Virus record (IMG/VR): IMGVR_UViG_3300013114_000098
Direction: 5' to 3' (one strand)
Source: a virus
DNA: 64,000 bases
Shown here: piece by piece, positions 1 through 64,000 of the stretch
How positions within the stretch are numbered: position 1 is the stretch's first letter
How the letters are laid out: every line of letters begins with the position of its first letter
Program-made: the position numbers and the translations under genes
The notes under the pieces: model-generated
What the model saw: only the letters and a program-made list of their open reading frames with translations
Database searches by the model: none
What the model was told of the DNA's origin: nothing

Positions 1-925
1 CATTTGTAAAGTATAAGTTGCTTGAACCTTCTGATAAATCGTCTGAATCAGCTGCTGCTAACTTTGTATCAAACGCCGCATTTGCACGAGCGTCTGTGTA
101 GTATAGGTTTGTTGAACCTTCTGATAAATCATCAGTGTCAGCCGCTGCAATTGCTGTATTGAAACGTGCTTGTGTCCAATATAGGTTGCTTGAACCTTCT
201 GATAAATCGTCAGTGTCGTGGTTAGCAATTGATGAAACTGTACCAGTTACTGTACCAGTTATGCTACCAAGAAATGAACCTGATGTGTATAGGTTTTCTG
301 CACCTATTGACCATCTGTCATTTGTTTCGTCCCAGATAAACGACTTGTCGCCATCTGATCCACGCTCAACTGTAATACCTGCGTCTATTGTACCCGTTGT
401 TGCGTCTTTGTTTAATACAAGGATGTTATCAGAAATTTCAACTGTAGTTGAGTTAACTGATGTAGTTGTACCTTGAACTGTTAAGTCACCACCAACAATC
501 ATGTTACCAGAAGTTGTCACGGTAGCTGATGTGATGTCATCTGTTGTTAATGTACCGTCAACTGCTACGTTGTTAAACGTAACGTTGTCTGTAGTAGCAA
601 CAGCCTGACCAATTGAGATAGCTCCACCTGCAACAGCAACACCTGTGCCGCCTGTTACATAGCCGTCTACTGAAGTACGCACACGTGCGTCTGTAAAGTA
701 AACATTGGTAGAACCTTCACTTAAATTATCAGTATCATAAGAACCAATTAGATTAGCTGAGGTGATTTTTTTCAAAGCACCGTTTGCTGAATCATGAACC
801 ATTAATTCGTCTGCTCCAATAAGTGATGTAACAGCTGAGTGGCCTGAAACTGCTGTAACGTCTAGCTTGGCTGTGATAACTGCCTGATCCGCAAGAGCAG
901 GAGTTTTAATTTGTCTAAAAGCCAT
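1..925 (-). CDS. Tail fibre / virion structural protein, N-terminal part (runs off window start)
   Basis: Not in ORF track; ATG at 925 with GGAG RBS, reads MAFRQIKTPALADQAVITAKL..., open to window edge; repeated DTDDLSEGSxNLY(F/Y/W)T motifs and a GDLTVQGTTTSVNSTT...AGITVERG segment typical of phage fibre proteins. Confidence 0.8.
   Translation of the reverse strand, partial: MAFRQIKTPALADQAVITAKLDVTAVSGHSAVTSLIGADELMVHDSANGALKKITSANLIGSYDTDNLSEGSTNVYFTDARVRTSVDGYVTGGTGVAVAGGAISIGQAVATTDNVTFNNVAVDGTLTTDDITSATVTTSGNMIVGGDLTVQGTTTSVNSTTVEISDNILVLNKDATTGTIDAGITVERGSDGDKSFIWDETNDRWSIGAENLYTSGSFLGSITGTVTGTVSSIANHDTDDLSEGSSNLYWTQARFNTAIAAADTDDLSEGSTNLYYTDARANAAFDTKLAAADSDDLSEGSSNLYFTN
11..217 (-). 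repeat. In-frame coding repeats (DxDDLSEGSxNLYxT) of the fibre gene
   Basis: Near-identical ~33-nt units at ~11, ~101, ~180, with a diverged copy at ~700. Confidence 0.85.
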
Positions 926-1096
926 ATAGATTTCTCCAATCAAATATATTTGATTTCCCTATAATCTATATAAGGAAAAGGTTAAGTGTGGTATATGAAC
1001 TCCACATTTAACACTACGCAAGTATGAGTAAAATTCTTTTCTTATAAACATACTTACGTTACACAGGTCGTAAAACCTTGTGCAAGTGTATTTACC
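926..1096 (-). promoter_or_regulatory. Late promoter (GGTAAATA, 1089-1096) plus ~160-nt multi-hairpin 5' leader
   Basis: TAAATA core shared with the other late promoters; five consecutive hairpins before GGAG-ATG. Confidence 0.6.
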
Positions 1097-1151
1097 TATA
1101 TTTGAGTGGAATTAACTTATTTGAGAACTAGGATTTTAAAAAAATATTTCC

Positions 1152-2696
1152 CTAGATTGGGAAATATCTAAAGTCAACTGTAGCACTATTTGCTGGTGCA
1201 GTTGACATTGTTAGTGTCGAGCCTAGTATACTATATTCTGATGGTTGCAATATTAATCCATCGACTATAACTAACATACTATGAACAGTATGTCCTGATT
1301 GTATAGTATATTGTGTAGTACTATTGTTTCCGGTATACTGGTCACTAGTATATATCAAATCTAAGTGTTGGTTTTCTACAGAGTTATTTACTAAACTTAC
1401 ATTTGTTGCATTCGGATATCTATACTTAACATATATGTTATCATCAATAGCAGGAGTTTCATTAAATGTTAATGTAGTTCCGGCTAATGAATAAATGCTT
1501 GGACGTTGCAAAACGTCATTTACATAAACGTCAATTGATTCTTCATCTGCTGGTGAATCTGTTAATGTAAAGTCTACAGTTGATCCATCACCTGTAAAGT
1601 CTTGAGAAGTAGGAATAGAGTTAGATGTAATACTATTATTTGTAAATGAGAAGTTACCATTACCATCTGTTTGTAATACTTGTCCAACTGTACCATCAGC
1701 TATGCCAAGGTCTAATAAATCACTAATATCACTAGCAATTGTTATACCTTGTGAACCTGGAGTAGTAACCGGAGTAATTGTAATGTTATTACCAGCACGT
1801 ATATCAATTTCATCAACACCTGACGCAACAATATCAGTTGCTGTTGTATCTGTTGCAGTATCATAGACATGCCACGTTTTAAATGTTGACTCAAGTTTTA
1901 CTGTTACTGTACCGTCTGCATTGTCTGTAAGTGCAAACCCACCGTCTACGTCAAATTTTAATCCTGTTACATTTGATACTGATACATTTGATACTGGGTC
2001 ATTAATTTCACTAACTGTAAGTTGTTGAGCTACTAAGGCCGCGTTTGTTGCTAAGTCTGCCGTCTGGAATGACGAAACAATTTCTGTTAATGAATCTAGT
2101 GTTGCTGGATCTGTATTTGATAGTATGTCATCTATTTGCGATTGTAAGTTGCTTATAGCACTACTTGAACTTACTCCAAATAGTCCAGTATATGTAGCAC
2201 CTGTAATATAAACACTTTTACCAGTAAAGTTTACACCATTAGGTAAGTTATCACCAATAAAGTTTAATACACCACTTTGATAATCAAAGAACCATTCGTC
2301 GTTGTTACCACTACCAGTAGTAAATACTTTGTTGCTTAAACTTTCAGCACCTGCTGAATCACCAGCAGTGTGAATATAAACATTTACTAAGTAAGTACTA
2401 CCAAATTCTGTTGGAATCCAATCTGTAAGTCCTGTTTTCCAAGTTCTATTAGTTGATGCTGTAATATCTGCTGTTGCTTCTACTGCTGTTTGTAAAGTTA
2501 CTACACCACTTGTTGTTCCAGGTTTTACTGCTGGAATATTACCTGCTTCAGCCCAAACTTTATCACCACGTAATAAAAGTGGACTTGGTATGCTTTCATT
2601 AGCCGCTAATTTATTAAAAACTGTATCTGTTTTAGAAGCGCCGAAACCGACCTTCTTAAATAAATAATCTAATTTTTGATTATCAGAGATTGCCAT
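1152..2696 (-). CDS. Virion structural / fibre-associated protein
   Basis: 514 aa, T/S/G-rich, two C-terminal FTGDG..VYVNxVLQxP..Y...TLTF repeats typical of T4-like marine phage virion proteins. Confidence 0.7.
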   Translation of the reverse strand: MAISDNQKLDYLFKKVGFGASKTDTVFNKLAANESIPSPLLLRGDKVWAEAGNIPAVKPGTTSGVVTLQTAVEATADITASTNRTWKTGLTDWIPTEFGSTYLVNVYIHTAGDSAGAESLSNKVFTTGSGNNDEWFFDYQSGVLNFIGDNLPNGVNFTGKSVYITGATYTGLFGVSSSSAISNLQSQIDDILSNTDPATLDSLTEIVSSFQTADLATNAALVAQQLTVSEINDPVSNVSVSNVTGLKFDVDGGFALTDNADGTVTVKLESTFKTWHVYDTATDTTATDIVASGVDEIDIRAGNNITITPVTTPGSQGITIASDISDLLDLGIADGTVGQVLQTDGNGNFSFTNNSITSNSIPTSQDFTGDGSTVDFTLTDSPADEESIDVYVNDVLQRPSIYSLAGTTLTFNETPAIDDNIYVKYRYPNATNVSLVNNSVENQHLDLIYTSDQYTGNNSTTQYTIQSGHTVHSMLVIVDGLILQPSEYSILGSTLTMSTAPANSATVDFRYFPI

Positions 2697-5284
2697 TAAC
2701 TAGCCTCTCCTATTGATAGCCCTGTAATTTCTTTACCGGCTGATAGTGCAATTCTAACTAATACAACATTATCAGTTGCATTACTCATATTCTCACTACC
2801 TAATGTCATTGTATAACTTGAATTAATACTTGAACCTGTTGGAACAACGTCTGCACCTGTTAATGCACAACCGTTTGATCCATTACCACCGTTACCTGTA
2901 TCACTACCTGGTACGCCAGCACCTGCATATTGAGATGTACATTCAAGCCAACCGTTTAAACCACTAGCACTATCAATAGCAGTGCCTGGTGCCGCTATCC
3001 ACATACCTGCTATACCATTTGAATTAATATCTATATCAAAGTTAGCAACAACTTGTCTGCGGAATGCAAATGTAAAATATTGTGTTCCTGTATCTGCACT
3101 TCTATTTGGCCCTACTGGCAAATAGCCAGTTGATAAATCTGTTACAAAATGTTTTATATCTCCCCATCTAGTAGTTGCTTCTTGTGTTCCTTCAACTGCA
3201 ACTGCTCCATTAAATAAACTGTTTGTATAAAAATTAGTACTACTAGTATACGAAGGTGTGTCTGTTGTTTCTGAAAGGAAGTCTGAAATTCTTTTACCGT
3301 CATCTGTGTAAGTACCATTTCCTAAACTATTTGCAACTGATATATCTTCTTCATCTATACCACTTGGACTTGCTGTATGTACTTGAATTAGTGTTGTATT
3401 ATCTACATCAAATGAACCTGATCCATTTGAGTTTTTTGCTCTCATTTTAATTGACTGAATTGATCTTCTTGAACTTGTTGTAATTGGTAGAGTTAATGCT
3501 GTTATTGCATATGGTGTTCCTACGCCTGTGTCAGCAATTGGGGTTCCACTACTAAGCATAGTTGACGCACCATCTATATTGCTGTATGTAAAATCTAAAT
3601 TATTAATAACATCGCCACTTGTACCTTCTTGGTTTATTGCACCTTCAACTTCAACTGGACTTGATGTGTTTTGATATGTTTGTCCTACAAAATTTTCTAC
3701 TGTACTTCCTGTAAGAGTTAAACTAGGTGAACCTGTATTATAATATGGTATACCTGAAATAAATCTAAAAGTTCCTGGAACGTTTTCTGTAATAGTTCCA
3801 ATTACACTAGTAGGTGTTGCTGTTAATGTATCTTTAACAAACTCAACAGTATTAGTTGCACCTGTTGTACTATGATTTAACTGCATACTGTTTACACCAT
3901 TGCTTATACCTGAAGCTGATGTTGATACTTTTGCTTTAAATCCTTTGTATAATCCTGGGTGGTATATGCTATTTGCAAAACTTGTACTTGTTCCACCTGC
4001 ATTTAATAAATTATAATCTTCTTCATCAGTTACTGTTAAACTAGCATTTGATCCAGTTTCATTACCACTAGTAAATGCTATGCTACCGTCTACTGCATTA
4101 TTAACTTTTGCTTCTAATGTTCCTGCATCAGCATCATATGCATATGAAGTAATTACATCACTCTCAATATTACCTGCTGTTGCTGTTACCCTTTTAACAC
4201 TGCTACCAGCAGTTAAACTAGTACCTGGAGTATTATCTGTGAAACTTGCCGCTAAGTATGGAGATGATCCTGTTGTATCACTAAATGATAATGTTTTAGC
4301 ACTTAACCCATTGGGTGCAGTTGGCGAACTAGCATAAACTTTTAACTGTTTTGTAGTTGAATCGGGAATAGAGGAAGGTAATGCTGTACTATGCGTTAGC
4401 AAAGTTAATGTAACTGTATCCCTAGATGTTCCTGATGATGTACTTGGAGCCCATGTATGCAATAATCTTGCACCATTGACTCCTCCATCTGCAGAATCAC
4501 TAGCAATGTTATCAACAGATGAGCCATCACCCCAATCCATTGAATATGTTACATCTGCACTACTTGTGTTAGTAGTATCGTTTTCTAAGTATAAATTATC
4601 ACCTTCAACAACATACAAATTGTTGCCTGTTAATGCTGATCCGCCTGTTGCATTTCTATACAACTCCATAACTGCGTTTGGATCACTTGTAAAAATAGTA
4701 ATGTAGTCTTGCCTTAATTTACTTGATGTTGAGCCTGTTCCTACACCTGCATTGTTAAATGCAGTAACAGTAACATCAAATGGGCTACCTGAGTTGGTAG
4801 CGTAAGTATGTGAGGGAGTAGAATCGGAAGTAGCTGTAGTTGAATTGCCATCACCCCAATCTACGGTATATCTATTAGGGTTTCCTGTTGCAGTAATAGT
4901 AAGAGTAGTATTAAGTCCTGCACCACCTGTTGTAGGATTAGCGGTAAAATCCACACCTTTAACAAATGTACTATTTTGTACATTTAACATTGCTTCATTT
5001 AAGTCGTCAATAGCATCACCTACTGTCGTACTTTGAAGCCATCCTTCAATTGCGCCATCTGTCCAACTACTATCTGAACTTACGCCCAATGTTAAATCAA
5101 TGGCACTGCTACCACTGTTTGCTTCGAGGTATGATTTTGTTACAAGGTCTTGTGCATCTACTGGGTCTGATGCGTTTTTAACAATCTTTGCCGAAACATC
5201 GATGTTACTTGCCGCACCTGCGTCCAGTATTAAGTCAGATTCAGATTTGATCTTATCTGCACTATGATTTATATTAATAGCCAA
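2696..5284 (-). CDS. Virion structural protein with PKD-like Ig domains
   Basis: 862 aa; two (V/M)DWGDG...H(T)Y/W PKD signatures; beta-rich composition. Confidence 0.7.
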   Translation of the reverse strand: MAININHSADKIKSESDLILDAGAASNIDVSAKIVKNASDPVDAQDLVTKSYLEANSGSSAIDLTLGVSSDSSWTDGAIEGWLQSTTVGDAIDDLNEAMLNVQNSTFVKGVDFTANPTTGGAGLNTTLTITATGNPNRYTVDWGDGNSTTATSDSTPSHTYATNSGSPFDVTVTAFNNAGVGTGSTSSKLRQDYITIFTSDPNAVMELYRNATGGSALTGNNLYVVEGDNLYLENDTTNTSSADVTYSMDWGDGSSVDNIASDSADGGVNGARLLHTWAPSTSSGTSRDTVTLTLLTHSTALPSSIPDSTTKQLKVYASSPTAPNGLSAKTLSFSDTTGSSPYLAASFTDNTPGTSLTAGSSVKRVTATAGNIESDVITSYAYDADAGTLEAKVNNAVDGSIAFTSGNETGSNASLTVTDEEDYNLLNAGGTSTSFANSIYHPGLYKGFKAKVSTSASGISNGVNSMQLNHSTTGATNTVEFVKDTLTATPTSVIGTITENVPGTFRFISGIPYYNTGSPSLTLTGSTVENFVGQTYQNTSSPVEVEGAINQEGTSGDVINNLDFTYSNIDGASTMLSSGTPIADTGVGTPYAITALTLPITTSSRRSIQSIKMRAKNSNGSGSFDVDNTTLIQVHTASPSGIDEEDISVANSLGNGTYTDDGKRISDFLSETTDTPSYTSSTNFYTNSLFNGAVAVEGTQEATTRWGDIKHFVTDLSTGYLPVGPNRSADTGTQYFTFAFRRQVVANFDIDINSNGIAGMWIAAPGTAIDSASGLNGWLECTSQYAGAGVPGSDTGNGGNGSNGCALTGADVVPTGSSINSSYTMTLGSENMSNATDNVVLVRIALSAGKEITGLSIGEAS

Positions 5285-5349
5285 CTTCTATTCCTCACAA
5301 TTTCGCCGCTCTTGCGTTTTTGTTTCTATTATTCTTTACTAACGTTGCT

Positions 5350-5949
5350 TTATGCTACGCTAGGTCCATAAACAGAAAGAATAGACCAGCCTGCACTTGT
5401 ATAAATCATCTCTACACTTTGACCAGCTGTTGTGAACGCTACAGTACTGAAACCGTTCGCTGTACTAGGAGTTACAACAACTGTACCGGCTGGTGTCGCT
5501 GTAGTAACTATAACTTTTCTCTCACCCTCTATACCGTTTGATAGTGATAGTGCTAAATCTGTACTTGCGTCTACGTATACTGTGCCTCTAGTATCTAGTG
5601 AAACAGAATTTGTAGCTGACTTTGTTAATATTACTATTTTTTGTAAATACCCAACATTCCATGGATTAGTGTTACTACCTATATTATATTGTATGCCTGA
5701 GTCTATATTAGGTATAACATCGCTACTGATATTGGCATTTAATGTTAAGGAACCGCCTCCGTTACCTAGTGATATAACATCTCCGTTTACAACAAGGGTG
5801 CCTCCGATATACATATTACCGGCCGCATACGTTCCACCTTTATTATAAAGAGATGCACCTACTGGATCAACAGGAGATACGCCAACATCCAATGTGTTGG
5901 TGCTTTCTATAACTAATGTTCCAGAATCTGGATTAATGTGTGATGACAT
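5350..5949 (-). CDS. Small virion structural protein
   Basis: 199 aa, beta-rich, downstream of late promoters, first gene of the fibre operon. Confidence 0.6.
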   Translation of the reverse strand: MSSHINPDSGTLVIESTNTLDVGVSPVDPVGASLYNKGGTYAAGNMYIGGTLVVNGDVISLGNGGGSLTLNANISSDVIPNIDSGIQYNIGSNTNPWNVGYLQKIVILTKSATNSVSLDTRGTVYVDASTDLALSLSNGIEGERKVIVTTATPAGTVVVTPSTANGFSTVAFTTAGQSVEMIYTSAGWSILSVYGPSVA

Positions 5950-5972
5950 AATACTTTTTTCCTACTACTTCC

Positions 5973-6000
5973 TATTTATATAATTATATATGTATTTATC
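5973..6000 (-). promoter_or_regulatory. T4-type late promoter(s): TATAAATA 5973-5980 and GATAAATA 5993-6000
   Basis: Match to T4 gp55 late consensus TATAAATA upstream of structural operon. Confidence 0.7.
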
Positions 6001-6029
6001 AAAGGTAAGATGTTTTGAACTGTCATAAG

Positions 6030-6061
6030 AAAAGACACATTAAATTAATAATGCGTCTTTT
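6030..6061 (-). terminator. Intrinsic terminator ending the ncRNA unit
   Basis: AAAAGACGCATTA-loop-TAATGTGTCTTTT followed by CTT on minus strand. Confidence 0.65.
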
Positions 6062-6071
6062 CCGTTAATAA

Positions 6072-6257
6072 GTTAAATAGGTAGGACTTGGTTACACCTA
6101 CAAGCCGGAAACACAGATACCATTCTATAATTCCAGCAACCTAACCCCGCCAGTGACTGCGATGTGACTCCCTCTGTTTTCCAGATAAAGCCTGGGTACC
6201 ACCCCTGGTTAGTCAAGTTAGAGCCTCTGGTAAGACCCTCTTCCTTGCACTATTAAC
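6072..6257 (-). ncRNA. ~186-nt structured non-coding RNA (family unassigned)
   Basis: GC-richer island; ends pair (GUUAAUAG/CUAUUUAAC); helices AACUUGAC/GUUAGGUU, CCAG/CUGG, GGGU/ACCC, GCUGGAA/UUCCGGC, GUAGG/CCUAC; G-U pairs only on minus strand; own promoter and terminator. Confidence 0.8.
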
Positions 6258-6291
6258 AAAAAGTAATTAGTTTTTTGTTACTTATGTGTTT

Positions 6292-6320
6292 AATATATAA
6301 CAGTTTTGCCTAAAGGTCAA
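6292..6320 (-). promoter_or_regulatory. Host sigma70 promoter for the ncRNA
   Basis: TTGACC-17 bp-TATATT with A-rich UP element. Confidence 0.75.
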
Positions 6321-6357
6321 CCTTTTTTTTAATCTTTTTTTAATTTTATCCACAGCC

Positions 6358-6389
6358 AAAAAAATAGGCCCATTTCTGAGCCTATTTTT
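6358..6389 (-). terminator. Intrinsic terminator after major capsid gene
   Basis: AAAAATAGGCTC-AGAAAT-GGGCCTATTTTTTT. Confidence 0.85.
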
Positions 6390-6417
6390 ATGTAAAAAAT
6401 TGTATTCTAGTAAAATA

Positions 6418-7587
6418 TTACTGGAATGACAAGTTACTTGCGTTAACATCAATTTTAGAAACGTAGTCCGCCGCATTACCAAGAGATGAAGCCTGGTTAT
6501 TTAGCTCAACATAGCCATAACGTGTCATAAATGATACTGTTGGCTCGAATGTTGCCGGATCTAATACTGTGCCTGAAGACATTAGTGGAATGTATGGGCA
6601 ATAAAATGCTGCCGCATCAATTTCACCGTCGCCTTTATAGCCAACTAGTACTGGAGCATTATCTGCCGCGTACTGGTCAACAAAAACACGCATAGTGCCA
6701 TTCAAAGTACCTACAAATTTAGTATTTGTTGGAGCTTCAAAAGGTCCTTCAGTTGTTCTTGCGAACGCTGAAGTTGTTGCACTTTGTAGTACTGTTAACA
6801 TAGTTGGTGAAACAACGACATAGTTACCTGCACCACGACGTGTTCTTGCCGCGATTAGGTTAGCTGATCTGTTTATAAGAACTGCTAGTGCCGCATGTTG
6901 GTCTCCAACGAAAGTTGCTGTACCTGATACTGAACCTTGGTCATATGTATCAGTTGCCGCGCCTGCTAATGTACGTAGTGAACCGATCACTTCTTGATCA
7001 ATCTCAGCAGTAATTTCTTGGGCAAGTGCCTGCATAATTTCTGCTTCAACGTCTAGACCGTGCATTGCGTTTGCGTCTTGAGCCGCTTCAAACGTCCAAC
7101 GAGCACTCAATTTACGAGTTTTCGCTTCAACTGTTTGCTTCAATACTTGGATAGAAAGTTTCTTTCCAGCTTCTGCTTCTAAAGAAGAAGTTGAAGTTGC
7201 TGCGCCTGCTGATGCGTTTGCATCACCTGAGTATCCTTTTGCAATTGCAAATGGAGATAAAGCTTCATCACCTGCTGAAACGCCTGATGCTGTTTCGCCA
7301 TATCTTACTCTAAGTGTATGTATTTGTCCTACTGGACCTGTCATAGGCTGTACGCCTACAAGTTCGTTTGCGATAACTGTTGGCATCACACGTCTGATAA
7401 CTGGAAGAATCACTTTGTTAAGTGATGCAACGTTACCCGCCATAGTTGTGCCAGCTGTAGCTGATTCTGAAAGGTAGCTCTTAGTGTTTTCAAGAACTGA
7501 TTCCATTACAACCTTTTTGTTACCTTCTAAGCCATCTGTTAGGGCGTCTTTTGTAACGTCCCAATTTTCAAATAGATTCTGTGTCAT
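6418..7587 (-). CDS. gp23: Major capsid protein (T4 gp23-like)
   Basis: LVGVQPMTGPVG, VEAKTRKLSARWTFEAAQD, AFYCPYIPL, FMTRYG motifs. Confidence 0.97.
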   Translation of the reverse strand: MTQNLFENWDVTKDALTDGLEGNKKVVMESVLENTKSYLSESATAGTTMAGNVASLNKVILPVIRRVMPTVIANELVGVQPMTGPVGQIHTLRVRYGETASGVSAGDEALSPFAIAKGYSGDANASAGAATSTSSLEAEAGKKLSIQVLKQTVEAKTRKLSARWTFEAAQDANAMHGLDVEAEIMQALAQEITAEIDQEVIGSLRTLAGAATDTYDQGSVSGTATFVGDQHAALAVLINRSANLIAARTRRGAGNYVVVSPTMLTVLQSATTSAFARTTEGPFEAPTNTKFVGTLNGTMRVFVDQYAADNAPVLVGYKGDGEIDAAAFYCPYIPLMSSGTVLDPATFEPTVSFMTRYGYVELNNQASSLGNAADYVSKIDVNASNLSFQ

Positions 7588-7599
7588 TTGGAATTCTCC

Positions 7600-8700
7600 T
7601 TAGTTGATTCCTGCTAACTTTTTAAGGTTAATAATTTCGGCTTCACTATCCGTGTTTGCTGGAGTGTTAGCCTTGTTACCGGTAATCTCAGTCTTCTGAG
7701 ATTCTGTTAGTGTTTTTTGTGAATCTTTGTTTGTGCCTGACTCATTAAGTACCGTTGGTAGGTATTTGTTGAATTGGGCTTTTAACTTGCTTGTAGCTAT
7801 GCTTTCAAGTAAGTTGTTCATTAATTCACGTTTATCTTTGGCCAAAGGAGACATAAGTTCAGTTATAACTGCCTCACGCTCACGGCTTTCATTAATTCTA
7901 GCAACTTCATTTGTTGCTTCAGTAATTTTTGCCTCTTTAGCTTCAATTTCTTTTTGCGATTCTTCAATTTGAGTCTTCGCATCTGAAAGTTCTTTTGAAA
8001 GTTTTGAAATATGTGTTCCCTCAGCGATATGCGAACCCATAAACTCAGCCGCAAAAGTTTCGAACAGTTTACGTCCGAACATATTTTCTTTTGCCTGCTT
8101 AATATCTTCTTTTAACGTACCTAATTCTGTTGTAAGTGTCTTATCAACAATAGTAGCTAGTTTTGTAGAAGCCTTGTCTATGAAGTCAGTTTTTGCTTTG
8201 GTAATCATTTCTTTACCTTCTGCAACAAGTTTTACCTTTTGTTCAATAAGGTCTTTCTTGTCTTTATGGAATTCATTAAGTTCTGAAGTAAGTTGTTCCA
8301 TCACAAAGTCTTCTAACTTCTCAAAATTGCTTTCTTGAAGTTTTCTGTCGTTGCGTAGTTCGCCAATTTCCTTTTTAAGTGTTTCCATAACAAACTTATC
8401 AAGGAGCTCAGCATGTTCTGCGATTTTACGTTTATACTCAACTTGAGATTCAACTGCCGCTTTTTTATCTGCTGCAAATTCTGCTAATTCAGTTTTAATT
8501 GTATCTGATACCATTGCATCTAGTGCTTCCACCATTTGCGTTTTGTCAGTTTCATATCTGTTAGCGAATTCTTCACGTAATTCGGCAGTGATCTCTTCAC
8601 GAGCTTCACTTAATCTTGCTTCCCATGCTTCTGAAAGTGTTGAACGCACTTCCTCAGATAGGACTTCTGAACTTAGGAGTTGTTCTATTGCATTTGCCAT
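7600..8700 (-). CDS. gp22: Prohead core scaffold protein (gp22-like)
   Basis: Coiled-coil E/K-rich 366 aa between protease and MCP. Confidence 0.88.
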   Translation of the reverse strand: MANAIEQLLSSEVLSEEVRSTLSEAWEARLSEAREEITAELREEFANRYETDKTQMVEALDAMVSDTIKTELAEFAADKKAAVESQVEYKRKIAEHAELLDKFVMETLKKEIGELRNDRKLQESNFEKLEDFVMEQLTSELNEFHKDKKDLIEQKVKLVAEGKEMITKAKTDFIDKASTKLATIVDKTLTTELGTLKEDIKQAKENMFGRKLFETFAAEFMGSHIAEGTHISKLSKELSDAKTQIEESQKEIEAKEAKITEATNEVARINESREREAVITELMSPLAKDKRELMNNLLESIATSKLKAQFNKYLPTVLNESGTNKDSQKTLTESQKTEITGNKANTPANTDSEAEIINLKKLAGIN

Positions 8701-9330
8701 TTAGCTTCTCCTAATATCTAGTTTTTCAATGAACTTTAATACTTCCTTCTGGAGGTATTGATTTGCTATTGTGTCGTCTTTTACTGCGGATGCAACGTCA
8801 AGTAAGATGTTACCACGTTTACCATTCATAATTTGTTCATATAAAGGGTCTGGGTAAGCATCTGGTGCACTTGGATTAGCAACAAGATCAACTGTTTGAA
8901 TTTCAAACTCGCTAACATTGCCGCTTTCTGTTACATTTCCACTACCTCTTGACGAAACGCCAAGTTTTACTCCATTCTCTATAAGGGTTTTACAAATATT
9001 TCCCATTGGAGTAGGTAACAGTTTTAATCGACCATAACCGTCTTGACCGTCCATCCACATTTTTTCAATCATGTGACTAACACGGTCTAAATTAACTTGC
9101 AAATCATCTGGATGATCTGCCTCGCCTAAAACCGAATATCCAGTTTCAATTTTTTCTTGTATTGCTTTAACAGCTTTTGAAATTTCATTAACTGGGTAAA
9201 CTCTTGAGTTTTGATTACGAGTATTTCCTTGTACAAAGATACCTTGCATAAAAAGGCTTTTACCGTCCTGAGCTGTCTCAGTTATGATTTTAGCCTGATC
9301 ATATGTTAGGTTCTCTTTAAGTGTAAGCAT
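8701..9330 (-). CDS. gp21: Prohead protease (gp21-like)
   Basis: NxRVYP, GEADHP, LGVSSRGSG, DLVANPSAPDA motifs. Confidence 0.95.
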   Translation of the reverse strand: MLTLKENLTYDQAKIITETAQDGKSLFMQGIFVQGNTRNQNSRVYPVNEISKAVKAIQEKIETGYSVLGEADHPDDLQVNLDRVSHMIEKMWMDGQDGYGRLKLLPTPMGNICKTLIENGVKLGVSSRGSGNVTESGNVSEFEIQTVDLVANPSAPDAYPDPLYEQIMNGKRGNILLDVASAVKDDTIANQYLQKEVLKFIEKLDIRRS

Positions 9331-9332
9331 AA

Positions 9333-10238
9333 TTATTCAGCTTTGCCTTTTTTCTCAGCGCCATGACCTTTTGGTTCTGCTTTAAGATCGCCTGCCTCTT
9401 GTGGGCCATCAACGTTCATATCTTTAGCATCGCCTGTTAGGCCTTTTTTGCTGCCGTCTGAAGATTTCTTAGACATGTCTACTGCTTTGCCGCCCATATC
9501 GTTTTTACCTGCAACTGGTGACGCTTTACCGTCATCGCCTGCTGGCATACTAACTGGAGCTGCTTTTAGTTCTGCACCTTCTTCGATTTCTTCTGTTTTT
9601 TCATCGGCTTCATCTTTTGCTTCTTCTACTTCCTCTTTATCAGATTTAGTATCTTCAGCTTTAGTGTCCTCAACAACAGCAGTTTCTTCCATTTCTGGTT
9701 CCATTTCTAGTTCTGGTTCCATTTCTGGTTCCATTTCCATTTCTGGCTCTTCTGCTGGAGCTTCGTCGCCCATTACTTTAGCAAATTCTGCTTTTAGATC
9801 AGCTAGTGCGTCTTCAACGTCTACTAACTTATCTTCAATCTCTGCGTGATCTTCTTCGTGACTGTCTACTTCACCGTCACCGTCCATATCAGCTTCGCCA
9901 TCTTCATCTGATAATTCCATTTCAGCTTCTGGTTCTGTTAGTTCAGCTTCGGGTGCGTCTTCGCCCTCAGAATCTTCACCATACATCTCTTCTGCTTCAA
10001 TTTCGTCATCATCTTCTTCGATGTCGTCAATGAAGTCGTCAGCTTTTTCGTCGCCTATTGCTTCATCTATATCTTCTTCCGCTACTTCATCTTCAACAAC
10101 TTCGTCTGCTTCGACTAAGTCATTCCAGATTTCACGTGCTTTTTCTACGAATGCTTCGTGTAAGAGGTCAGAAGCTTTAGCCTCCTCACCATTAACTAGG
10201 CTTTCTATTACTTTAATATAACGTTCGCGAGTACTCAT
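9333..10238 (-). CDS. Highly acidic prohead core/internal protein (gp67/gp68 position)
   Basis: D/E-rich 301 aa with EPEME repeats, between portal and protease, late promoter upstream. Confidence 0.65.
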   Translation of the reverse strand: MSTRERYIKVIESLVNGEEAKASDLLHEAFVEKAREIWNDLVEADEVVEDEVAEEDIDEAIGDEKADDFIDDIEEDDDEIEAEEMYGEDSEGEDAPEAELTEPEAEMELSDEDGEADMDGDGEVDSHEEDHAEIEDKLVDVEDALADLKAEFAKVMGDEAPAEEPEMEMEPEMEPELEMEPEMEETAVVEDTKAEDTKSDKEEVEEAKDEADEKTEEIEEGAELKAAPVSMPAGDDGKASPVAGKNDMGGKAVDMSKKSSDGSKKGLTGDAKDMNVDGPQEAGDLKAEPKGHGAEKKGKAE

Positions 10239-10272
10239 TTGACATTCTCCTTTATCGAGGTTATAACGTATG

Positions 10273-10280
10273 TATTTAGT
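10273..10280 (-). promoter_or_regulatory. Late promoter ACTAAATA for head operon
   Basis: TAAATA core ~35 nt before start, after a terminator. Confidence 0.6.
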
Positions 10281-10309
10281 CTTGGTTTACGGTAAGATGT
10301 CTTAAATAC

Positions 10310-10340
10310 AAAAAAAACCGTGGTTTTGACGCCACGGCTA
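10310..10340 (-). terminator. Intrinsic terminator
   Basis: GCCGTGG-loop-CCACGGTTTTTTTT. Confidence 0.8.
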
Positions 10341-10369
10341 TGATTTTTGTCGTTATGTAGGTGTATTAC

Positions 10370-10567
10370 TTATTCTTTATCTTGGCTAGTGCCATACTGT
10401 AATTGCACGTCTTCTATCTTATCTGCATGTTCAGATCGTGTCATTTCACGTCTATTTCGCATTTTATTTAAATGTTTTAACGTCAACTTAGGTCTACGAG
10501 TATCATCTTCGTCCCATTTATTGAAGTTATCATCTTTTGCGTTTTGTGCTAATTCATTAAATCGCAT
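10370..10567 (-). CDS. Small head-associated hypothetical protein (65 aa)
   Basis: Probable start MRFNELAQ at 10567 overlapping portal stop; DTRRPKLTLKHLNKMR segment. Confidence 0.65.
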   Translation of the reverse strand: MRFNELAQNAKDDNFNKWDEDDTRRPKLTLKHLNKMRNRREMTRSEHADKIEDVQLQYGTSQDKE

Positions 10568-12227
10568 CGTCTGGTACTCCTGTATCTCCACCAGCATCTG
10601 GTACTTCTGCACCGCCAGTGTCTCCTAAGTCGGATTCGGGTTCTGCATTTTCTGCGTCGACATCAGTAGGTTGGAAACTATCTACGTCTGAGCCTCGTAA
10701 TCCCATTCCACCCAAGTCACCGGTTGCTGAGCCCGATGGTTTATTACCTGCTTGGTTTTCTTCTTTCCACATTCTTTCATTCTCAACCATTTCTTCTTCG
10801 TTAAGTCCTAAGTATCTTGCAAGTATAAATCTTCTTGATAGATAAGGAACACCTTCAATAGAACTGAATAGATTTGCTTTTTGTGCATCAATTTCAATTG
10901 TTCTATATTGTGAGAAACTTTGTGGTTCAGTAAATGATAAATCAAATAAACTAGCACTAATATCTAGTCCTCTGTGTTTACAAAATAATTTAAACTCATG
11001 GTCTAATGCTTGTTGTAGTGTTAGTTGTAATCTTTCACAATACTTCGCAAAACGGAATTCTTGAATCATTGCTGTACCTATACGTCCGTCATTAAACGCC
11101 GCTATACCGTCTTCACTTCCAGTAGGAAGGTACGATGTTGGTACACGAAGTCCACGCATTAACTTGTTATTAAAGTATTTTAAATCATCAATCTCACCAA
11201 GGTTTTCACCACCCGGTAAAACTTCAACTTTAGATCCACGTCCTTCTGCTGTTTGTGCAAAGAAATAATCTTCCATTATTGATAACGGATTATAAGCCGC
11301 ATCAACAACTTTAGTACCACCACCACTCATATTTGGAATACGTGTTTGGTGTACCTCGTTTTTAACTCTTTCAACAAAGCCCATTGCTTTGTGTGCTGGC
11401 ATATTACCTACGTCAATATAGAACACACGTCTTTCAGGTGCTCTTTGTACACGATAGATAATAATACTATCTTCTAATAATTCTTTTTGTTTATAAACTT
11501 TAAATACAGGTTCTAAAATACTATCACCAAATGGCCAGTTACTATTCATTCCATCTGATAAACTAACATGTACTACATGCGTAGAGTCTACTGCAAATTC
11601 TGAATTCATACCTGATGAGTTTGGTGTTACAATACCTGCATTTCCTTTTCCTACTGTATAACCTGTTGTAGGATTAACTGCTGTAGCATCTTGATGTTTT
11701 TTAGTATCTGTTGCTACTAACTCTTGTAAGTTAAGTGCAATATTTTTAATAACGTATTGATCAATTCTTCTGCCTTCGCTTTCATTGACAATTGTTTTTA
11801 CTACATCACCGGATTGTACCGCAATAAGTTTATATGTTTCTGGATCTCTAATAAAAAATTGATCTCCATATTTAATGCAAGATCTAAACATAGAAAAAAT
11901 TCTACGTTCAAAGTTATTAATGTTAACCCATTGTTTTAATGTAGTTTCTAATGCAGTTACTTCTGAATCAGTTGGATTTGTTTTATATTGAATTTCAAAT
12001 GGTATATTAGATTCTGGATGTAATTGTGTACTAAATTCTGCAATTGTATCAAGTGCCGCATTAATTTCACTGTCTTGATCCATTTGATCATATTGTGTGT
12101 AACGTTCAATACGGTTTGGTTGGCCCGAGTATACCTCTGGTAGCCAACTCTGCCAACGGCTGGTATTCGCTGATCCGCTTGTTCCATCCATTGGATTATA
12201 TCTTGTAAAGTGTTTTTTCCAACTCAT
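10557..12227 (-). CDS. gp20: Portal protein (gp20-like)
   Basis: IYRVQRAPERRVFYIDVGNMP, EDYFF, LPGGENLGEIDDLKYF motifs. Confidence 0.97.
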   Translation of the reverse strand: MSWKKHFTRYNPMDGTSGSANTSRWQSWLPEVYSGQPNRIERYTQYDQMDQDSEINAALDTIAEFSTQLHPESNIPFEIQYKTNPTDSEVTALETTLKQWVNINNFERRIFSMFRSCIKYGDQFFIRDPETYKLIAVQSGDVVKTIVNESEGRRIDQYVIKNIALNLQELVATDTKKHQDATAVNPTTGYTVGKGNAGIVTPNSSGMNSEFAVDSTHVVHVSLSDGMNSNWPFGDSILEPVFKVYKQKELLEDSIIIYRVQRAPERRVFYIDVGNMPAHKAMGFVERVKNEVHQTRIPNMSGGGTKVVDAAYNPLSIMEDYFFAQTAEGRGSKVEVLPGGENLGEIDDLKYFNNKLMRGLRVPTSYLPTGSEDGIAAFNDGRIGTAMIQEFRFAKYCERLQLTLQQALDHEFKLFCKHRGLDISASLFDLSFTEPQSFSQYRTIEIDAQKANLFSSIEGVPYLSRRFILARYLGLNEEEMVENERMWKEENQAGNKPSGSATGDLGGMGLRGSDVDSFQPTDVDAENAEPESDLGDTGGAEVPDAGGDTGVPDDAI

Positions 12228-12252
12228 AGTGTGTTTTGCCTCATTCTATTTG

Positions 12253-12260
12253 TATTTATC
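12253..12260 (-). promoter_or_regulatory. Late promoter GATAAATA for portal gene
   Basis: Intergenic, 25 nt before start. Confidence 0.65.
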
Positions 12261-12266
12261 TATTGT

Positions 12267-14264
12267 TTAACCGTTTATGTAACCCATTGCAATTCTGGCT
12301 TCTTTGCTAAACTGAATATTCTCTTTTATTTGAATTTCTTTTTCAAGTGATGTTATCATTAATTTTGTTAATCTTATCTGTTCCTCTATTTGCCTTTTCT
12401 TTGCGTTTCCTACCGCACCAGAAAAATCCCTAGGAGTATTAGTTATTATATTAGGATTTGTAAGAGTTGTCAACCTTTCTTTCAACATTGGAAGGTCTTT
12501 TTCAGTTGCATTTGCTGGTAAATCAGCTACATTTTCTAAAACAGTCGTAGCTGACACTTTAGATGTGTCATTTTTACTAGAATTTACTGTATTATCTTTA
12601 GATTCTACTGTAGCATCGCTATCTTCTTTATAATCATTAAATAAACCATTTAACCAATCTGAACCATCAGCTAATAATCCAGTTACAAATTCCAACTTCT
12701 CACCCATATCTTGCATAGGATATGTAATAAACTCTTGGGCTGTTAGAAACATTTTTGACATATCATTCATTGCTACAGTTGATTTACCACTTGCTTCTTG
12801 CATTTTTGCTTGAATCTTTTTTTGTTCTTCCATATTTACGCCTTCTAACTTACCAAAGTTTTGCATTATTAAGTATAAACTATTTTGCAAACTCTGTACT
12901 CTACCAATACCTTGATTACCTGCGGCAACGGCCGCTAATCTTTCTCTATCATATGTTGCTAATATATCTATTAAAAAAGTTTCAGATAATTTACCACCTG
13001 TAGTTTCTGCATCTTGAACTGTTTCATTAATTTTTGTAAGTAATCCAGGAAGTGCTACTTCTAAAGCACCTACTGCTTCACCATCCATTGCACGTAATAC
13101 TTGTATAATATCAAAATTACCCATATTGTGAGAAAACTGAGCTGTTGCATTATTCATTGCTGTTTGTACTTGTCCCAATAAATCAGATGGTCCAACATCT
13201 GAAAATAGAGAAATTTGTTTTGCAAGAGATTCAACTACGTCTGCTGTTTTTTCTAATCCTTGATCTTCTATTGCCGCAAGTCCTGCCGCTAAGTTTGTGT
13301 CTGACAATGCACCTAACATTTTTGCCATTGTCTCACCTCTAGTAAGTGCTGTTAAGTTTGCTATTGCTCCTGATTCAAGTACTAATGATTTAAAACTAGC
13401 CTCAAGTGCTTCACCTTCTCCTACTAGTTGTTTATCTAACTGTCCTGTTATACGTTGCGTTTCTATATAACCTGCATAAGCATTCATTAAATCTACGTTT
13501 GACATACCCAAGTCACCTAATATTTCTGAATTATCAGAAAGTCTTTTAAACATTCCTATATATGCTTGAGCACCTCGAGATACATCTCCGCCTATGCCTA
13601 CCATTGTTCCACCAAAATTACTAATAATTGATGCAAAACTTTTATACGTTATACCTGCTTGAAAACTGTCTTTATATAATTGATCAAATACATCAGCAGT
13701 GTCATATACAATAGCACCGGAGTCTATCATCATTTTTTGTACTTCAGCAAACTGTTCAAACTTGGCTGCATTCCAACCTGCCCATGCTAACCCAATATCT
13801 ACTGCTACGTTGGCTACTTGTCCTAAAGTTTTTGTCATCATCTTAGCAAATGGAATTTGTGCCGCTGTACTTTTGTCTAACTTGCCTGACGCTCCTTTAA
13901 GTTTCTTTACTATATCTTCAGTCGCACTAACCATACTAGTTAATGGCTTCTCTGAATCACCAAAGAAAGTAGCAGTGTCTTTTATTTGCTGTGCACCTTT
14001 TAATAATAAACTTGATCTACCTTTTGCATTTTCTTCATTTGCCTTAGAATTTTTTACTCCAATTTGTAAATTCTTTTCTACTGCTTCTATAATTTCATCA
14101 TCTAACTTAGTGTTCTTTTTAACATCACCTAACATTTCTTTAGTAAGAGAAACTGCATTCTTTGATTGCATTGCCAATGCTTCCATTGTTGTTTCACTTG
14201 CCCAAGCTGGTACCTGAAGTATTAAATCATCTGAAATTGGTATTTGATTTGTTTTATCAGCCAT
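12267..14264 (-). CDS. Tape-measure-like helical tail protein (paralogue 2)
   Basis: 665 aa, A/L/E/K helical, N-terminal PAWASETT motif, near gp26-like gene. Confidence 0.55.
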   Translation of the reverse strand: MADKTNQIPISDDLILQVPAWASETTMEALAMQSKNAVSLTKEMLGDVKKNTKLDDEIIEAVEKNLQIGVKNSKANEENAKGRSSLLLKGAQQIKDTATFFGDSEKPLTSMVSATEDIVKKLKGASGKLDKSTAAQIPFAKMMTKTLGQVANVAVDIGLAWAGWNAAKFEQFAEVQKMMIDSGAIVYDTADVFDQLYKDSFQAGITYKSFASIISNFGGTMVGIGGDVSRGAQAYIGMFKRLSDNSEILGDLGMSNVDLMNAYAGYIETQRITGQLDKQLVGEGEALEASFKSLVLESGAIANLTALTRGETMAKMLGALSDTNLAAGLAAIEDQGLEKTADVVESLAKQISLFSDVGPSDLLGQVQTAMNNATAQFSHNMGNFDIIQVLRAMDGEAVGALEVALPGLLTKINETVQDAETTGGKLSETFLIDILATYDRERLAAVAAGNQGIGRVQSLQNSLYLIMQNFGKLEGVNMEEQKKIQAKMQEASGKSTVAMNDMSKMFLTAQEFITYPMQDMGEKLEFVTGLLADGSDWLNGLFNDYKEDSDATVESKDNTVNSSKNDTSKVSATTVLENVADLPANATEKDLPMLKERLTTLTNPNIITNTPRDFSGAVGNAKKRQIEEQIRLTKLMITSLEKEIQIKENIQFSKEARIAMGYING

Positions 14265-16219
14265 TATTCAACTGTTGCCTCCTCTTTTCCTAATAATTCA
14301 ACTTTCTTTGCTTGTAACTTTTCTTGGTATGATAATAATTCATTTAATTCATCTTGTTGATCCATTAATAAGTTCTCTAAGTTTTGTCTTTGTTCATCTG
14401 TAATTTTTTCTCCCTCAATAACTTCACCAGTTTCAGGATCTGTCCAATCAGGTGCCATTCCATCTTTAGCATCTAATATTGCTTGTAACTCATCTGTAGA
14501 TTCTCTCATTTGTTTAATTTGCATCTCAACTATTTGGACATTAGATACAACATTACCTTCATTTATTTGTGATAACCTTTTGTCATGTATTGAAGCTCTG
14601 TGTTCTTCCCAAAAAGTTTCAAATCTATTATCACCTTGTTCGTCACCATGAAAAAGTTTGCTTACGCCTCTACCAAATCTCATCAAACTTCCAGATAACG
14701 TTCTAAATCCAGTTGCCATGCTACCAAATCCAGGTGTTAATAGCTCTTGCATTTCTTGGAATGCAATTGCCATATTATTCATTACTTCTATACTAGTATC
14801 TGCATTATCAGCAAGATTTGCATAATAACCTGATGTTAATGTATCTGTGTCTGACATTAAAAACTCTTCAGCACCTGCCGCTGTTTTAGCTGATGCAAGT
14901 AATGCGTTAAGTGCTTCAAGGTTAGGATCACCTGCTGTTACTTTAAATGGTACATCTCTTATTAATTTAAAAAACTTCTTATAAGCATCTACTGTTTCTG
15001 CTTCAGTTTTAAATTGCCCTGTACCTATTTTTTCAACAAGATCAATAAGTGCTTCTGACGCACCTGGAGCACCTTGTAAAGTTTCTATCATTGTTTTGCT
15101 TATATTATTTGCCGCTGTCTGATCAAAACTAATATCACCCACGAATCCTGTTATGACACTTTCCATGGCTCCAGCAAAATCTGCACCAAATAATTGTTCA
15201 TTTAATACTCTAACAAGACCGGTTGCGTCTGAAATGTTTTTACTAGCTTGTTCGCCATATGTTTTTTCAATAAATGCTTTATTTTGCAACAACCCAACCC
15301 TTAAATCAACATTATTCCTTGCCTCATCTCTTAATCTTAATGCTTCTTCTCTTTGCATTCCAAAAACATCACCAGTAAATAATGCAAGGTTATTTGCTGA
15401 TCTATATGAATCGATTACTCTTTTTCTACCAACTTCATTCATGGAAGTTAATTCTCCTAGCTGATATAATGTTTGTATTTCTTGAGCAATGAATCTAGTT
15501 TGGTCTTGTATTCCCATTCCAAAGTCTCTAAATGTTTTGTCTTGATCAATTTCTTTTGCAAACTCTGCTAATCTTAAAGCACCTTCGAATAAATTTTCTT
15601 CTGCTTGAACAAGAAACGGTTTAGACTCTGCCATTAAATCAGTAAAGTCTTTTAGTCCCATTCCTAAATCTCTAGTTGCAAATCTTAAGTTAGTCCAATG
15701 ATCTACATCACTTACTACTGCACCAAAGTCTATTAACTGTCTAGCTTGTTTTTCTTGCTCGGTTAATAACTTTGCAAAAATTATACCCATACCTGTTGCT
15801 ACTACAAGTGGAGTACCTGCATGTCTTGCCACCATTTTAAGACCCGAAGCCCATTTTCCCATTCCTGCTCCCATGTTTGACACACCTATACCAGCATTTG
15901 CCATAATCTTTGCTGCCTCGTGTGCTAATTCAGCGGTAGCATTAACAGGATCACTGCTTTTCATTATTACATTCATTGCACCGCCTGCTACTTTTGTGGC
16001 TTTTACAGTAGCTTCACCGGATGCTGTAACTAGATCTTCTGCTTCTTCTGCGTCAGCACTTAATGCTCTTATAGACGCCGCATCTTTTTTACCTAGCACA
16101 GCCGCAATCATGGCCATAGTAGAATTGTTTATGGTCATGCTAGAGCTTACTTTTTCTAATGTAATCTCAGTTGCCCAAGGATACTGTTGATAAATTAGGT
16201 CTATTTGTTGTTGGTCCAT
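14264..16219 (-). CDS. Tape-measure-like helical tail protein (paralogue 1)
   Basis: 651 aa, N-terminal PWATEITL motif, hydrophobic G/A segment, helical. Confidence 0.55.
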   Translation of the reverse strand: MDQQQIDLIYQQYPWATEITLEKVSSSMTINNSTMAMIAAVLGKKDAASIRALSADAEEAEDLVTASGEATVKATKVAGGAMNVIMKSSDPVNATAELAHEAAKIMANAGIGVSNMGAGMGKWASGLKMVARHAGTPLVVATGMGIIFAKLLTEQEKQARQLIDFGAVVSDVDHWTNLRFATRDLGMGLKDFTDLMAESKPFLVQAEENLFEGALRLAEFAKEIDQDKTFRDFGMGIQDQTRFIAQEIQTLYQLGELTSMNEVGRKRVIDSYRSANNLALFTGDVFGMQREEALRLRDEARNNVDLRVGLLQNKAFIEKTYGEQASKNISDATGLVRVLNEQLFGADFAGAMESVITGFVGDISFDQTAANNISKTMIETLQGAPGASEALIDLVEKIGTGQFKTEAETVDAYKKFFKLIRDVPFKVTAGDPNLEALNALLASAKTAAGAEEFLMSDTDTLTSGYYANLADNADTSIEVMNNMAIAFQEMQELLTPGFGSMATGFRTLSGSLMRFGRGVSKLFHGDEQGDNRFETFWEEHRASIHDKRLSQINEGNVVSNVQIVEMQIKQMRESTDELQAILDAKDGMAPDWTDPETGEVIEGEKITDEQRQNLENLLMDQQDELNELLSYQEKLQAKKVELLGKEEATVE

Positions 16220-16248
16220 AATGCTTTATTAAGTGGTATTTTAATTCA

Positions 16249-16285
16249 GATAAATACTATTGTATATACGTTACTACTATTTATG
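16249..16285. promoter_or_regulatory. Face-to-face late promoters: GATAAATA (+, 16249-16256) and CATAAATA (-, 16278-16285)
   Basis: Two late-consensus octamers in the 106-bp gap between divergent genes. Confidence 0.7.
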
Positions 16286-16325
16286 GAAATCATAATATAC
16301 GTATATAATTGGAGAAATACAAAAC

Positions 16326-17156
16326 ATGACAAACCCATTAATTCAAGCATATAGAAAGCCTGCTTTATACATTCCATTACCAAGTGGCGGTAAATTCTAC
16401 AAAAAGAAGCCGAAACTTAGCATAGATAATGAACTGGCAGTATATGCTATGACAGCAAGGGATGAACTTATTACTAAAACCCCAGATGCTTTGTTTAACG
16501 GAGAAGCCACAATTAGTTTGATTAAAAGTTGTTGCCCTGATATTGTTGAACCAGAAACAATGCCAGTAAGCGACTTACTTGTAATCTTAGTAGGTATTAG
16601 ACAAGCAAGTTATGGAAAAAATATAGACATCGATGTTAAATGTCCTAAGTGTGAGTTTGATAATCAATTGCAATTAGATGCAAATATAATGTTATCAAAC
16701 GCAAAAACTGGCACAATTGAGCAAAGTGTAACATTACCAAGTGATTTTAAAATTATTTGTAATCCATACACATTAAACGATAGAACTATGTTACAAGTTC
16801 AACAAATTAAACAAAACAAAATGATACAAGGATTGGCTAGTGAGAAACTAGAAGATGCTGAAAGACAAGATCTTTTTGGAAAAACATTTGTTGAAATTGC
16901 AGAACTTACTGTTAGTTTAATTACTAATAGTATTGTAAGTGTACAAGGTAAAGACACTGATGTTATCACAGATAAAGATACTATTAAAGAATGGCTACAA
17001 AATATTACTAAAAATGATTACGAAGTAATCAGAACTAAAATAGAGGAACTAAGCGAAAGTGGCTTAGAAACTAAATTTGCTGCCAATTGTCAAGACTGTG
17101 GACATAGTTGGAAGACTGGTGTGGACTTAGACGTCGCAAATTTTTTCGGGGGTTGA
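16326..17156 (+). CDS. gp26: Baseplate hub assembly protein (T4 gp26-like)
   Basis: YIPLPSGGKFY, MTARDEL, IRQASYG, two CxxC pairs, C-terminal NFFG. Confidence 0.8.
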   Translation: MTNPLIQAYRKPALYIPLPSGGKFYKKKPKLSIDNELAVYAMTARDELITKTPDALFNGEATISLIKSCCPDIVEPETMPVSDLLVILVGIRQASYGKNIDIDVKCPKCEFDNQLQLDANIMLSNAKTGTIEQSVTLPSDFKIICNPYTLNDRTMLQVQQIKQNKMIQGLASEKLEDAERQDLFGKTFVEIAELTVSLITNSIVSVQGKDTDVITDKDTIKEWLQNITKNDYEVIRTKIEELSESGLETKFAANCQDCGHSWKTGVDLDVANFFGG

Positions 17157-17380
17157 TAGCTTCTCGTCAACCCGAAGACATTGTAAAATTAGTTGAACAG
17201 TATAATAAGGATTTAGAAACTACAGAAGGTAGCTACTTAGATGTAGTTATTCGTAGTGAAGGTGCGGTTAGTTATAAAGACATTCTGCAAATGCCTGTGA
17301 GCAGTATTAAACTCTTAATAGAACGTATGAATAGTCGTGTTGAGGAAATTAATAAAGCAAGAAAAGGTAATAGACGTTAG
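17153..17380 (+). CDS. Small ORF in -1 frame (gp51-like position); probably a frameshift extension of the gp26-like gene
   Basis: No well-placed ATG/RBS; overlaps gp26 end at slippery AAATTTTTTC. Confidence 0.6.
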   Translation: MIASRQPEDIVKLVEQYNKDLETTEGSYLDVVIRSEGAVSYKDILQMPVSSIKLLIERMNSRVEEINKARKGNRR

Positions 17381-17820
17381 TGGCCTGTTATTAAATTATA
17401 ATAATCTTCTGGCCAACTGTCATAATATGTGGTGTTTTTGTGTAAATGTTTACGTTTTTCATGTAAATCGCTTTTTCTTTGAACAAACACACAGTCAGTA
17501 AAGTTCTTTACAAAATGTCCACTTGTTCTTGTACTAGTAAAATATAATAAGTGAGGATGTTTTTCTCTAAGCTCTGCACAAGTCTTTTCTATAAAAGACA
17601 TATCATCTACATCACCCAACCAACAAATAGCCATTTGGTACTTAACATGGTCAAATGATTCTAAAGCCAGAACATTGTCACGTGCATCAACAAACTGTAA
17701 TGCATTTTTAATTCTTGCACTTTTTGCATACGGACATATAGGATATCCATCATCCTTTAAAGGCTCAACTGATTCTTCTGCAAACTTTAAAAATTTAATC
17801 CGAAATTCGTCCAACGTCAT
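17377..17820 (-). CDS. Hypothetical protein (CPYA motif, DUF1415-like)
   Basis: 147 aa, AGGA RBS, upstream late promoter CATAAATA at 17916-17923. Confidence 0.6.
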   Translation of the reverse strand: MTLDEFRIKFLKFAEESVEPLKDDGYPICPYAKSARIKNALQFVDARDNVLALESFDHVKYQMAICWLGDVDDMSFIEKTCAELREKHPHLLYFTSTRTSGHFVKNFTDCVFVQRKSDLHEKRKHLHKNTTYYDSWPEDYYNLITGH

Positions 17821-17942
17821 GTATATGTTTTCCTGATATAATTGATGTCTTCGACATCATCAACTTCGCAAAGCTAATCGCTTTGCTCGTTGTTGTTGCT
17901 TACGCTTTATACACTTATTTATGTTAATTTATATTGAATTTA

Positions 17943-18418
17943 AATGACTACTTGACAAGATGCTTTATTCACACTTAGCCTTATACAGGCCAAGTGTAAA
18001 TTGTTCTTGACATAGAACTCTACCCACAGATACTATAGTAAACCTAGTTTAGCACCTAGGAAGGGCGGTTACGCGGTACCCTTATTACATACTGCTTTAT
18101 AACGCAGAAACACCCATTGCCATAGTATCAACTTTGGGTTGTCCTCAAGTTCCAAATTGTCAGGAGAGCTTGATCATTTTGATTTGTCAAATCAGTGCAT
18201 TGACTTATAGGCACACCAGTTCTGGTCACAATGAAGTAACCTCAAGGTGAGTCGAGCGAATCTCGACCAATCAGGGCCTTGTAGCCTATGTTAGTTTTTA
18301 TTAGCCTAAAATTGTATTTGAGTTGGAGCCGGACTTTAAGTCTGTATGAGTTTTGGTTTTACACTATTAGTTATCTTATGCTTTAATTATTAGCTGATAA
18401 TAAAGTTAAAACGCTACT
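17943..18418 (-). ncRNA. Long structured non-coding RNA (~480 nt) or RNA-primed origin region
   Basis: 630-bp ORF-free gap with about ten hairpins and long-range helices; G-U pairs favour minus strand; sigma70 promoter directly upstream. Confidence 0.7.
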
Positions 18419-18424
18419 TTTGTT

Positions 18425-18453
18425 ATAATAACAAAAATTTAATACGTTGTCAA
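18425..18453 (-). promoter_or_regulatory. Host sigma70 promoter overlapping GIY-YIG stop codon
   Basis: TTGACA-17 bp-TATTAT with extended TGn; -10 lies within a 9-1-9 palindrome. Confidence 0.75.
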
Positions 18454-18896
18454 CCTTTCTTTAAGTGTTCCGTAAGAATTTTTGAACTACCCACCCTTAC
18501 GTTAATAATGCCGTTATAGTATTCATCGGTTTCTAATACTCTACGGTCAAATTGTTCTTTTGCTTCCATGTAACTTAATACACCTTTACTAGGACAATAA
18601 TGTAAAATTTCTCTAGTAAATTTATTTGAACCAAGTGTTAGGACATCTGCGTTTAAATGATCTGATGACCCCCAATAGTCTTGCCAATCACTTTCTTTAT
18701 ATCCACGTCTTTTATTCTTTTTACCTTTAAGTGGTGGCTTAGTTGTTTTAAATCTTGCTAGTTTTTTACCTATGTATTTTTTATTGTTAGTAAGATTTGT
18801 AATTACATATACAAATCCTTCGCAATCATTAGGTAATTCATTGACTATTTTATTTTTATATGTCCATGGACAATTATTCTTCTTTGACCCATTCAT
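18450..18896 (-). CDS. Stand-alone GIY-YIG endonuclease-like protein (Seg-like)
   Basis: GFVYVITN...KKYIG, YWGSS, FTREIL, E...YYN motifs; catalytic domain only, basic insertion. Confidence 0.85.
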   Translation of the reverse strand: MNGSKKNNCPWTYKNKIVNELPNDCEGFVYVITNLTNNKKYIGKKLARFKTTKPPLKGKKNKRRGYKESDWQDYWGSSDHLNADVLTLGSNKFTREILHYCPSKGVLSYMEAKEQFDRRVLETDEYYNGIINVRVGSSKILTEHLKKG

Positions 18897-19032
18897 TTAT
18901 TGTTTTCCTAATCAAGTCTAAAGTATCTATACCTAGTTCGTCCTTTTTTATTGTTTCCGGTGCATGTAATAATACATAAGTCCATTTTTCGTGTAATTCT
19001 AATTCTTCTTGTTTGTTATATGTATTACGCAT
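18874..19032 (-). CDS. Small hypothetical protein (52 aa, MRNTYNKQEELELHEKW...)
   Basis: Not in ORF track; fills gap, overlapping gp46 stop and GIY-YIG start. Confidence 0.55.
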   Translation of the reverse strand: MRNTYNKQEELELHEKWTYVLLHAPETIKKDELGIDTLDLIRKTINEWVKEE

Positions 19033-20803
19033 CAATTACTTCTACTTCAGTGTCAAATGTAGTGAAGCCATTTTCTTTAGTAACTTGTAGCACTCTGCTA
19101 ACTCTACCTACTAATTCATCTCTGTGTGAAATAAGTAAAATATTCTTATTTCTATCACGTTCAAATTTCTTTAACACACCTAATGCACTATCAACACCAA
19201 CTGTGTCCATACCACTATCAACAAGTTCGTCTATACAAACAAAGTTAATAGGATGATTCATACTTTCAAATACATCACGGAATGCCCAACTAAGTCCAAG
19301 TATAAGTCTATTACGTTCTCCCCTTGATAAATTATCAAAATCTAAATCTTGACCAAGTTGTGTAATAGTTACAGTTAAGTCACTTTGAAATTCTACTTCA
19401 TGCGGTAAACCTAGTCGTGTAATATAATATTCTAAACGTGTGTTTAAAAATTGTAAGTTTTGTTCAATAATCTTTTTACGAATAAAACTATCTTTGTTAG
19501 TTAATAGTTTTAATAAAAAGTCTTGATGTTCTCTTAATTCTTCAAGTGTATTTACTTCTTCCCAATCTACATCTTGTAATCCTGTATTTTTTAAAACATC
19601 AATTTGTTCTATATACGGATTAGTTTCGTTTGCGGCATTAGTCATTGATGATTGTAACTTATCTATTTTACTTTGATGCTTATATGCTTCTTGTAAGGTA
19701 TTATATTCAATTGTGGGAGCATTTCCAATTTCACCAATGGCAGTAATTGCATTTGTGTACGATTCAATTAATTCGTTCTCTTCAGTAATTTGAGTTTGAC
19801 TTTCATTTACAAGTTCTGTTTTTTGAGAAACTATTTTATCATGTTGTTCATCATGAATATCTTGTCCACATGCATAACATTTATGTTCTAATGTAGCAGT
19901 TAAATCTTCTTGTGCCTTATCTAAACGTTTCTGTTCACGTTCAGAACTACTTGTAAGTCTAGCTATTTCAGCATTTAAAGTATCTATTTGGCCTTTCTTT
20001 TCATTAAATTCAGCAAACTCTTCGTGTGCTTTTATTTCTTTATCAATGTCAATATGTTCTAATGCTTGTATCTCACTAGTATATTCTTGAATACGTCCTT
20101 CTAGTTGTGAAGCCCATGTCTTTTCTCTACGTTCAAGATCTTTAATACTATTATTAATACGTTCGTTTGCATCTTCTACTCCTTTAAGTCTATATGTTTC
20201 TTCAGTTATTCTGTCTTTAGTATTTTTTAATAGTTCTTTAAGTATATCAGCCTTCTCACTAAGTTTAGTAATTCCTAACAATTGCTCAATCATGTCACGT
20301 TGATCATTTGCTCTCATACTTAAAAATGGTTCAGTGTATGTATTCAGTGCAATAATATGCTTAAACATATTATGAGTCATACCAAGTGTTTGTTCAATTA
20401 CGTGTTGGCTTTCTCTGCCTTGCCCTTGCATTTCATCTGTAATGTCGTCGTCATTGCTATCTACGTCATTGACTAGATATTTAAATACATTGGGTTTGCG
20501 TCCACGCTCAATACGATAATTTACACTGTCTATTTCAAAATCAACAGTGACCATCATATTTTTATTATTAGTTTTATTAACTAAGTTATCTTTTTTAATA
20601 CTGTATAACGCACTACCAAATAATGCATAACTTAATGCATTAATAATTGTTGTCTTACCTGTACCATTACGTGATCCATCACCACCTAAATCTAAATTAT
20701 TACCTAATACAAGTGTTAGCCCTGCATCATCAAAGTGAACAGCCTGTGTGACATTGCCCACACTCATAAAGTTCTTTACGGTGATATTTTTAATTATTAG
20801 CAT
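19025..20803 (-). CDS. gp46: Recombination endonuclease ATPase subunit (gp46/SbcC/Rad50-like)
   Basis: NGTGKTT Walker A, CYAC zinc hook, LSRGE signature, IDE Walker B, ISH. Confidence 0.95.
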   Translation of the reverse strand: MLIIKNITVKNFMSVGNVTQAVHFDDAGLTLVLGNNLDLGGDGSRNGTGKTTIINALSYALFGSALYSIKKDNLVNKTNNKNMMVTVDFEIDSVNYRIERGRKPNVFKYLVNDVDSNDDDITDEMQGQGRESQHVIEQTLGMTHNMFKHIIALNTYTEPFLSMRANDQRDMIEQLLGITKLSEKADILKELLKNTKDRITEETYRLKGVEDANERINNSIKDLERREKTWASQLEGRIQEYTSEIQALEHIDIDKEIKAHEEFAEFNEKKGQIDTLNAEIARLTSSSEREQKRLDKAQEDLTATLEHKCYACGQDIHDEQHDKIVSQKTELVNESQTQITEENELIESYTNAITAIGEIGNAPTIEYNTLQEAYKHQSKIDKLQSSMTNAANETNPYIEQIDVLKNTGLQDVDWEEVNTLEELREHQDFLLKLLTNKDSFIRKKIIEQNLQFLNTRLEYYITRLGLPHEVEFQSDLTVTITQLGQDLDFDNLSRGERNRLILGLSWAFRDVFESMNHPINFVCIDELVDSGMDTVGVDSALGVLKKFERDRNKNILLISHRDELVGRVSRVLQVTKENGFTTFDTEVEVIDA

Positions 20804-21826
20804 TTATGTTGTTAGTCCTCTGTAAATATCTACTAGTAGTTGCTTTTTAATAGTATCACTTTGTACTGAGTTAAGTTGCGACAGTACAATGCTATCTACG
20901 TTTTCTACTTGGATATCAACTCCTTTATTCCAGTCTTGTGTATGTTCTTCTTTTTTGCTAGGCATAAGAGCAATCTCACGTAAGTTGTATTGTTTAATAA
21001 ATGTTTCTTTAATAAAGTTTGCTTCTTCGTATGTAATACCAACATCTAATGTAACACGGCAATGTGTTTTATCAGATAAGTATTTGTCTGGGTTATCTAT
21101 TAATTTACTTAATGTTAAAGTTCTATACTTAGGAGCATCTGGCCATGCTAGATATTCTATATTGCCATCCCAATCTAAAAACATGCATCCTCTGTCGTCG
21201 TCCCATGTATCAGCATAGTTATGTGGGAAACAATTGCCTGGGTAAATTACATTGCCACGTTTTTGTCTTTTATGAAAGTGTCCACTAAAAACCATCTCAG
21301 GTTTTGATAAGTCTTCTGCTTTAAGACCTCCTGTGTCTGGCATTTGTACAAGGGCATTCATATAAAAGTCTGGCAATTCAAAATGACCAAACATAAATTT
21401 ACATTCAATTTGTTTTAACTTTTTCCATTCGTCATCACATAGCCAAGGAATAAATGCTACGCCATCTTCAATAAGCATTTCCTTGTTTACCATTCTAATT
21501 TTTTTGAAGTCCTCAATCATTGATAAACTATGAATCTCACGCTTTTCACGATAATATAAATCATGATTACCAGTGATCATTATAATCTCATCAAAGTTCT
21601 CATTAAGTCTTCGTAAGTTACTAGTGGTATAATTTAGTGTGCTAACATTGATACTAGCACGATTGTGATGCCAATCTCCTAAGAAGAAACATTTTTTAAT
21701 GCCTCTTTTATGAGCTTCAGCAATCATCCATATGATAAAATCTTCACAATCCTGGTTATGATATCTACTGTTATTCTTCATGCCAAAGTGAATATCAGTA
21801 AAGATCACTGCTTTGTCAAAAAACAT
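20804..21826 (-). CDS. gp47: Recombination endonuclease nuclease subunit (gp47/SbcD/Mre11-like)
   Basis: DIHFG, GDWHH, GNHD, GHFH metallophosphoesterase motifs. Confidence 0.95.
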   Translation of the reverse strand: MFFDKAVIFTDIHFGMKNNSRYHNQDCEDFIIWMIAEAHKRGIKKCFFLGDWHHNRASINVSTLNYTTSNLRRLNENFDEIIMITGNHDLYYREKREIHSLSMIEDFKKIRMVNKEMLIEDGVAFIPWLCDDEWKKLKQIECKFMFGHFELPDFYMNALVQMPDTGGLKAEDLSKPEMVFSGHFHKRQKRGNVIYPGNCFPHNYADTWDDDRGCMFLDWDGNIEYLAWPDAPKYRTLTLSKLIDNPDKYLSDKTHCRVTLDVGITYEEANFIKETFIKQYNLREIALMPSKKEEHTQDWNKGVDIQVENVDSIVLSQLNSVQSDTIKKQLLVDIYRGLTT

Positions 21827-22744
21827 TTACTCTCCTGTTTCTTCAGTTTCTTCGTCGGGAATTTCGTATGTTGTTACTTTTAACGTAGGATTTTCTAGTT
21901 TCTTTTTTTCTTCACTTCTAAGATGAGCTTCCCATTCTGCATTAAATGTTCTAGTGCTACTTGGATTTAGCCCTTCTTCTTCTAGTAAGTCATCTCTAAT
22001 ATTTTGACTACGTTTTTCTAAGTTTAAAACTCTTGTAAAACTATTATTAATTGCCGCAGTATAATAAGCAAATGGGTTTTGACTCTTAAGTTCATTAAAT
22101 TGTAAGCCAATTTGTGCAAGTTGTAACAACGCCTGCCCACGCATCTCATCTACATATGTGTATCCACGCCAGTTACCTCGCATACTATAACGTTCGCATA
22201 GTTTAATATACATTTTTGCTAAAGAATCTGTTGTTTGTCCATGATGAACATTAAAATGACCGTTATCTTTTCCACCTTCCCAATGGCTTCTAACTACTTC
22301 ATTCCATTTGCCATTCTGCATTGCATAATGTTTAAATGGAGGAAAATTACATTTACTATGTAAATCTGCTTCTGATTTTGGTTTATTTTTTCTATTTTCT
22401 TCTGGTATATGATCAAATGTCATTACACGTACTACAATGTCATCATCTTTAATAGTATCAATATCAACTGCAAAATCTGCAGCTCTTGGTTTAGTTTTCT
22501 TTCCTGTTAAACCTTGCTCCCATCGTCCTACTTCAACTTGGTGTGCTAACTTTTGTAATCTTGTTGCTCTGTTTTGTTTTGCTTCTGCAATTGCTTCTTT
22601 TGTTATTTCTTCAAATCCGGTTACAATAAGATCAAAATGTGTATAATTATCATCTTTAGTCCAACAATACGTCATTTTACTATTATGTATTTCTCTTAAC
22701 AAATCTTTATTTGTTAAGTAAAAAGTTTTCTTTTTGGTTGTCAT
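21827..22744 (-). CDS. gp55: Late-transcription sigma factor (gp55-like)
   Basis: YLTNKDLL, NWRGYTYVDEM, FNELKSQNPFAYYT motifs; synteny with gp47/46. Confidence 0.85.
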   Translation of the reverse strand: MTTKKKTFYLTNKDLLREIHNSKMTYCWTKDDNYTHFDLIVTGFEEITKEAIAEAKQNRATRLQKLAHQVEVGRWEQGLTGKKTKPRAADFAVDIDTIKDDDIVVRVMTFDHIPEENRKNKPKSEADLHSKCNFPPFKHYAMQNGKWNEVVRSHWEGGKDNGHFNVHHGQTTDSLAKMYIKLCERYSMRGNWRGYTYVDEMRGQALLQLAQIGLQFNELKSQNPFAYYTAAINNSFTRVLNLEKRSQNIRDDLLEEEGLNPSSTRTFNAEWEAHLRSEEKKKLENPTLKVTTYEIPDEETEETGE

Positions 22745-22772
22745 AATGTGAAAGTTCCTTTATGTAATTAGT

Positions 22773-22802
22773 ATTATACGGCATATGCCATGTCTGTGTC
22801 AA
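22773..22802 (-). promoter_or_regulatory. Consensus sigma70 promoter of gp55-47-46 operon
   Basis: TTGACA-18 bp-TATAAT; spacer contains palindrome GGCATATGCC. Confidence 0.8.
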
Positions 22803-22818
22803 CCTGTTTTTTTAAATT

Positions 22819-22826
22819 GATAAATA
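22819..22826 (+). promoter_or_regulatory. Late promoter GATAAATA for baseplate operon
   Basis: Consensus octamer before GGAG RBS. Confidence 0.7.
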
Positions 22827-22846
22827 CTACGAACGGAGAAGTAATT

Positions 22847-23458
22847 ATGTTAATTGAACATGTTTTAAAAGAGGGCGTAGACAACATAGCTGTATTTTAT
22901 GGCGGTCGTTTTCAACCTATGCACCAAGGACATCACGATGTTTATAAACATCTAATCCAAAAGTTTGGTGCTGATAATGTATTTATCGCCACAACATTTA
23001 GCCAAAAAGCTGTGAAAGCACACTCACAGGGCGACTACGGTAGTGATCCTTTTACATTTGATGAAAAGGCAAGTATCATGAATAAGATGTTCAATATACC
23101 CGGTGATAAGATTATTAAAACTAATCCATATAGACCAGACATGGCAGCGGCAGGTAAAGACCCAGAAACTACTGCACAAATACTTGTGTATGGTGAAAAA
23201 GATGCTAATAGACTTGCTACAGGTGGTGAAGGGTTCTTACATAAATTACCAACCGATATGAATGAATTAGTTCCTACAGCACAAGAACGAGGCTACGTAT
23301 ATGTAGCACCACTTATGCAAGGTGGAATGAGTGCAAGTGATTTCCGTGCAACAATGGCTAAAACAATGGACGAAAAAGAGAAACAACAAGCATTTACAAA
23401 GTTTTTTGGCAAATTTGACGAACAAGTTTATCGTTTTATTGAGGAGAGATTAACATAA
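22847..23458 (+). CDS. Cytidylyltransferase-family (HxGH) nucleotidyltransferase
   Basis: GGRFQPMHQGH and MSASDFR motifs; ATG at 22847 with GGAG RBS. Confidence 0.8.
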   Translation: MLIEHVLKEGVDNIAVFYGGRFQPMHQGHHDVYKHLIQKFGADNVFIATTFSQKAVKAHSQGDYGSDPFTFDEKASIMNKMFNIPGDKIIKTNPYRPDMAAAGKDPETTAQILVYGEKDANRLATGGEGFLHKLPTDMNELVPTAQERGYVYVAPLMQGGMSASDFRATMAKTMDEKEKQQAFTKFFGKFDEQVYRFIEERLT

Positions 23459-24102
23459 TGGCAGGCGTAACAAACAAAGCAAAATTACTAATGAAAGAAA
23501 AAGGTAAACCATTTTTCTTAGGTTCTGGTAGATTAACTCATGAGCAAAGTATATTAAACCCACTTAGTAATGACGGTGGTGTAGTGTTTCCTTTAACACC
23601 TACTATTCAAATGTCACATAGTGCTAACTATGGAACATATGATGTGACTGGATCAATATATCAACAAAATTATTATATTAACACACCAAATCCGCCTATA
23701 TCAATAACAGCATTGTTTCCTTCTAATACAGCAGAAGAAGCGGCATATACAGCGGCGTCATTACATTTTTTTAAATCATGTATGAAATCTGATTTTGGTT
23801 CACAAGCAGGAGCTACAGCAGGTACTCCACCACCAATATTAAAGTTTAGTTGTTATGGCTCAGTACATGCCTCAAACGTTCCGTGTGTTATTAGAAACTT
23901 TACATACACATTACCAGAAGACACAGACTACGTAGAAGTTAAAGCAGGAAACGGTGAAATGATTGCCGTTCCTACATTATCACTAGTATCAGTAGAACTA
24001 GTACCTCAACTTCCACCAAAAGCAGTTAAAGATCGGTTCAACATAAGAACATATGCAAGTGGAATTGCATTAAATGATGGCAACCCAGACGGATTTATAT
24101 AA
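23458..24102 (+). CDS. Baseplate/tail-tube initiator-like protein (gp48/gp54-like)
   Basis: VFPLTPTI, GTPPPILKF, NVPCVIRNFTYTLP motifs; synteny with gp53. Confidence 0.6.
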   Translation: MAGVTNKAKLLMKEKGKPFFLGSGRLTHEQSILNPLSNDGGVVFPLTPTIQMSHSANYGTYDVTGSIYQQNYYINTPNPPISITALFPSNTAEEAAYTAASLHFFKSCMKSDFGSQAGATAGTPPPILKFSCYGSVHASNVPCVIRNFTYTLPEDTDYVEVKAGNGEMIAVPTLSLVSVELVPQLPPKAVKDRFNIRTYASGIALNDGNPDGFI

Positions 24103-24103
24103 T

Positions 24104-24388
24104 ATGGCAAATTACAGAACAGACAGTTTATACAGAGATACAAAAATCATTAATAAACAATATTTAGATGTATTAGATGTTAACAGTATTGATATAGCTA
24201 ATACAGCAACTAAACTATTAATACTAGAAGAAAAATATAATGAGAAACCAGATCTGTTAGCATACGACTTGTATGGTAACGCAAAATTATGGTGGGTGTT
24301 TGCTTTATTTAATCAAGACGAATTAGCAGATCCTATTGTAGATTTTAAAACAGGCTTAAAAATATCAGTTCCTATAAGGTTCTCATAA
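24104..24388 (+). CDS. gp53: Baseplate wedge protein (gp53-like)
   Basis: KPDLLAYDLYGNAKLWWVFA motif. Confidence 0.85.
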   Translation: MANYRTDSLYRDTKIINKQYLDVLDVNSIDIANTATKLLILEEKYNEKPDLLAYDLYGNAKLWWVFALFNQDELADPIVDFKTGLKISVPIRFS

Positions 24389-24389
24389 C

Positions 24390-26294
24390 ATGGCATTCGA
24401 AGATACAACAGGAACATCAACAGTTAAAGAAATTAGAGAAATAAGAAATCTAACTACTTTAAAAAACACTGTTTCTCCTAATTGGTTAAGTTTAGTTGAT
24501 AGTCCAACATATCTTTGGACATTATATCTTGTAAGCAATGAAATCTGGAATGATCCTAACTTAATAGGAAATGATGATGCGGCCTTAAACAACAAACAAG
24601 CATTTATTGTTGCTAAACAAGGAGTAGACGCTGAATTTAGTTTAGACAATTTTATGTCGTTAGCAACAATCACACCAGGACAAAAACATGGTAATGCTAC
24701 TCCTGGTATAATACAATTTGATTTATTTGAAACTTTAGGATTTACATTTATGGATAGAATTCTAACTGCTGGTAAAAATCTTGGCAAACCATCTAACTTA
24801 TATTCACAAAACTTTATATTAAAATTAGAATTTAAAGGAAGAGATCCAGTAACTAGTGCAAGTGTTCCATTTCCTGGTGTATACTTATATCCAGTTAAGT
24901 TTAATCAAATAAGGAGTACTACAGGACCAGAAGGAACACGATATAATATTATTGCATGGTCTTCTCTTAAACACGCACAGACAGAAGGGGTATTAGATTC
25001 TGATGTTACTATAGAAAACATTAGAACAGTAGAAGATTTTGTTAAAGGATTTGAAAAAGAATATAATGATGGACAGTTAAGTCTTATGAGTCCAATGGAC
25101 CAAAGAAATGGAATGCCAGCACCTAAACAAATAGAAATAAATTTTGATAAAAAAACTTCATATGCAAAACCAGGTACAGAAAGAAAAATTAAAGGAAATC
25201 CGTTATCTTGGTTTCATTTGCCATCAAAACCTTTTTCAGGCACAACAGACCAAGCAACCAGTTCTAGAACTGGACAAGGTTTACACAATGATTATAAAGA
25301 CACAAATACAGTTACAGTTGAAAGAGAAACTAACATCGGTATGTGGCTTCAAAAAACAATATCTAATAATTGTACTGCTTGGAGCGAATGGGTAATTGAA
25401 GCAAACAAGTTTGGATTAACGCCTCATATAGTAGTTGAAAGTGAAGTAAAATATCCACCAGGTACAAAAAAAGAAAACTATGGTAACGTGGAACCAACAT
25501 TAATTGTATATACTATTAAAATAGGATATGGTGATACAACATACGACGCTAGTATAGCTGAAGGAAATAAAAAATTAAATGATACAAAACACCAAGTAGA
25601 TAGATTTAAAACATTACCTATTGAAAAAAGTTACACATATTTGTATACAGGTTTAAACACAGAAGTAATAAATTATCAATTAGATGTACAAAATTTATTC
25701 TTTGTATTAGATCAACCAGGGGCGGCTACATTTGTAGCAGGTAAAACTTCAGAAGGTAAACAGCAATTTACGCCAACTCAAATAACAGATTCTATATATC
25801 TATCAGATATAAAACAATCATCTGTTGAATTGGGATATTTTAATCCAGTAGTAGGTGGTGTTGCAAAAACAGATTCAGCTGAAAAGGCGCAAGTAAATGA
25901 ATATAATTTAAATGAAAACTCAGCACTAGCACGTAGATTACAAGACATGGCTAAGAGAGAATATGATGCATTAAATGTTTCTATAGAAATTAAAGGTGAT
26001 CCACATTGGATGGGCAACATGCAGGCAGTAATAAAAGGAAAGTTAGAGAAACCAGACTATGCTAAACAAGATGCACTTATAACGTTCTTACAGTTTAACC
26101 CTAATGCTGATAAGTTATTAACTGAACAAGTTAAAGGTGAAATTGATCCAATTAGTACAGGAATATATAAATTAACTACAGTAGAAAGTAGATTTCAAGG
26201 TGGACGATTCACCCAAACATTAAACGGATACAAAGATGTTAATTCAAATACGTCTTTATTGTTACCGAGCATAATAGAACTATCAGGAGTATAA
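24390..26294 (+). CDS. Baseplate hub / tail protein (gp27/GpD-like)
   Basis: C-terminal IEIKGDPHW and GIYKLTTVESRFQGGRFTQTL motifs; upstream of spike. Confidence 0.6.
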   Translation: MAFEDTTGTSTVKEIREIRNLTTLKNTVSPNWLSLVDSPTYLWTLYLVSNEIWNDPNLIGNDDAALNNKQAFIVAKQGVDAEFSLDNFMSLATITPGQKHGNATPGIIQFDLFETLGFTFMDRILTAGKNLGKPSNLYSQNFILKLEFKGRDPVTSASVPFPGVYLYPVKFNQIRSTTGPEGTRYNIIAWSSLKHAQTEGVLDSDVTIENIRTVEDFVKGFEKEYNDGQLSLMSPMDQRNGMPAPKQIEINFDKKTSYAKPGTERKIKGNPLSWFHLPSKPFSGTTDQATSSRTGQGLHNDYKDTNTVTVERETNIGMWLQKTISNNCTAWSEWVIEANKFGLTPHIVVESEVKYPPGTKKENYGNVEPTLIVYTIKIGYGDTTYDASIAEGNKKLNDTKHQVDRFKTLPIEKSYTYLYTGLNTEVINYQLDVQNLFFVLDQPGAATFVAGKTSEGKQQFTPTQITDSIYLSDIKQSSVELGYFNPVVGGVAKTDSAEKAQVNEYNLNENSALARRLQDMAKREYDALNVSIEIKGDPHWMGNMQAVIKGKLEKPDYAKQDALITFLQFNPNADKLLTEQVKGEIDPISTGIYKLTTVESRFQGGRFTQTLNGYKDVNSNTSLLLPSIIELSGV

Positions 26295-26295
26295 T

Positions 26296-27501
26296 ATGGC
26301 AGGATTAATAAAACACGACGGTGTACATGTTTCAAACAGAGGCAAACAAAGTAGTGAAATAGGTATCAACAACCTTAGTGGAATATATGTTGGTGAAGTT
26401 ATTAATAATACTGATAGTTTATATACAGGCAGAATAACTGTACGCATATCAGAGTTTGGTGCAAAAACTTCTGAGAGGATTTGTTTATTAGTTACACCAT
26501 ATGGTGGGCATACAAAAATTCAAGATAGCGGTAAAGATGTAAAAAAAGAAGCACAGGCACCAGTAAGTTATGGTCTATGGCCACAGCCACCAGAAATAGG
26601 AACAAATGTTGTTATAGCATATACTGGTAGCATGGAGCAAGGTATTGTAATTGGTTCTCTAATAGCCAAAGACAGAAATGCAATGATGGGTGGTAAAGCA
26701 AGTGGACAAGTTTATGCTAATGATCAAACAAGTTTAGGAACTGCCGTAGAGAAAAATCCACACGATATAAATGATGCCGACACCAAACCACTAGATGAAT
26801 ACTTTCAAGCGATATTAAATCAACAAGGACTAAGTCTTGACTATGTTAGAGGACACAGCCAAAGTAGTGCAAGAAGAGAATCACCTAGTAAAGTTTTTGG
26901 AATTACAACACGACAAGGGCATGTTCTTACAATGGACGATGGTGATGCTAATGGTACCAGTAACAATATTAGATTGAGAACCAAAGGTGGTGCTCAAATA
27001 TTAATGGACGATAGTAATGGTTTTATTTTTATTACAAACCAACAAGGCAGTGCTTGGGTTGAAATGGATATTGCAGGACACATAGATGTTTACAGTCAGT
27101 CAGGTATAAACATGCACACAGAAGGTGATTACAATGTACATGCTAAAGGCAGTATTAATATGCAGGCTGAAATTGGAGTCAATATAAAAAGCTCAGGCGG
27201 TGAAGGAATAAAATTAGAAACAAGTGTAGCTGGTGTTGATGTATATAGTGCGTTAGATATAAATTTACAAGCAGATGCTAATTATAATTTACTAGTAGCA
27301 GGAAACATAATTTCTAAAGGTACTAGAATAGATATGAACGGCCCTGAACCAGGTACTGCAACAAAACCTACAGTACAAAATCAAATATCAAACACTAGTG
27401 TAAAGACTAGTATAGCAAGTAGAGTACCCGAACATCATCCGTGGCAAGGAGTTAGTGGAGTAGAAGAAACATTTACAGCAGGAAAAGGGAACACATCATA
27501 A
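26296..27501 (+). CDS. Baseplate spike protein (gp5/VgrG-like, no lysozyme domain)
   Basis: N-terminal OB-fold (GIYVGEV..D...GRITV, PPEIG), GHVLTMDD, beta-helix repeats, RVPEHHPW tip. Confidence 0.8.
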   Translation: MAGLIKHDGVHVSNRGKQSSEIGINNLSGIYVGEVINNTDSLYTGRITVRISEFGAKTSERICLLVTPYGGHTKIQDSGKDVKKEAQAPVSYGLWPQPPEIGTNVVIAYTGSMEQGIVIGSLIAKDRNAMMGGKASGQVYANDQTSLGTAVEKNPHDINDADTKPLDEYFQAILNQQGLSLDYVRGHSQSSARRESPSKVFGITTRQGHVLTMDDGDANGTSNNIRLRTKGGAQILMDDSNGFIFITNQQGSAWVEMDIAGHIDVYSQSGINMHTEGDYNVHAKGSINMQAEIGVNIKSSGGEGIKLETSVAGVDVYSALDINLQADANYNLLVAGNIISKGTRIDMNGPEPGTATKPTVQNQISNTSVKTSIASRVPEHHPWQGVSGVEETFTAGKGNTS

Positions 27502-28208
27502 TGCCAAGTTTTAGTTTACAATCAACTGTTGATAGTAAAAATCTAATAGATTATGGATTGTTTACCGTAATTGACAGTACAGCGGTTAAAACATTAATAA
27601 ACTTGTCTGAACACGAAGCAAGTGATAAATTAATTAATTTTAAAATTAGAAGTACTAGATGGTTAGGCTATGCAAAGAATTCAGTTATTGGATATAAAGG
27701 AACAGTAGGTTTAACTAGTAAAGGATTAACTGAAGCAGAATCTTATACAAACTGGTTAGAAGAATTTAAAGACAAAGAAAGAAGTTTTAAAAAACAACTT
27801 CCATTAACTACATTATCACAATCACAATATGATGCAATGTTAAGTTTATATGTAGATACAGGATCATTTACTCATGTTGGTACTAAAAACAGACAATTTG
27901 AAATATTAGAATTTATTTCTAATAGACAATGGGAACATGTGGCCACTGCATTAACACTTAGTGGTGCCGATAGGCTTACTAGGCAAGTAGAAGCAAAAAT
28001 ATTAATATTAGGTGACTATGGAACATATAAAAATAGATCTTATATTAAAGAAGAAGGTATACGAACTCTTATAAAAGATTATAGTACTAATCAATTAAAT
28101 GATGAACAAACGAAACAAGCAGAGTATGTTTATTACGCAGAAACAAAAAGATTCTTACCTAATATGACTGAAAGTAGAAAGAGACTTCTAGCAAACGAAC
28201 TCAGTTAA
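27501..28208 (+). CDS. Lysozyme-fold baseplate protein, probably catalytically degenerate
   Basis: IGY, LSQSQYDAMLSL...G and R..EA motifs of GH24; canonical E/D/T triad not evident. Confidence 0.55.
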   Translation: MPSFSLQSTVDSKNLIDYGLFTVIDSTAVKTLINLSEHEASDKLINFKIRSTRWLGYAKNSVIGYKGTVGLTSKGLTEAESYTNWLEEFKDKERSFKKQLPLTTLSQSQYDAMLSLYVDTGSFTHVGTKNRQFEILEFISNRQWEHVATALTLSGADRLTRQVEAKILILGDYGTYKNRSYIKEEGIRTLIKDYSTNQLNDEQTKQAEYVYYAETKRFLPNMTESRKRLLANELS

Positions 28209-28249
28209 TTCATAATAATCCAATCATAAACTACATAGTTAATCTTTTG

Positions 28250-28257
28250 CATAAATA
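28250..28257 (+). promoter_or_regulatory. Late promoter CATAAATA (transcript would be nearly leaderless for gp25)
   Basis: Octamer 5 nt before ATG at 28263. Confidence 0.6.
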
Positions 28258-28262
28258 GTTGT

Positions 28263-28646
28263 ATGAGCAATATATTTGGATATACAACATTAGACCAACC
28301 TTACACAAGTAAGAGTCTGAGTGGCTTAGAATTAGCCAAACAGGATCTGTTAAATCATTTTAAAATCCGTAAAGGTGAGAAATGGTCAGACCCTACGTTT
28401 GGGTGCGACTTAGAATTATATGTATTTCAACCGTTAGATCAAGAAACACAAGATAGCATCAACGAAGAGGTTTATAACGTAATAAGTTATGATCCTAGGT
28501 TTGAAATATCTGATTCAACTATAAATGTTGTACATGATGCCCATTCGGTAACAGTTAATGTAAAATTAACTTACTTACCAACAACAACTGCGACCGAGTT
28601 GCAGATTAAATTCGATAAAGAATTCACAGAAAACGAAGAGTTTTAA
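28263..28646 (+). CDS. gp25: Baseplate wedge protein gp25-like
   Basis: RKGEKWSDPTFG, YDPRF motifs. Confidence 0.9.
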   Translation: MSNIFGYTTLDQPYTSKSLSGLELAKQDLLNHFKIRKGEKWSDPTFGCDLELYVFQPLDQETQDSINEEVYNVISYDPRFEISDSTINVVHDAHSVTVNVKLTYLPTTTATELQIKFDKEFTENEEF

Positions 28647-28648
28647 TT

Positions 28649-31600
28649 ATGGCACAGAAATCAAGACAAAATAAACTTTTTGCGGCAGAGGACTTTACAG
28701 TAATTTATGAATCATACATTAATGCAAACTTTCAAGCATTTGATTATGATACTATTAGAACTGCAATGGTTGACTATGTACGCAATAATTATCCAGAAAA
28801 CTACAATGACTGGATAGAATCAGCTGAATTTGTTTCACTACTCGATGTAGTCGCACAATTTGGGCACAACTTAGCATATAGAGTAGATATGAATGCTAGG
28901 AATAATTTTTTAAGTACATCAGAACGACAAGAATCAGTTTACAAATTAGCAGAATTTTTAGGTTATCAGCCAAGACGTAATGTGCCAGCGTATGGCGAGC
29001 TAAAAGTAGTAAGTGTTAAAACAAACGAAAATATTATTGGAAGCGATGGAACAAGTTTAGGTGGAACTGATATTAAATATGAAGTTTCAAACAATGTAAG
29101 TAACTTAGATGATTTTATTACTATAATGAATTCAGTTTTACAAAATAGTAATCATTATGGTAGTCCAAAAAAATCAGTAGTAATTAATAACATAACAACA
29201 GAATTTTATGATCTTAATAACAATCCTAATCAATTTAAATTTGATGTTAATGGAGCAGTATTAGGTTCTTCATCTACATTTAATGTTATAAGCAGTGACT
29301 ATGATAATACTACAAAATCATTTGCAGAAAAATCTCCAGACTCTGCAGGAAGTTTTGGAATATATTTTAAAAATGATGGCAAGGGTATAAACAGTGTTAA
29401 TACTGGATTTTTCTTTGGCGTTAAGCAAGGAACATTACAATATGAAGATTTTACTATAGATACCCCAATTGATAGTATGTCATTAGATGTAACTTCTAAA
29501 AATGTAAATGACACAGACGTATGGGTACAGAATATTGATAGCACAGGTGGCATTGTTAAAGAGTGGACAAAAGTAACAGATGTTAATAGTAATGTAATTT
29601 ATAATAATCTAGCAACAGGTGAACGAGATATATTCAGTGTAAAAACAAGAGAAGATAATAAAATATCAATTTTATTCCCTGATAGTACTTTTGGTAATAT
29701 TCCAAAAGATACAATTAGAGTTTGGTATAGAACAAGTGCTAATAGTACATATGTTTTAAGACCAGATGATTTAACAAGCAAAAAAATACAAATAAACTAT
29801 ACTGGGTTTGATGGTAACACATATGTAGCGGCATTTACTATGCAACTTAAACAATCAGTATCAACAGCAAGTTCAAATGAAACTATAGATGAAATAAGAG
29901 AAAACGCACCAAAGAACTATGCTAGTCAAGACAGAATGATTACCGCACAAGACTATAATACTATGTTAGGAAATTCTAATGGAGGTATTGTAAAAATTAA
30001 AAGTGTTAATAGAACATTCAGTGGGCATAGCAGATATTCAAAATTTATCGATCCTACAGGAACATACAGTAATTTATATTTAACAGGAAACGATGCAGAA
30101 ATAAGATCAGCTGACAACTTAGAAGAATCTGCAACAGCATCAACTGAAAATGCAAAGTTAATATATGAGAAATATGTAAAAGATATTTTAAATAATGATG
30201 AGTTTGTAAATTTATATTATACAAGATTTAGAAAACATTTTGTAGCATTGGCAGTTACAGCTGGTCACTTTGATGGCACAATTGATTCGGGTACTGGATT
30301 TTCTGCAGACACTACGGAAACTGTAGAAGCATCATCTACATATACATGGAACACAGATAGTACTACTGCAAGTAACATTTTAAATGGCTATTTTACAGAT
30401 CCAGCAAATGCTATTAAACGAGTAGGTACTACAGTAACTGATTATACACAATACATTACACCAGGTGCCTTAATTAAATTTAAGCATATTGATACAACAG
30501 TAACTCCTAATGTAACTACAACTAAGTGGGCAAAAGTAGTTGACATAGTTGGGCATGGACTTGGTATAGAAGGTACAGGAAGTAATGCAGGACAACCAAC
30601 TGGTAAAAAATCAGATGGTACGGGTGCTATTGTATTAGATGTTGGAATACCAACTGGTAGCACTATTGAAATTGTATATCCAGGATTATCTAAAAAGTTT
30701 TCTACTAGAGAACAAGAAATAATTACAGATCTGTTAGAAGCAAAAAGATCATTTACTATAAAGTATAGCCCAGCAACTAAAGCATGGGTTGCAGATGTAA
30801 CACCTGCTGTATTTAATGCGACAACTACTTTCCCTACAGACTTTGATACTGCAGATGCAAGTTGGGTTATTTATTTTAATTATGCAGACACATCATATAA
30901 TATTTACTTGAGAACACTAGGAATTAAATTTAAAAGTTCTAAAGTAAACTTAGGAAACATTAGAAATGAATTAGAGATAGGAACATATACTAAAAAAGCA
31001 AAACGAGATATTATTACTATGTTAGGCTCAGATGGCACAAACATAACTAACAAAGGAACTTTCTACGTATATGGTTATAATGTTTATGTTAATTATAGTG
31101 ATTACAGACTAACGTTAATTGATGGCAATGCTGACGCTAGACCAGATAATCCAGATACATTTAGAGATGTAGTAGGCGTAGGAAAAACAACATTACTTGC
31201 TACGGCTGATGTTCCAGTAAACTTTCAATGGGAACATATTGCCGCAGACAATCAAGTAGTAGACCCTAGCTTTACAAACATCATTGATGTATTTGCTTTG
31301 TCAAAAACATATGACACAGAATATAAAAATTACTTAAATGATGTAATCATAACAGAACCTACACCACCTACTAGTTATCAACTAGGAACACAATTTGCTG
31401 GCCTTGATGGCAAAAAAGCAATAAGTGATACTATTGTTTATAAACCTGTTAAGTATAAACCAATGTTTGGAACACATGCAGAATCACATCTTAAAGCAAG
31501 GTTTAGAATAATTAAATTATTTGGTTCGAACATTACTGACAGTGATTTAAAATCAAAAACAGTATCAGCTATAAATGCTTTCTTTGAATCAAGCAATTGG

Positions 31601-31828
31601 GAATTTGGTGAAACATTTTACTTTACAGAACTAGCGGCATATGTACATAAAGAACTCGCTGGTGTATTAAGTAGTTTTGTTATTGTACCACAAGGAGCAG
31701 GTAGTGTATTTGGTGATATGTTTGAATATACACCAAACACAGATGAACTTATTATAGCAGATGTAGATGTAGATGATATTGATATTATTGAAAACATCAC
31801 AGACGCAAACATTAAAGCAGGAAGTTAA
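28649..31828 (+). CDS. gp6: Baseplate wedge protein gp6-like
   Basis: FDYDTIR, NNFLSTSERQES..LA..LGY, YASQDRMITAQDY motifs. Confidence 0.88.
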   Translation: MAQKSRQNKLFAAEDFTVIYESYINANFQAFDYDTIRTAMVDYVRNNYPENYNDWIESAEFVSLLDVVAQFGHNLAYRVDMNARNNFLSTSERQESVYKLAEFLGYQPRRNVPAYGELKVVSVKTNENIIGSDGTSLGGTDIKYEVSNNVSNLDDFITIMNSVLQNSNHYGSPKKSVVINNITTEFYDLNNNPNQFKFDVNGAVLGSSSTFNVISSDYDNTTKSFAEKSPDSAGSFGIYFKNDGKGINSVNTGFFFGVKQGTLQYEDFTIDTPIDSMSLDVTSKNVNDTDVWVQNIDSTGGIVKEWTKVTDVNSNVIYNNLATGERDIFSVKTREDNKISILFPDSTFGNIPKDTIRVWYRTSANSTYVLRPDDLTSKKIQINYTGFDGNTYVAAFTMQLKQSVSTASSNETIDEIRENAPKNYASQDRMITAQDYNTMLGNSNGGIVKIKSVNRTFSGHSRYSKFIDPTGTYSNLYLTGNDAEIRSADNLEESATASTENAKLIYEKYVKDILNNDEFVNLYYTRFRKHFVALAVTAGHFDGTIDSGTGFSADTTETVEASSTYTWNTDSTTASNILNGYFTDPANAIKRVGTTVTDYTQYITPGALIKFKHIDTTVTPNVTTTKWAKVVDIVGHGLGIEGTGSNAGQPTGKKSDGTGAIVLDVGIPTGSTIEIVYPGLSKKFSTREQEIITDLLEAKRSFTIKYSPATKAWVADVTPAVFNATTTFPTDFDTADASWVIYFNYADTSYNIYLRTLGIKFKSSKVNLGNIRNELEIGTYTKKAKRDIITMLGSDGTNITNKGTFYVYGYNVYVNYSDYRLTLIDGNADARPDNPDTFRDVVGVGKTTLLATADVPVNFQWEHIAADNQVVDPSFTNIIDVFALSKTYDTEYKNYLNDVIITEPTPPTSYQLGTQFAGLDGKKAISDTIVYKPVKYKPMFGTHAESHLKARFRIIKLFGSNITDSDLKSKTVSAINAFFESSNWEFGETFYFTELAAYVHKELAGVLSSFVIVPQGAGSVFGDMFEYTPNTDELIIADVDVDDIDIIENITDANIKAGS

Positions 31829-31831
31829 TAA

Positions 31832-34800
31832 ATGGCTAAGAAACGATCAGGACAGCAAACGGTCAATAATGTAAAATCTAGTAACTTCTTACCTACTGTT
31901 TTTCAAACAGAACTTAATAAAAGTTGGTTAGATAGTACACTTGATCAAATGGTTTCTAAAGGACCACTTGAGAATATAGATGGTTACATTGGAAGTAGAA
32001 ACGGAAAAGTATCATTAGCAAGTGACGACTACTTAGAAACAAAAGAAACTAAAAGCCAATTAAAACCTGCAGTCGTTTCATATAATAAACAAAAAGAATT
32101 AACTAATGCAATTACATTTGATGATATTGCAAATTCTATTAATACAAACTTTAGCACATATAACTATAATGCGGCATATGCTTCAGACAGATATAGTTTT
32201 AATCCGCCAATTAATATTGATAAGTTTGTTAACTATACCAACTATCGTTGGGTAGAAGAATTACCTGTATACGAAAGTATATGGACAGGTTCAGCTAAAA
32301 ATCCAATAACAGATATACAAACTAACGGCAAGTCACAACTAGTAGATGATAACAATACATTTACAGTTGAGAACAATATGCTTATTAAGTTTACTGGTTC
32401 TGGATGGAACGCAAGTGTTTTAAACAAAACATATATAGTAGCAGGCTCGGCAGGTAAACATAAATTATACGAATATATAGATGAGAACGGTGTTAGAGTA
32501 TATAACAACACAGTAAAACATTCAGAAAACAATGATGGTGTGTGGCATAACAATGTATTATTTAATGCAGAATTAAATACAAACTACAATGGATATAATG
32601 CTGGCACTGTTGAGTCACCAGAGCAATTAGTAACACACTACAATAATACTAATCCAAGATTACCATTTTTTGATGGGTTTAACTTCCCACAACTAACATC
32701 TAATCCTACACAACTTATTAGTGATATGCTTGTAAAATTTACAGGCAGTTGGGTACACAGTGGTATAACAAATAGTACTGATATATTTTCAATAACAATT
32801 AATGCTACTACTGGTGATATAGCAATAACAGCGGCAACAGCTGCCCAAATAATATCTGCAAATGAAACATTATCACCTGACAATAATTTAATGTATGATG
32901 AAGGCAATGCAGTAACCCCACAAAAAGATTATATTGTTATTACAAAAGATGACCCATTTCAAACTGCATGGAGTAGAGCTAACCATTGGGTTAATATTAG
33001 TACAATTAATAAACTAGTTGACCTGATACCTACTTACGATTTTACTGAAATTAAAAATATTAAAAGAAAAGCACAAAGGCCTATCATAGAATATAATGCT
33101 GGTATAAACTTATGGAACCAAGCAGAACACACAGGCGTTCAATACTTAGGAGCAGTACACGGATTAGCACAAGCAGACGCTAAGCCAACTACAGTAGGTG
33201 ACAAGTATCTTTACATTGATAATAGTGATTACAAACTTTATACAGTTGCATCAGGAACAGATACTTCAGTAGATTTAACAGACAATGATACGTTCTCTAT
33301 TAAATCTACTTTACATACTTCATGGGTAGAAGCAGATGGTTATTGTATTGATGGTACAATTACACTAGCACAACAAAAAACAAAAATCAATCAATATCCT
33401 TTATATAAATTTTATAACATGGAAGGTGAATCATTAGAAGGTGGATGTGGTAAGTCATTTACAGGTGATAAGATTTTTGGTTACAAAGTAGGAACAGGTA
33501 CAAACGATACAGAGCTAGGATTTCCATTAAGTTTTAAAGATACACCAAAGGGTGCTGAATATGAATTTGAAAACTTTATTTTAACTAACAAGTATTATAC
33601 TAATCACTCAAACGCAGAATACTCAAAAGCAACTTATTCAAAAGATCAAATAGGATACAATTTATTTAAGCAGAACAATGTACTAAAAACTATATATACA
33701 CCAGCTGGCAATATAGCAGGTGCATTTGAAAATGCACAATATAAAATAGAAGCAATAGATGCACCATTAACAATCCCATATGGATATAATAACTGGAGAC
33801 CAACATCAACATATTTAATTCATAATATAGACAACGATGTTTCTATTACTATTGCTCATGACAATGGAACTACTCACACAACACGCACAGGTAATGCAGA
33901 ACTATATACAGTAGGTGAAAACCAAACAGTTGTATTTGAGAATTTAACAGGATTAGCATTAACAGTTGTTTCATATGGTGTAGATATTGAATCAACATCT
34001 ATACCAGAAATTTCATTTGCAAGGTCAGGACAAAAAATAACTTTAGTAACAAGTGCATCTAGTAACAATACTCATTTTGATATTGTTGCAGGCGGAACAA
34101 CAGTATTACAATCATTTATTGTAACTCAACAATGGGATAATTCATTTTACAAACTTACAGTAAACGGTAACAACATAGAACCAGCAAAAGTAACTATAGG
34201 TGCAACAACTGTTACAATAGACGAAAGTGCATTTGCAATTAATGACTTAGTTGACTTTAGTTGGCGAAATAATGACTTAGCAAATAAAACAACTAATATA
34301 AGTTTACCAGATGTACATATCCATAACGCAAACAACACAGCTATTGAAACATTTACAATGAGCGAAACTATTAACCACTGGACAGATAAACTAAATGCAA
34401 TGCCAGGGTTCGATGGCAATATGCTTGGTGATAATAATTTTGCTAGTATACCTCATACAACACACCACGGTGGCACAATCTTTATGCATGAGAATATTAG
34501 TGCAATGCATGATATTAATTATTCTAATAACAATTTAACAATTACAGGAGCATTAGTTGAGCAAGGAAAAGAGTTTGATGCATTTAGAACAAGAGTAGGT
34601 GCCCAAGCAAGACGATTATATACATTAGGTACTACAACTATACAAGCATTAACAGATAGTGCAATAACTGAAATTCTTAGAAACAAACAAAAAAGTAAAT
34701 TATACAACACGTCTAATATGCTTTATACAGATTTAATTAATAAACATGAATTTGATTTAGAAGATGCAGACCCGGCAAACTTTACTAAAACATTTAAAAC

Positions 34801-37800
34801 AAGATTTACATTTAACGGTGATACTAATATTAGAGATCACGTATACGTTTACTTAACAGAAAACAATGGTAGCAACGTACAAGTAAGAAAACTTCTTTTA
34901 AAAGATAGAGATTATACATTTCTAAGTGATACAGTTACATTAAATGTTACTTATGCCGCATTAGACACTGCTAAGACAGCTCCTAAAGTAGAAGTTTATC
35001 ATATTAAAATGGACGAGGAATCTTATGTTCCACCTAGTATGGTTAAACTTGGATTAGCATATGGTGTTGAACCGCAAGTACATGGAAACATTTTATACAC
35101 ACATGATGGTAAACAAATAGATGTAACGGGCAAAGATATTGAAAACATTGGAGCAGGTGCAACGTTTGATCCTGTTAATGCAGTAATATTTGAAATGGAA
35201 AAACGTATATATGCTGGACTAGTTAAAGAAGATGCTATGTACAATGATGAGAGTGAAGGAGTAGATAGATTTAATTCTCCAGTAGAATACATACCAACTG
35301 AACATGTAGGTACATGGTTTAAATTAAATGATTTAAATAATTACGTAGAAAAACATTATTACAAGTGGGCAAGACTTAATAAAATTACAAGCCTAAACAC
35401 AGCTAATTATTATGATGCCGCAGATCCATTTACATGGAATTATAGCACCATAACAATTAGTGGACACTTTACAGGCAATACATTACCAGGACATTGGAAG
35501 GGTGCGTACACACACTTATTTGGAACATGCACACCACACATTACTCCGTGGCATATGTTAGGTTACGCATTTAAGCCAACTTGGTGGGATGCAAATTATA
35601 GTTGGACAGATGCAACTAAACGTACAGCATTATTAAATGCATTGAGTAAAGGTATTATTTCAAATCCAAGTAGCAATACAACACAAGTAATAAGAAATGC
35701 AAGACACTCTTGGGATTTTACAACTAAGTGTCCAGTTAAAGCAGATGGCACACTGGAAGATCCTAGCACAGTATTAGGCATGCCAGCAAATATTGATAAA
35801 GAAAAAGAATTTGTATTTGGTGATTGGGGACCTGTAGAAGCACAATGGAGACTAAGTGCATTTGGTCAATCTATGATGCTAGACGCAGTATTAAAATTAA
35901 ATCCTGCAAAAGCATGGACAGACTTTTTTCAACCTGGTGTTATTGGCAAACATAACGCAATTATAAGAAATACAAATCATTATAATAAATTATTGCCTGC
36001 AACAGGTGATTATAAAATTCCAGGAAAAATATATGAGAACAGCATTGAGAGTTTAACACTTAATAGTAACTCATCAAACACATTAGAAAAAACAGGATAT
36101 TTTAATATATTAGATGATAGCAAAAGTACTATTGCTAGAGCAAGATATAGACTTACTGTACCAAGTGCAAGTACAGGAACAGCAGAAGTTCTTAGTTTAA
36201 TAGAACGTGGGCTAGACTTTACTGGGCAACCAATTGTTTCATATGTTGGATCTGATTCAGTACTAAATCCTATAGATGTTGCAATAAAACTTAAACAAGT
36301 TCCATTTACAGCAAATGGAATAGCACAAGCACAATACAACTATATAATTAGAAATAGCATTGACGTTAGTTTAGAAGACTTATATAAAAATTTAACAACT
36401 AAATTACAAGCAAAACTAAACGGTTTTACTAGTAAACATTTAATAAATGTATCTGCAGAAACTAGTGTAGTGGGTGACTTTGAATTAGGAATTGCTGATT
36501 TTAATGTTAGCATGTATGAAGGTTCTGTTACAGAACTAGTTACAGCAAGTTTATTAGTTATTACAAAAACACTTACTGGTTATAAAGTAGCAGGTATTAA
36601 TAATAACACTAGAGAGTTTAAATTTTATGAACCGAACTTAGTAAGCCCAACAGATTATACAACACAAACTATTGCTGGGCAAACAGTAAGACGATATAAT
36701 AAATTTGTTACAACACCAAGTATTGTTGAGTATGATGCAGAATTTGAAAAACTACAAGACATGTATAATTTTATACGAGGCTATTGGAATTGGATGGAAA
36801 CAAGCGGGTATACACCTGCTTACGATGGTGACAGCTCTGCTAGTGATTTTGTTACATGGGCATTACGTGCAGAAGTTAATAACGGATATATTTTACAAAT
36901 AGGTAGAGAAATTAAATTTAAACCAACAAGTGGTCATGTATATGAGTATAACCAATTAGAATATAATAGCAATGATATTTTATTAACGGATTCTACTAGA
37001 ATAGAAAATAGCAAGTTAGGTATTAAACGTGCTGATGGAACAACTTCAATTGAAACAAAAAATAAAGAATTTATAGGAAGTGTTACCAGTGCTGTTTTAG
37101 ATTACGAACATATTATTATATTTGAAAACAAAACAGCATTAGGAGTAAATATTTTTGATGACGTTAAAAATAATAGTCAAGAACGACTTCGATTAAAAGG
37201 ACAAAGAACACAAAATTGGACAGGTGAAAAGAAAGCACCTGGTTACTTAGTATTTAATGATAGCATTGTACAAAACTTTGACAGTGCAGTACAAAGCATT
37301 GATGATATGTACAGAACAGATGTAGATCATTTTAATGAGTCATTTTCAAAAGCAAAAGATTTAACAATAGGAAATGTAGAAGGACTGTTATTAGATAATT
37401 TAGGTATTAATAAAAACGTACTAACAAACTATCATCAAGGTATGATAAAAGAAAAAGGTACAAAGGGTGCAGTAGAACATATAGGTAAAAGTGATATACT
37501 ACATAATAGTGAAACAAAAGTTTCCGCATACGAACAATATATGTTTAGGCAATCACATTTAGGTAATGACGATTTTGATAATGCACTTGAAATAGAAATA
37601 GTTTCGAGCGATGTTAATTCATCACCTCAAGTAATAACCCTTGATAAAACATCTACAGATTCTAATGTAATTGTAGCAACTAGTGATAAAATTGTTAATG
37701 ATAAATCTATTACATTTGATACATTAAGTTATGAAGATTCAAATTCTGACATACTTACAGGAGGCGAGGCTCTAGCTACTGAAACAAAATATAGAGTATT

Positions 37801-40800
37801 AAATTCAACTAAATTAAGTTCTGTATTTGACAGTACTGCTGATTATGCAATAATTCCTACATGGAGCCCTATAGTTAGTTATAAAAAAGGTGATCAAGTA
37901 CGTTTCAGAGGTGAGTTGTGGAAATGTAATACAAACTTTACTGGCTTAGATGTAGTAGCACCAGCTATAGAAGTAACAACACCATTAGCAACAGATCAAC
38001 AAATACTTACATACGGAACAGTAGCAAACATTGCTGGAACAACAGTTACTATTGAGAAAACAAATCTAGCATATAATGATATTGTTGCTACAGGTTCATC
38101 TTTTACTCCATTCTTAGAAAGCGAAACTCTTAGTATCGCAGGTGAAACAATTACATTTAATAAACAAGAAAGTATACCTACAGTAATAGGACCAGCAGTT
38201 ATACTTGGTGAAGCAGGACCTGTTTCATTTACTGATGTAACTGGCAAGAGCATTACTATTAATATTAGACATGGTACAAATGGTGATAGTAATACAGTAA
38301 TTGATTTTGATACAACACCAGCAAACGTAGTTGAAAACTTTACAGGCGATGGAACTACAACACAATTTACAATAGCACAAACAATGTCGGGTGCTACTTA
38401 CATGGTAGACAGTATAACAGTTAACGGTGTAACACAAAATGTAACAACAGACTATACACAAAATTTGCAAATTATTACTTTTGTAAATGCACCAGCAAAT
38501 AGTGCCGCTATTGTTATAACATTAGTACACACGCCACACCAGATGAGTTCAACACAAATTAGAGATCGTATTAATTCTTATGGTATAGCAAACTTAACAG
38601 CATCACTTGAAACAGCAGGCACTATTGAAGTATTACAATTAAGTTATCAAGATACTGATGTAGAAAATGAATTAGTCTTGGAAGCGGGTTCAACTAATAA
38701 CGATTTAGGATTCATTACAAGTCCAATAAATCAACAGATAGTTAAAGCACAACCACAACAAGGAGTACTTACTCCAACTAATTTAACTGTAGAAGAAGTT
38801 AGAGATCAGATTAATAATACATCTGTTCTTCCAACAAATATAACAGCAACAGTCGCTAGTGGTAATATTGTATTAACAGATACAACAGGATCAACCCCAT
38901 TATTAATATCTGGAACAGCAAGAACAAAATTAGGTTTAGATGCAAGTTATCCAGTAAGTACATATTCAGCTAATCGCTCAGCAACATATTCAGAAGCAGT
39001 AGCAGATATACAAGCGGCTCTTACAGCGGCAAGTATAACAGATGTTAGTATTGTTGTAATTGGAAACGCAATTAAAATAACATCAACTGCGGCAAGTTTA
39101 ACTTTAGGTGATACTACTTTTAATAGCCAAACAGGATTACAAACAGGAACTATATATGCGGCAGAAGGTAATATTGATAATATATGGGACAGCGATCATG
39201 CATCTTACTTTGATGCAATAACTGCCGACCCAGCATTATATAACATACTAGTAGCAGACGATAGTGATTTTGAAATTACTTCTTCTGGTGCAGTACAAAC
39301 AAAGTTCTGGGGATGGAATGTTCTTCAAGTAACACAAAGACGACAAGATGTTTCAGGAGTACTTACTACTACACCATTATATAGTTTACCAAGTGCGGCT
39401 AAAAATGCGGCTTCATCAAATCCTACTACATGTGGTATATGTGCAGGTACTTCAAGTAAAGATGGTAATGATGCTGAAATAACAACTAACCTTCCACACG
39501 GATTACAAGTAGGTGATTGGGTACAATTATTAAACACAGATACTACACCAAACATAGATGGAATACACAAAGTAACAAAAGTAGATGCAAACGACAATCA
39601 AATATTTTATATAGACGAGTACATTGAACATTGTGGTAATGCAGTATCAATTATGCCATTAGTAACTACTAGATTTACAAACATAGATCAAAGAGACGGA
39701 GATGGTACTGTAACATATAATAATATAACAGGTGCAGAGAGTCTTGCACGTTGGAATATTCCAACTGATGCATATACTTTCCTTAGTTATGTAGATGCAG
39801 TTAGAGGAACATATGTATACAAAAAAGGTACAACACTTGCTACTAGAATTAATAAAACAAGGCCTACTAATAAAGATATAGACAGTGTAGTAATTTATAA
39901 TCATAAAGAAAATAAATCAAAAGTGCAATTAGAAGTATGGGATCCAATGAGAAAGATTATTCCTGGTATAGCTCAACAAAATTTAGATTATATTAATTTC
40001 TCTGACAATGCAATTTATACCACATCAACTGATACTAATCATCTTGTAGACTTAGATAATGCATGGGGTGAAGAACAAATAGGAACTAGATGGTGGGATA
40101 TAAGTAAAGCAAGATACTATGATTACGACCAAGGCGGGTCGGTTAATAAGACAGCCGCTTGGGGATACTTATACCCAGGAGCAGAAATTGTTGTTTGGGA
40201 ATGGATTAAATCAAGTGTAGCACCAGATGATTATGCTGATGCAGTAACTAATTTAACAGAAATGTTTGGAACAATAGCAACTGGTGAAGCATACTCTGTT
40301 TACGATAATGTTGCAAAAGAAACATTATATTACTATACAACAGAAAAAGAATATAATAGACAAACAGGATCTTATAATGATGTATATTATTATTGGGTTA
40401 AAGATAAAACAACAATGTCAGATACAAGAACATTATCAGCATATGATGTTGCTAGTATGATTGAAAATCCAACAGCAAGTGGTGTTAGTTGGTTTGCAGT
40501 TATAAGCGAAAACGAAATTATCATTGATAATATTAATTATTATATAGAAGATAAAAATACTGTATTACAAATTAATAAAGCAGGTAATAAATTTAACTCA
40601 CATAACGAATGGATGCTTATTGCAAAAGATTCAGATTTAATTCCAGAGTATTATATAAATGCTATGAAACGTAATTTTGCTGGTAGAGATGGTAGTAAAA
40701 CACCATTGCCATATTCAACATTACATAAGTTTAATAGATACGGTGATGATATGACTATTGGTCAAACATGGTTTAATAATTTATCGGATGCCAGAAGAAA

Positions 40801-42226
40801 TGCTATAGTAACACTTAATACTCAATTGAAAAATATTAATCTAAATGATGAATTTGAACATACATGGGATAGAACATTTATAACTAATAACTTTCCTACA
40901 TTGTTATGGAATTGGGTAGACTATGAATTAAAATCATATACAGGAACACTTAATCATACAACAACAATTACAATATATTCAGATTTAGATACTATAGATA
41001 AAGATTATCATTCAGTAGCTAAATTAAATATATTTGATAACACTGATCAACTTGACAGAAGTGAGATATACGCATACAACGAATCAACTAGTAAGTGGGA
41101 GTTAGTATTTAAAAAGAATAATACAATTAAATTTGATGAGGCACTATTATCCGCAGTAGGTGGATGGGATAGAAATGTATGGGATTCTACACCGTGGGAT
41201 TTTGCAGACATTGCTGAATATTGGGAAACATTACTAGATGCATTAAACAACGATATATTTGTTCATTATAATAAACATCAAATGAATACTTTCTTCTTTA
41301 GTGTTATTCACTATGTATTAAGTTCAATGGAACAAACAACTTGGGTTAGAAAAACAACATATATTAGATTAGAATTTGCTGACGCAATTAATACAACTAC
41401 TAAAAAATATACAAAGAGTAAAATTAATAATGTAATAGGATACGTACAAGAAGTTAAACCTTTCCATACTAAGTCAAGTACAGTACTTACAAAACATACT
41501 AACTTAGATGAAGTTGGCCTTACAATAACAGAGGATCCAAAAACAAATATAACTATTAAGCCACAAGCATATGATGGTGTATTTGGTGGCAACACATATG
41601 CAGGTGCATCGGATTGGGGCACAACATATGATGATTACATTACAGGTGAAGGTACAAATATATACAGTGGCCCTGACTTTATAGCTCCTGAGTTATTCAA
41701 CTATACAGTTGATGGGCATAACAGAAATAGTTTAGTAGAAATTAGCCCACTTGAATTATTAAGAATTAACGTACAAACAAATGCTTCAGGTAGTACACAT
41801 GCAACTACTTCAAGAACATTTGCACACGTACAAGATAATAATGGATATGTAAATGCATATTCATTAACAGAAGCAAAAGAAACAACATTAACAGCCGCAC
41901 TAGATTTAGATGACACAACTATAAGTGTAGCAAGTACAACAGCATTTGATAGTGTTGGTATTGCTTATATAGGCGGCGAGCTAATAGAATACGTTGTAGC
42001 AGATGCTACAACATTAGGAATTACAAAACGTGAGATTGCTGGAACATTTAGTGTTATAGCAAGTATAGGAGACTCAATAATAAATGTAACTAACTCAAAA
42101 CTTACATTTGCTAATGATGATCCAAGTCATTATCAGTATAACACGTTAAGTGATACAATTTTAAACAGCCCAGGCTCAACACAGGCACAAGAGTTGCAAT
42201 CATTAGGCAAGGGTGTAGAATTATAA
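31832..42226 (+). CDS. Giant baseplate wedge/structural protein (gp7 position), 3464 aa
   Basis: Follows gp6; PPINIDKFVNY, YVQEVKPFHTK, FTGDG repeat and CBM5/12-like WxxxxSYKKGDQV segment. Confidence 0.7.
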   Translation: MAKKRSGQQTVNNVKSSNFLPTVFQTELNKSWLDSTLDQMVSKGPLENIDGYIGSRNGKVSLASDDYLETKETKSQLKPAVVSYNKQKELTNAITFDDIANSINTNFSTYNYNAAYASDRYSFNPPINIDKFVNYTNYRWVEELPVYESIWTGSAKNPITDIQTNGKSQLVDDNNTFTVENNMLIKFTGSGWNASVLNKTYIVAGSAGKHKLYEYIDENGVRVYNNTVKHSENNDGVWHNNVLFNAELNTNYNGYNAGTVESPEQLVTHYNNTNPRLPFFDGFNFPQLTSNPTQLISDMLVKFTGSWVHSGITNSTDIFSITINATTGDIAITAATAAQIISANETLSPDNNLMYDEGNAVTPQKDYIVITKDDPFQTAWSRANHWVNISTINKLVDLIPTYDFTEIKNIKRKAQRPIIEYNAGINLWNQAEHTGVQYLGAVHGLAQADAKPTTVGDKYLYIDNSDYKLYTVASGTDTSVDLTDNDTFSIKSTLHTSWVEADGYCIDGTITLAQQKTKINQYPLYKFYNMEGESLEGGCGKSFTGDKIFGYKVGTGTNDTELGFPLSFKDTPKGAEYEFENFILTNKYYTNHSNAEYSKATYSKDQIGYNLFKQNNVLKTIYTPAGNIAGAFENAQYKIEAIDAPLTIPYGYNNWRPTSTYLIHNIDNDVSITIAHDNGTTHTTRTGNAELYTVGENQTVVFENLTGLALTVVSYGVDIESTSIPEISFARSGQKITLVTSASSNNTHFDIVAGGTTVLQSFIVTQQWDNSFYKLTVNGNNIEPAKVTIGATTVTIDESAFAINDLVDFSWRNNDLANKTTNISLPDVHIHNANNTAIETFTMSETINHWTDKLNAMPGFDGNMLGDNNFASIPHTTHHGGTIFMHENISAMHDINYSNNNLTITGALVEQGKEFDAFRTRVGAQARRLYTLGTTTIQALTDSAITEILRNKQKSKLYNTSNMLYTDLINKHEFDLEDADPANFTKTFKTRFTFNGDTNIRDHVYVYLTENNGSNVQVRKLLLKDRDYTFLSDTVTLNVTYAALDTAKTAPKVEVYHIKMDEESYVPPSMVKLGLAYGVEPQVHGNILYTHDGKQIDVTGKDIENIGAGATFDPVNAVIFEMEKRIYAGLVKEDAMYNDESEGVDRFNSPVEYIPTEHVGTWFKLNDLNNYVEKHYYKWARLNKITSLNTANYYDAADPFTWNYSTITISGHFTGNTLPGHWKGAYTHLFGTCTPHITPWHMLGYAFKPTWWDANYSWTDATKRTALLNALSKGIISNPSSNTTQVIRNARHSWDFTTKCPVKADGTLEDPSTVLGMPANIDKEKEFVFGDWGPVEAQWRLSAFGQSMMLDAVLKLNPAKAWTDFFQPGVIGKHNAIIRNTNHYNKLLPATGDYKIPGKIYENSIESLTLNSNSSNTLEKTGYFNILDDSKSTIARARYRLTVPSASTGTAEVLSLIERGLDFTGQPIVSYVGSDSVLNPIDVAIKLKQVPFTANGIAQAQYNYIIRNSIDVSLEDLYKNLTTKLQAKLNGFTSKHLINVSAETSVVGDFELGIADFNVSMYEGSVTELVTASLLVITKTLTGYKVAGINNNTREFKFYEPNLVSPTDYTTQTIAGQTVRRYNKFVTTPSIVEYDAEFEKLQDMYNFIRGYWNWMETSGYTPAYDGDSSASDFVTWALRAEVNNGYILQIGREIKFKPTSGHVYEYNQLEYNSNDILLTDSTRIENSKLGIKRADGTTSIETKNKEFIGSVTSAVLDYEHIIIFENKTALGVNIFDDVKNNSQERLRLKGQRTQNWTGEKKAPGYLVFNDSIVQNFDSAVQSIDDMYRTDVDHFNESFSKAKDLTIGNVEGLLLDNLGINKNVLTNYHQGMIKEKGTKGAVEHIGKSDILHNSETKVSAYEQYMFRQSHLGNDDFDNALEIEIVSSDVNSSPQVITLDKTSTDSNVIVATSDKIVNDKSITFDTLSYEDSNSDILTGGEALATETKYRVLNSTKLSSVFDSTADYAIIPTWSPIVSYKKGDQVRFRGELWKCNTNFTGLDVVAPAIEVTTPLATDQQILTYGTVANIAGTTVTIEKTNLAYNDIVATGSSFTPFLESETLSIAGETITFNKQESIPTVIGPAVILGEAGPVSFTDVTGKSITINIRHGTNGDSNTVIDFDTTPANVVENFTGDGTTTQFTIAQTMSGATYMVDSITVNGVTQNVTTDYTQNLQIITFVNAPANSAAIVITLVHTPHQMSSTQIRDRINSYGIANLTASLETAGTIEVLQLSYQDTDVENELVLEAGSTNNDLGFITSPINQQIVKAQPQQGVLTPTNLTVEEVRDQINNTSVLPTNITATVASGNIVLTDTTGSTPLLISGTARTKLGLDASYPVSTYSANRSATYSEAVADIQAALTAASITDVSIVVIGNAIKITSTAASLTLGDTTFNSQTGLQTGTIYAAEGNIDNIWDSDHASYFDAITADPALYNILVADDSDFEITSSGAVQTKFWGWNVLQVTQRRQDVSGVLTTTPLYSLPSAAKNAASSNPTTCGICAGTSSKDGNDAEITTNLPHGLQVGDWVQLLNTDTTPNIDGIHKVTKVDANDNQIFYIDEYIEHCGNAVSIMPLVTTRFTNIDQRDGDGTVTYNNITGAESLARWNIPTDAYTFLSYVDAVRGTYVYKKGTTLATRINKTRPTNKDIDSVVIYNHKENKSKVQLEVWDPMRKIIPGIAQQNLDYINFSDNAIYTTSTDTNHLVDLDNAWGEEQIGTRWWDISKARYYDYDQGGSVNKTAAWGYLYPGAEIVVWEWIKSSVAPDDYADAVTNLTEMFGTIATGEAYSVYDNVAKETLYYYTTEKEYNRQTGSYNDVYYYWVKDKTTMSDTRTLSAYDVASMIENPTASGVSWFAVISENEIIIDNINYYIEDKNTVLQINKAGNKFNSHNEWMLIAKDSDLIPEYYINAMKRNFAGRDGSKTPLPYSTLHKFNRYGDDMTIGQTWFNNLSDARRNAIVTLNTQLKNINLNDEFEHTWDRTFITNNFPTLLWNWVDYELKSYTGTLNHTTTITIYSDLDTIDKDYHSVAKLNIFDNTDQLDRSEIYAYNESTSKWELVFKKNNTIKFDEALLSAVGGWDRNVWDSTPWDFADIAEYWETLLDALNNDIFVHYNKHQMNTFFFSVIHYVLSSMEQTTWVRKTTYIRLEFADAINTTTKKYTKSKINNVIGYVQEVKPFHTKSSTVLTKHTNLDEVGLTITEDPKTNITIKPQAYDGVFGGNTYAGASDWGTTYDDYITGEGTNIYSGPDFIAPELFNYTVDGHNRNSLVEISPLELLRINVQTNASGSTHATTSRTFAHVQDNNGYVNAYSLTEAKETTLTAALDLDDTTISVASTTAFDSVGIAYIGGELIEYVVADATTLGITKREIAGTFSVIASIGDSIINVTNSKLTFANDDPSHYQYNTLSDTILNSPGSTQAQELQSLGKGVEL

Positions 42227-42243
42227 TATTATTTAATGAATAG

Positions 42244-42251
42244 CATAAATA
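42244..42251 (+). promoter_or_regulatory. Late promoter CATAAATA
   Basis: Intergenic octamer before AGGA RBS. Confidence 0.7.
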
Positions 42252-42270
42252 GTGTATAAGGAATAGGAAT

Positions 42271-42885
42271 ATGAAAACATTAAACGAAAACTCAATAGTT
42301 AAAGTAGAAGGACACGTTGTAATCACAGATGTTGATACAGGTGAAGTTTTACTTGACAAATATAACGCGATTAATTTTCAGAACTTTGCATATGCTGTAG
42401 CGAAAGCTATGGCTAATCAAACAAATGTCTCTACTGGCAATGGATATTATATATCTAAACTAGCGTTTGGTTATGGAGGTACTGAGATTGACGTAAACGG
42501 AAATATGACATACAAAGATGCAAGAGTATCAGGTGAGTCAGTTGATGGATTGTATAACGCAAGTCCAGCAACAATAGGAGCTGACCCGGCAGTAAGTCCA
42601 TTACAAAAAGCAGTAACTACATTTACTGTTAACAATGCCGCTAATCAACCATACTCAGATTTAGAGTGTAAGGTTGTATTAGACTACAACGAGCCAGACG
42701 CAACAGGACCAGCTACAGACAATGCATCAGACTTTGACGATGCAGACAGTTTTGTATTTGACGAAATTGCATTAATGACTAATACAGATACTTACTTAAC
42801 ACATTTAATATTCCATCCTATTCAAAAAAGTAATAACAGAAAATTAGAGATATTATATACTCTAAGAATTAGAGCAGGAGTTTAA
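42271..42885 (+). CDS. Baseplate/tail structural protein
   Basis: GHVVITD...NAI, FVFDEIAL, THLIFHPIQKS..R...YTLRI motifs. Confidence 0.65.
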   Translation: MKTLNENSIVKVEGHVVITDVDTGEVLLDKYNAINFQNFAYAVAKAMANQTNVSTGNGYYISKLAFGYGGTEIDVNGNMTYKDARVSGESVDGLYNASPATIGADPAVSPLQKAVTTFTVNNAANQPYSDLECKVVLDYNEPDATGPATDNASDFDDADSFVFDEIALMTNTDTYLTHLIFHPIQKSNNRKLEILYTLRIRAGV

Positions 42886-42887
42886 TT

Positions 42888-43832
42888 ATGGCATCAGGAT
42901 ATACAATTAGCAAACACGGTGTTACAGGCACTAATAATGGCGGAAGTTTTAATATCGCTGATGATACTGTAAACGTAACAGATACTAGTTTAAGTTTAGT
43001 GGGCAAGTATCATGTTGGATATGGTGCAGACATTGCACAAAACTCGGTTAGCTTATTAGAAAATTTTGCAAGTGACACAGAACCATCTAATCCAATTGAA
43101 GGTCAACTATGGTGGCACCCAGCAGAAGAACAATTAAAGATAAGACATGACGGTGCATGGTTAGGAATAGATTCAGATTCAAAAGTAGCTACAGTAAAAG
43201 ATACTCTGAACGTAAACCATACTGTAGTATTAACTAAAGTAAATGGTGTTTATGTTTCTTTAACAAGTTCAGATAATGCAGATTGGATTATTAATGTATC
43301 TGAAACAACAATTGAACCTTACTTTAGAAATAACGGTTTAGTAGGTACAGCGGATAACGCAACTATTAAACCAGGTATTAATTTAAGTACAGATAGTACA
43401 AGAGGAATGAAGTTTCATGGAACAGCAACCACTGCACAATATGCTGACGTTGCAGAGCTTTATACATCTGATATAGAATATGCTCCAGGTACTGTCCTAA
43501 CAAACAACACAGATGATTCACAAGAAGTTACCCAAACAACACATTCATTAGACAATAATGTTATTGGCGTAGTAACTACAGACCCAGCATTATTAATGAA
43601 TAGTGTATTGCCAGGAACTACGGTTGGGGTAGCATTACTTGGCAGAACACCATGTAAGGTTACCGGCGAAGTTACTAAGGGTGATAGAATTATCAGTAGT
43701 GACGTTCCAGGACACGGTCAATCAGTAAACGCTGTTGAAGAATTTTCATATCAACATGTTGTTGGCAGAGCGATTGAATCAAAAACAACTCCAGGCGAAG
43801 GTATAATAGAAGTAGTAATCGGAGTAAAGTAA
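42888..43832 (+). CDS. Tail fibre protein with C-terminal intramolecular-chaperone-like (peptidase G2-type) domain
   Basis: LLENFAS..PSNPIEGQLWW N-terminus; YADVAELY...VIGVV...VALLGRTPCKV...GRAIE C-terminus. Confidence 0.75.
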   Translation: MASGYTISKHGVTGTNNGGSFNIADDTVNVTDTSLSLVGKYHVGYGADIAQNSVSLLENFASDTEPSNPIEGQLWWHPAEEQLKIRHDGAWLGIDSDSKVATVKDTLNVNHTVVLTKVNGVYVSLTSSDNADWIINVSETTIEPYFRNNGLVGTADNATIKPGINLSTDSTRGMKFHGTATTAQYADVAELYTSDIEYAPGTVLTNNTDDSQEVTQTTHSLDNNVIGVVTTDPALLMNSVLPGTTVGVALLGRTPCKVTGEVTKGDRIISSDVPGHGQSVNAVEEFSYQHVVGRAIESKTTPGEGIIEVVIGVK

Positions 43833-45059
43833 ATGCTAACAAAGCCTTTACCAGTTGTCACAGGCGAACTAATTGAAGCCGAGCACTTAAATGATCTTGT
43901 TGCTTACTACAATGAGATTTGGAATACCCCTTCAACGGGCCCATTTGCATTTAATACTCATAACGATGCCACAGGTAACAATCTTGATAGAAGATTTGGC
44001 TGGGGGCAATCATTAGCAACAATTGTTCCAACTCCAATAGCATCTACTTCAGCAAATAGTTATAATGGAACAAAAGTAACTCTTAGTGATATTAATCAAA
44101 TTACTGCTCAAATAAACGCAGGTGGATATCATAAAGAAGACGATCCAAGTCTTGCAGGGTTAATAGTACTTACTAGTTTTTCAGTAGGTGACAAAATTCC
44201 AACTACATTATATAATAGTGTATGCACTCACGCAGAAAATTTAACAACAAACAAATACAAAGTAGACTGGATTAATTTAAGTTTAGCAGAAGTCACATCA
44301 ACAAACACAGCATCTTGGACAGAGGATCTAGAAGTAGTTCATAAATTTGCATTTACAGATTATAACGAAGCAAGATACTTTTTTAATAGTGGTGGTGAAC
44401 TTACTTTTGAATTAACAATGGCATCGGGTGGAACAGCCGCCAATCAAATATGGCAAGATATATTTAATCAATTTGACAGCATTAGAATTGGTGCTGAAAC
44501 TTGTAGAGTTGTTACTGATGATGACGCAGGTGAAACACAATGGGATGTTATAGGTACAAGTAGTATTAATAAAGGATTTTATACTGGAATAATATATTCA
44601 GCCACACCAGCATTCAATACTATACTAGATGCAGGTGTTTTTAGTTATCTTGATAGTCCAACTAACGAAAATGCCTATGTTTACATATACAGTGAGTATA
44701 ACAGCAGAAGAATTAGAATACAATTAAAAGCAGATGAAGTAGGTGGAACTTTTAATGTATATGTTAAGGTTATACTAATTGAAGATGCTGATGATACGTT
44801 TGCTATTACACAAGCCATAACATTAGAATCTGGATATGTGCAACCAAGTACTACTCCATTAACAGCAGATACTAATAAATCATTTATGACTGTAGGCAGT
44901 ACAATGTATCAATTCTTAGAAAGAAATGCTCCTACTGTTACAGAAGAACAACCATGGACACCTGTAGATGCACCAGATGGTGAACAATTAAATTGGGCAT
45001 CAACTGACCCGGGTACTATATGGCAAAATACCGGCGGATCAAAATTCACTAAGATTTAA
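43833..45059 (+). CDS. Virion structural protein
   Basis: GWGQ and ARYFFNSGG motifs; last gene of tail operon. Confidence 0.6.
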   Translation: MLTKPLPVVTGELIEAEHLNDLVAYYNEIWNTPSTGPFAFNTHNDATGNNLDRRFGWGQSLATIVPTPIASTSANSYNGTKVTLSDINQITAQINAGGYHKEDDPSLAGLIVLTSFSVGDKIPTTLYNSVCTHAENLTTNKYKVDWINLSLAEVTSTNTASWTEDLEVVHKFAFTDYNEARYFFNSGGELTFELTMASGGTAANQIWQDIFNQFDSIRIGAETCRVVTDDDAGETQWDVIGTSSINKGFYTGIIYSATPAFNTILDAGVFSYLDSPTNENAYVYIYSEYNSRRIRIQLKADEVGGTFNVYVKVILIEDADDTFAITQAITLESGYVQPSTTPLTADTNKSFMTVGSTMYQFLERNAPTVTEEQPWTPVDAPDGEQLNWASTDPGTIWQNTGGSKFTKI

Positions 45060-45068
45060 CAAACCCCA

Positions 45069-45097
45069 TTGACAAACAAGACTAAATAGTGTATTAT
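45069..45097 (+). promoter_or_regulatory. sigma70 promoter with nested late promoter
   Basis: TTGACA-17 bp-TATTAT; ACTAAATA at 45081-45088 in the spacer. Confidence 0.7.
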
Positions 45098-45123
45098 ATA
45101 CATATATAATAAAGGAGTATTCT

Positions 45124-45471
45124 ATGGACGAAAGACTCGAGAAGGCACTAGAGTTTAGTAATTATGCTTTAACCATTAATAATCAAAAAAGAAATATTAG
45201 AAATAGAGTTGCACAATTACAAATTGTACATCACTTAGGTGGTGTGTTTATTGCTAATCACGAAACAATTGCTTTTGTAAAGGCATTAATTGACTTAAAA
45301 CATAAGAATTCTGTTGTTATTGATAGTAAAAACAATCCTATTACAGTAAAAAGTTTAAAGGATTTACTAGAAAAACTTGTAGATGCATACACAAGTGCTA
45401 CTACTGAATTTGATATTGAGAACGAAAAACTTAAGAAAGCACGAAACATTAAGAAAATAATGGATTGGTAA
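45124..45471 (+). CDS. Hypothetical protein
   Basis: 115 aa, AAGGAG RBS. Confidence 0.7.
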   Translation: MDERLEKALEFSNYALTINNQKRNIRNRVAQLQIVHHLGGVFIANHETIAFVKALIDLKHKNSVVIDSKNNPITVKSLKDLLEKLVDAYTSATTEFDIENEKLKKARNIKKIMDW

Positions 45472-46370
45472 TGGGAGAAATTCTTGCACCAAAGGGCATA
45501 TGCTTCTTTGCCTATAACAATGATCAACTAGACTATGTAAAAATGGCACTTACCGCTGGTAAGTATGCTAAGAAAAATTTACATTTGCCTGTATGTTTAA
45601 TTACAGATGATGGTTCTGAAAGTTGGCTAACCGAAAGTCAACCCAAAAAACTTATTAAAGAAGTGTTTGATTACATTGTGATTACTAATGATAAGTTGAA
45701 AGAAAATCGCAGACGTCACTTTGATAGCCCGTGGTCGGAATTCGCTGCACAATTTAATAACAGTAACAAACATAAAATATATCAATACAGTCCATTTGAA
45801 CAAACATTATTATTAGACATTGATTATATTGTAAAGACAGATGCATTATTAAAATACTTTGACAGCACCCATCCAGTATGTATGTTTGATAATGCATTAA
45901 CTATTAGAAACGAACTACCACTGTTACCTGAACGTTTCTTATATGATGCAGGAATTAAAATGTGGTGGAGTACTGTTGTTTATTTTGATCGTAGTGATTG
46001 GAGTAAATTATTTTTTGATACGTGGGCACACGTAGCTGATAACTATGAATTCTATCAGTACTTGTATAACTTTCCAAGTAAGTTATTCCGTACAGACTAT
46101 TGTGTAAGCATAGCAGTGCATATACTTGGCGGTATGCAAGAAACTCAAGTATCTCTAGGTAACTTTGATGATACTCCTATAGTGAACATGAGTCAGAAAG
46201 ATGATATTATAGAAGCAAATGATATTAATGAATGGATAATGATTGCACATGATCAAAAAGAAGAATGGAAAAACATTTTAGTTAAAGTAGGTAAACAAGA
46301 TATACATGTTATGAACAAGAGAGCATTTGAAAGAGTAATTCCAAAGTTAATGGAGACATTAAATGGATAA
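45471..46370 (+). CDS. GT-A fold glycosyltransferase-like protein (GT8-like)
   Basis: SPFEQTLLLDIDY (DxD), WWSTVVYF, FRTDY. Confidence 0.7.
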   Translation: MGEILAPKGICFFAYNNDQLDYVKMALTAGKYAKKNLHLPVCLITDDGSESWLTESQPKKLIKEVFDYIVITNDKLKENRRRHFDSPWSEFAAQFNNSNKHKIYQYSPFEQTLLLDIDYIVKTDALLKYFDSTHPVCMFDNALTIRNELPLLPERFLYDAGIKMWWSTVVYFDRSDWSKLFFDTWAHVADNYEFYQYLYNFPSKLFRTDYCVSIAVHILGGMQETQVSLGNFDDTPIVNMSQKDDIIEANDINEWIMIAHDQKEEWKNILVKVGKQDIHVMNKRAFERVIPKLMETLNG

Positions 46371-47214
46371 GGAAGATAGAGGCTATGTAATATTGGCTAT
46401 GCAAGACTTTGAATATGAACAAGCCACTGCTCTTGCATATAGTATTAAGATACATAACAAAGATGCTAGTGTTACATTAGTAACTAACTATGTTGATCGT
46501 GTACCACATCATTACGAAGAAGCATTTGATTATTTGGTCGACTTGCCGTACCCTAGCAACGATATTACTAGAGTAAATGATTGGCAATTATATTGGGCTA
46601 CTCCATATGTACATAACATTGTAATTGATTGTGCAAGTCTTGTAAAAGAGAATCATGATAGTATTTGGGAATACTTGGAAGACCATTATGATATTTACTT
46701 TTTTAATCAATCATTTAATTTTAGAGGAACACAATTAGAAAACAAAACATTTAAATTACTTGAAGAAGAATATAAACTTAGTACAGTATACTCACATATG
46801 TTTTACTTTAAACACGATACGGATTTAGCACTTGCATTTTTTAAACTAGCTGACGTGTATATGCAGAACTGGAGAGAAATTTTTGCACATTATATAGGAG
46901 AAGCACACCGCCCAAGTACATATGTTAATGACATAATGTATAGTTTATTAAACACAATAATATTATTTGAACAGCCGGCATTGCATAACAACATTATAAA
47001 CACAATTAACATGCCAGCTACATTAATGGCAGGCGACATTGGGCAATGGGACAAATGGACTGATAGACTAAATGTTTGGAACAGCTATGGAGCAAAAGTA
47101 AAAATTCAAAACTTTGCAGTCGCTACCAATTTATATTATGGAGAACAAGAGTTCATGACGGAAGATATTTTTAATGGCCACCGAGACACTTATAGAGCAA
47201 CAGCAAAACGTTAA
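46363..47214 (+). CDS. Glycosyltransferase-like paralogue
   Basis: RGYVILA...ALAYSIK, TPYVHNIVIDCA (degenerate DxD). Confidence 0.6.
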   Translation: MDKEDRGYVILAMQDFEYEQATALAYSIKIHNKDASVTLVTNYVDRVPHHYEEAFDYLVDLPYPSNDITRVNDWQLYWATPYVHNIVIDCASLVKENHDSIWEYLEDHYDIYFFNQSFNFRGTQLENKTFKLLEEEYKLSTVYSHMFYFKHDTDLALAFFKLADVYMQNWREIFAHYIGEAHRPSTYVNDIMYSLLNTIILFEQPALHNNIINTINMPATLMAGDIGQWDKWTDRLNVWNSYGAKVKIQNFAVATNLYYGEQEFMTEDIFNGHRDTYRATAKR

Positions 47215-48154
47215 ACGTTCTTACTTTATAGTATTTGATGAGAGCGGAAAGATACGTAAGATCAATAGCACCCCAATAACAAAGTTAAATGATAAAACAT
47301 TAACTCAAATTGAAAGTACTAATCCAGTCTGTAAAAAACTTATTAAGGGCGAGGTTGGTTTAAAGAAGTATGGAATTATATGGGACATACTTAATGAGAA
47401 ATGGGATATTGATCTTCGTCGTACTAAATTAGTGCTAGAGTTAAAGCATAATAAACTATTACCATTTGTATATGGAACTGATATAACAACTACAGAAATG
47501 TTTGTTAATATATTTTATAATGATAATGTTGCTGTAGTACAAGTCAATAAAGATAAAATTAAACGTATTAAAAATTTAAGTGATATAACAGAAATATCAA
47601 CACACGAAACAGAGTTACTAGATATATACATTACAAGAAAGAATGATCCAGATTATTTAATTACTGTACTTAAATTAGATCCATTAACTCTTTTTAGAAC
47701 TGGGTTGCAAAAGATAGAACTTGGTATTACTGAACACGTAGACTGGCAAAATATTAGTATGTATACAAAGCCAGTGTTTAGTAATTATGGTTGGAATTTA
47801 TCAGACTCTATGGCAGACGTTCCTATAATAACAAACACAGTTTTACAGAAATCAAATAACAAAGATAAAAATAACATAAATATTAACGTAGTAGATAATA
47901 CTTTATATCTTAATAGTAAGTTAACTAAAGCACAAGAATATTATTTTGATGGACAGGCTGTACTACGTGTTGTTGTATGCGACCATACTCCAGATAACTT
48001 AGTAGGTGCGTTTGAGGTACCTGTTAAACTTTTATTAGATAATGAAGTAAGCACGACAACAATAAACTTTAAATGGCCTAAACAGCCATTGCTGTTATAT
48101 AAAAATAATTATTTAACAGTTAGCACAGGAGATACACATGAGCAAAATGACTAG
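47174..48154 (+). CDS. Hypothetical protein
   Basis: 326 aa, overlapping both neighbours. Confidence 0.6.
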   Translation: MATETLIEQQQNVKRSYFIVFDESGKIRKINSTPITKLNDKTLTQIESTNPVCKKLIKGEVGLKKYGIIWDILNEKWDIDLRRTKLVLELKHNKLLPFVYGTDITTTEMFVNIFYNDNVAVVQVNKDKIKRIKNLSDITEISTHETELLDIYITRKNDPDYLITVLKLDPLTLFRTGLQKIELGITEHVDWQNISMYTKPVFSNYGWNLSDSMADVPIITNTVLQKSNNKDKNNININVVDNTLYLNSKLTKAQEYYFDGQAVLRVVVCDHTPDNLVGAFEVPVKLLLDNEVSTTTINFKWPKQPLLLYKNNYLTVSTGDTHEQND

Positions 48155-49124
48155 CATTAATGAGTTTGATATTGTATTCATTAGCTATGACGAACCAAAT
48201 GCAGACGAAAACTATAATGATTTAATTAACAAAGCACCGTGGGCTAAACGTAGTCATGGAGTATTTGGAAGTGATGCGGCACACAAGGCCGCGGCAGACT
48301 TAGCAGAAACAGATAGATTTATTGGAATTGATGCTGACAATATTGTACATGATGATTTCTTTGGTGTTGAAGTTGATATGAAAAAAGTTAGAGATACTGA
48401 CGTTATTAGTTGGGCTGGAAAAAATATAGTTAATGGATTAGTATATGGCAACGGTGGGATTAAGTGTTGGCCTAAAGAAGTTGTGTATGGAATGCAAACA
48501 CATGAGAACGCACCTAAGGGTGACAAGAGAGCACAAGTAGACTTTTGTTGGAATATTAATTACGTGCAAATGAATAATATTTACTGTGATGTAATGAACA
48601 ATGCTAGTCCACTACAAGCGTGGCGAGCAGGTTTCCGTGAAGGTGTTAAGATGGGATTAGTTAATGGTGATGTTATTGATCCTTTACAACTTAGAGAAAA
48701 GGTACACGACAAGAATTATAAACGATTGCTTACATGGATGAGTGTTGGTGATGATTGCGAAAACGGACTGTGGGCTATTTACGGTGCAAGGTTAGGATGT
48801 CATATGACAAACATTACTAGAGAAGATTGGGATTGGAAAAACGTTAGAGACTTTGATTGGCTAACTAAATTCTATCACAGTGATGTGTTACCAAACTTTG
48901 AAGAGAGTAGTGATCAACTTTGTCCACGTACTGGAATGAAATGGAATTATAAAACATTACAAGATGAAAGTAATAGACTTGGTTATGAGCTACGTTCTAA
49001 ATTAGATCTTGAAATTGCTGACTTAGGTAAAGAAGGCTCACGCTTCTTTAAGAAAGTATATATAAACCCTAGCAGAATGGGTGCTCAGATTAGAGAAGAC
49101 CAAGTAGAAGATACATTGGAGTAA
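48138..49124 (+). CDS. Glycosyltransferase-like protein (GT-A)
   Basis: FISYDEPNA, IDADN (DxD), AWRAGFREGVK. Confidence 0.7.
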   Translation: MSKMTSINEFDIVFISYDEPNADENYNDLINKAPWAKRSHGVFGSDAAHKAAADLAETDRFIGIDADNIVHDDFFGVEVDMKKVRDTDVISWAGKNIVNGLVYGNGGIKCWPKEVVYGMQTHENAPKGDKRAQVDFCWNINYVQMNNIYCDVMNNASPLQAWRAGFREGVKMGLVNGDVIDPLQLREKVHDKNYKRLLTWMSVGDDCENGLWAIYGARLGCHMTNITREDWDWKNVRDFDWLTKFYHSDVLPNFEESSDQLCPRTGMKWNYKTLQDESNRLGYELRSKLDLEIADLGKEGSRFFKKVYINPSRMGAQIREDQVEDTLE

Positions 49125-49126
49125 TT

Positions 49127-50350
49127 ATGTCTAATACACGACAAAATCTGAGTCCAGGAGAATCATCAATTAGGTGGACAAAAGATCCTTTGTTTGGTAA
49201 CGTATGGATTAAAGATACTACAGGACTAGACTTTGATGAAGATCCTGACTTGAGTGGTAAGTATTGTCAGAAACTTTACACATGGTTTGAGGTTGATACG
49301 TATGGGAACGCCTGGATGTGTTGTCCTGCTTGGTTGCCTTATAGTATTGGTAATATATTAGAAAATAGCATAGAAGAACTTTGGAATGGCAAACGAGCAC
49401 AGGAATTACGTAATCAAGTTTTTACTGGTAAGTGGAAATACTGTCAAGCTAGTTTTTGTCCATGGATACAAGGAGACCATCTTCCTGACATAAAAGATGT
49501 GTTATTAAAAGAAAACTCAACATTATATATTTCAGATGCAGAAATTAATGCATTACAAAATAAGTCATTAATATCTACACGATTGCCTACAAACATTAAC
49601 TTTAGTAATGATGAGAGTTGTAACTTAAGGTGCCCAAGCTGTAGAATAGAAAAAATATTATACACCGAAGGACCATTATATAATAAACGAAAGAAAATTA
49701 ATGATAAAATTATTGAGACATTTTTAACAACACCAACAGACAGACATTTTAGTATTTTTGTAACTGGCAGTGGAGATCCATGGGCTAGTAAAATTTATAG
49801 AGAAATGTTGTATAACATAGACGGAAACGACTTTCCTAATCTCGGAATTAGTATGCAAACAAATGGTGTTATGTATACTCCTAAATTATGGAATCGTATT
49901 AGTAAGATACATAAAAATTTAAGAGACTGTCGTATTAGTTTCGATGCTGGAACTAAAGAAACATACGAACACAAAACAAGATTAAATGGAGATTGGGATT
50001 TATTATTATCTAATTGTGATTTCTTAGATAAAAAAAGTAATGAGCTTTCTGGATTTAACATTCATTATGACTTTGTTGTACAGTATGACAACTACAAAGA
50101 AATGAAAAGATATATAAGGCTTGTGCAAGAACGTTTTCCTAATCACGCAGATATTTGTTTTAGCTTGGTTGCCGATTGGGGCACATGGTCTGATACGTCT
50201 GCAGAAAATTATAACAGTAAATGTATATGGAAAAAAGATCATCCAGAGCATCAAAATTTTTTAAACATTTTAAAAGATCCTATATTTGATAGCAAAGGAG
50301 TTGTCTTAGGCAATTTAACATCAATGAGAAAGAAAGCGTTATCGCAATGA
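49127..50350 (+). CDS. Radical SAM protein with SPASM/Twitch-like domain
   Basis: CNLRCPSC; N-terminal C..CC..GNI..W auxiliary cluster motif. Confidence 0.9.
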   Translation: MSNTRQNLSPGESSIRWTKDPLFGNVWIKDTTGLDFDEDPDLSGKYCQKLYTWFEVDTYGNAWMCCPAWLPYSIGNILENSIEELWNGKRAQELRNQVFTGKWKYCQASFCPWIQGDHLPDIKDVLLKENSTLYISDAEINALQNKSLISTRLPTNINFSNDESCNLRCPSCRIEKILYTEGPLYNKRKKINDKIIETFLTTPTDRHFSIFVTGSGDPWASKIYREMLYNIDGNDFPNLGISMQTNGVMYTPKLWNRISKIHKNLRDCRISFDAGTKETYEHKTRLNGDWDLLLSNCDFLDKKSNELSGFNIHYDFVVQYDNYKEMKRYIRLVQERFPNHADICFSLVADWGTWSDTSAENYNSKCIWKKDHPEHQNFLNILKDPIFDSKGVVLGNLTSMRKKALSQ

Positions 50351-51828
50351 ATGAAAACGAATTAAAACATGCATTAGTTATGAAAGACCGACTTAATAAA
50401 GTTGGTTCGGGATTCTGTTTGGCTAAGTGGGATCAGGTAACAATGCATTTACATAATGGCATGACTCATAGTTGCCATCACCCAGCACCTCATAAGATAC
50501 CGTTGATAGAGATTGAAAATAACTATAAAGCAATTCATAATAGTAAAGAAAAAATCAGTGAACGACAAGCAATGATAAACGGAGAACGTCCTAGCCCTTG
50601 TAACTTTTGTTATAAAATGGAAGATAATAATTCTGAAGCAGTTAGTGATCGTTATCTCAAAAGTGCTAATCTATTTGAAAAGAGTTTTGATAAAATTGTT
50701 AAGAGCGGCACAGGAAAAGAATATGTTCCAGAGTATGTTGAGGTTAGTTTTAGTAATGTATGTAATTTAAAATGTACGTATTGTGGCCCACACTTTAGTA
50801 GCAAGTGGCAACAAGAACAAGAACAAGAAGAACCAATTATGTTACAAGATGAGCATGGACCTAATTGGGATTATCATAGTCTTGACTATCTTAAAAGCAA
50901 AGACGAACTTCCTATACCACATAAAGATCATAATCCATATGTTGAAGCATTTTGGAAATGGTGGCCTGAATTAAGAAACAATCTTAAAACTTTACGTGTT
51001 ACTGGCGGCGAGCCTTTAATGGCAAAGGACACATTTAAACTTTTAAAAGAGTTAGAAAACATTCCAGCACCTGAAATGCAATTAGGAATAAACACAAATT
51101 TAAATGCTCCACAGAAAAATTGGGAACAACTAATAGACTTTATAAAGAAAAACGAACAGGAGAACCTTGTTAAGAAAATAACATTGTATACTAGTTTAGA
51201 CGGATGGGGAGAACAGGCAGAGTATATACGTAGTGGATTAGATTTTAAATTGCTATGGGATAGATTGCTTTATATAATTGAAGAGCATCCTTCAGTAGAC
51301 AATACTATTATGACAGCGTACAGTGTATTAAGTTTACCAAGTTATAAAAAAATGCTTGAAGAAGTATTAGCTATAAAGAGAAAACATAATATGTATAACG
51401 GAGGTCTAGAAAGTAGATTCTATCAATACAAAAACTGGATGCAAGAAAATGGAAACGGTGATTTCTTTGTTAGAGGTGAAAAGCCATGTAGTGTACATAT
51501 AGATATTAGCCCTATACGTTTTCCTTGGTTTCTTAGTTTAGCAAGTGCCCCTAAAGAATTATCAATGCCTTATCTTTGGGATCAATATAAATTTATGATG
51601 GGAAATTTAACACTAGGCAACGACAACAGAAACTTTTATGACTTTGAAGCAGAAAAGATGGGTCGTGTAAATGACTTGGCTTTCTACAGAGAAATGTCAG
51701 ATAAATGGTCAAGAATTAACATGTCTAATTTTAGAAAGTATATTGATACAATAGACAAACGTAGAGGTACTAACTTTTGTAAAGTATTTCCTGAACTAGA
51801 AGAATACTACAGAGGTTGCAATGAATAA
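50347..51828 (+). CDS. Radical SAM protein
   Basis: CNLKCTYC, TGGEPL, N-terminal CLAKW...SCHH...CNFC. Confidence 0.9.
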   Translation: MNENELKHALVMKDRLNKVGSGFCLAKWDQVTMHLHNGMTHSCHHPAPHKIPLIEIENNYKAIHNSKEKISERQAMINGERPSPCNFCYKMEDNNSEAVSDRYLKSANLFEKSFDKIVKSGTGKEYVPEYVEVSFSNVCNLKCTYCGPHFSSKWQQEQEQEEPIMLQDEHGPNWDYHSLDYLKSKDELPIPHKDHNPYVEAFWKWWPELRNNLKTLRVTGGEPLMAKDTFKLLKELENIPAPEMQLGINTNLNAPQKNWEQLIDFIKKNEQENLVKKITLYTSLDGWGEQAEYIRSGLDFKLLWDRLLYIIEEHPSVDNTIMTAYSVLSLPSYKKMLEEVLAIKRKHNMYNGGLESRFYQYKNWMQENGNGDFFVRGEKPCSVHIDISPIRFPWFLSLASAPKELSMPYLWDQYKFMMGNLTLGNDNRNFYDFEAEKMGRVNDLAFYREMSDKWSRINMSNFRKYIDTIDKRRGTNFCKVFPELEEYYRGCNE

Positions 51829-53110
51829 AATTTTTGATATTATTAATAACAATGCTTCTGAAAAAGAAATTATAAAACAAACAGAAAGTTATTGCCCATT
51901 GCCGTGGAGCCACTTACATGTCAGTGCAAGTGGTGATGTGCTTCCTTGTTGCATAGGGCAATGGAAAATGCCATTGGGAAATATAAACAAACAAAGTTTT
52001 GATGACATATGGCAAGGTGATGAAATTAATAAAATACGCAAGGCACTTGTAGATGATAAGAAAGTACCTCAATGCAGTACGTGTTACTTAAAAGAAAAGG
52101 ATAGTGGATTTAGTTTACGGCATGATGCTATTGCGAAGTTTCATAATGTAAGTAAGGACATGGTGCTTAGTACTAATGAAGATGGGTCGGCTCCTGATGC
52201 ACGTCCAGTGTATTGGGATATTAGGTTCAGCAATATATGTAATATGCGTTGTAGAATGTGTGGACACTTTAGTAGTAGTAAATGGTATGCTGATGCTAAA
52301 AAGTTAGCAGACGATGGCATATACAATTATGGCACTGATAAAGATCAAGCTATAATACATGGTGTGGAAGATAGTGAAAAATTATTAACCAGGTTAGAAG
52401 AGTATTTGCCTTACGTGCAAGAGTTATACTTTGCAGGAGGTGAGCCACTGTTTATGGAAGAACATTATACTATATTGAATAAACTTATTGAGATGGGGAT
52501 AACAGATGTGTTCATTCGTTATAGCTCTAACCTTAGTATAATGAAATATAAAAATACAAATGTAGTAGACTTATGGAAACATTTTAGTAATGTTTATTGT
52601 GCAGGCAGTATAGATACATACGGTGCTCGTGCAGAAAACATACGCAAGGATACAGTGTGGTCTGAGATAGAAGATAATATGAGACTAATAAAAACAACAG
52701 CACCAAAAGTTTGGCTAGGCATTAGTCCTACAATACAAATTATGAATGCATATACAGTATGTGAATTAAACGAGCAATGGATTAGTAATGGTTGGTTAAA
52801 TCGTTGGACTATGTATTGGAATATTTTATCCAGCCCTAGTTTTTATAATATACAACACTTACCAGATCATATGAAACAAGAGCTTATAGAGATATGGACT
52901 AAGCATTTGAAATGGCTTAAGATTAAAAAAAATAGTCCAGTGCATCACACAGTTAATGCTACTATTAAGTGGATGCTTAGTGGAAAACACAATCCAGAAG
53001 AGTTGATTAAAATGTGCGACCACACCAAACGTATTGACAAGTTGCGTAATGAAGATACACGTTCAGTTTTTCCAGAGCTTAATTATATATGGGAAAACTA
53101 TTGGGAATGA
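51821..53110 (+). CDS. Radical SAM protein with SPASM/Twitch-like domain
   Basis: CNMRCRMC, AGGEPL, CPLPW...PCC...CSTC. Confidence 0.9.
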   Translation: MNKIFDIINNNASEKEIIKQTESYCPLPWSHLHVSASGDVLPCCIGQWKMPLGNINKQSFDDIWQGDEINKIRKALVDDKKVPQCSTCYLKEKDSGFSLRHDAIAKFHNVSKDMVLSTNEDGSAPDARPVYWDIRFSNICNMRCRMCGHFSSSKWYADAKKLADDGIYNYGTDKDQAIIHGVEDSEKLLTRLEEYLPYVQELYFAGGEPLFMEEHYTILNKLIEMGITDVFIRYSSNLSIMKYKNTNVVDLWKHFSNVYCAGSIDTYGARAENIRKDTVWSEIEDNMRLIKTTAPKVWLGISPTIQIMNAYTVCELNEQWISNGWLNRWTMYWNILSSPSFYNIQHLPDHMKQELIEIWTKHLKWLKIKKNSPVHHTVNATIKWMLSGKHNPEELIKMCDHTKRIDKLRNEDTRSVFPELNYIWENYWE

Positions 53111-54336
53111 TACCTTACATAGAACAGAACGAATATTGGAGAGATAATCTCATACTTGAACTACTTGATTCTAGATATAAGCTGATACAAAGAGATAATG
53201 GTGTTTACATACACTGGTGTGAAATTACTAAAGACCCTGACAGCCATGACGCTATACAAGGTAACATACTGCCGTTTATTCCTACTAAAGTAATAAACGA
53301 CTTACGTACAAACGACGCATGTATTGTTTTTAGCACATGGCAAGAAAGTACTAACCCAGTGGATGATTATCCAATAGAACATTGTATTGATTTTGACTTA
53401 GTATTAGAAAAGTTTTGCGATGATAATAATATACCTTGTCGCAATGTTGTGTGGGTTAGTGGAGACTTAAAAGTACAAGAGAGGCAAAAGAGTAAACGTA
53501 TTAAAGCATATGGATTTACATGCTATGGGCATGATATACTACGACACGTAGAAACTGAGATAGACAAGACACAATGGAACTTGCAACCAATTACTAAGCG
53601 AACGTTTGAAAAAGACTTTATATGCTTACAACGTTTTATGAAGCCAGGTAGAATATACTGGAGTTTATTATTGTATAGGAATAACTTTATACATTCACAG
53701 TATGTTAGTATTGCAGATAAAATAGCAGGCTGGAGTTTTTTTGAAAAGGCTAAAGCATTTTATTTGTCAGCAAAGAAACATTATAAACATATGTCTGCTT
53801 ACAACTTATCGTGCGACCAATACTTTAAAGATATGTGGCATGACTTAGCAGATTTAGGACTTAGTGTTCCTGTAACAGTAGATGTACAAGACCATGATAA
53901 GAATTGGTGTGCAGGTTGGGATACTACATTAAGTAGTTTGGAATTTTATAATAAAAGTTTTGCAAGTGTAATAACTGAAACAGACATGCAGAGCAATGGA
54001 TTGTATATTAGTGAAGCTACATTTAGGCCATTTATATATCAACAACCCTGTGTCTGGGCAGGACAAGCAGGCATTGTTAAGCAATTAAATGATTGGGGAT
54101 TTAAGACCTGGTCTTGGTTAGCAAGTGAAGATTATGATAATTGTCATTATATGATTGACAGATTAAATATGTGCAAGGATAGTTTAATAGAAATGATATC
54201 AACAAGTAGAGATAAAAAAGTTTTAGAACGTATACACGAACAAAATATCTATAACTGGAATCATCTACAGAATAAATTTGTGGAAGACCAAAGAACTAGA
54301 TTTATTAAATTGTTAAATGATATTGTAAATAAATAA
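53107..54336 (+). CDS. Hypothetical protein, possible glycosyltransferase
   Basis: C-terminal VITET...ISEATFRPF...GFKT..EDYD pattern; ATGA overlap start. Confidence 0.5.
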   Translation: MIPYIEQNEYWRDNLILELLDSRYKLIQRDNGVYIHWCEITKDPDSHDAIQGNILPFIPTKVINDLRTNDACIVFSTWQESTNPVDDYPIEHCIDFDLVLEKFCDDNNIPCRNVVWVSGDLKVQERQKSKRIKAYGFTCYGHDILRHVETEIDKTQWNLQPITKRTFEKDFICLQRFMKPGRIYWSLLLYRNNFIHSQYVSIADKIAGWSFFEKAKAFYLSAKKHYKHMSAYNLSCDQYFKDMWHDLADLGLSVPVTVDVQDHDKNWCAGWDTTLSSLEFYNKSFASVITETDMQSNGLYISEATFRPFIYQQPCVWAGQAGIVKQLNDWGFKTWSWLASEDYDNCHYMIDRLNMCKDSLIEMISTSRDKKVLERIHEQNIYNWNHLQNKFVEDQRTRFIKLLNDIVNK

Positions 54337-54347
54337 CATAGGAGTAA

Positions 54348-55211
54348 ATGGTGATTTTATTAACAGGTGCAAATGGATTTATAGGAAACTATTTGCGTAA
54401 TAATATAGACTGTATCACAGTTGACTATGAAAACTGTGACTTCAATGGAGATTTAAATGACTGGAATTTTATTCAGAGTTTGCCAGATGTTGATACAGTA
54501 ATACATTTAGCCGCGTTTAATAGTACAAAGAATTTTTATAGTACGCCGTTTAGTGTAATAGATAGTATTATAACTCCTACAATGAATTTATTAAAGCGTT
54601 ACACTAATGCTCACTTTGTATATGCCGGAAGTAGTGAAGGATATGCTGGTACTGTAAATTTGGGTTGGACTGAACCACCCACACCAGAAAATGTTCCTCT
54701 AACAATAGAAGACATAACTAATCCACGTTGGAGTTATGCTAGTGGTAAGATTGCAATGGAGAGTGCAGTAATCAGTAATAGCGTACAAAATGGGAACACA
54801 TATACTATTATTCGTTTTCATAATATATACGGGCCTGGACAAAAGAATCATTTTATTCCAGAGTTTGTAGATAGAGTACGCAATAAAGATTTTGTTCTAT
54901 ATGGATATGATAACACTCGTAGCTTTTGCTATATTGATGATGCAGTAGACTTAATAACAAAAGTATATAATACTAAAAATGAGATTATTAATATTGGTTC
55001 TCCAGATGAGAATAAAATAATAGATGTAGCTCGTGTTATTATGTCGCAACTAGAATTAGATAATGAGAAATTAGAACTACATCCAGACCCACCTGGTAGT
55101 ACACGAAGAAGACTACCAGACTTAACTAAACTGAATAGTCTTGTTACTGACTTTCAGTACACACCGTTAGAAGAAGGAATAAGGAGAATATTAAATGGTA
55201 TTAAAAACTAG
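54348..55211 (+). CDS. NAD-dependent epimerase/dehydratase
   Basis: TGANGFIG, HLAA, YASGK (YxxxK), RFHNIYGP. Confidence 0.92.
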   Translation: MVILLTGANGFIGNYLRNNIDCITVDYENCDFNGDLNDWNFIQSLPDVDTVIHLAAFNSTKNFYSTPFSVIDSIITPTMNLLKRYTNAHFVYAGSSEGYAGTVNLGWTEPPTPENVPLTIEDITNPRWSYASGKIAMESAVISNSVQNGNTYTIIRFHNIYGPGQKNHFIPEFVDRVRNKDFVLYGYDNTRSFCYIDDAVDLITKVYNTKNEIINIGSPDENKIIDVARVIMSQLELDNEKLELHPDPPGSTRRRLPDLTKLNSLVTDFQYTPLEEGIRRILNGIKN

Positions 55212-55707
55212 CGACAACATGATTGGCCAGAAAGCATGGGCTATTGGAGATATGGTAAATGGCACACCAAGTCTTGTAATGATTATTTGTAACCACTGTC
55301 CTTATGTATTATTTAGAATGCCAGCAATATCACAGTTAGTTAAAGATTATAATGACAGAGTATATTGCATAGCAGTGAATAGCAATGATAGTAGCAAGTA
55401 TGAAGAAGATGCTCCAGAGCTTATGCCAGAGTTTAAAAACAAATATGGTCTTGCATGTGAATATATGTTTGACGAAGATCAAAGTATAGCACGTGCATAC
55501 GGAGCAGTATGTACTCCAGAGTTTTATGTAGTTAACAGCGAAGGCATTATAGTGTATCATGGCGAACTAGACGCAAGTCATACAAGCAATGACTTAATGC
55601 CCACAGGCAGTAGTTTACGTCATGCATTAGATTTAACTCTTGCTGGAAAAGAAATTACATGGGATGTAAATCCAAGTTTTGGTTGTAGTGTAAAATGGAA
55701 AGCATAA
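55195..55707 (+). CDS. Thioredoxin-fold AhpC/TSA-family redoxin
   Basis: CNHCPYV, YGAVCTPEF, GCSVKW. Confidence 0.85.
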   Translation: MVLKTSDNMIGQKAWAIGDMVNGTPSLVMIICNHCPYVLFRMPAISQLVKDYNDRVYCIAVNSNDSSKYEEDAPELMPEFKNKYGLACEYMFDEDQSIARAYGAVCTPEFYVVNSEGIIVYHGELDASHTSNDLMPTGSSLRHALDLTLAGKEITWDVNPSFGCSVKWKA

Positions 55708-56444
55708 TGGAAAGACAAAGCCGTAAGTATAAAAATGATTATAGAGATTTGAGTTATCGTTGGCAAGACGAACTTAAATCTATAGACAACGAAGAATGGA
55801 AAAAAGAAATTGCATACAACTGTAGTCCATTTACTGTTACGCAATTGCCAGCAGTTTTAGATTTAATAGATACAGTTGAAGATATTATATTAAATGACAT
55901 ACCAGGAGACTTTGTAGAATGCGGAGTCTTTATGGGCGGCAGTTGTATGATCATAGCTGAGGTTTTAAAACATTATAATGTTAATCGTACTATATGGCTT
56001 TTCGATACATTTGATGGAGTACCTATGCCGAGTGAACATGATGTTACTCCTGAAGGCGAAAGTTTAAAGGATTGGTATAAGAATAAAAAATTAGATACTA
56101 ATAATAAAAGCACATGGTGTTATTCTGCATTAGATGATATAAAAGAAAACTTTACAGAATGTAATTATAAAGGTGATACAAAATTTATAATAGGCAAAGT
56201 AGAAGATACTATACCTAATAATGCTCCTGATAACATTTCTCTTTTAAGAATAGATGTTGATCTTGCAGAGTCAACAAGACATGTATTAGATCATTTGTAT
56301 CCAATACTAGTTACAAACGGGCATTTAATTTTAGATGACTATGGACATTTTCCTGCTGTTAAAGAAACAGTAGATGATTATTTTAAAAATGATCCTAAGA
56401 CATTACAAGAAATTACATATACAGTTAGGCATATAATAAAATGA
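55707..56444 (+). CDS. TylF/MycF-family O-methyltransferase
   Basis: IPGDFVECGVFMGG, LFDTFDG, RIDVD, ILDDYG. Confidence 0.9.
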   Translation: MERQSRKYKNDYRDLSYRWQDELKSIDNEEWKKEIAYNCSPFTVTQLPAVLDLIDTVEDIILNDIPGDFVECGVFMGGSCMIIAEVLKHYNVNRTIWLFDTFDGVPMPSEHDVTPEGESLKDWYKNKKLDTNNKSTWCYSALDDIKENFTECNYKGDTKFIIGKVEDTIPNNAPDNISLLRIDVDLAESTRHVLDHLYPILVTNGHLILDDYGHFPAVKETVDDYFKNDPKTLQEITYTVRHIIK

Positions 56445-57232
56445 AAATAGGATTAATAGGATTAGGTGTTGTAGGCAAAGCCTGTAAAGAAGGCTTTGAA
56501 CATTGTGGCTACAATGTAGTTGCACACGACATAGCACTTGATACAAAAATAGAAGATGTATTAGAAACTGAGATTACATATCTTTGTGTTCCTACACCTA
56601 CTAATGACAAAGGCGAATGTGACACTAGTATTATTGAAAGTGTTATTCATGAGTTAAGGCAGTTAAAATATAAAGGCGTTATAGCAATTAAGTCAACTGT
56701 TGAGCCTGGAACAACAGCAAGGTTAATAAAACAGTACGATGATAAAATTGTATTTGTTCCTGAGTTTCTTAAAGAACGTAGTGCAGAATATGATTTTATA
56801 TTTGACCACAGACTGTTATTAGTAGGAACAGAAAACGTAAACTATTATTATCTAGTACAGCGTTCACATGGTAAGTTACCAGATGACATAATGAGAGTGC
56901 CACCAACAGAAGCAGAACTAATGAAATACTATCACAACACATTCAATGCATTACGTGTAGTATTTGCAAATGTAATGTTTGAGATAAGTGATAAACTTAA
57001 TGTGTCATATGATACAGTGAAAGAAGCATTTTTAAAGAACAGCGATTTACCTGATGAGTACCTTGATGTTAAACCTGAACTGCGAGGATACGGTGGTGCT
57101 TGTTTACCTAAAGATGTTTTAGCAATGAACAACGCATGTAAAAAATTAGGAATACCAAACAAGTTGTTTGAGTATATTGATAAAGAAAATAAACTATTTA
57201 AGAAAACAGTATTCAAAGGAATGAGACTATAG
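56441..57232 (+). CDS. UDP-glucose/GDP-mannose dehydrogenase-family protein (short)
   Basis: GLGVVG, CVPTP, KSTVEPG, PEFLKE, GYGGACLPKD. Confidence 0.9.
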   Translation: MKIGLIGLGVVGKACKEGFEHCGYNVVAHDIALDTKIEDVLETEITYLCVPTPTNDKGECDTSIIESVIHELRQLKYKGVIAIKSTVEPGTTARLIKQYDDKIVFVPEFLKERSAEYDFIFDHRLLLVGTENVNYYYLVQRSHGKLPDDIMRVPPTEAELMKYYHNTFNALRVVFANVMFEISDKLNVSYDTVKEAFLKNSDLPDEYLDVKPELRGYGGACLPKDVLAMNNACKKLGIPNKLFEYIDKENKLFKKTVFKGMRL

Positions 57233-57891
57233 TGAGTTATTTAGAAGACAATAAAGAAAATGTATATTTTAATAATGATGCTAATCTGTTTTGGGGGGTC
57301 ATAGAACATTTTAGACACAGTGATAATAACCGTCTTTGTATCGATATTGGCACATTTTATGGAGGCTATGCAGAGAGATATGTATCTTTATTTGAAAACG
57401 TAGTTTGTTTTGAAGCTAATTATTATATTGAAAAAGATTTAAGAAATAGAATGGCTAAAACAAAACATGATAATTATAAAATTTATATGAATGGACTAGG
57501 CAAACCCGAAGACCATAACACTGAAAAGTTGTTCTATGCAGTTACTTGGGCGCCTCCTCACAATACACGTTGGAGTGGCATCAGCAGTTACAAAAGCGAT
57601 CACTTCACAAACTGGCCCGAGAAAGAAGTGAACATAACTGAAATTACTACTACGGTTAGGACATTAGATAGCTATAACCTAGCACCTAGTTTTATTAAAA
57701 TGGATGTAGAGAATTCAGAATCAGATGTTATTATGGGTGGAATAGAAACTATATCAAAGCATAAACCCACACTACAAGTAGAAGGCAAAGGAAGTATAGA
57801 ATTAATAAAAAGTTTAGGATATCGTTTAGTAGCTCAACGAAAATGTCATGGCGCACTACACGATAATATATATGTATATGGACAAATGTAA
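57232..57891 (+). CDS. FkbM-family methyltransferase
   Basis: IDIGT..G, VCFEAN, FIKMDVE. Confidence 0.8.
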   Translation: MSYLEDNKENVYFNNDANLFWGVIEHFRHSDNNRLCIDIGTFYGGYAERYVSLFENVVCFEANYYIEKDLRNRMAKTKHDNYKIYMNGLGKPEDHNTEKLFYAVTWAPPHNTRWSGISSYKSDHFTNWPEKEVNITEITTTVRTLDSYNLAPSFIKMDVENSESDVIMGGIETISKHKPTLQVEGKGSIELIKSLGYRLVAQRKCHGALHDNIYVYGQM

Positions 57892-58252
57892 AATACTTAC
57901 AGCAGATTTATTTGAAGATGAAAGAGGAACTACTCGTAGTTTCTATCCTGACGAAGATATTGTAGAGTATAATCTAATGATTACTAAAAAGGGCGATGCT
58001 CGTGGTTATCATTATCACCCACACTTTGTTGAGTATATGATTATAGTAGATGGTGAATGTTTGTTTAAAGAGTACAGCGATAGTATACATGAAACAGTGC
58101 TAACCGAAGGCGACAGTATACGTATACCTAGTGGCACAGCACACACGTTTATAGCATTAACAGACTTTAAGTTTGTTAGTATGCTTACAAAAAGGTGGCA
58201 CGATAGCGACCCGCCAATAGTAAAGGTAGATGAATATGGCAAACCCATTTGA
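57878..58252 (+). CDS. Cupin-fold sugar isomerase/epimerase
   Basis: DERG, RGYHYH, IPSGTAHTF. Confidence 0.75.
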   Translation: MDKCKILTADLFEDERGTTRSFYPDEDIVEYNLMITKKGDARGYHYHPHFVEYMIIVDGECLFKEYSDSIHETVLTEGDSIRIPSGTAHTFIALTDFKFVSMLTKRWHDSDPPIVKVDEYGKPI

Positions 58253-58844
58253 TACAGTACATAAGTTTGAGAGAGTAGTTGCAGATTATTCTGGTGCTCC
58301 TTATGCTATTGCTACTGATTGTTGTAGTCATGCTATATTCCTAAGTGCAATATACTACAAACAAAAACACGGAACATGCACAGTTACAATGCCCAAGAAC
58401 ACATATGTAAGTGCGCCTGTGCAAATGATACACGCTGGGTTTGATGTAGAGTTTGTAGACAAACAATGGTCAGGTGTGTATAAGATTAACCCAACAAACA
58501 TTATAGATGGTGCTCCTAGGTTTACATATAATATGTATATCAAGGGAAGTTATCATTGTTTAAGTTTTCAATTTAAGAAAATATTAAGCACAGGCAGAGG
58601 CGGAATGATACTAACAGACGATGAAGAGTTTTATGAGTGGGCTCAACGTGCAATACACGATGGAAGAGATATGAGTATACCATATGAAGAAGATACTGTT
58701 ACTATGCTGGGCTATCATATGTTTATGACTCCTGAAGTTGCACAAATTGGATTAGATAAGATGAGAACTATGCCACGTATCAATAGTGATGTTGCAACCA
58801 ACAACACTTATCCTGATATTAGTTATATAAAAGATTTCAAATGA
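58236..58844 (+). CDS. DegT/DnrJ-family PLP sugar aminotransferase (short)
   Basis: FERVVADY, LSFQFKK (PLP lysine), GRGGMI. Confidence 0.85.
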   Translation: MANPFDTVHKFERVVADYSGAPYAIATDCCSHAIFLSAIYYKQKHGTCTVTMPKNTYVSAPVQMIHAGFDVEFVDKQWSGVYKINPTNIIDGAPRFTYNMYIKGSYHCLSFQFKKILSTGRGGMILTDDEEFYEWAQRAIHDGRDMSIPYEEDTVTMLGYHMFMTPEVAQIGLDKMRTMPRINSDVATNNTYPDISYIKDFK

Positions 58845-59800
58845 GAATACATTTTAAAAGTGGAATAGTAGAAATAGAATTACTAGACAACGAGTTTGTA
58901 ACACAATGGCACAACACTGTTAGCAAACTACAGCCTATAGAAACTTGGAATGAAAACTTAATTCCAAAAGTAACTATTAGTGATGAAGAAGTTTTTCGTA
59001 TACGTTCTACGTATGTACCAAAGTTTAATGCTCATGTTAAAGAATTAAAAGACAAATATGGTTTAGAGTTTCCAGGAGAAATGGAATTAAATATGAAACA
59101 AGAGCGTCTTAATTTATTGCACAAGTGGGTAACACACGGTGCATTTACAAAGACTAATTGGGATTTGCCAAATGCTACTGTAGAAGATATTAATAACAGT
59201 AAATGGAATCATTGGCAAGACTATAACTTCGCAACTGATCATGAACCAGAGTTTGAAGTTCCTGTAGATGCTATTGATGACATTACACATATATTATTTG
59301 AAATGAACTGTGATATACACTGGTATGAAGAAACAATTACAAGTCCTAGAGTACAACAATTATATGATTGGGGTTACAATTATAATGATGGTAACCATAT
59401 TATACAACGATACACTAGTGGTGCAGACAGAGCATTTGATGTAGTTGATATACCTAACGAGTATAGAAAGTTATGTACATATGACACAGAGCCAGACTTA
59501 TGGTTACCATTTGCAGTTCTAGGAAAAGAATATTATACGTGTTGGGTTAATATGGATAACCCTAGCCAGTTTGATATAACAAACATTGATAAAACATATT
59601 GTCCAGGTTGGGAATTACAACCTAATGCGTTTACTAATAAAGTATTAGCACATGATGAGTTTCAATATTGGTTAACACAGCACGGCGTGCCAACGGATGC
59701 ATTTTGTATTGCTAAGATGCCATTAGGAAAATGTATTAATAAAGAACAATTAAATTTTAATCAAATATTATTAGAGCCAGTACAACATGTTGAATGGTAA
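58841..59800 (+). CDS. Hypothetical protein
   Basis: 319 aa, translationally coupled. Confidence 0.6.
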   Translation: MRIHFKSGIVEIELLDNEFVTQWHNTVSKLQPIETWNENLIPKVTISDEEVFRIRSTYVPKFNAHVKELKDKYGLEFPGEMELNMKQERLNLLHKWVTHGAFTKTNWDLPNATVEDINNSKWNHWQDYNFATDHEPEFEVPVDAIDDITHILFEMNCDIHWYEETITSPRVQQLYDWGYNYNDGNHIIQRYTSGADRAFDVVDIPNEYRKLCTYDTEPDLWLPFAVLGKEYYTCWVNMDNPSQFDITNIDKTYCPGWELQPNAFTNKVLAHDEFQYWLTQHGVPTDAFCIAKMPLGKCINKEQLNFNQILLEPVQHVEW

Positions 59801-60380
59801 GAAAAACATTGTAATAGTAACGCCTGCTAGAAGCGGAAGTAGTTGGCTAGTCAGTTCGTTTGGTAGAGAAAATTATAACGAGCAACCTCTTAGTCTAAGT
59901 GAAACAAACAATGATAAGAAACTAAGTTTACAACAAAGAATAGATATACTAAACTCTAATAAGCCTTTTGTAACAAAAGTGTTTACTGATGAAATGATTG
60001 ACTTGGAATTATTAAAGGATGATGATGTTGAATTTATATGGTTGTATAGACGTAACCTTGTTGAACATTTTTTAAGCAATGTACTTGCTTGGCGAACACA
60101 AGTGTTTAATGTACACCAGCACGAATGGTACTGGCCTCCTACAACACTTAATATAACAGATGATGATTTAAATATATATGAGAACATTGTTAAGTGTCAA
60201 AAGAAAGCATATAAAAAATACAAGGATTGGTTTACATATGAAATTGCATACGAGGATTTGTTTACTAACAATCCGTGGAATTTCAAATCAACAGACGACA
60301 AGACTGTTAAGTTAAATCATTATTCAGATGAATGGATTGCGTTAGCAACTAATAAACTACAAGAGAGAAATATAATATGA
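59787..60380 (+). CDS. Sulfotransferase-like protein (Stf0-like)
   Basis: TPARSGSSWL PAPS-binding loop; LYRRN...S; YEDL. Confidence 0.7.
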   Translation: MLNGKKNIVIVTPARSGSSWLVSSFGRENYNEQPLSLSETNNDKKLSLQQRIDILNSNKPFVTKVFTDEMIDLELLKDDDVEFIWLYRRNLVEHFLSNVLAWRTQVFNVHQHEWYWPPTTLNITDDDLNIYENIVKCQKKAYKKYKDWFTYEIAYEDLFTNNPWNFKSTDDKTVKLNHYSDEWIALATNKLQERNII

Positions 60381-61567
60381 GACAAGTAAAAAAAGTAAAC
60401 GTATGCCGTAGTTGTGGTTACGATAACATGCCTACAGTATTTGATATGGGTGACTTAAAAATTAATGCATTTATGAAAGAGCCTAACACTGATGTAGGTA
60501 CTGCACCACTTACACTTGTGCATTGTCCTGAGTGTGACTTAATACAACTAGACCATACAGTACGTGAGCAAGAGTTATATGAAAACTATTGGTACTTGTC
60601 AAGACTAAACAAAAAGATTGTTGACAATTTAGAAAGCATTACTAAAGCAGTAACTATTAATGACGGAGATATTGTACTAGACATTGGTGCTAATGATGGA
60701 ACCCTATTAAGTTTTTATCCTGACACAGTTACTCGTGTTGGATGTGATCCTGCTAAAAATATTCATAACGAATTAGTTAAGCATACTGACATTATGATAC
60801 CAGACTTCTTTAATTGGGATAACTGGATTAGACATGTAGGTTTAACTCGTCGTGCTAATGTAATTACTACAGTAGCTATGTTCTATGACTTAGACGATCC
60901 TAATGCATTTGTGCAAGACATTGTTCGTGTATTAAGTAAAGACGGTGTGTGGCTATGTCAACTTATGACGGCTCGTCCTATGCTAGACAGTAACGACCTT
61001 GGAAATATTATACACGAACACATAGAGTATTACAGTTACAAGAGCTTAGTAACATTAATGGAAAGACATGGGCTTGAGATATATAAGGTACGTGAGAATG
61101 ATATCAACGGAGGTAGCTATCAGTTATTCATTAGACATTACAATACTGGCAGTGTAGACTTCCAAGAAGATATTAGTAGTGAACGTATCAGTGCTTGGGC
61201 AGATAACATTGCAACGAATCGTACAGACACTATGGAGTTTATTCATAGAGAAGTTGCTAATGGTAAAAAGATTTACATAATGGGTGCTAGTACTAAAGGC
61301 AATACTATTATGCAGTACTATGGATTAGATAGTGATACTATTACTGGAGCGGCTGAAATACATCCAGACAAGGTTGGAAAGTATTTAGTAGGAAGTAGTA
61401 TTCCTATTGTACACGAAGATGATGCAAAGAAAGATGCAGACTATTTTCTAGTGTTCCCATTTCATTTTAAAGAATTATTTGTAAACAAGATTATGAAAGA
61501 CTGGATAGCTGAAGGTGGACAACTAATATTCTGCACACCAAAGTTTGAGGTAGTTGGTAATGAGTAA
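60377..61567 (+). CDS. NDP-hexose C-methyltransferase
   Basis: CRSC/CPEC zinc site, LDIGANDG, HEHIEYYS, GASTKGN. Confidence 0.9.
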   Translation: MRQVKKVNVCRSCGYDNMPTVFDMGDLKINAFMKEPNTDVGTAPLTLVHCPECDLIQLDHTVREQELYENYWYLSRLNKKIVDNLESITKAVTINDGDIVLDIGANDGTLLSFYPDTVTRVGCDPAKNIHNELVKHTDIMIPDFFNWDNWIRHVGLTRRANVITTVAMFYDLDDPNAFVQDIVRVLSKDGVWLCQLMTARPMLDSNDLGNIIHEHIEYYSYKSLVTLMERHGLEIYKVRENDINGGSYQLFIRHYNTGSVDFQEDISSERISAWADNIATNRTDTMEFIHREVANGKKIYIMGASTKGNTIMQYYGLDSDTITGAAEIHPDKVGKYLVGSSIPIVHEDDAKKDADYFLVFPFHFKELFVNKIMKDWIAEGGQLIFCTPKFEVVGNE

Positions 61568-62282
61568 AATAGTATTAGCCACAGGTGGGTTTGATCCACT
61601 GCATGGTGGACACATAGAATACTTTGAAGCGTCTAAGAAGTTAGGTGACAAACTAATTGTAGGTATTAATTCTGATGAGTGGTTAGAACGTAAGAAGGGT
61701 AAAGCATTTATGCCTTGGAACGAACGTGTTAAAATTATAAACAACTTGCAAATGGTAGACGAAGTATTTACATTCATGGATGACGATGACTCTGCGATTA
61801 ACTTTATAAAACAAGTTAAGGCACACTATCCTGACGATCAACTAATCTTTGCTAATGGTGGAGATAGAACTGCAGACAACATTCCAGAAATGATATTTAA
61901 TGATGTTGAATTTGTATTTGGTGTTGGTGGTACTAATAAAATAAATTCTTCTAGTACTATTGGCAGGGTTCAAAGAAATTGGGGTTGGTACAAAATATTA
62001 TATAATGCAATGACTACAAAGGTAAAAGAATTACAAATAGAACCTGGACAGTCAATAAGTGTACAACGTCATTCTAAACGAAATGAATTTTGGTTTGTAG
62101 TTAAGGGAGAATGTACTGCAAATAAAGATGATAAGTCTGTTATACTAACAGCACACAAACAATTTACTGTACCAACTAATACTTGGCACACTTTATATAA
62201 TCATACAAACAAACCTTGTAACATAGTAGAAATACAATATGGAGAGTGTTGTGAGGAATCGGACATCGAACGTTTAGAATAA
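61560..62282 (+). CDS. Cytidylyltransferase fused to mannose-6-phosphate-isomerase-type cupin
   Basis: GGFDPLHGGH, FANGGDR, RNWGWY, SVQRHSKRNEFW, VEIQYG. Confidence 0.88.
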   Translation: MSKIVLATGGFDPLHGGHIEYFEASKKLGDKLIVGINSDEWLERKKGKAFMPWNERVKIINNLQMVDEVFTFMDDDDSAINFIKQVKAHYPDDQLIFANGGDRTADNIPEMIFNDVEFVFGVGGTNKINSSSTIGRVQRNWGWYKILYNAMTTKVKELQIEPGQSISVQRHSKRNEFWFVVKGECTANKDDKSVILTAHKQFTVPTNTWHTLYNHTNKPCNIVEIQYGECCEESDIERLE

Positions 62283-62293
62283 ATATAATTATA

Positions 62294-62893
62294 ATGATAG
62301 ATACTATAATATTTGACTTAGACGGAACGTTAGCAGACTGTAAAGAGTTACATCAGATTGCTTTCCGAGATGCTGTTATGGCATTATGCCCAACTGCAAA
62401 ATATGAAGACGAAGACATAGAAGGTAGACCAACACGTGAGAAGATACGTATACTACACACAATGGGTTATGAGTTTAACGGTGACAAGTTAAACGAGATT
62501 AAACAAGCACAAACACAAGACCGCTTAGAAGAATATGTGAAGTACAACGAACCGTTATGTAACGAAATGCTACGACTACAAAAGAAATATAAACTATGTT
62601 GTGCAAGTAATGCTACTGCTAATTTTGTACATAGAGCTTTAAAGATTATGCAACTACATCATAGAGGCGATGGGAATCAAGTGTTCACAAAGATTAATAC
62701 TGCTACAGACTTTCCAGCAAAGCCAGACACAACAACATTCTTTGATTGTATGCGTTGGACAAAGAGTACACCAGATAATACTATTATATTTGAAGATTCA
62801 ATTGTAGGTATACAATGTGCATTGGCTACAGGTTGTACAACTATACGAGTAGTTGATGTAGCACATACAATTGAAGAAATGAGGAAACTATGA
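62294..62893 (+). CDS. HAD-family phosphatase
   Basis: FDLDGTL, KP, FEDS..G motifs. Confidence 0.9.
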   Translation: MIDTIIFDLDGTLADCKELHQIAFRDAVMALCPTAKYEDEDIEGRPTREKIRILHTMGYEFNGDKLNEIKQAQTQDRLEEYVKYNEPLCNEMLRLQKKYKLCCASNATANFVHRALKIMQLHHRGDGNQVFTKINTATDFPAKPDTTTFFDCMRWTKSTPDNTIIFEDSIVGIQCALATGCTTIRVVDVAHTIEEMRKL

Positions 62894-63591
62894 AATTAAT
62901 AATGCCAATGGCAGGACTAGGCAGTCGCTTTACAGAACAAGTTAAACCTTTAATACCTGTAGGAGATGTTCCTATGTTTGTACATAGCGAACGTTGCATT
63001 GAACTAGACTTTGACGAACGTATATTTATTGTACGCAAAGAACATGATATTAAAGCAAGAGTTCTTGAATGGTATCCTGATGCAACTGTAATTGAATTAG
63101 ATTACTTGACAGAAGGCACAGCATGTACTATACTAACAGCACGTGAACATTATGAAGATGGTAGTAGTATCTTTGTTGCTAATTGTGATCAGCATATAGA
63201 ATGGGATAGTGATTGGGCTCAGGCTATAATTGATTCAGGTGTTCCTGGATTAATACCTAACTTTCATTGTCCAGGTGGCAGTAAGAAGTGGAGTTATGCA
63301 ATGGTAGACGATAGACAAAACATTAAACGTGTAGCTGAAAAGGATCCTATTAGCGAATGGGCAACTGTAGGTTATTACTATTGGAAAGACGGAAGACAAT
63401 TTATACAAAGTGTTGATATGATGATGGAAGCTAACGATAGAGTTAATAATGAATTTTATACTTGTCCAGTATACAACTACACATTAAAGATACCAGGCAT
63501 AGGTAATGTCAAACACATAGAAGTAGATGTTATGCAAGGTATTGGTACTCCAGAAGATTTAAAAGAATATGAAACAATTTATTGCACATAG
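62890..63591 (+). CDS. Sugar/alcohol-phosphate nucleotidyltransferase
   Basis: PMAGLGSRF..KPLI, TEGTACT, NCDQ, EKDPIS, GTPEDL. Confidence 0.88.
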   Translation: MKLIMPMAGLGSRFTEQVKPLIPVGDVPMFVHSERCIELDFDERIFIVRKEHDIKARVLEWYPDATVIELDYLTEGTACTILTAREHYEDGSSIFVANCDQHIEWDSDWAQAIIDSGVPGLIPNFHCPGGSKKWSYAMVDDRQNIKRVAEKDPISEWATVGYYYWKDGRQFIQSVDMMMEANDRVNNEFYTCPVYNYTLKIPGIGNVKHIEVDVMQGIGTPEDLKEYETIYCT

Positions 63592-64000
63592 AGGAAACAC
63601 AGAAGGTAAGCAACCTGAGTTTGAGAATACTATTGAATACTTAAACCACGCATATGATTTGTGTGGTGGTATTGAATGTGATATACGAACCTACAATGGC
63701 AAACTATATTACGGACACGACGAACCAATAGAGTTAGTAGATACAAATCTCATTAGACAATATCATTGGTTCTGTCATGCTAAAGATTTAGAATCCCTAT
63801 CAACATTAATAGCATTTGGAGCAAATACATTTTGGCATCAAAAGGATACAGTTACAATTACTACTAAAGGATACATTTGGTGTTACCCACACGTACATCT
63901 ACAAGACTCACACAGAGCTATCTGGACTGACTTTGATGATGAGTTTACTAGTATGGATCAGATTGGTGGGTGGGGATTATGCAGTGACCGTCTACCAACT
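63569..64000 (+). CDS. Glycerophosphodiester-phosphodiesterase-like protein (truncated by window end)
   Basis: Not in ORF track; MKQFIAHRGN...EN...IECDI...GHDEP...CHAK...FWHQ. Confidence 0.8.
   Translation, partial: MKQFIAHRGNTEGKQPEFENTIEYLNHAYDLCGGIECDIRTYNGKLYYGHDEPIELVDTNLIRQYHWFCHAKDLESLSTLIAFGANTFWHQKDTVTITTKGYIWCYPHVHLQDSHRAIWTDFDDEFTSMDQIGGWGLCSDRLPT

Follow-up and report, generated by a model that had tools for sequence, protein, structure and literature searches.

What does a compact structured RNA do when it lies, with a promoter and a terminator of its own, between the major capsid gene of a phage and the next late gene? The question arises from a 64,000-nt stretch of viral DNA (here called the window) whose source is an 82.7-kb IMG/VR virus record, IMGVR_UViG_3300013114_000098, estimated to be 23% complete. 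Public runs containing the stretch are marine or seawater metagenomes, and in DNA sequence its capsid gene has ∼67-69% identity with its counterparts in the jumbo phages Vibrio 2.275.O, Pseudomonas PA5oct, and Escherichia PBECO4. The source of the unit is an uncultured marine jumbo phage.

The RNA is a member of the manA family, an unexplained riboswitch candidate since 2010 for which RNA-only cages in vitro were reported in 2026. Earlier work had described both the family and the quaternary structure of its members, and the window adds a further member and no new kind of RNA. This locus and its ∼85 relatives supply biological context for the cages: among the marine jumbo phages of one large group, manA comes as an optional cassette that stands alone, with a strong promoter of host type and a terminator of its own.

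Identity and fold of the RNA behind the capsid gene

The unit lies at the end of a head module, and its features are given here in the direction of transcription.

10557-12227, minus strand: portal gene, head module
8701-9330, minus strand: prohead protease gene, head module
7600-8700, minus strand: gene for a scaffold-like protein, head module
6418-7587, minus strand: gene for the major capsid protein of 389 aa, which matches phrog_138 (major head protein, E 2e-101) and adjoins the cassette on its upstream side
6357-6389, minus strand: intrinsic terminator of the capsid gene, an AUAGGC...GCCUAU hairpin with a U-run, read from the sequence
6292-6320, minus strand: sigma70-type promoter, TTGACC-17-TATATT
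6071-6277, minus strand: manA-family RNA with helices P1-P9 (Rfam RF01745)
6257-6277, minus strand: hairpin P1 of the RNA, 21 nt, with a 9-nt loop L1 that holds the palindrome UAAUUA (6269-6264), from the manA alignment
∼6027-6062, minus strand: intrinsic terminator of the manA unit, a 15-bp hairpin followed by UUUUCUU
5992-6000, minus strand: GATAAATAC, late-promoter-like motif of the next gene, enriched in the window
5350-5949, minus strand: downstream open reading frame of 199 aa, outside the manA unit

Read on the minus strand from the 3' end of the capsid gene, the order is terminator, A-rich stretch, promoter, structured RNA, terminator, GATAAATAC, and the 199-aa gene. An equivalent GC-rich hairpin with a T-run stands 3' of the capsid gene in relatives. 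The 199-aa gene has no match in PHROG or Pfam.

A preliminary description of this DNA had noted that the size and phage context of the RNA recall manA, and comparison with Rfam bears out the resemblance. The RNA matches RF01745 over its full length (model positions 1-192 of 192) and scores 57.8 bits, above the gathering score of 55.2 (E 3.8e-12). It is the sole match over threshold in a scan of the whole window, and RF01745 has no match in 14 control genomes. Weak matches near 6332-6431 (STnc370 and others, E ∼0.7-0.9) fall in the capsid terminator region and were set aside as chance.

Relatives were gathered from two sources. One was a set of 80 viral contigs with genes for related capsid proteins (72-93% identity), in 17 of which the Rfam model detected manA beside the capsid gene. 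A covariance model, R1, built from these 17 capsid-linked loci, scores the manA of the window at 189.9 bits and finds manA in 22 of the 80 contigs. A conserved-motif scan of IMG/VR yielded at least 120 more contigs, and 96 stretches among the matches listed fit R1. The homologue set comprises 85 unique full-length manA sequences from the capsid relatives and the IMG/VR matches listed. Many relatives score under the Rfam cut-off (36-54 bits), and the manA of the window belongs to a divergent subfamily.

The fold is far more stable than chance. A 281-nt stretch around the element folds at -87.9 kcal/mol, compared with -63.5 ± 5.2 kcal/mol for shuffled sequences (z = -4.7; 0/200 shuffles as good as native). 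All manA helices are present in the alignment to the consensus: P1, P2, P3, the four-way junction P4-P7, P8, and P9. The preliminary description had recognized a structured RNA at 6072-6257, which is right as to the fold and too short at the 5' end; the 21-nt hairpin P1 (6277-6257) belongs to the RNA, and the conserved element therefore spans 6071-6277. Across 89 distinct aligned sequences, both partners vary in 46 of 55 base pairs. Co-variation scores 0.458 compared with 0.149 in shuffled alignments and at most 0.157 with slid partners, and 80.8% of cells are paired compared with 60.1% when shuffled; the alignment was fitted to the model and leans the model's way, but these margins are large. 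These compensatory changes across nine helices indicate selection on RNA structure. They also accord with the earlier view that the unit holds no credible ORF: no conserved ORF is found across the 85 homologues, in which the longest sense ORF has a median of 35 aa.

The window RNA shares with RF01745 the nine-helix architecture with a four-way junction, the AGUG junction, the GUGGU of L5, and the GGU...UCC of P9, and both are of marine phage origin. It differs in its longer P6 and in a 9-nt palindromic L1 that replaces the GACG tetraloop of the consensus. The settings differ as well: RF01745 is filed as a cis-regulatory 5'-UTR element, with T4-like cyanophage as its setting, whereas the window holds a closed unit behind a jumbo phage capsid gene, with the 6027-6062 terminator and the late motif at 5992-6000 standing before the next gene. 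As a 5'-UTR location is a contextual label and not a structural criterion, membership in manA stands.

The cassette and its slot in related phages

The promoter described earlier at 6292-6320 has 10 of 12 consensus matches, with the -35 element at 6320-6315 and the -10 element at 6297-6292. Transcription is predicted to start near 6285, which would give a primary transcript of ∼255-260 nt. That host RNA polymerase makes the RNA, as first proposed, agrees with the relatives: GGTTGAC-N17-19-TAnnnT stands directly 5' of manA in 73 of the 85 homologues, and most others carry TTGC or TTGA variants.

The terminator had been placed at 6030-6061, and both minimum-energy and centroid folds place a 15-bp hairpin there (∼6062-6030) with UUUUCUU behind it. 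Folding reveals this hairpin, which a simple scan for consensus terminators does not list at 6027-6062. A terminator-like hairpin with a T-run follows within ∼110 nt in 42 of 47 capsid-linked homologues, an approximate count that combines two detectors (one earlier detector gave 49/83, another fewer); these hairpins have 37 distinct 5' arms.

Behind the terminator lies GATAAATAC, which occurs five times in the window compared with 1.1 expected. Other copies stand 25-69 nt upstream of the portal gene and of another gene start. Because the motif is enriched and precedes these genes, it is read as the probable late promoter of the phage. In most relatives, (G)ATAAATAC lies behind the manA terminator and before the next gene. 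The T4-type late promoter TATAAATA was considered as well; it occurs once in the window compared with ∼14 expected (100/100 shuffles have at least one copy) and is therefore not the late signal of this phage.

Among the 80 capsid relatives, the promoter-RNA-terminator unit occupies the slot behind the capsid gene in 22 and is otherwise absent. The three closest by capsid identity (L002-L004, 90-93%) are without it, and in L002, L004, L006, L008, and L012-L014 the slot is empty or otherwise filled. In the relatives that lack manA, the late motif and the next gene come right after the capsid terminator, or other cargo fills the slot. In L034 and L082 the whole unit is inverted and converges on the 3' end of the capsid gene, so that no gene follows it. 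In L031 and L120 a tRNA-Gly(UCC) starts at the first base after manA, before a common terminator, and in L168 (7737-9306) manA lies within an array of at least five same-strand tRNA genes. The genes downstream of the unit vary between loci. Of the first 17 loci, L083 alone has a homologue of the 199-aa gene behind the unit, and a similar gene lies directly behind the capsid terminator and late promoter in L006 and L008, which have no manA.

Given its presence in 22 of 80 contigs, its inversion, its linkage to tRNA-Gly, and its absence in close relatives, the unit is an optional, self-contained cassette in a variable slot. It does not look like a leader of the next gene, because that gene varies, the unit can be inverted, a tRNA can follow it, and most capsid relatives are without it. 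The earlier picture of a stand-alone unit holds for the comparative context of capsid-linked loci and is not universal in the subfamily. Of 36 homologues that are not capsid-linked, 25 are without a terminator. Many stand 56-95 nt ahead of a gene for gp32, a single-strand-DNA-binding protein (PF08804, E 1e-43).

Among cultured phages, a blastn search with the unit finds only Pelagibacter phage Mosig (L217; MT647606.1), with manA at 108168-108399 (64 bits), and no isolated jumbo phage carries the unit at blastn sensitivity. The Mosig manA ends ∼27 nt before a rubrerythrin gene. Both the gp32-leader layout and that of Mosig fit a leader or cis role in those phages. The GenBank record of Mosig has no feature at the manA RNA and annotates a permuted tmRNA of the alpha-proteobacterial type ∼3 kb upstream of it.

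Two studies have RNA libraries whose contigs span 6087-6270 and 6152-6270, the latter with adapter sequence at both ends; these are assembled contigs, which bear on coverage and not on transcript ends, strand, or level, and the libraries may contain DNA. They are separate from the contigs that cover the capsid gene and the 199-aa gene, a weak hint that manA RNA may occur as a separate molecule. The stretches 5958-6033 and 6338-6413 have no cover, and these gaps carry no weight as evidence.

The cassette resembles a moron, an autonomous insertion of promoter, gene, and terminator between late genes of a phage. Like a moron, it has its own promoter and terminator, lies between two late structural genes, is present or absent among close relatives, and occupies a slot that elsewhere holds unrelated cargo. 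Moron cargo is a protein gene, whereas the cargo of this unit is a non-coding RNA. The phage is probably lytic, and the lysogenic-conversion logic of morons is therefore absent. The literature search found no description of manA in a stand-alone cassette.

Several smaller observations concern the slot and its surroundings. The slot behind the capsid terminator is hypervariable (L002, L003, and L004; others carry nothing). By eye, from its translated start, the gene in the slot of L004 resembles those of PstS-type phosphate-binding proteins and has its own sigma70-like promoter, while the slot of L002 holds a metallophosphoesterase-like gene, read in the same way. In many relatives, a freshwater-2 RNA (RF02980) directly follows the manA terminator and late motif (for example L089:1347-1430, minus strand, 66.1 bits), in the leader of a 117-153-aa gene starting with MGRP(I/L)NK; the window has neither this RNA nor this gene. 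In several T4-like contigs, a motif GGGT(T/A)G(T/C)TACTTAATAA ... GGGG..CACGGT(C/T)A..CCCC lies near manA, upstream of it in L135 and L176 and downstream in L161, L137, and L151. No Rfam family matches the motif over threshold in the scanned loci, and it could be a further small RNA or a hairpin with a regulatory role.

Loop pairing and possible assembly

The loops that matter for pairing are the following.

6227-6232, minus strand: L3, UACCAG, complementary to L8, from co-variation
6197-6202, minus strand: L5, GUGGUA on a 3-bp P5, fitting the conserved GUGGUG of the Rfam consensus
6177-6181, minus strand: L6, GAAAA, capping the long P6, from the manA alignment
6152-6157, minus strand: L7, GUCACU, which pairs weakly with L5 as GUGGU/GUCAC, two of the pairs being G-U
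6118-6123, minus strand: L8, AUGGUA, complementary to L9 (ACCA) and L3 (UACCA), from co-variation
6086-6096, minus strand: L9, UGUAACCAAGU, loop of the last hairpin P9, from the co-variation of P8 and L9

The loop motifs listed in the preliminary description are all there: UACCA at 6228-6232, GUGGUA at 6202-6197, AUGGUA at 6123-6118, AACCA in the last hairpin, and a loop containing GAAAA. From them two pairings had been proposed, AUGGUA with AACCA (L8-L9) and UACCA with GUGGUA (L3-L5). These were examined through duplex energies, in which loops of the same sequence were compared with loops re-dealt among the 85 sequences (5000 shuffles); re-dealing keeps phylogenetic relatedness in, and the weaker z values are to be read with caution. 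The interior of P8 co-varies with L9 (z = -6.5; 0/5000 shuffles reach the observed value), and the L8-L9 pairing is upheld. The L3-L5 pairing fails as a conserved contact (z = 0.1; 2649/5000). L3 co-varies with the interior of P8 (z = -9.2; 0/5000), and L5 does so with L7 (z = -2.7; 12/5000). Other loop combinations range from z = +1.0 to -2.5.

The pairs keep their complementarity through varied sequences. L8-L9 occurs as UGGU/ACCA, AGGAU/AUCCU, AUGA/UCAU, GAGA/UCUC, CUGAU/AUCAG, and AAUGAUC/GAUCAUU, and L5-L7 as UGGUA/UACCG, UGU/ACA, UAU/AUA, and UGC/GCA. In a second subgroup, L3 has its partner at the 3' side of L8, where the partner coincides in part with the 3' strand of the inner stem of P8; this may reflect alternative pairings. 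L6 is a GNRA tetraloop (GAGA, GAAA, or GUGA) in 58 of the 85 homologues and GAAAA in 14.

L1 falls into two classes, either a GACG/GAUA tetraloop, as in Rfam, or a loop of 7-9 nt. Of 12 distinct long loops, 11 contain a Watson-Crick palindrome of at least 6 nt, compared with 2.5 in shuffles (0/5000 reach the observed number). The palindromes include UAAUUA (in the window), UAGCUA, UUAUAA, and AUUAAU. A loop cannot pair with itself inside one molecule. That L1 stays self-complementary while its sequence changes is therefore a signature of pairing between two copies. For L5-L7, L8-L9, and L3-L8, co-variation alone fits pairing between molecules and within one alike.

Structures of other family members bear on this choice. 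A July 2026 preprint describes cryo-EM of five manA RNAs, all pentamer-built, with assemblies that include pentamers, octamers, decamers, and one 60-subunit icosahedral cage; A0F1 forms the 60-mer, and 67AA, pho_A28C, and pho34_A767 form decamers (bioRxiv 10.64898/2026.07.01.735769). Molecules touch through L5-L7' in all classes and through L8-L9' or L3-L8' by class; the class with long P6 has a contact of the GNRA loop L6 with P6', and the 60-mer has L1-L1' (bioRxiv 10.64898/2026.07.01.735769). Assembly took place in vitro, at 10 mM Mg and ∼3 mg/ml RNA, and the preprint presents the oligomers without biological context or function (bioRxiv 10.64898/2026.07.01.735769). The loop-loop pseudoknots proposed in the preliminary description are, on this evidence, better read as contacts between molecules.

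The contact loops seen by cryo-EM (L5-L7, L8-L9 or L3-L8, and L1) are mutually complementary in the window, weakly so for L5-L7, and co-vary in the subfamily. There are differences: the subfamily carries both the L8-L9 and the L3-L8 signals, whereas each solved class uses only one, and L6 of the window is GAAAA in place of the GNRA tetraloop. None of the solved RNAs is identical to that of the window. A free-standing cassette whose cage-contact loops co-vary, the self-complementary L1 included, argues that the RNA, and probably its assembly, is the selected product.

Other RNA-only assemblies offer a comparison. ROOL and GOLLD RNAs are ∼600-800 nt in size and are borne by phages or prophages, often near tRNA genes. 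Some manA units likewise lie near tRNA genes, although ROOL and GOLLD are much larger; neither has an Rfam match in the window. Both form RNA-only multimeric assemblies and serve as comparators in the supplement of the preprint, where their dihedral stacked rings differ from the pentamer-based cages of manA (bioRxiv 10.64898/2026.07.01.735769).

Explanations for the cassette

The explanation that fits best, and that is probably correct, is an autonomous, early-transcribed manA RNA that acts in trans and whose selected property includes self-assembly. The unit is an optional moron-like cassette in the variable slot that follows the gene for the major capsid protein. Early in infection, host RNA polymerase would begin transcription near 6285, from the strong sigma70-type promoter, and would stop at the intrinsic terminator near 6027 to release a free RNA of ∼255 nt. 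The transcript is expected to fold into the P1 hairpin, the closing helix P2, P3, the four-way junction P4-P5-P6-P7, P8, and P9. Copies would then pair with one another through L5-L7, through L8 with L9 and/or L3, and through the palindromic L1-L1, and the product may be a closed, pentamer-built homo-oligomer like those that cryo-EM found for other manA RNAs. Such a particle would act in trans and not as a switch for a neighbouring gene; the roles suggested in the preliminary description, as a decoy, an anti-defence RNA, or a ligand-binding RNA, are candidates. A wider proposition is improbable: that no manA RNA is a gene switch, and that all are early-expressed, self-assembling particles which phages make for their own sake, with the contacts between molecules under natural selection (L1 stays palindromic, and L5-L7, L8-L9, and L3-L8 co-vary). 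On that view the closed particle might, in the course of infection, tie up a host factor or a small-molecule signal in or on a cage with many binding sites.

A riboswitch or attenuator is an improbable alternative, in which manA would sense a metabolite or factor, control read-through at 6027-6062, and thereby allow conditional early expression of the 199-aa gene. The layout does follow the classic order of aptamer, terminator, and gene, and manA is filed as a cis-regulatory riboswitch candidate in 5' UTRs by both Rfam and Weinberg et al. (2010; PMC2864571). In many members of the subfamily, moreover, no terminator separates the RNA from gp32 or another gene immediately behind it. A weak signal for an antiterminator comes from the 5' arm of the terminator, which is slightly more complementary to the last 60 nt at the 3' end of manA than expected (cognate -6.79 compared with -6.21 kcal/mol shuffled, z = -2.5), a value inside the range of unrelated loop controls. 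Against such coupling, the terminator is separate from the conserved fold and overlaps neither P2 nor P9, and its stems vary freely while the 3' end of manA is conserved. The inverted unit of L034 has no gene to control, and in L031 and L120 a tRNA intervenes between manA and the terminator. The next gene differs from locus to locus and is preceded by a promoter motif of its own, the literature searched reports no manA ligand since 2010, and the palindromic L1 has no role in a switch.

Another reading, unlikely in our judgement, keeps the action in trans and assigns it to a monomer or an RNA-protein complex, which might serve as a decoy or sponge that occupies a nuclease or an RNA-binding protein of the host. 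The loops would form intramolecular pseudoknots, and oligomerization would be an in-vitro by-product. The evidence for autonomy serves this reading equally well, as does the loop co-variation, which is equally compatible with pairing inside one molecule; a possible pseudoknot was in fact drawn in manA by Weinberg et al. (2010; PMC2864571). However, cryo-EM places L5-L7, L8-L9, and L3-L8 between different molecules (bioRxiv 10.64898/2026.07.01.735769), L1 co-varies yet stays palindromic, which points to the pairing of two copies, and no protein partner is known.

That the element serves RNA processing or stability, or that it is a signal in the DNA without an RNA function, such as a palindromic operator past the promoter, is very improbable. 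The TAATTA palindrome ∼16-21 nt past the predicted start could in principle bind a dimeric protein, and some members are mRNA leaders, but the compensatory changes across nine helices reflect selection on RNA structure, and most capsid-linked loci have the unit closed by a terminator of its own.

Two further features of the window lie away from the cassette. An ORF-poor gap at 17950-18896, beside a small GIY-YIG nuclease gene, is a candidate for a large structured RNA; the surrounding 17700-19100 matches no Rfam family at E up to 0.1. Within a block of plus-strand genes, 31832-42226 (plus strand) forms a single open reading frame of 3464 aa.

What the first reader, a model, noticed from the sequence alone, without database searches (positions are those of the whole stretch)
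17943..18896. Stand-alone GIY-YIG gene followed by a promoter-driven ~480-nt structured RNA: candidate nuclease-RNA system or RNA-primed origin
Seen: the gp55-gp47-gp46 operon ends with a 148-aa GIY-YIG protein with only the catalytic domain plus a basic insertion (KPPLKGKKNKRRG) and no evident C-terminal DNA-binding domain. Its stop codon overlaps TTGACA-17-TATTAT, which fires into a 630-bp ORF-free gap, unusually large for this dense genome. The minus strand has an A/C-rich 5' part with repeated AGGCT/AGGC, then hairpins GUCGAG/CUCGAC (18251-18267), ACCU/AGGU, ACCAG/CUGGU, CUGC/GCAG, AAGGGU/GCCCUU, CCUAG/CUAGG and a 14-bp UUUACACUUGGCCU/AGGCUAAGUGUGAA. A 10-bp long-range or pseudoknot pairing GAUACUAUGG/CUAUAGUAUC and a closing helix (~18185-18201 with 17943-17958) enclose a ~260-nt domain. 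G-U pairs are on the minus strand, indicating RNA-level structure. Known: IscB/omegaRNA and HEARO couple compact nucleases with large RNAs; ColE1 RNA II and T4 oriF/oriG use promoter-made RNA primers. Inference: either an undescribed GIY-YIG ribonucleoprotein in which RNA supplies specificity, or a structured pre-primer RNA origin next to recombination genes.
Basis: partly seen in the sequence, partly recalled or inferred. Interest (0 to 1): 0.85.

Follow-up and report, generated by a model that had tools for sequence, protein, structure and literature searches.

The report
Twin-box structured RNA behind phage nuclease
The gene-free gap behind a small nuclease gene of this uncultured marine giant phage encodes a real, knotted non-coding RNA of about 470 bases. 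It is a divergent member of a widespread mobile-element RNA family of which only one part is catalogued, the nuclease is a swappable neighbour and not a shown partner, and the RNA's job is unknown.

Summary
A conserved sigma-70-type promoter overlaps the stop codon of the GIY-YIG gene and points into a 629-nt ORF-free gap. The minus strand of that gap carries a structured RNA: 15 helices, two pseudoknots, 96.6% of cells paired, and 34 of 79 pairs with compensatory changes against 12 in shuffles.

The RNA matches nothing in Rfam. Its core is nevertheless homologous (E = 4.9e-13) to the uncatalogued 3' extension of RNAs whose 5' third is the Rfam motif Polynucleobacter-1. Weinberg et al. noted in 2010 that this motif lies downstream of PSSM2_218-like genes, which is this GIY-YIG family.

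All subclasses carry two identical 7-10-nt "twin boxes" about 55-65 nt apart around a hairpin. The two boxes change together between lineages, and what reads them is unknown.

The nuclease is not an obligate partner:
- It occurs without the RNA in complete phage Melnitz, in two cyanophages and in about 28 of 80 close loci.
- It has been exchanged horizontally, while the RNA follows the phage backbone.
- In two loci a PD-(D/E)xK nuclease replaces it.
- A Limnohabitans genomic island has the RNA with integrases and no GIY-YIG.

There is no expression data. This scan had already reached the same reading of this family on other genomes.

The parts
18450..18896 (-). Compact GIY-YIG nuclease gene (148 aa; PSSM2_218 / phrog_447 family, often misannotated as 'NAD synthetase')
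   Evidence: Pfam PF19835 2.6e-34; phrog_447 2.6e-36. GFVY, YIG, R63/R64, E111 and N128 are invariant in 12 homologues. dN/dS is 0.06-0.13.
18425..18453 (-). Sigma-70-type (early-type) promoter TTGACA-17-TATTAT; its -35 box overlaps the GIY-YIG stop codon
   Evidence: 11 of 12 positions, TG extension. The boxes and spacing are conserved across the clade while the spacer sequence varies.
18290..18418 (-). Clade-specific A/C-rich 5' leader with a conserved start (AGCUAAUAAUUAAAGCAU), a small covarying hairpin GACUUAAAGUC (18332-18342) and a hypervariable middle with indels
   Evidence: Alignment A1 columns 45-215 and pair 140/146 CG to UA. This leader is absent from the other subclasses, where the RNA starts right after the stop codon. 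The transcription start (~18418) is inferred from the promoter.
18140..18289 (-). RNA 5' domain: UAGGC start, hairpin GUCGAG/CUCGAC (18251-18267), CACC/GGUG enclosing GGUUAC/GUGACC (18214-18249), hairpin GAUUU-GAC-AAAUC (18181-18193), and UCAAG/CUUGA with inner UCC/GGA (18145-18173)
   Evidence: Helices 1-3 and 5-7 (95-100% paired, 1-3 compensatory pairs each). This domain is shared with the Ib/Ic subclasses (nhmmer E about 1e-7).
18029..18139 (-). RNA central domain. Pseudoknot stem ACCC/GGGU (18136-18139 with 18112-18115) is interleaved with the long-range helix GAUACUAUGG/CUAUAGUAUC (18120-18129 with 18029-18038). That helix encloses CUGC/GCAG (18092-18107), AAGGGU/GCCCUU (18061-18083) and CCUAG/CUAGG (18043-18060).
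   Evidence: Helices 8-12; the long-range helix is 100% paired with 5 compensatory pairs. The tertiary pairing GCAC (18195-18198) with the loop GUGC (18052-18055) is 100% paired and switches between A-U (14), G-C (6) and G-U (2).
18003..18018 (-). Hairpin GUUCU/AGAAC presenting twin box 1 (AUGUCAAGA, 18006-18014)
   Evidence: helices 13-14.
17968..18000 (-). 13-bp hairpin UUUACACUUGGCC/GGCUAAGUGUGAA between the twin boxes
   Evidence: Helix 15 (97.2% paired, 3 compensatory pairs and 5 wobble-only pairs).
17950..17958 (-). Twin box 2 (UUGUCAAGU), identical in its core to box 1 and 55 nt downstream of it
   Evidence: At least 9 box variants occur among 25 clade sequences, and the two boxes are always the same within one RNA. 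The same module, with other box sequences, is found in all subclasses. In the Limnohabitans RNA my 7-mer scan found no box pair; I read a 6-nt pair (AUCGAA) off the printed sequence by eye.
17842..17949 (-). A+T-rich variable linker with a late-promoter-like UAUAAAU box (17928-17934), followed by two conserved covarying hairpins (17868-17886 and 17842-17863) just upstream of orf147. These are a possible 3' end of the RNA or a leader of orf147.
   Evidence: A1 columns 590-745; pairs 692-742 carry many compensatory changes. No U-tract terminator on the RNA strand follows either hairpin (the plus-strand site at 17868-17886 is on the opposite strand). The assignment is inferred.
17377..17820 (-). 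orf147, the downstream gene of unknown function; in the 22 aligned loci, all collected through this gene, it follows the gap
   Evidence: It is less conserved (46-99% aa) than the RNA core DNA.

Best explanation
The gap is a gene for a stand-alone, early-transcribed structured RNA. It is at least about 470 nt long, with a core of about 340 nt, 15 helices and two pseudoknots. It is a divergent member of a modular RNA family carried by mobile DNA: uncultured T4-like, mostly giant, phages and at least one bacterial integrative island. One 5'-domain variant of this family is catalogued as Polynucleobacter-1 (RF01718).

Shown here: the RNA fold, its strand, its promoter, its family links and its separability from the nuclease.

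Inferred: the RNA works on its own in trans. Its two identical, fast-changing but always matching boxes, each exposed beside a hairpin, most likely base-pair with two copies of one short complementary sequence. That partner has not been found.

The upstream GIY-YIG gene is a catalytically intact, selected and horizontally exchanged small nuclease. It occupies a nuclease slot between gp46 and the RNA gene. It behaves like a seg-type free-standing endonuclease parked beside a conserved RNA gene, as SegB is in the T4 tRNA region, and not like the RNA's dedicated protein partner.
For: The RNA is real:
- RNAalifold finds 92 pairs, 40 of them with compensatory changes.
- On 25 distinct sequences, 96.6% of cells are paired. 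34 pairs change on both sides, against 12.4 +/- 2.0 in shuffles and 4-8 in slid controls.
- Gap DNA is 72-96% identical even where orf147 protein is about 50% identical. Synonymous sites differ by 0.43-0.72 in the five more distant loci (0.21-0.34 in the closest, L001).

Family links:
- The clade profile hits the 3' extension of a Polynucleobacter-1 RNA in Limnohabitans at E = 4.9e-13, with compensatory changes in the long-range helix.
- The 5' domain matches subclasses Ib/Ic at E about 1e-7.
- The subclasses link to one another at 1e-13 to 1e-22.
- The twin-box module is present in every subclass.

Separability from the nuclease:
- Complete phage Melnitz has the GIY-YIG protein at 80% identity but no RNA.
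- P-SSM2 and S-SRM01 homologues have no gap downstream.
- About 28 of 80 close GIY-YIG loci have no gap downstream.
- GIY-YIG identity disagrees with gp46 identity: L150 86% against 52%, L023 67% against 74%. The RNA tracks gp46.
- A PDDEXK_15 nuclease replaces GIY-YIG in L242 and L246; in L242 the RNA is intact (E = 1.8e-42), and L246 keeps an RNA match by blastn.
- The Limnohabitans island has the RNA with two integrases and toxin-antitoxin pairs, and no GIY-YIG.

Own promoter.
Against: - In phages the RNA was never found without a nuclease gene directly upstream. This held in 55 of 57 gp46-anchored loci (the other 2 have the PD-(D/E)xK nuclease), in 100 of 100 loci found through an RNA motif, and in all 21 newly found clade loci that hold sequence upstream of the RNA. 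A purely selfish, patchy homing gene would not predict this. The result is confounded by shared synteny.
- In most subclasses the RNA has no promoter of its own and starts right after the nuclease stop codon. It could therefore act in cis on that mRNA.
- The nuclease has no DNA-binding domain, unlike characterised Seg proteins.
- No target for the twin boxes was found.
- Only one bacterial instance was examined.
Confidence: 0.6

Rival explanations
1. The RNA acts in cis as a long structured 3' UTR of the nuclease mRNA. It would control the stability, processing or translation of a potentially toxic nuclease, whichever nuclease fold occupies the slot.
For: - In subclasses Ib, Ic and Pn the RNA begins within about 20-30 nt of the stop codon. 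No strong promoter lies in between, and a terminator-like hairpin follows box 2.
- The RNA is always preceded by a nuclease gene in phages.
- It persists when the nuclease fold is swapped.
Against: - This clade has its own conserved strong promoter after the ORF.
- The Limnohabitans copy has no nuclease gene upstream.
- A core of about 340 nt with two pseudoknots and co-varying twin boxes is far more than known bacterial 3' UTR elements need (general knowledge).
- GIY-YIG homologues elsewhere do without it.
Confidence: 0.13
2. The RNA is the specificity or scaffold subunit of a nuclease ribonucleoprotein. The domain-poor GIY-YIG enzyme, or its PD-(D/E)xK replacement, would be aimed at DNA by the RNA, with the twin boxes as short paired guides.
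For: - The nuclease is a catalytic domain only.
- The RNA-next-to-nuclease linkage is 100% in about 200 phage loci.
- The twin boxes are variable between lineages but identical within an RNA, as a programmable element would be.
- There is a hypervariable 5' leader.
Against: - The same protein family at 80-87% identity works without the RNA (Melnitz and the no-gap loci).
- That protein sits beside RNAs with quite different 5' domains and boxes.
- The protein and the RNA have different evolutionary histories.
- An unrelated nuclease fold can take its place.
- The RNA exists with no nuclease in a bacterium.
- The box word is not avoided in the loci of its own genomes, where it recurs outside the two boxes.
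- 7-10 nt is short for a guide.
Confidence: 0.1
3. The RNA is a pre-primer for an RNA-primed replication origin, like ColE1 RNA II or T4 oriF/oriG, placed beside the recombination genes gp46/gp47.
For: - There is an early-type promoter and a long RNA with no U-tract terminator.
- An A+T-rich tract and DNA hairpins follow (17842-17949).
- The element sits next to gp46/gp47.
- The RNA also occurs on a mobile island.
- Earlier notes of this scan proposed the same reading; this is a lead only.
Against:
- T4 origins are not known to need a conserved tertiary RNA fold (general knowledge).
- In other subclasses a terminator-like hairpin directly follows box 2 and a convergent gene follows.
- The GC-skew turn at about 17400 coincides with the change in gene direction, so it is uninformative.
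Confidence: 0.07
4. The RNA is a member of a known catalytic or housekeeping class that the models missed: a group I intron carrying a homing-endonuclease ORF, tmRNA, or RNase P RNA.
For: - GIY-YIG genes often lie in phage group I introns, and relatives such as Melnitz encode a two-piece tmRNA (PMC9004378).
- The interleaved-stem topology loosely recalls P3/P7 of group I introns (recalled resemblance only).
Against: - Rfam finds nothing at E <= 1 in 16000-21000 and only manA in the whole window.
- ARAGORN finds no tRNA or tmRNA.
- gp46 is full length, there is no room for a 5' intron half, and no split host gene is present.
Confidence: 0.03

Closest known systems
Polynucleobacter-1 RNA motif (Rfam RF01718; Weinberg et al. 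2010, Genome Biol 11:R31, PMC2864571)
   Same: - The genomic setting is the same. The 2010 supplement says most examples lie downstream of genes resembling PSSM2_218, which is this GIY-YIG family.
- RNAs that start with this motif (L152, and Limnohabitans L528) continue into a 3' region homologous to the core of the window's RNA, including the AAGGG...AACCGCCC hairpin and, in L152, the twin-box module (in L528 read by eye only).
- The function is unknown in both cases, and neither has been seen in an isolated phage.
   Different: - The Rfam model (141 positions) does not match the window at E <= 1.
- The window's 5' domain has a different architecture.
- The shared 3' part is not in the Rfam model.
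- This clade adds its own promoter and a leader of about 130 nt.
T4 SegB, a free-standing GIY-YIG endonuclease in the tRNA gene cluster (recalled from the literature; not read here)
   Same: A free-standing GIY-YIG gene sits beside conserved structured-RNA genes in a T4-like phage. The nuclease moves horizontally and would favour inheritance of its neighbours.
   Different: - Seg proteins carry a C-terminal DNA-binding region, and this 148-aa protein does not.
- The gene here is fixed and under purifying selection, not patchy.
- No cleavage site is known.
Large 'ornate' RNAs of unknown function linked to phages (GOLLD, ROOL; Rfam)
   Same: A large multi-helix, pseudoknotted non-coding RNA carried by phages and mobile DNA, with no known function.
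   Different: There is no sequence or model match. The RNA is smaller. The twin-box module and the fixed position behind a nuclease gene are specific to this family.
IscB/HEARO omega-RNA and TnpB omega-RNA systems (OMEGA)
   Same: A compact nuclease gene lies next to a large structured RNA on mobile DNA.
   Different: In OMEGA systems the RNA and the nuclease are obligately linked and co-evolve, and a guide longer than 15 nt adjoins the scaffold (recalled, not checked here). Here the nuclease occurs without the RNA, the RNA occurs without the nuclease, the nuclease fold can be swapped, and the only candidate guides are two identical 7-10-mers.

Membership tests
Polynucleobacter-1 RNA (RF01718) | Scores at or above the Rfam gathering threshold (37 bits) | tested here: not met
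   No Rfam match at E <= 1 in window 16000-21000 or at the gathering threshold in the whole window. Positive controls: L152 107.8 bits and Limnohabitans 53 bits.
Polynucleobacter-1 RNA (RF01718) | Lies downstream of a PSSM2_218-like gene | tested here: met
   The upstream GIY-YIG protein is homologous to P-SSM2 PSSM2_218 (39-40% identity). The statement is in the PMC2864571 supplement.
Extended Polynucleobacter-1 / twin-box RNA family (uncatalogued) | Homologous central and 3' domain (long-range helix, AAGGG...AACCGCCC hairpin, terminal long hairpin) | tested here: met
   Clade profile against Limnohabitans L528: E = 4.9e-13, profile positions 127-346. CM R1 against L177: E = 0.011 at the expected place. 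Subclass links at 1e-13 to 1e-22.
Extended Polynucleobacter-1 / twin-box RNA family (uncatalogued) | Two identical short boxes about 54-67 nt apart flanking a hairpin, co-varying between lineages | tested here: met
   Window boxes UGUCAAG at 18006-18014 and 17950-17958. At least 9 variants among 25 clade RNAs, always matched within an RNA. Present in all other subclasses.
GIY-YIG nuclease superfamily | GIY and YIG motifs plus catalytic Arg, Glu and Asn | tested here: met
   PF19835 2.6e-34. G27-F-V-Y30, Y41-x-G43, R63/R64, E111 and N128 are invariant. No match to a solved structure by sequence.
Free-standing homing endonuclease (Seg-like) | Patchy presence among close relatives | tested here: not met
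   Present in all 27 clade loci that reach the site and in 55 of 57 gp46-anchored loci. dN/dS is 0.06-0.13.
Free-standing homing endonuclease (Seg-like) | Horizontal mobility between genomes and between contexts | tested here: met
   Identity disagrees with gp46. The gene sits next to nrdB in Melnitz and in other contexts in the no-gap loci. The slot is taken by a PD-(D/E)xK nuclease in L242/L246.
Free-standing homing endonuclease (Seg-like) | Separate DNA-binding domain and site-specific cleavage near its insertion site | tested here: not met
   The protein is 148 aa and the domain covers residues 11-131. Cleavage is not testable with these tools.
RNA-guided nuclease system (OMEGA/IscB-HEARO type) | Obligate co-occurrence of nuclease and RNA | tested here: not met
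   Nuclease without RNA. RNA without this nuclease.
RNA-guided nuclease system (OMEGA/IscB-HEARO type) | Variable guide segment complementary to a target | tested here: inconclusive
   The twin boxes and the 5' leader are variable. No complementary site was found locally or at a co-varying homologous site in 41 kb aligned between two genomes.
RNA-primed origin (ColE1 RNA II, T4 oriF/oriG) | Promoter-made RNA that forms a persistent hybrid at an unwinding element and primes DNA synthesis | not testable with these tools
   The promoter and a downstream A+T-rich tract exist. Hybrid formation and priming need experiments.
Group I intron with homing-endonuclease ORF | Match to the intron core, and a split host gene on both sides | tested here: not met
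   No Rfam match. gp46 is complete and orf53 overlaps both of its neighbours.
tmRNA / tRNA | tRNA-like domain | tested here: not met
   ARAGORN finds none in the window. No Rfam tmRNA match.

The most novel reading that the evidence does not exclude
The twin boxes are functional pairing elements. The RNA would use two identical short sequences to hold two DNA (or RNA) molecules, or two sites, that share one short sequence. Candidates are donor and recipient copies during homing or recombination, or the identical cores of recombination sites. It would then act as a programmable bridge or guide for whichever nuclease or recombinase the mobile element carries (GIY-YIG, PD-(D/E)xK, tyrosine integrase). 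That would be a new kind of RNA-assisted DNA transaction, distinct from CRISPR, OMEGA and IS110 bridge RNAs.
Probability: 0.07. Interest if true: 0.92.

Novelty: new variant of a known kind. Interest (0 to 1): 0.6.

Why it matters
Large non-coding RNAs with intricate, pseudoknotted folds are rare, and those understood so far are ribozymes or cores of ribonucleoproteins (general knowledge).

This family is abundant: hundreds of uncultured phage contigs from only 5 capped scans. It is confined to mobile DNA and is absent from the 50,697 deposited phage genomes searched by BLAST. It is only fragmentarily catalogued, as a 141-nt motif of unknown function.

Its two always-identical but fast-changing boxes call for a reader that nobody has identified. 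The window's clade has its own strong promoter, which makes it the best-defined transcription unit of the family for cloning and structure work.

If the boxes turn out to pair with DNA, this would add a new RNA-directed mechanism to phage recombination or replication. If not, it is still a well-supported new large RNA class for structural study.

Tried and rejected
Identity of the RNA:
- Rfam at E <= 1 on the locus found nothing. At the gathering threshold on the whole window it found only manA.
- tRNA/tmRNA: none found. I checked this because related phages carry a two-piece tmRNA.
- Coding potential: no ORF longer than 38 aa in the gap. Short ORFs that start in the boxes are not conserved; some boxes read start-stop.
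- BLAST of three RNA subclasses against 50,697 phage records gave no match.
- PA5oct and Atu_ph07, the closest isolates by gp46 at 50% and 45%, have no convincing homologue. The best CM hit is 17.7 bits over a partial span.

- The closing helix was rejected by counts.

Partner for the twin boxes:
- No exact reverse complement at any consistent place in the loci.
- By eye on the alignment (no count), the H5 loop UGACA and the invariant GAUUUGACAAAUC do not co-vary with the boxes.
- No co-varying complementary site in 41 kb aligned between G000 and G001.
- Several other copies of the box word in G000 look, by eye, like -35 boxes of promoters on the other strand.

Other searches:
- A 17-mer pattern scan of bacterial genomes returned 120 hits, all chance by profile screening.
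- RF01718 occurred in 1 of 151 genomes of the Limnohabitans family.
- The GIY-YIG protein against PDB sequences gave no hit at E <= 1.
- orf147 against PA5oct gp337 shows no similarity.

Not attempted: structure prediction of the nuclease and complex prediction. Pfam plus the invariant catalytic residues settle the fold, and the tools cannot model the RNA.
Full report
**What is at the locus.** On the minus strand the order is gp46 (19025-20803), a 53-aa ORF, a 148-aa GIY-YIG gene (18450-18896), a 629-nt gap (17821-18449) and orf147 (17377-17820). The gap has no ORF above 38 aa. Between about 18000 and 18350 its G+C rises to 0.40-0.46, in a genome of about 0.30. TTGACA-17-TATTAT matches 11 of 12 consensus positions, has a TG extension, and overlaps the GIY-YIG stop codon. 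The host record is a fragment of an uncultured virus, estimated at 23% complete at 83 kb, which implies a genome of roughly 360 kb. Its gp46 is closest, at 45-50%, to the giant phages PA5oct and Atu_ph07.

**The RNA is real.** orf147 relatives in the viral contig collection gave 29 loci. In them the gap DNA is 72-96% identical even where orf147 protein is only about 50% identical. Synonymous sites in the flanking genes differ by 0.43-0.72 in the five more distant loci and by 0.21-0.34 in the closest one. RNAalifold on 22 sequences gave 92 pairs, 40 of them with compensatory changes.

I added hits from a pattern scan to get 25 distinct core sequences (A2). I then wrote out a structure of 15 helices with two pseudoknots and counted it:
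- 96.6% of cells are paired.
- 34 of 79 pairs change on both sides, against 12.4 +/- 2.0 in shuffles (0 of 500 shuffles reach this) and 4-8 when partners are slid by 1-3 columns.
- The long-range helix GAUACUAUGG/CUAUAGUAUC is 100% paired with five compensatory pairs.
- The stem ACCC/GGGU encloses the 5' strand of that helix, which makes a pseudoknot, and has two compensatory pairs.
- A four-base pairing between GCAC and the loop GUGC switches between A-U (14), G-C (6) and G-U (2).
- Many G-U pairs exist only on the minus strand. The single-sequence fold z-score is -4.0 on the minus strand and -2.9 on the plus strand.

The promoter boxes and their 17-nt spacing are conserved while the spacer varies.

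It is 81% paired, and its central pair is broken in 10 of 24 sequences, because one arm is an invariant hairpin and the other arm is a variable box.

**The twin boxes.** The 13-bp hairpin (17968-18000) is flanked by AUGUCAAGA (18006-18014, in the loop and 3' arm of a small hairpin) and UUGUCAAGU (17950-17958). Among the 25 clade RNAs the box takes at least nine forms: UGUCAAG, UGCCAAG, UGUGAAG, GGUGAAG, GGUUAAAG, GGGAAAAG, UGUAAA and others. The two copies in one RNA are always the same and lie 55-65 nt apart. They are not complementary to each other. I found no complementary partner:
- none in the loci;
- none in other parts of the RNA;
- none at any co-varying homologous site in 41 kb aligned between this genome and a 222-kb relative with a different box.

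This feature remains unexplained.

**Relation to known RNAs.** Rfam 15 finds nothing at E <= 1 and ARAGORN finds nothing. Close GIY-YIG relatives, at least 570 in viral contigs with the best 80 fetched, fall into two kinds. About 28 have no gap downstream. About 40 lie behind a gp46 of only about 52% identity and are followed by a G+C-rich gap of 350-740 nt.

Those gaps hold related RNAs in several subclasses:
- Some share the window's 5' domain (nhmmer E about 1e-7).
- One subclass (L152) begins with Rfam Polynucleobacter-1 (107.8 bits).
- All subclasses share a 3' module with twin boxes.

The supplement of Weinberg et al. 2010 states that most Polynucleobacter-1 RNAs lie downstream of genes resembling PSSM2_218 of cyanophage P-SSM2. 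PSSM2_218 is a homologue of this GIY-YIG protein.

The direct link to the window comes from Limnohabitans sp. Rim28. It has a Polynucleobacter-1 match of 53 bits. The sequence that follows matches the window-clade profile at E = 4.9e-13 over profile positions 127-346, with compensatory changes in the long-range helix.

The window's RNA is therefore a divergent member of an extended family of which Rfam holds one 5' variant. None of the three subclasses searched by BLAST, the window's own clade included, matched the 50,697 deposited phage genomes.

**Is the nuclease its partner?** Points in favour of a link:
- In phages the RNA always follows a nuclease gene. This held in 55 of 57 gp46-anchored loci, in 100 of 100 loci found through an RNA motif and in every clade locus.
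- In most subclasses the RNA starts right after the stop codon with no strong promoter.
- The protein is a bare catalytic domain with all catalytic residues invariant, and it is under purifying selection as strong as on gp46 (dN/dS 0.06-0.13).

Points against a dedicated partnership:
- Complete phage Melnitz has the protein at 80% identity beside nrdB, and no RNA by BLAST or by a covariance model of the 3' domain.
- The two cyanophage homologues examined (P-SSM2, S-SRM01) have no gap downstream.
- The protein's relationships disagree with the backbone: L150 is 86% identical in GIY-YIG but 52% in gp46, while L023 is 67% against 74%. The RNA follows the backbone: L023 aligns full length at 217 bits, while L150 aligns partially at 22 bits.
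- In L242 and L246 a PD-(D/E)xK endonuclease (PF24608, 1.7e-27 in L242) takes the place of the GIY-YIG gene. In L242 a complete subclass Ib RNA with twin boxes follows (E = 1.8e-42); L246 keeps an RNA match by blastn.
- The Limnohabitans copy lies between RelE/HTH and ParDE toxin-antitoxin pairs and two tyrosine integrases, with no GIY-YIG. The only ORF upstream looks spurious.

**Best reading.** This is an autonomous structured RNA of mobile elements. The nuclease gene beside it is an exchangeable occupant of a slot, comparable to SegB in the T4 tRNA cluster (a recalled comparison), or else a conserved phage nuclease that happens to be transcribed with it. I put this at 0.6.

A cis-acting 3' UTR role (0.13), a nuclease ribonucleoprotein (0.10) and an RNA-primed origin (0.07) are not excluded. 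The origin idea could not be tested here.

**Relation to earlier notes of this scan.** After reaching these conclusions I looked up earlier notes. Follow-ups on other genomes had already described the same family as a twin-box RNA or extended Polynucleobacter-1 RNA, with a replaceable nuclease and copies in bacterial islands. I had arrived at the Polynucleobacter-1 link, the twin boxes and the nuclease swap independently. Their lead on bacterial islands prompted the Limnohabitans test, which held up.

**Verdict.** Both functional interpretations remain unsupported, and the nuclease-partner reading is weakened. I classify the RNA as a new variant of a known but poorly catalogued kind. Interest is moderate to high because of the size and complexity of the fold and the unexplained twin boxes.

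Noticed in passing
window 6071-6277 (-): Rfam manA RNA (RF01745, 57.8 bits, above the gathering score). This explains the first-stage note about a stand-alone ~200-nt structured RNA behind the major capsid gene (e1-5902685).
   Followed up: partly
window 17842-17886 (-): Two conserved hairpins with many compensatory changes lie just upstream of the orf147 start, preceded by a late-promoter-like UAUAAAU box at 17928-17934. By eye, similar paired hairpins (GAGCG..AGCGA and a second stem) follow the RNA in other subclasses. They could be terminators or a leader.
   Followed up: partly
L242:4036-4551 (+) and L246: A PD-(D/E)xK endonuclease (PF24608 PDDEXK_15, shown for L242; phrog_244 'RusA-like resolvase') occupies the slot between gp46 and the RNA in place of the GIY-YIG gene.
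   Followed up: yes
L529 (Limnohabitans sp. Rim28, G004:C21:8000-20000): A bacterial island with two tyrosine integrases, ParDE and RelE/HTH toxin-antitoxin pairs and an AAA ATPase carries an extended Polynucleobacter-1 RNA with no GIY-YIG gene.
   Followed up: partly
GenBank phage records (for example P-SSM2 PSSM2_218, S-RIM14, phiM7): Members of this GIY-YIG family are widely annotated as 'NAD synthetase' (also the label of phrog_447). This looks like a propagated misannotation. In the cyanophage records listed the gene lies at broadly similar coordinates.
   Followed up: partly
window 18874-19035 (-) and homologues (L150:2258-2476, L242:3864-4100): A small basic ORF (53-78 aa) lies between gp46 and the nuclease gene in most loci checked (tblastn missed it in six clade loci) and in the L150 and L242 lineages, and overlaps both neighbours here. 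It has no family match.
   Followed up: no
G000 (whole record): window-frame coordinates 41057, 42358, 63111 (inside the window) and 64667, 64922 (just past the window's end, in G000): Other copies of the box word UGUCAAG read, on the opposite strand, as ACTTGACA. This is probably the -35 region of this phage's early promoters. The antisense of both twin boxes has the same look in this clade only.
   Followed up: partly
L126:6900-8030 (Pseudomonas phage PA5oct): A stretch of about 1.1 kb that is largely non-coding, with hairpins, lies between gp46 and the baseplate hub genes at the syntenic place in PA5oct. It is not detectably related to this RNA.
   Followed up: no
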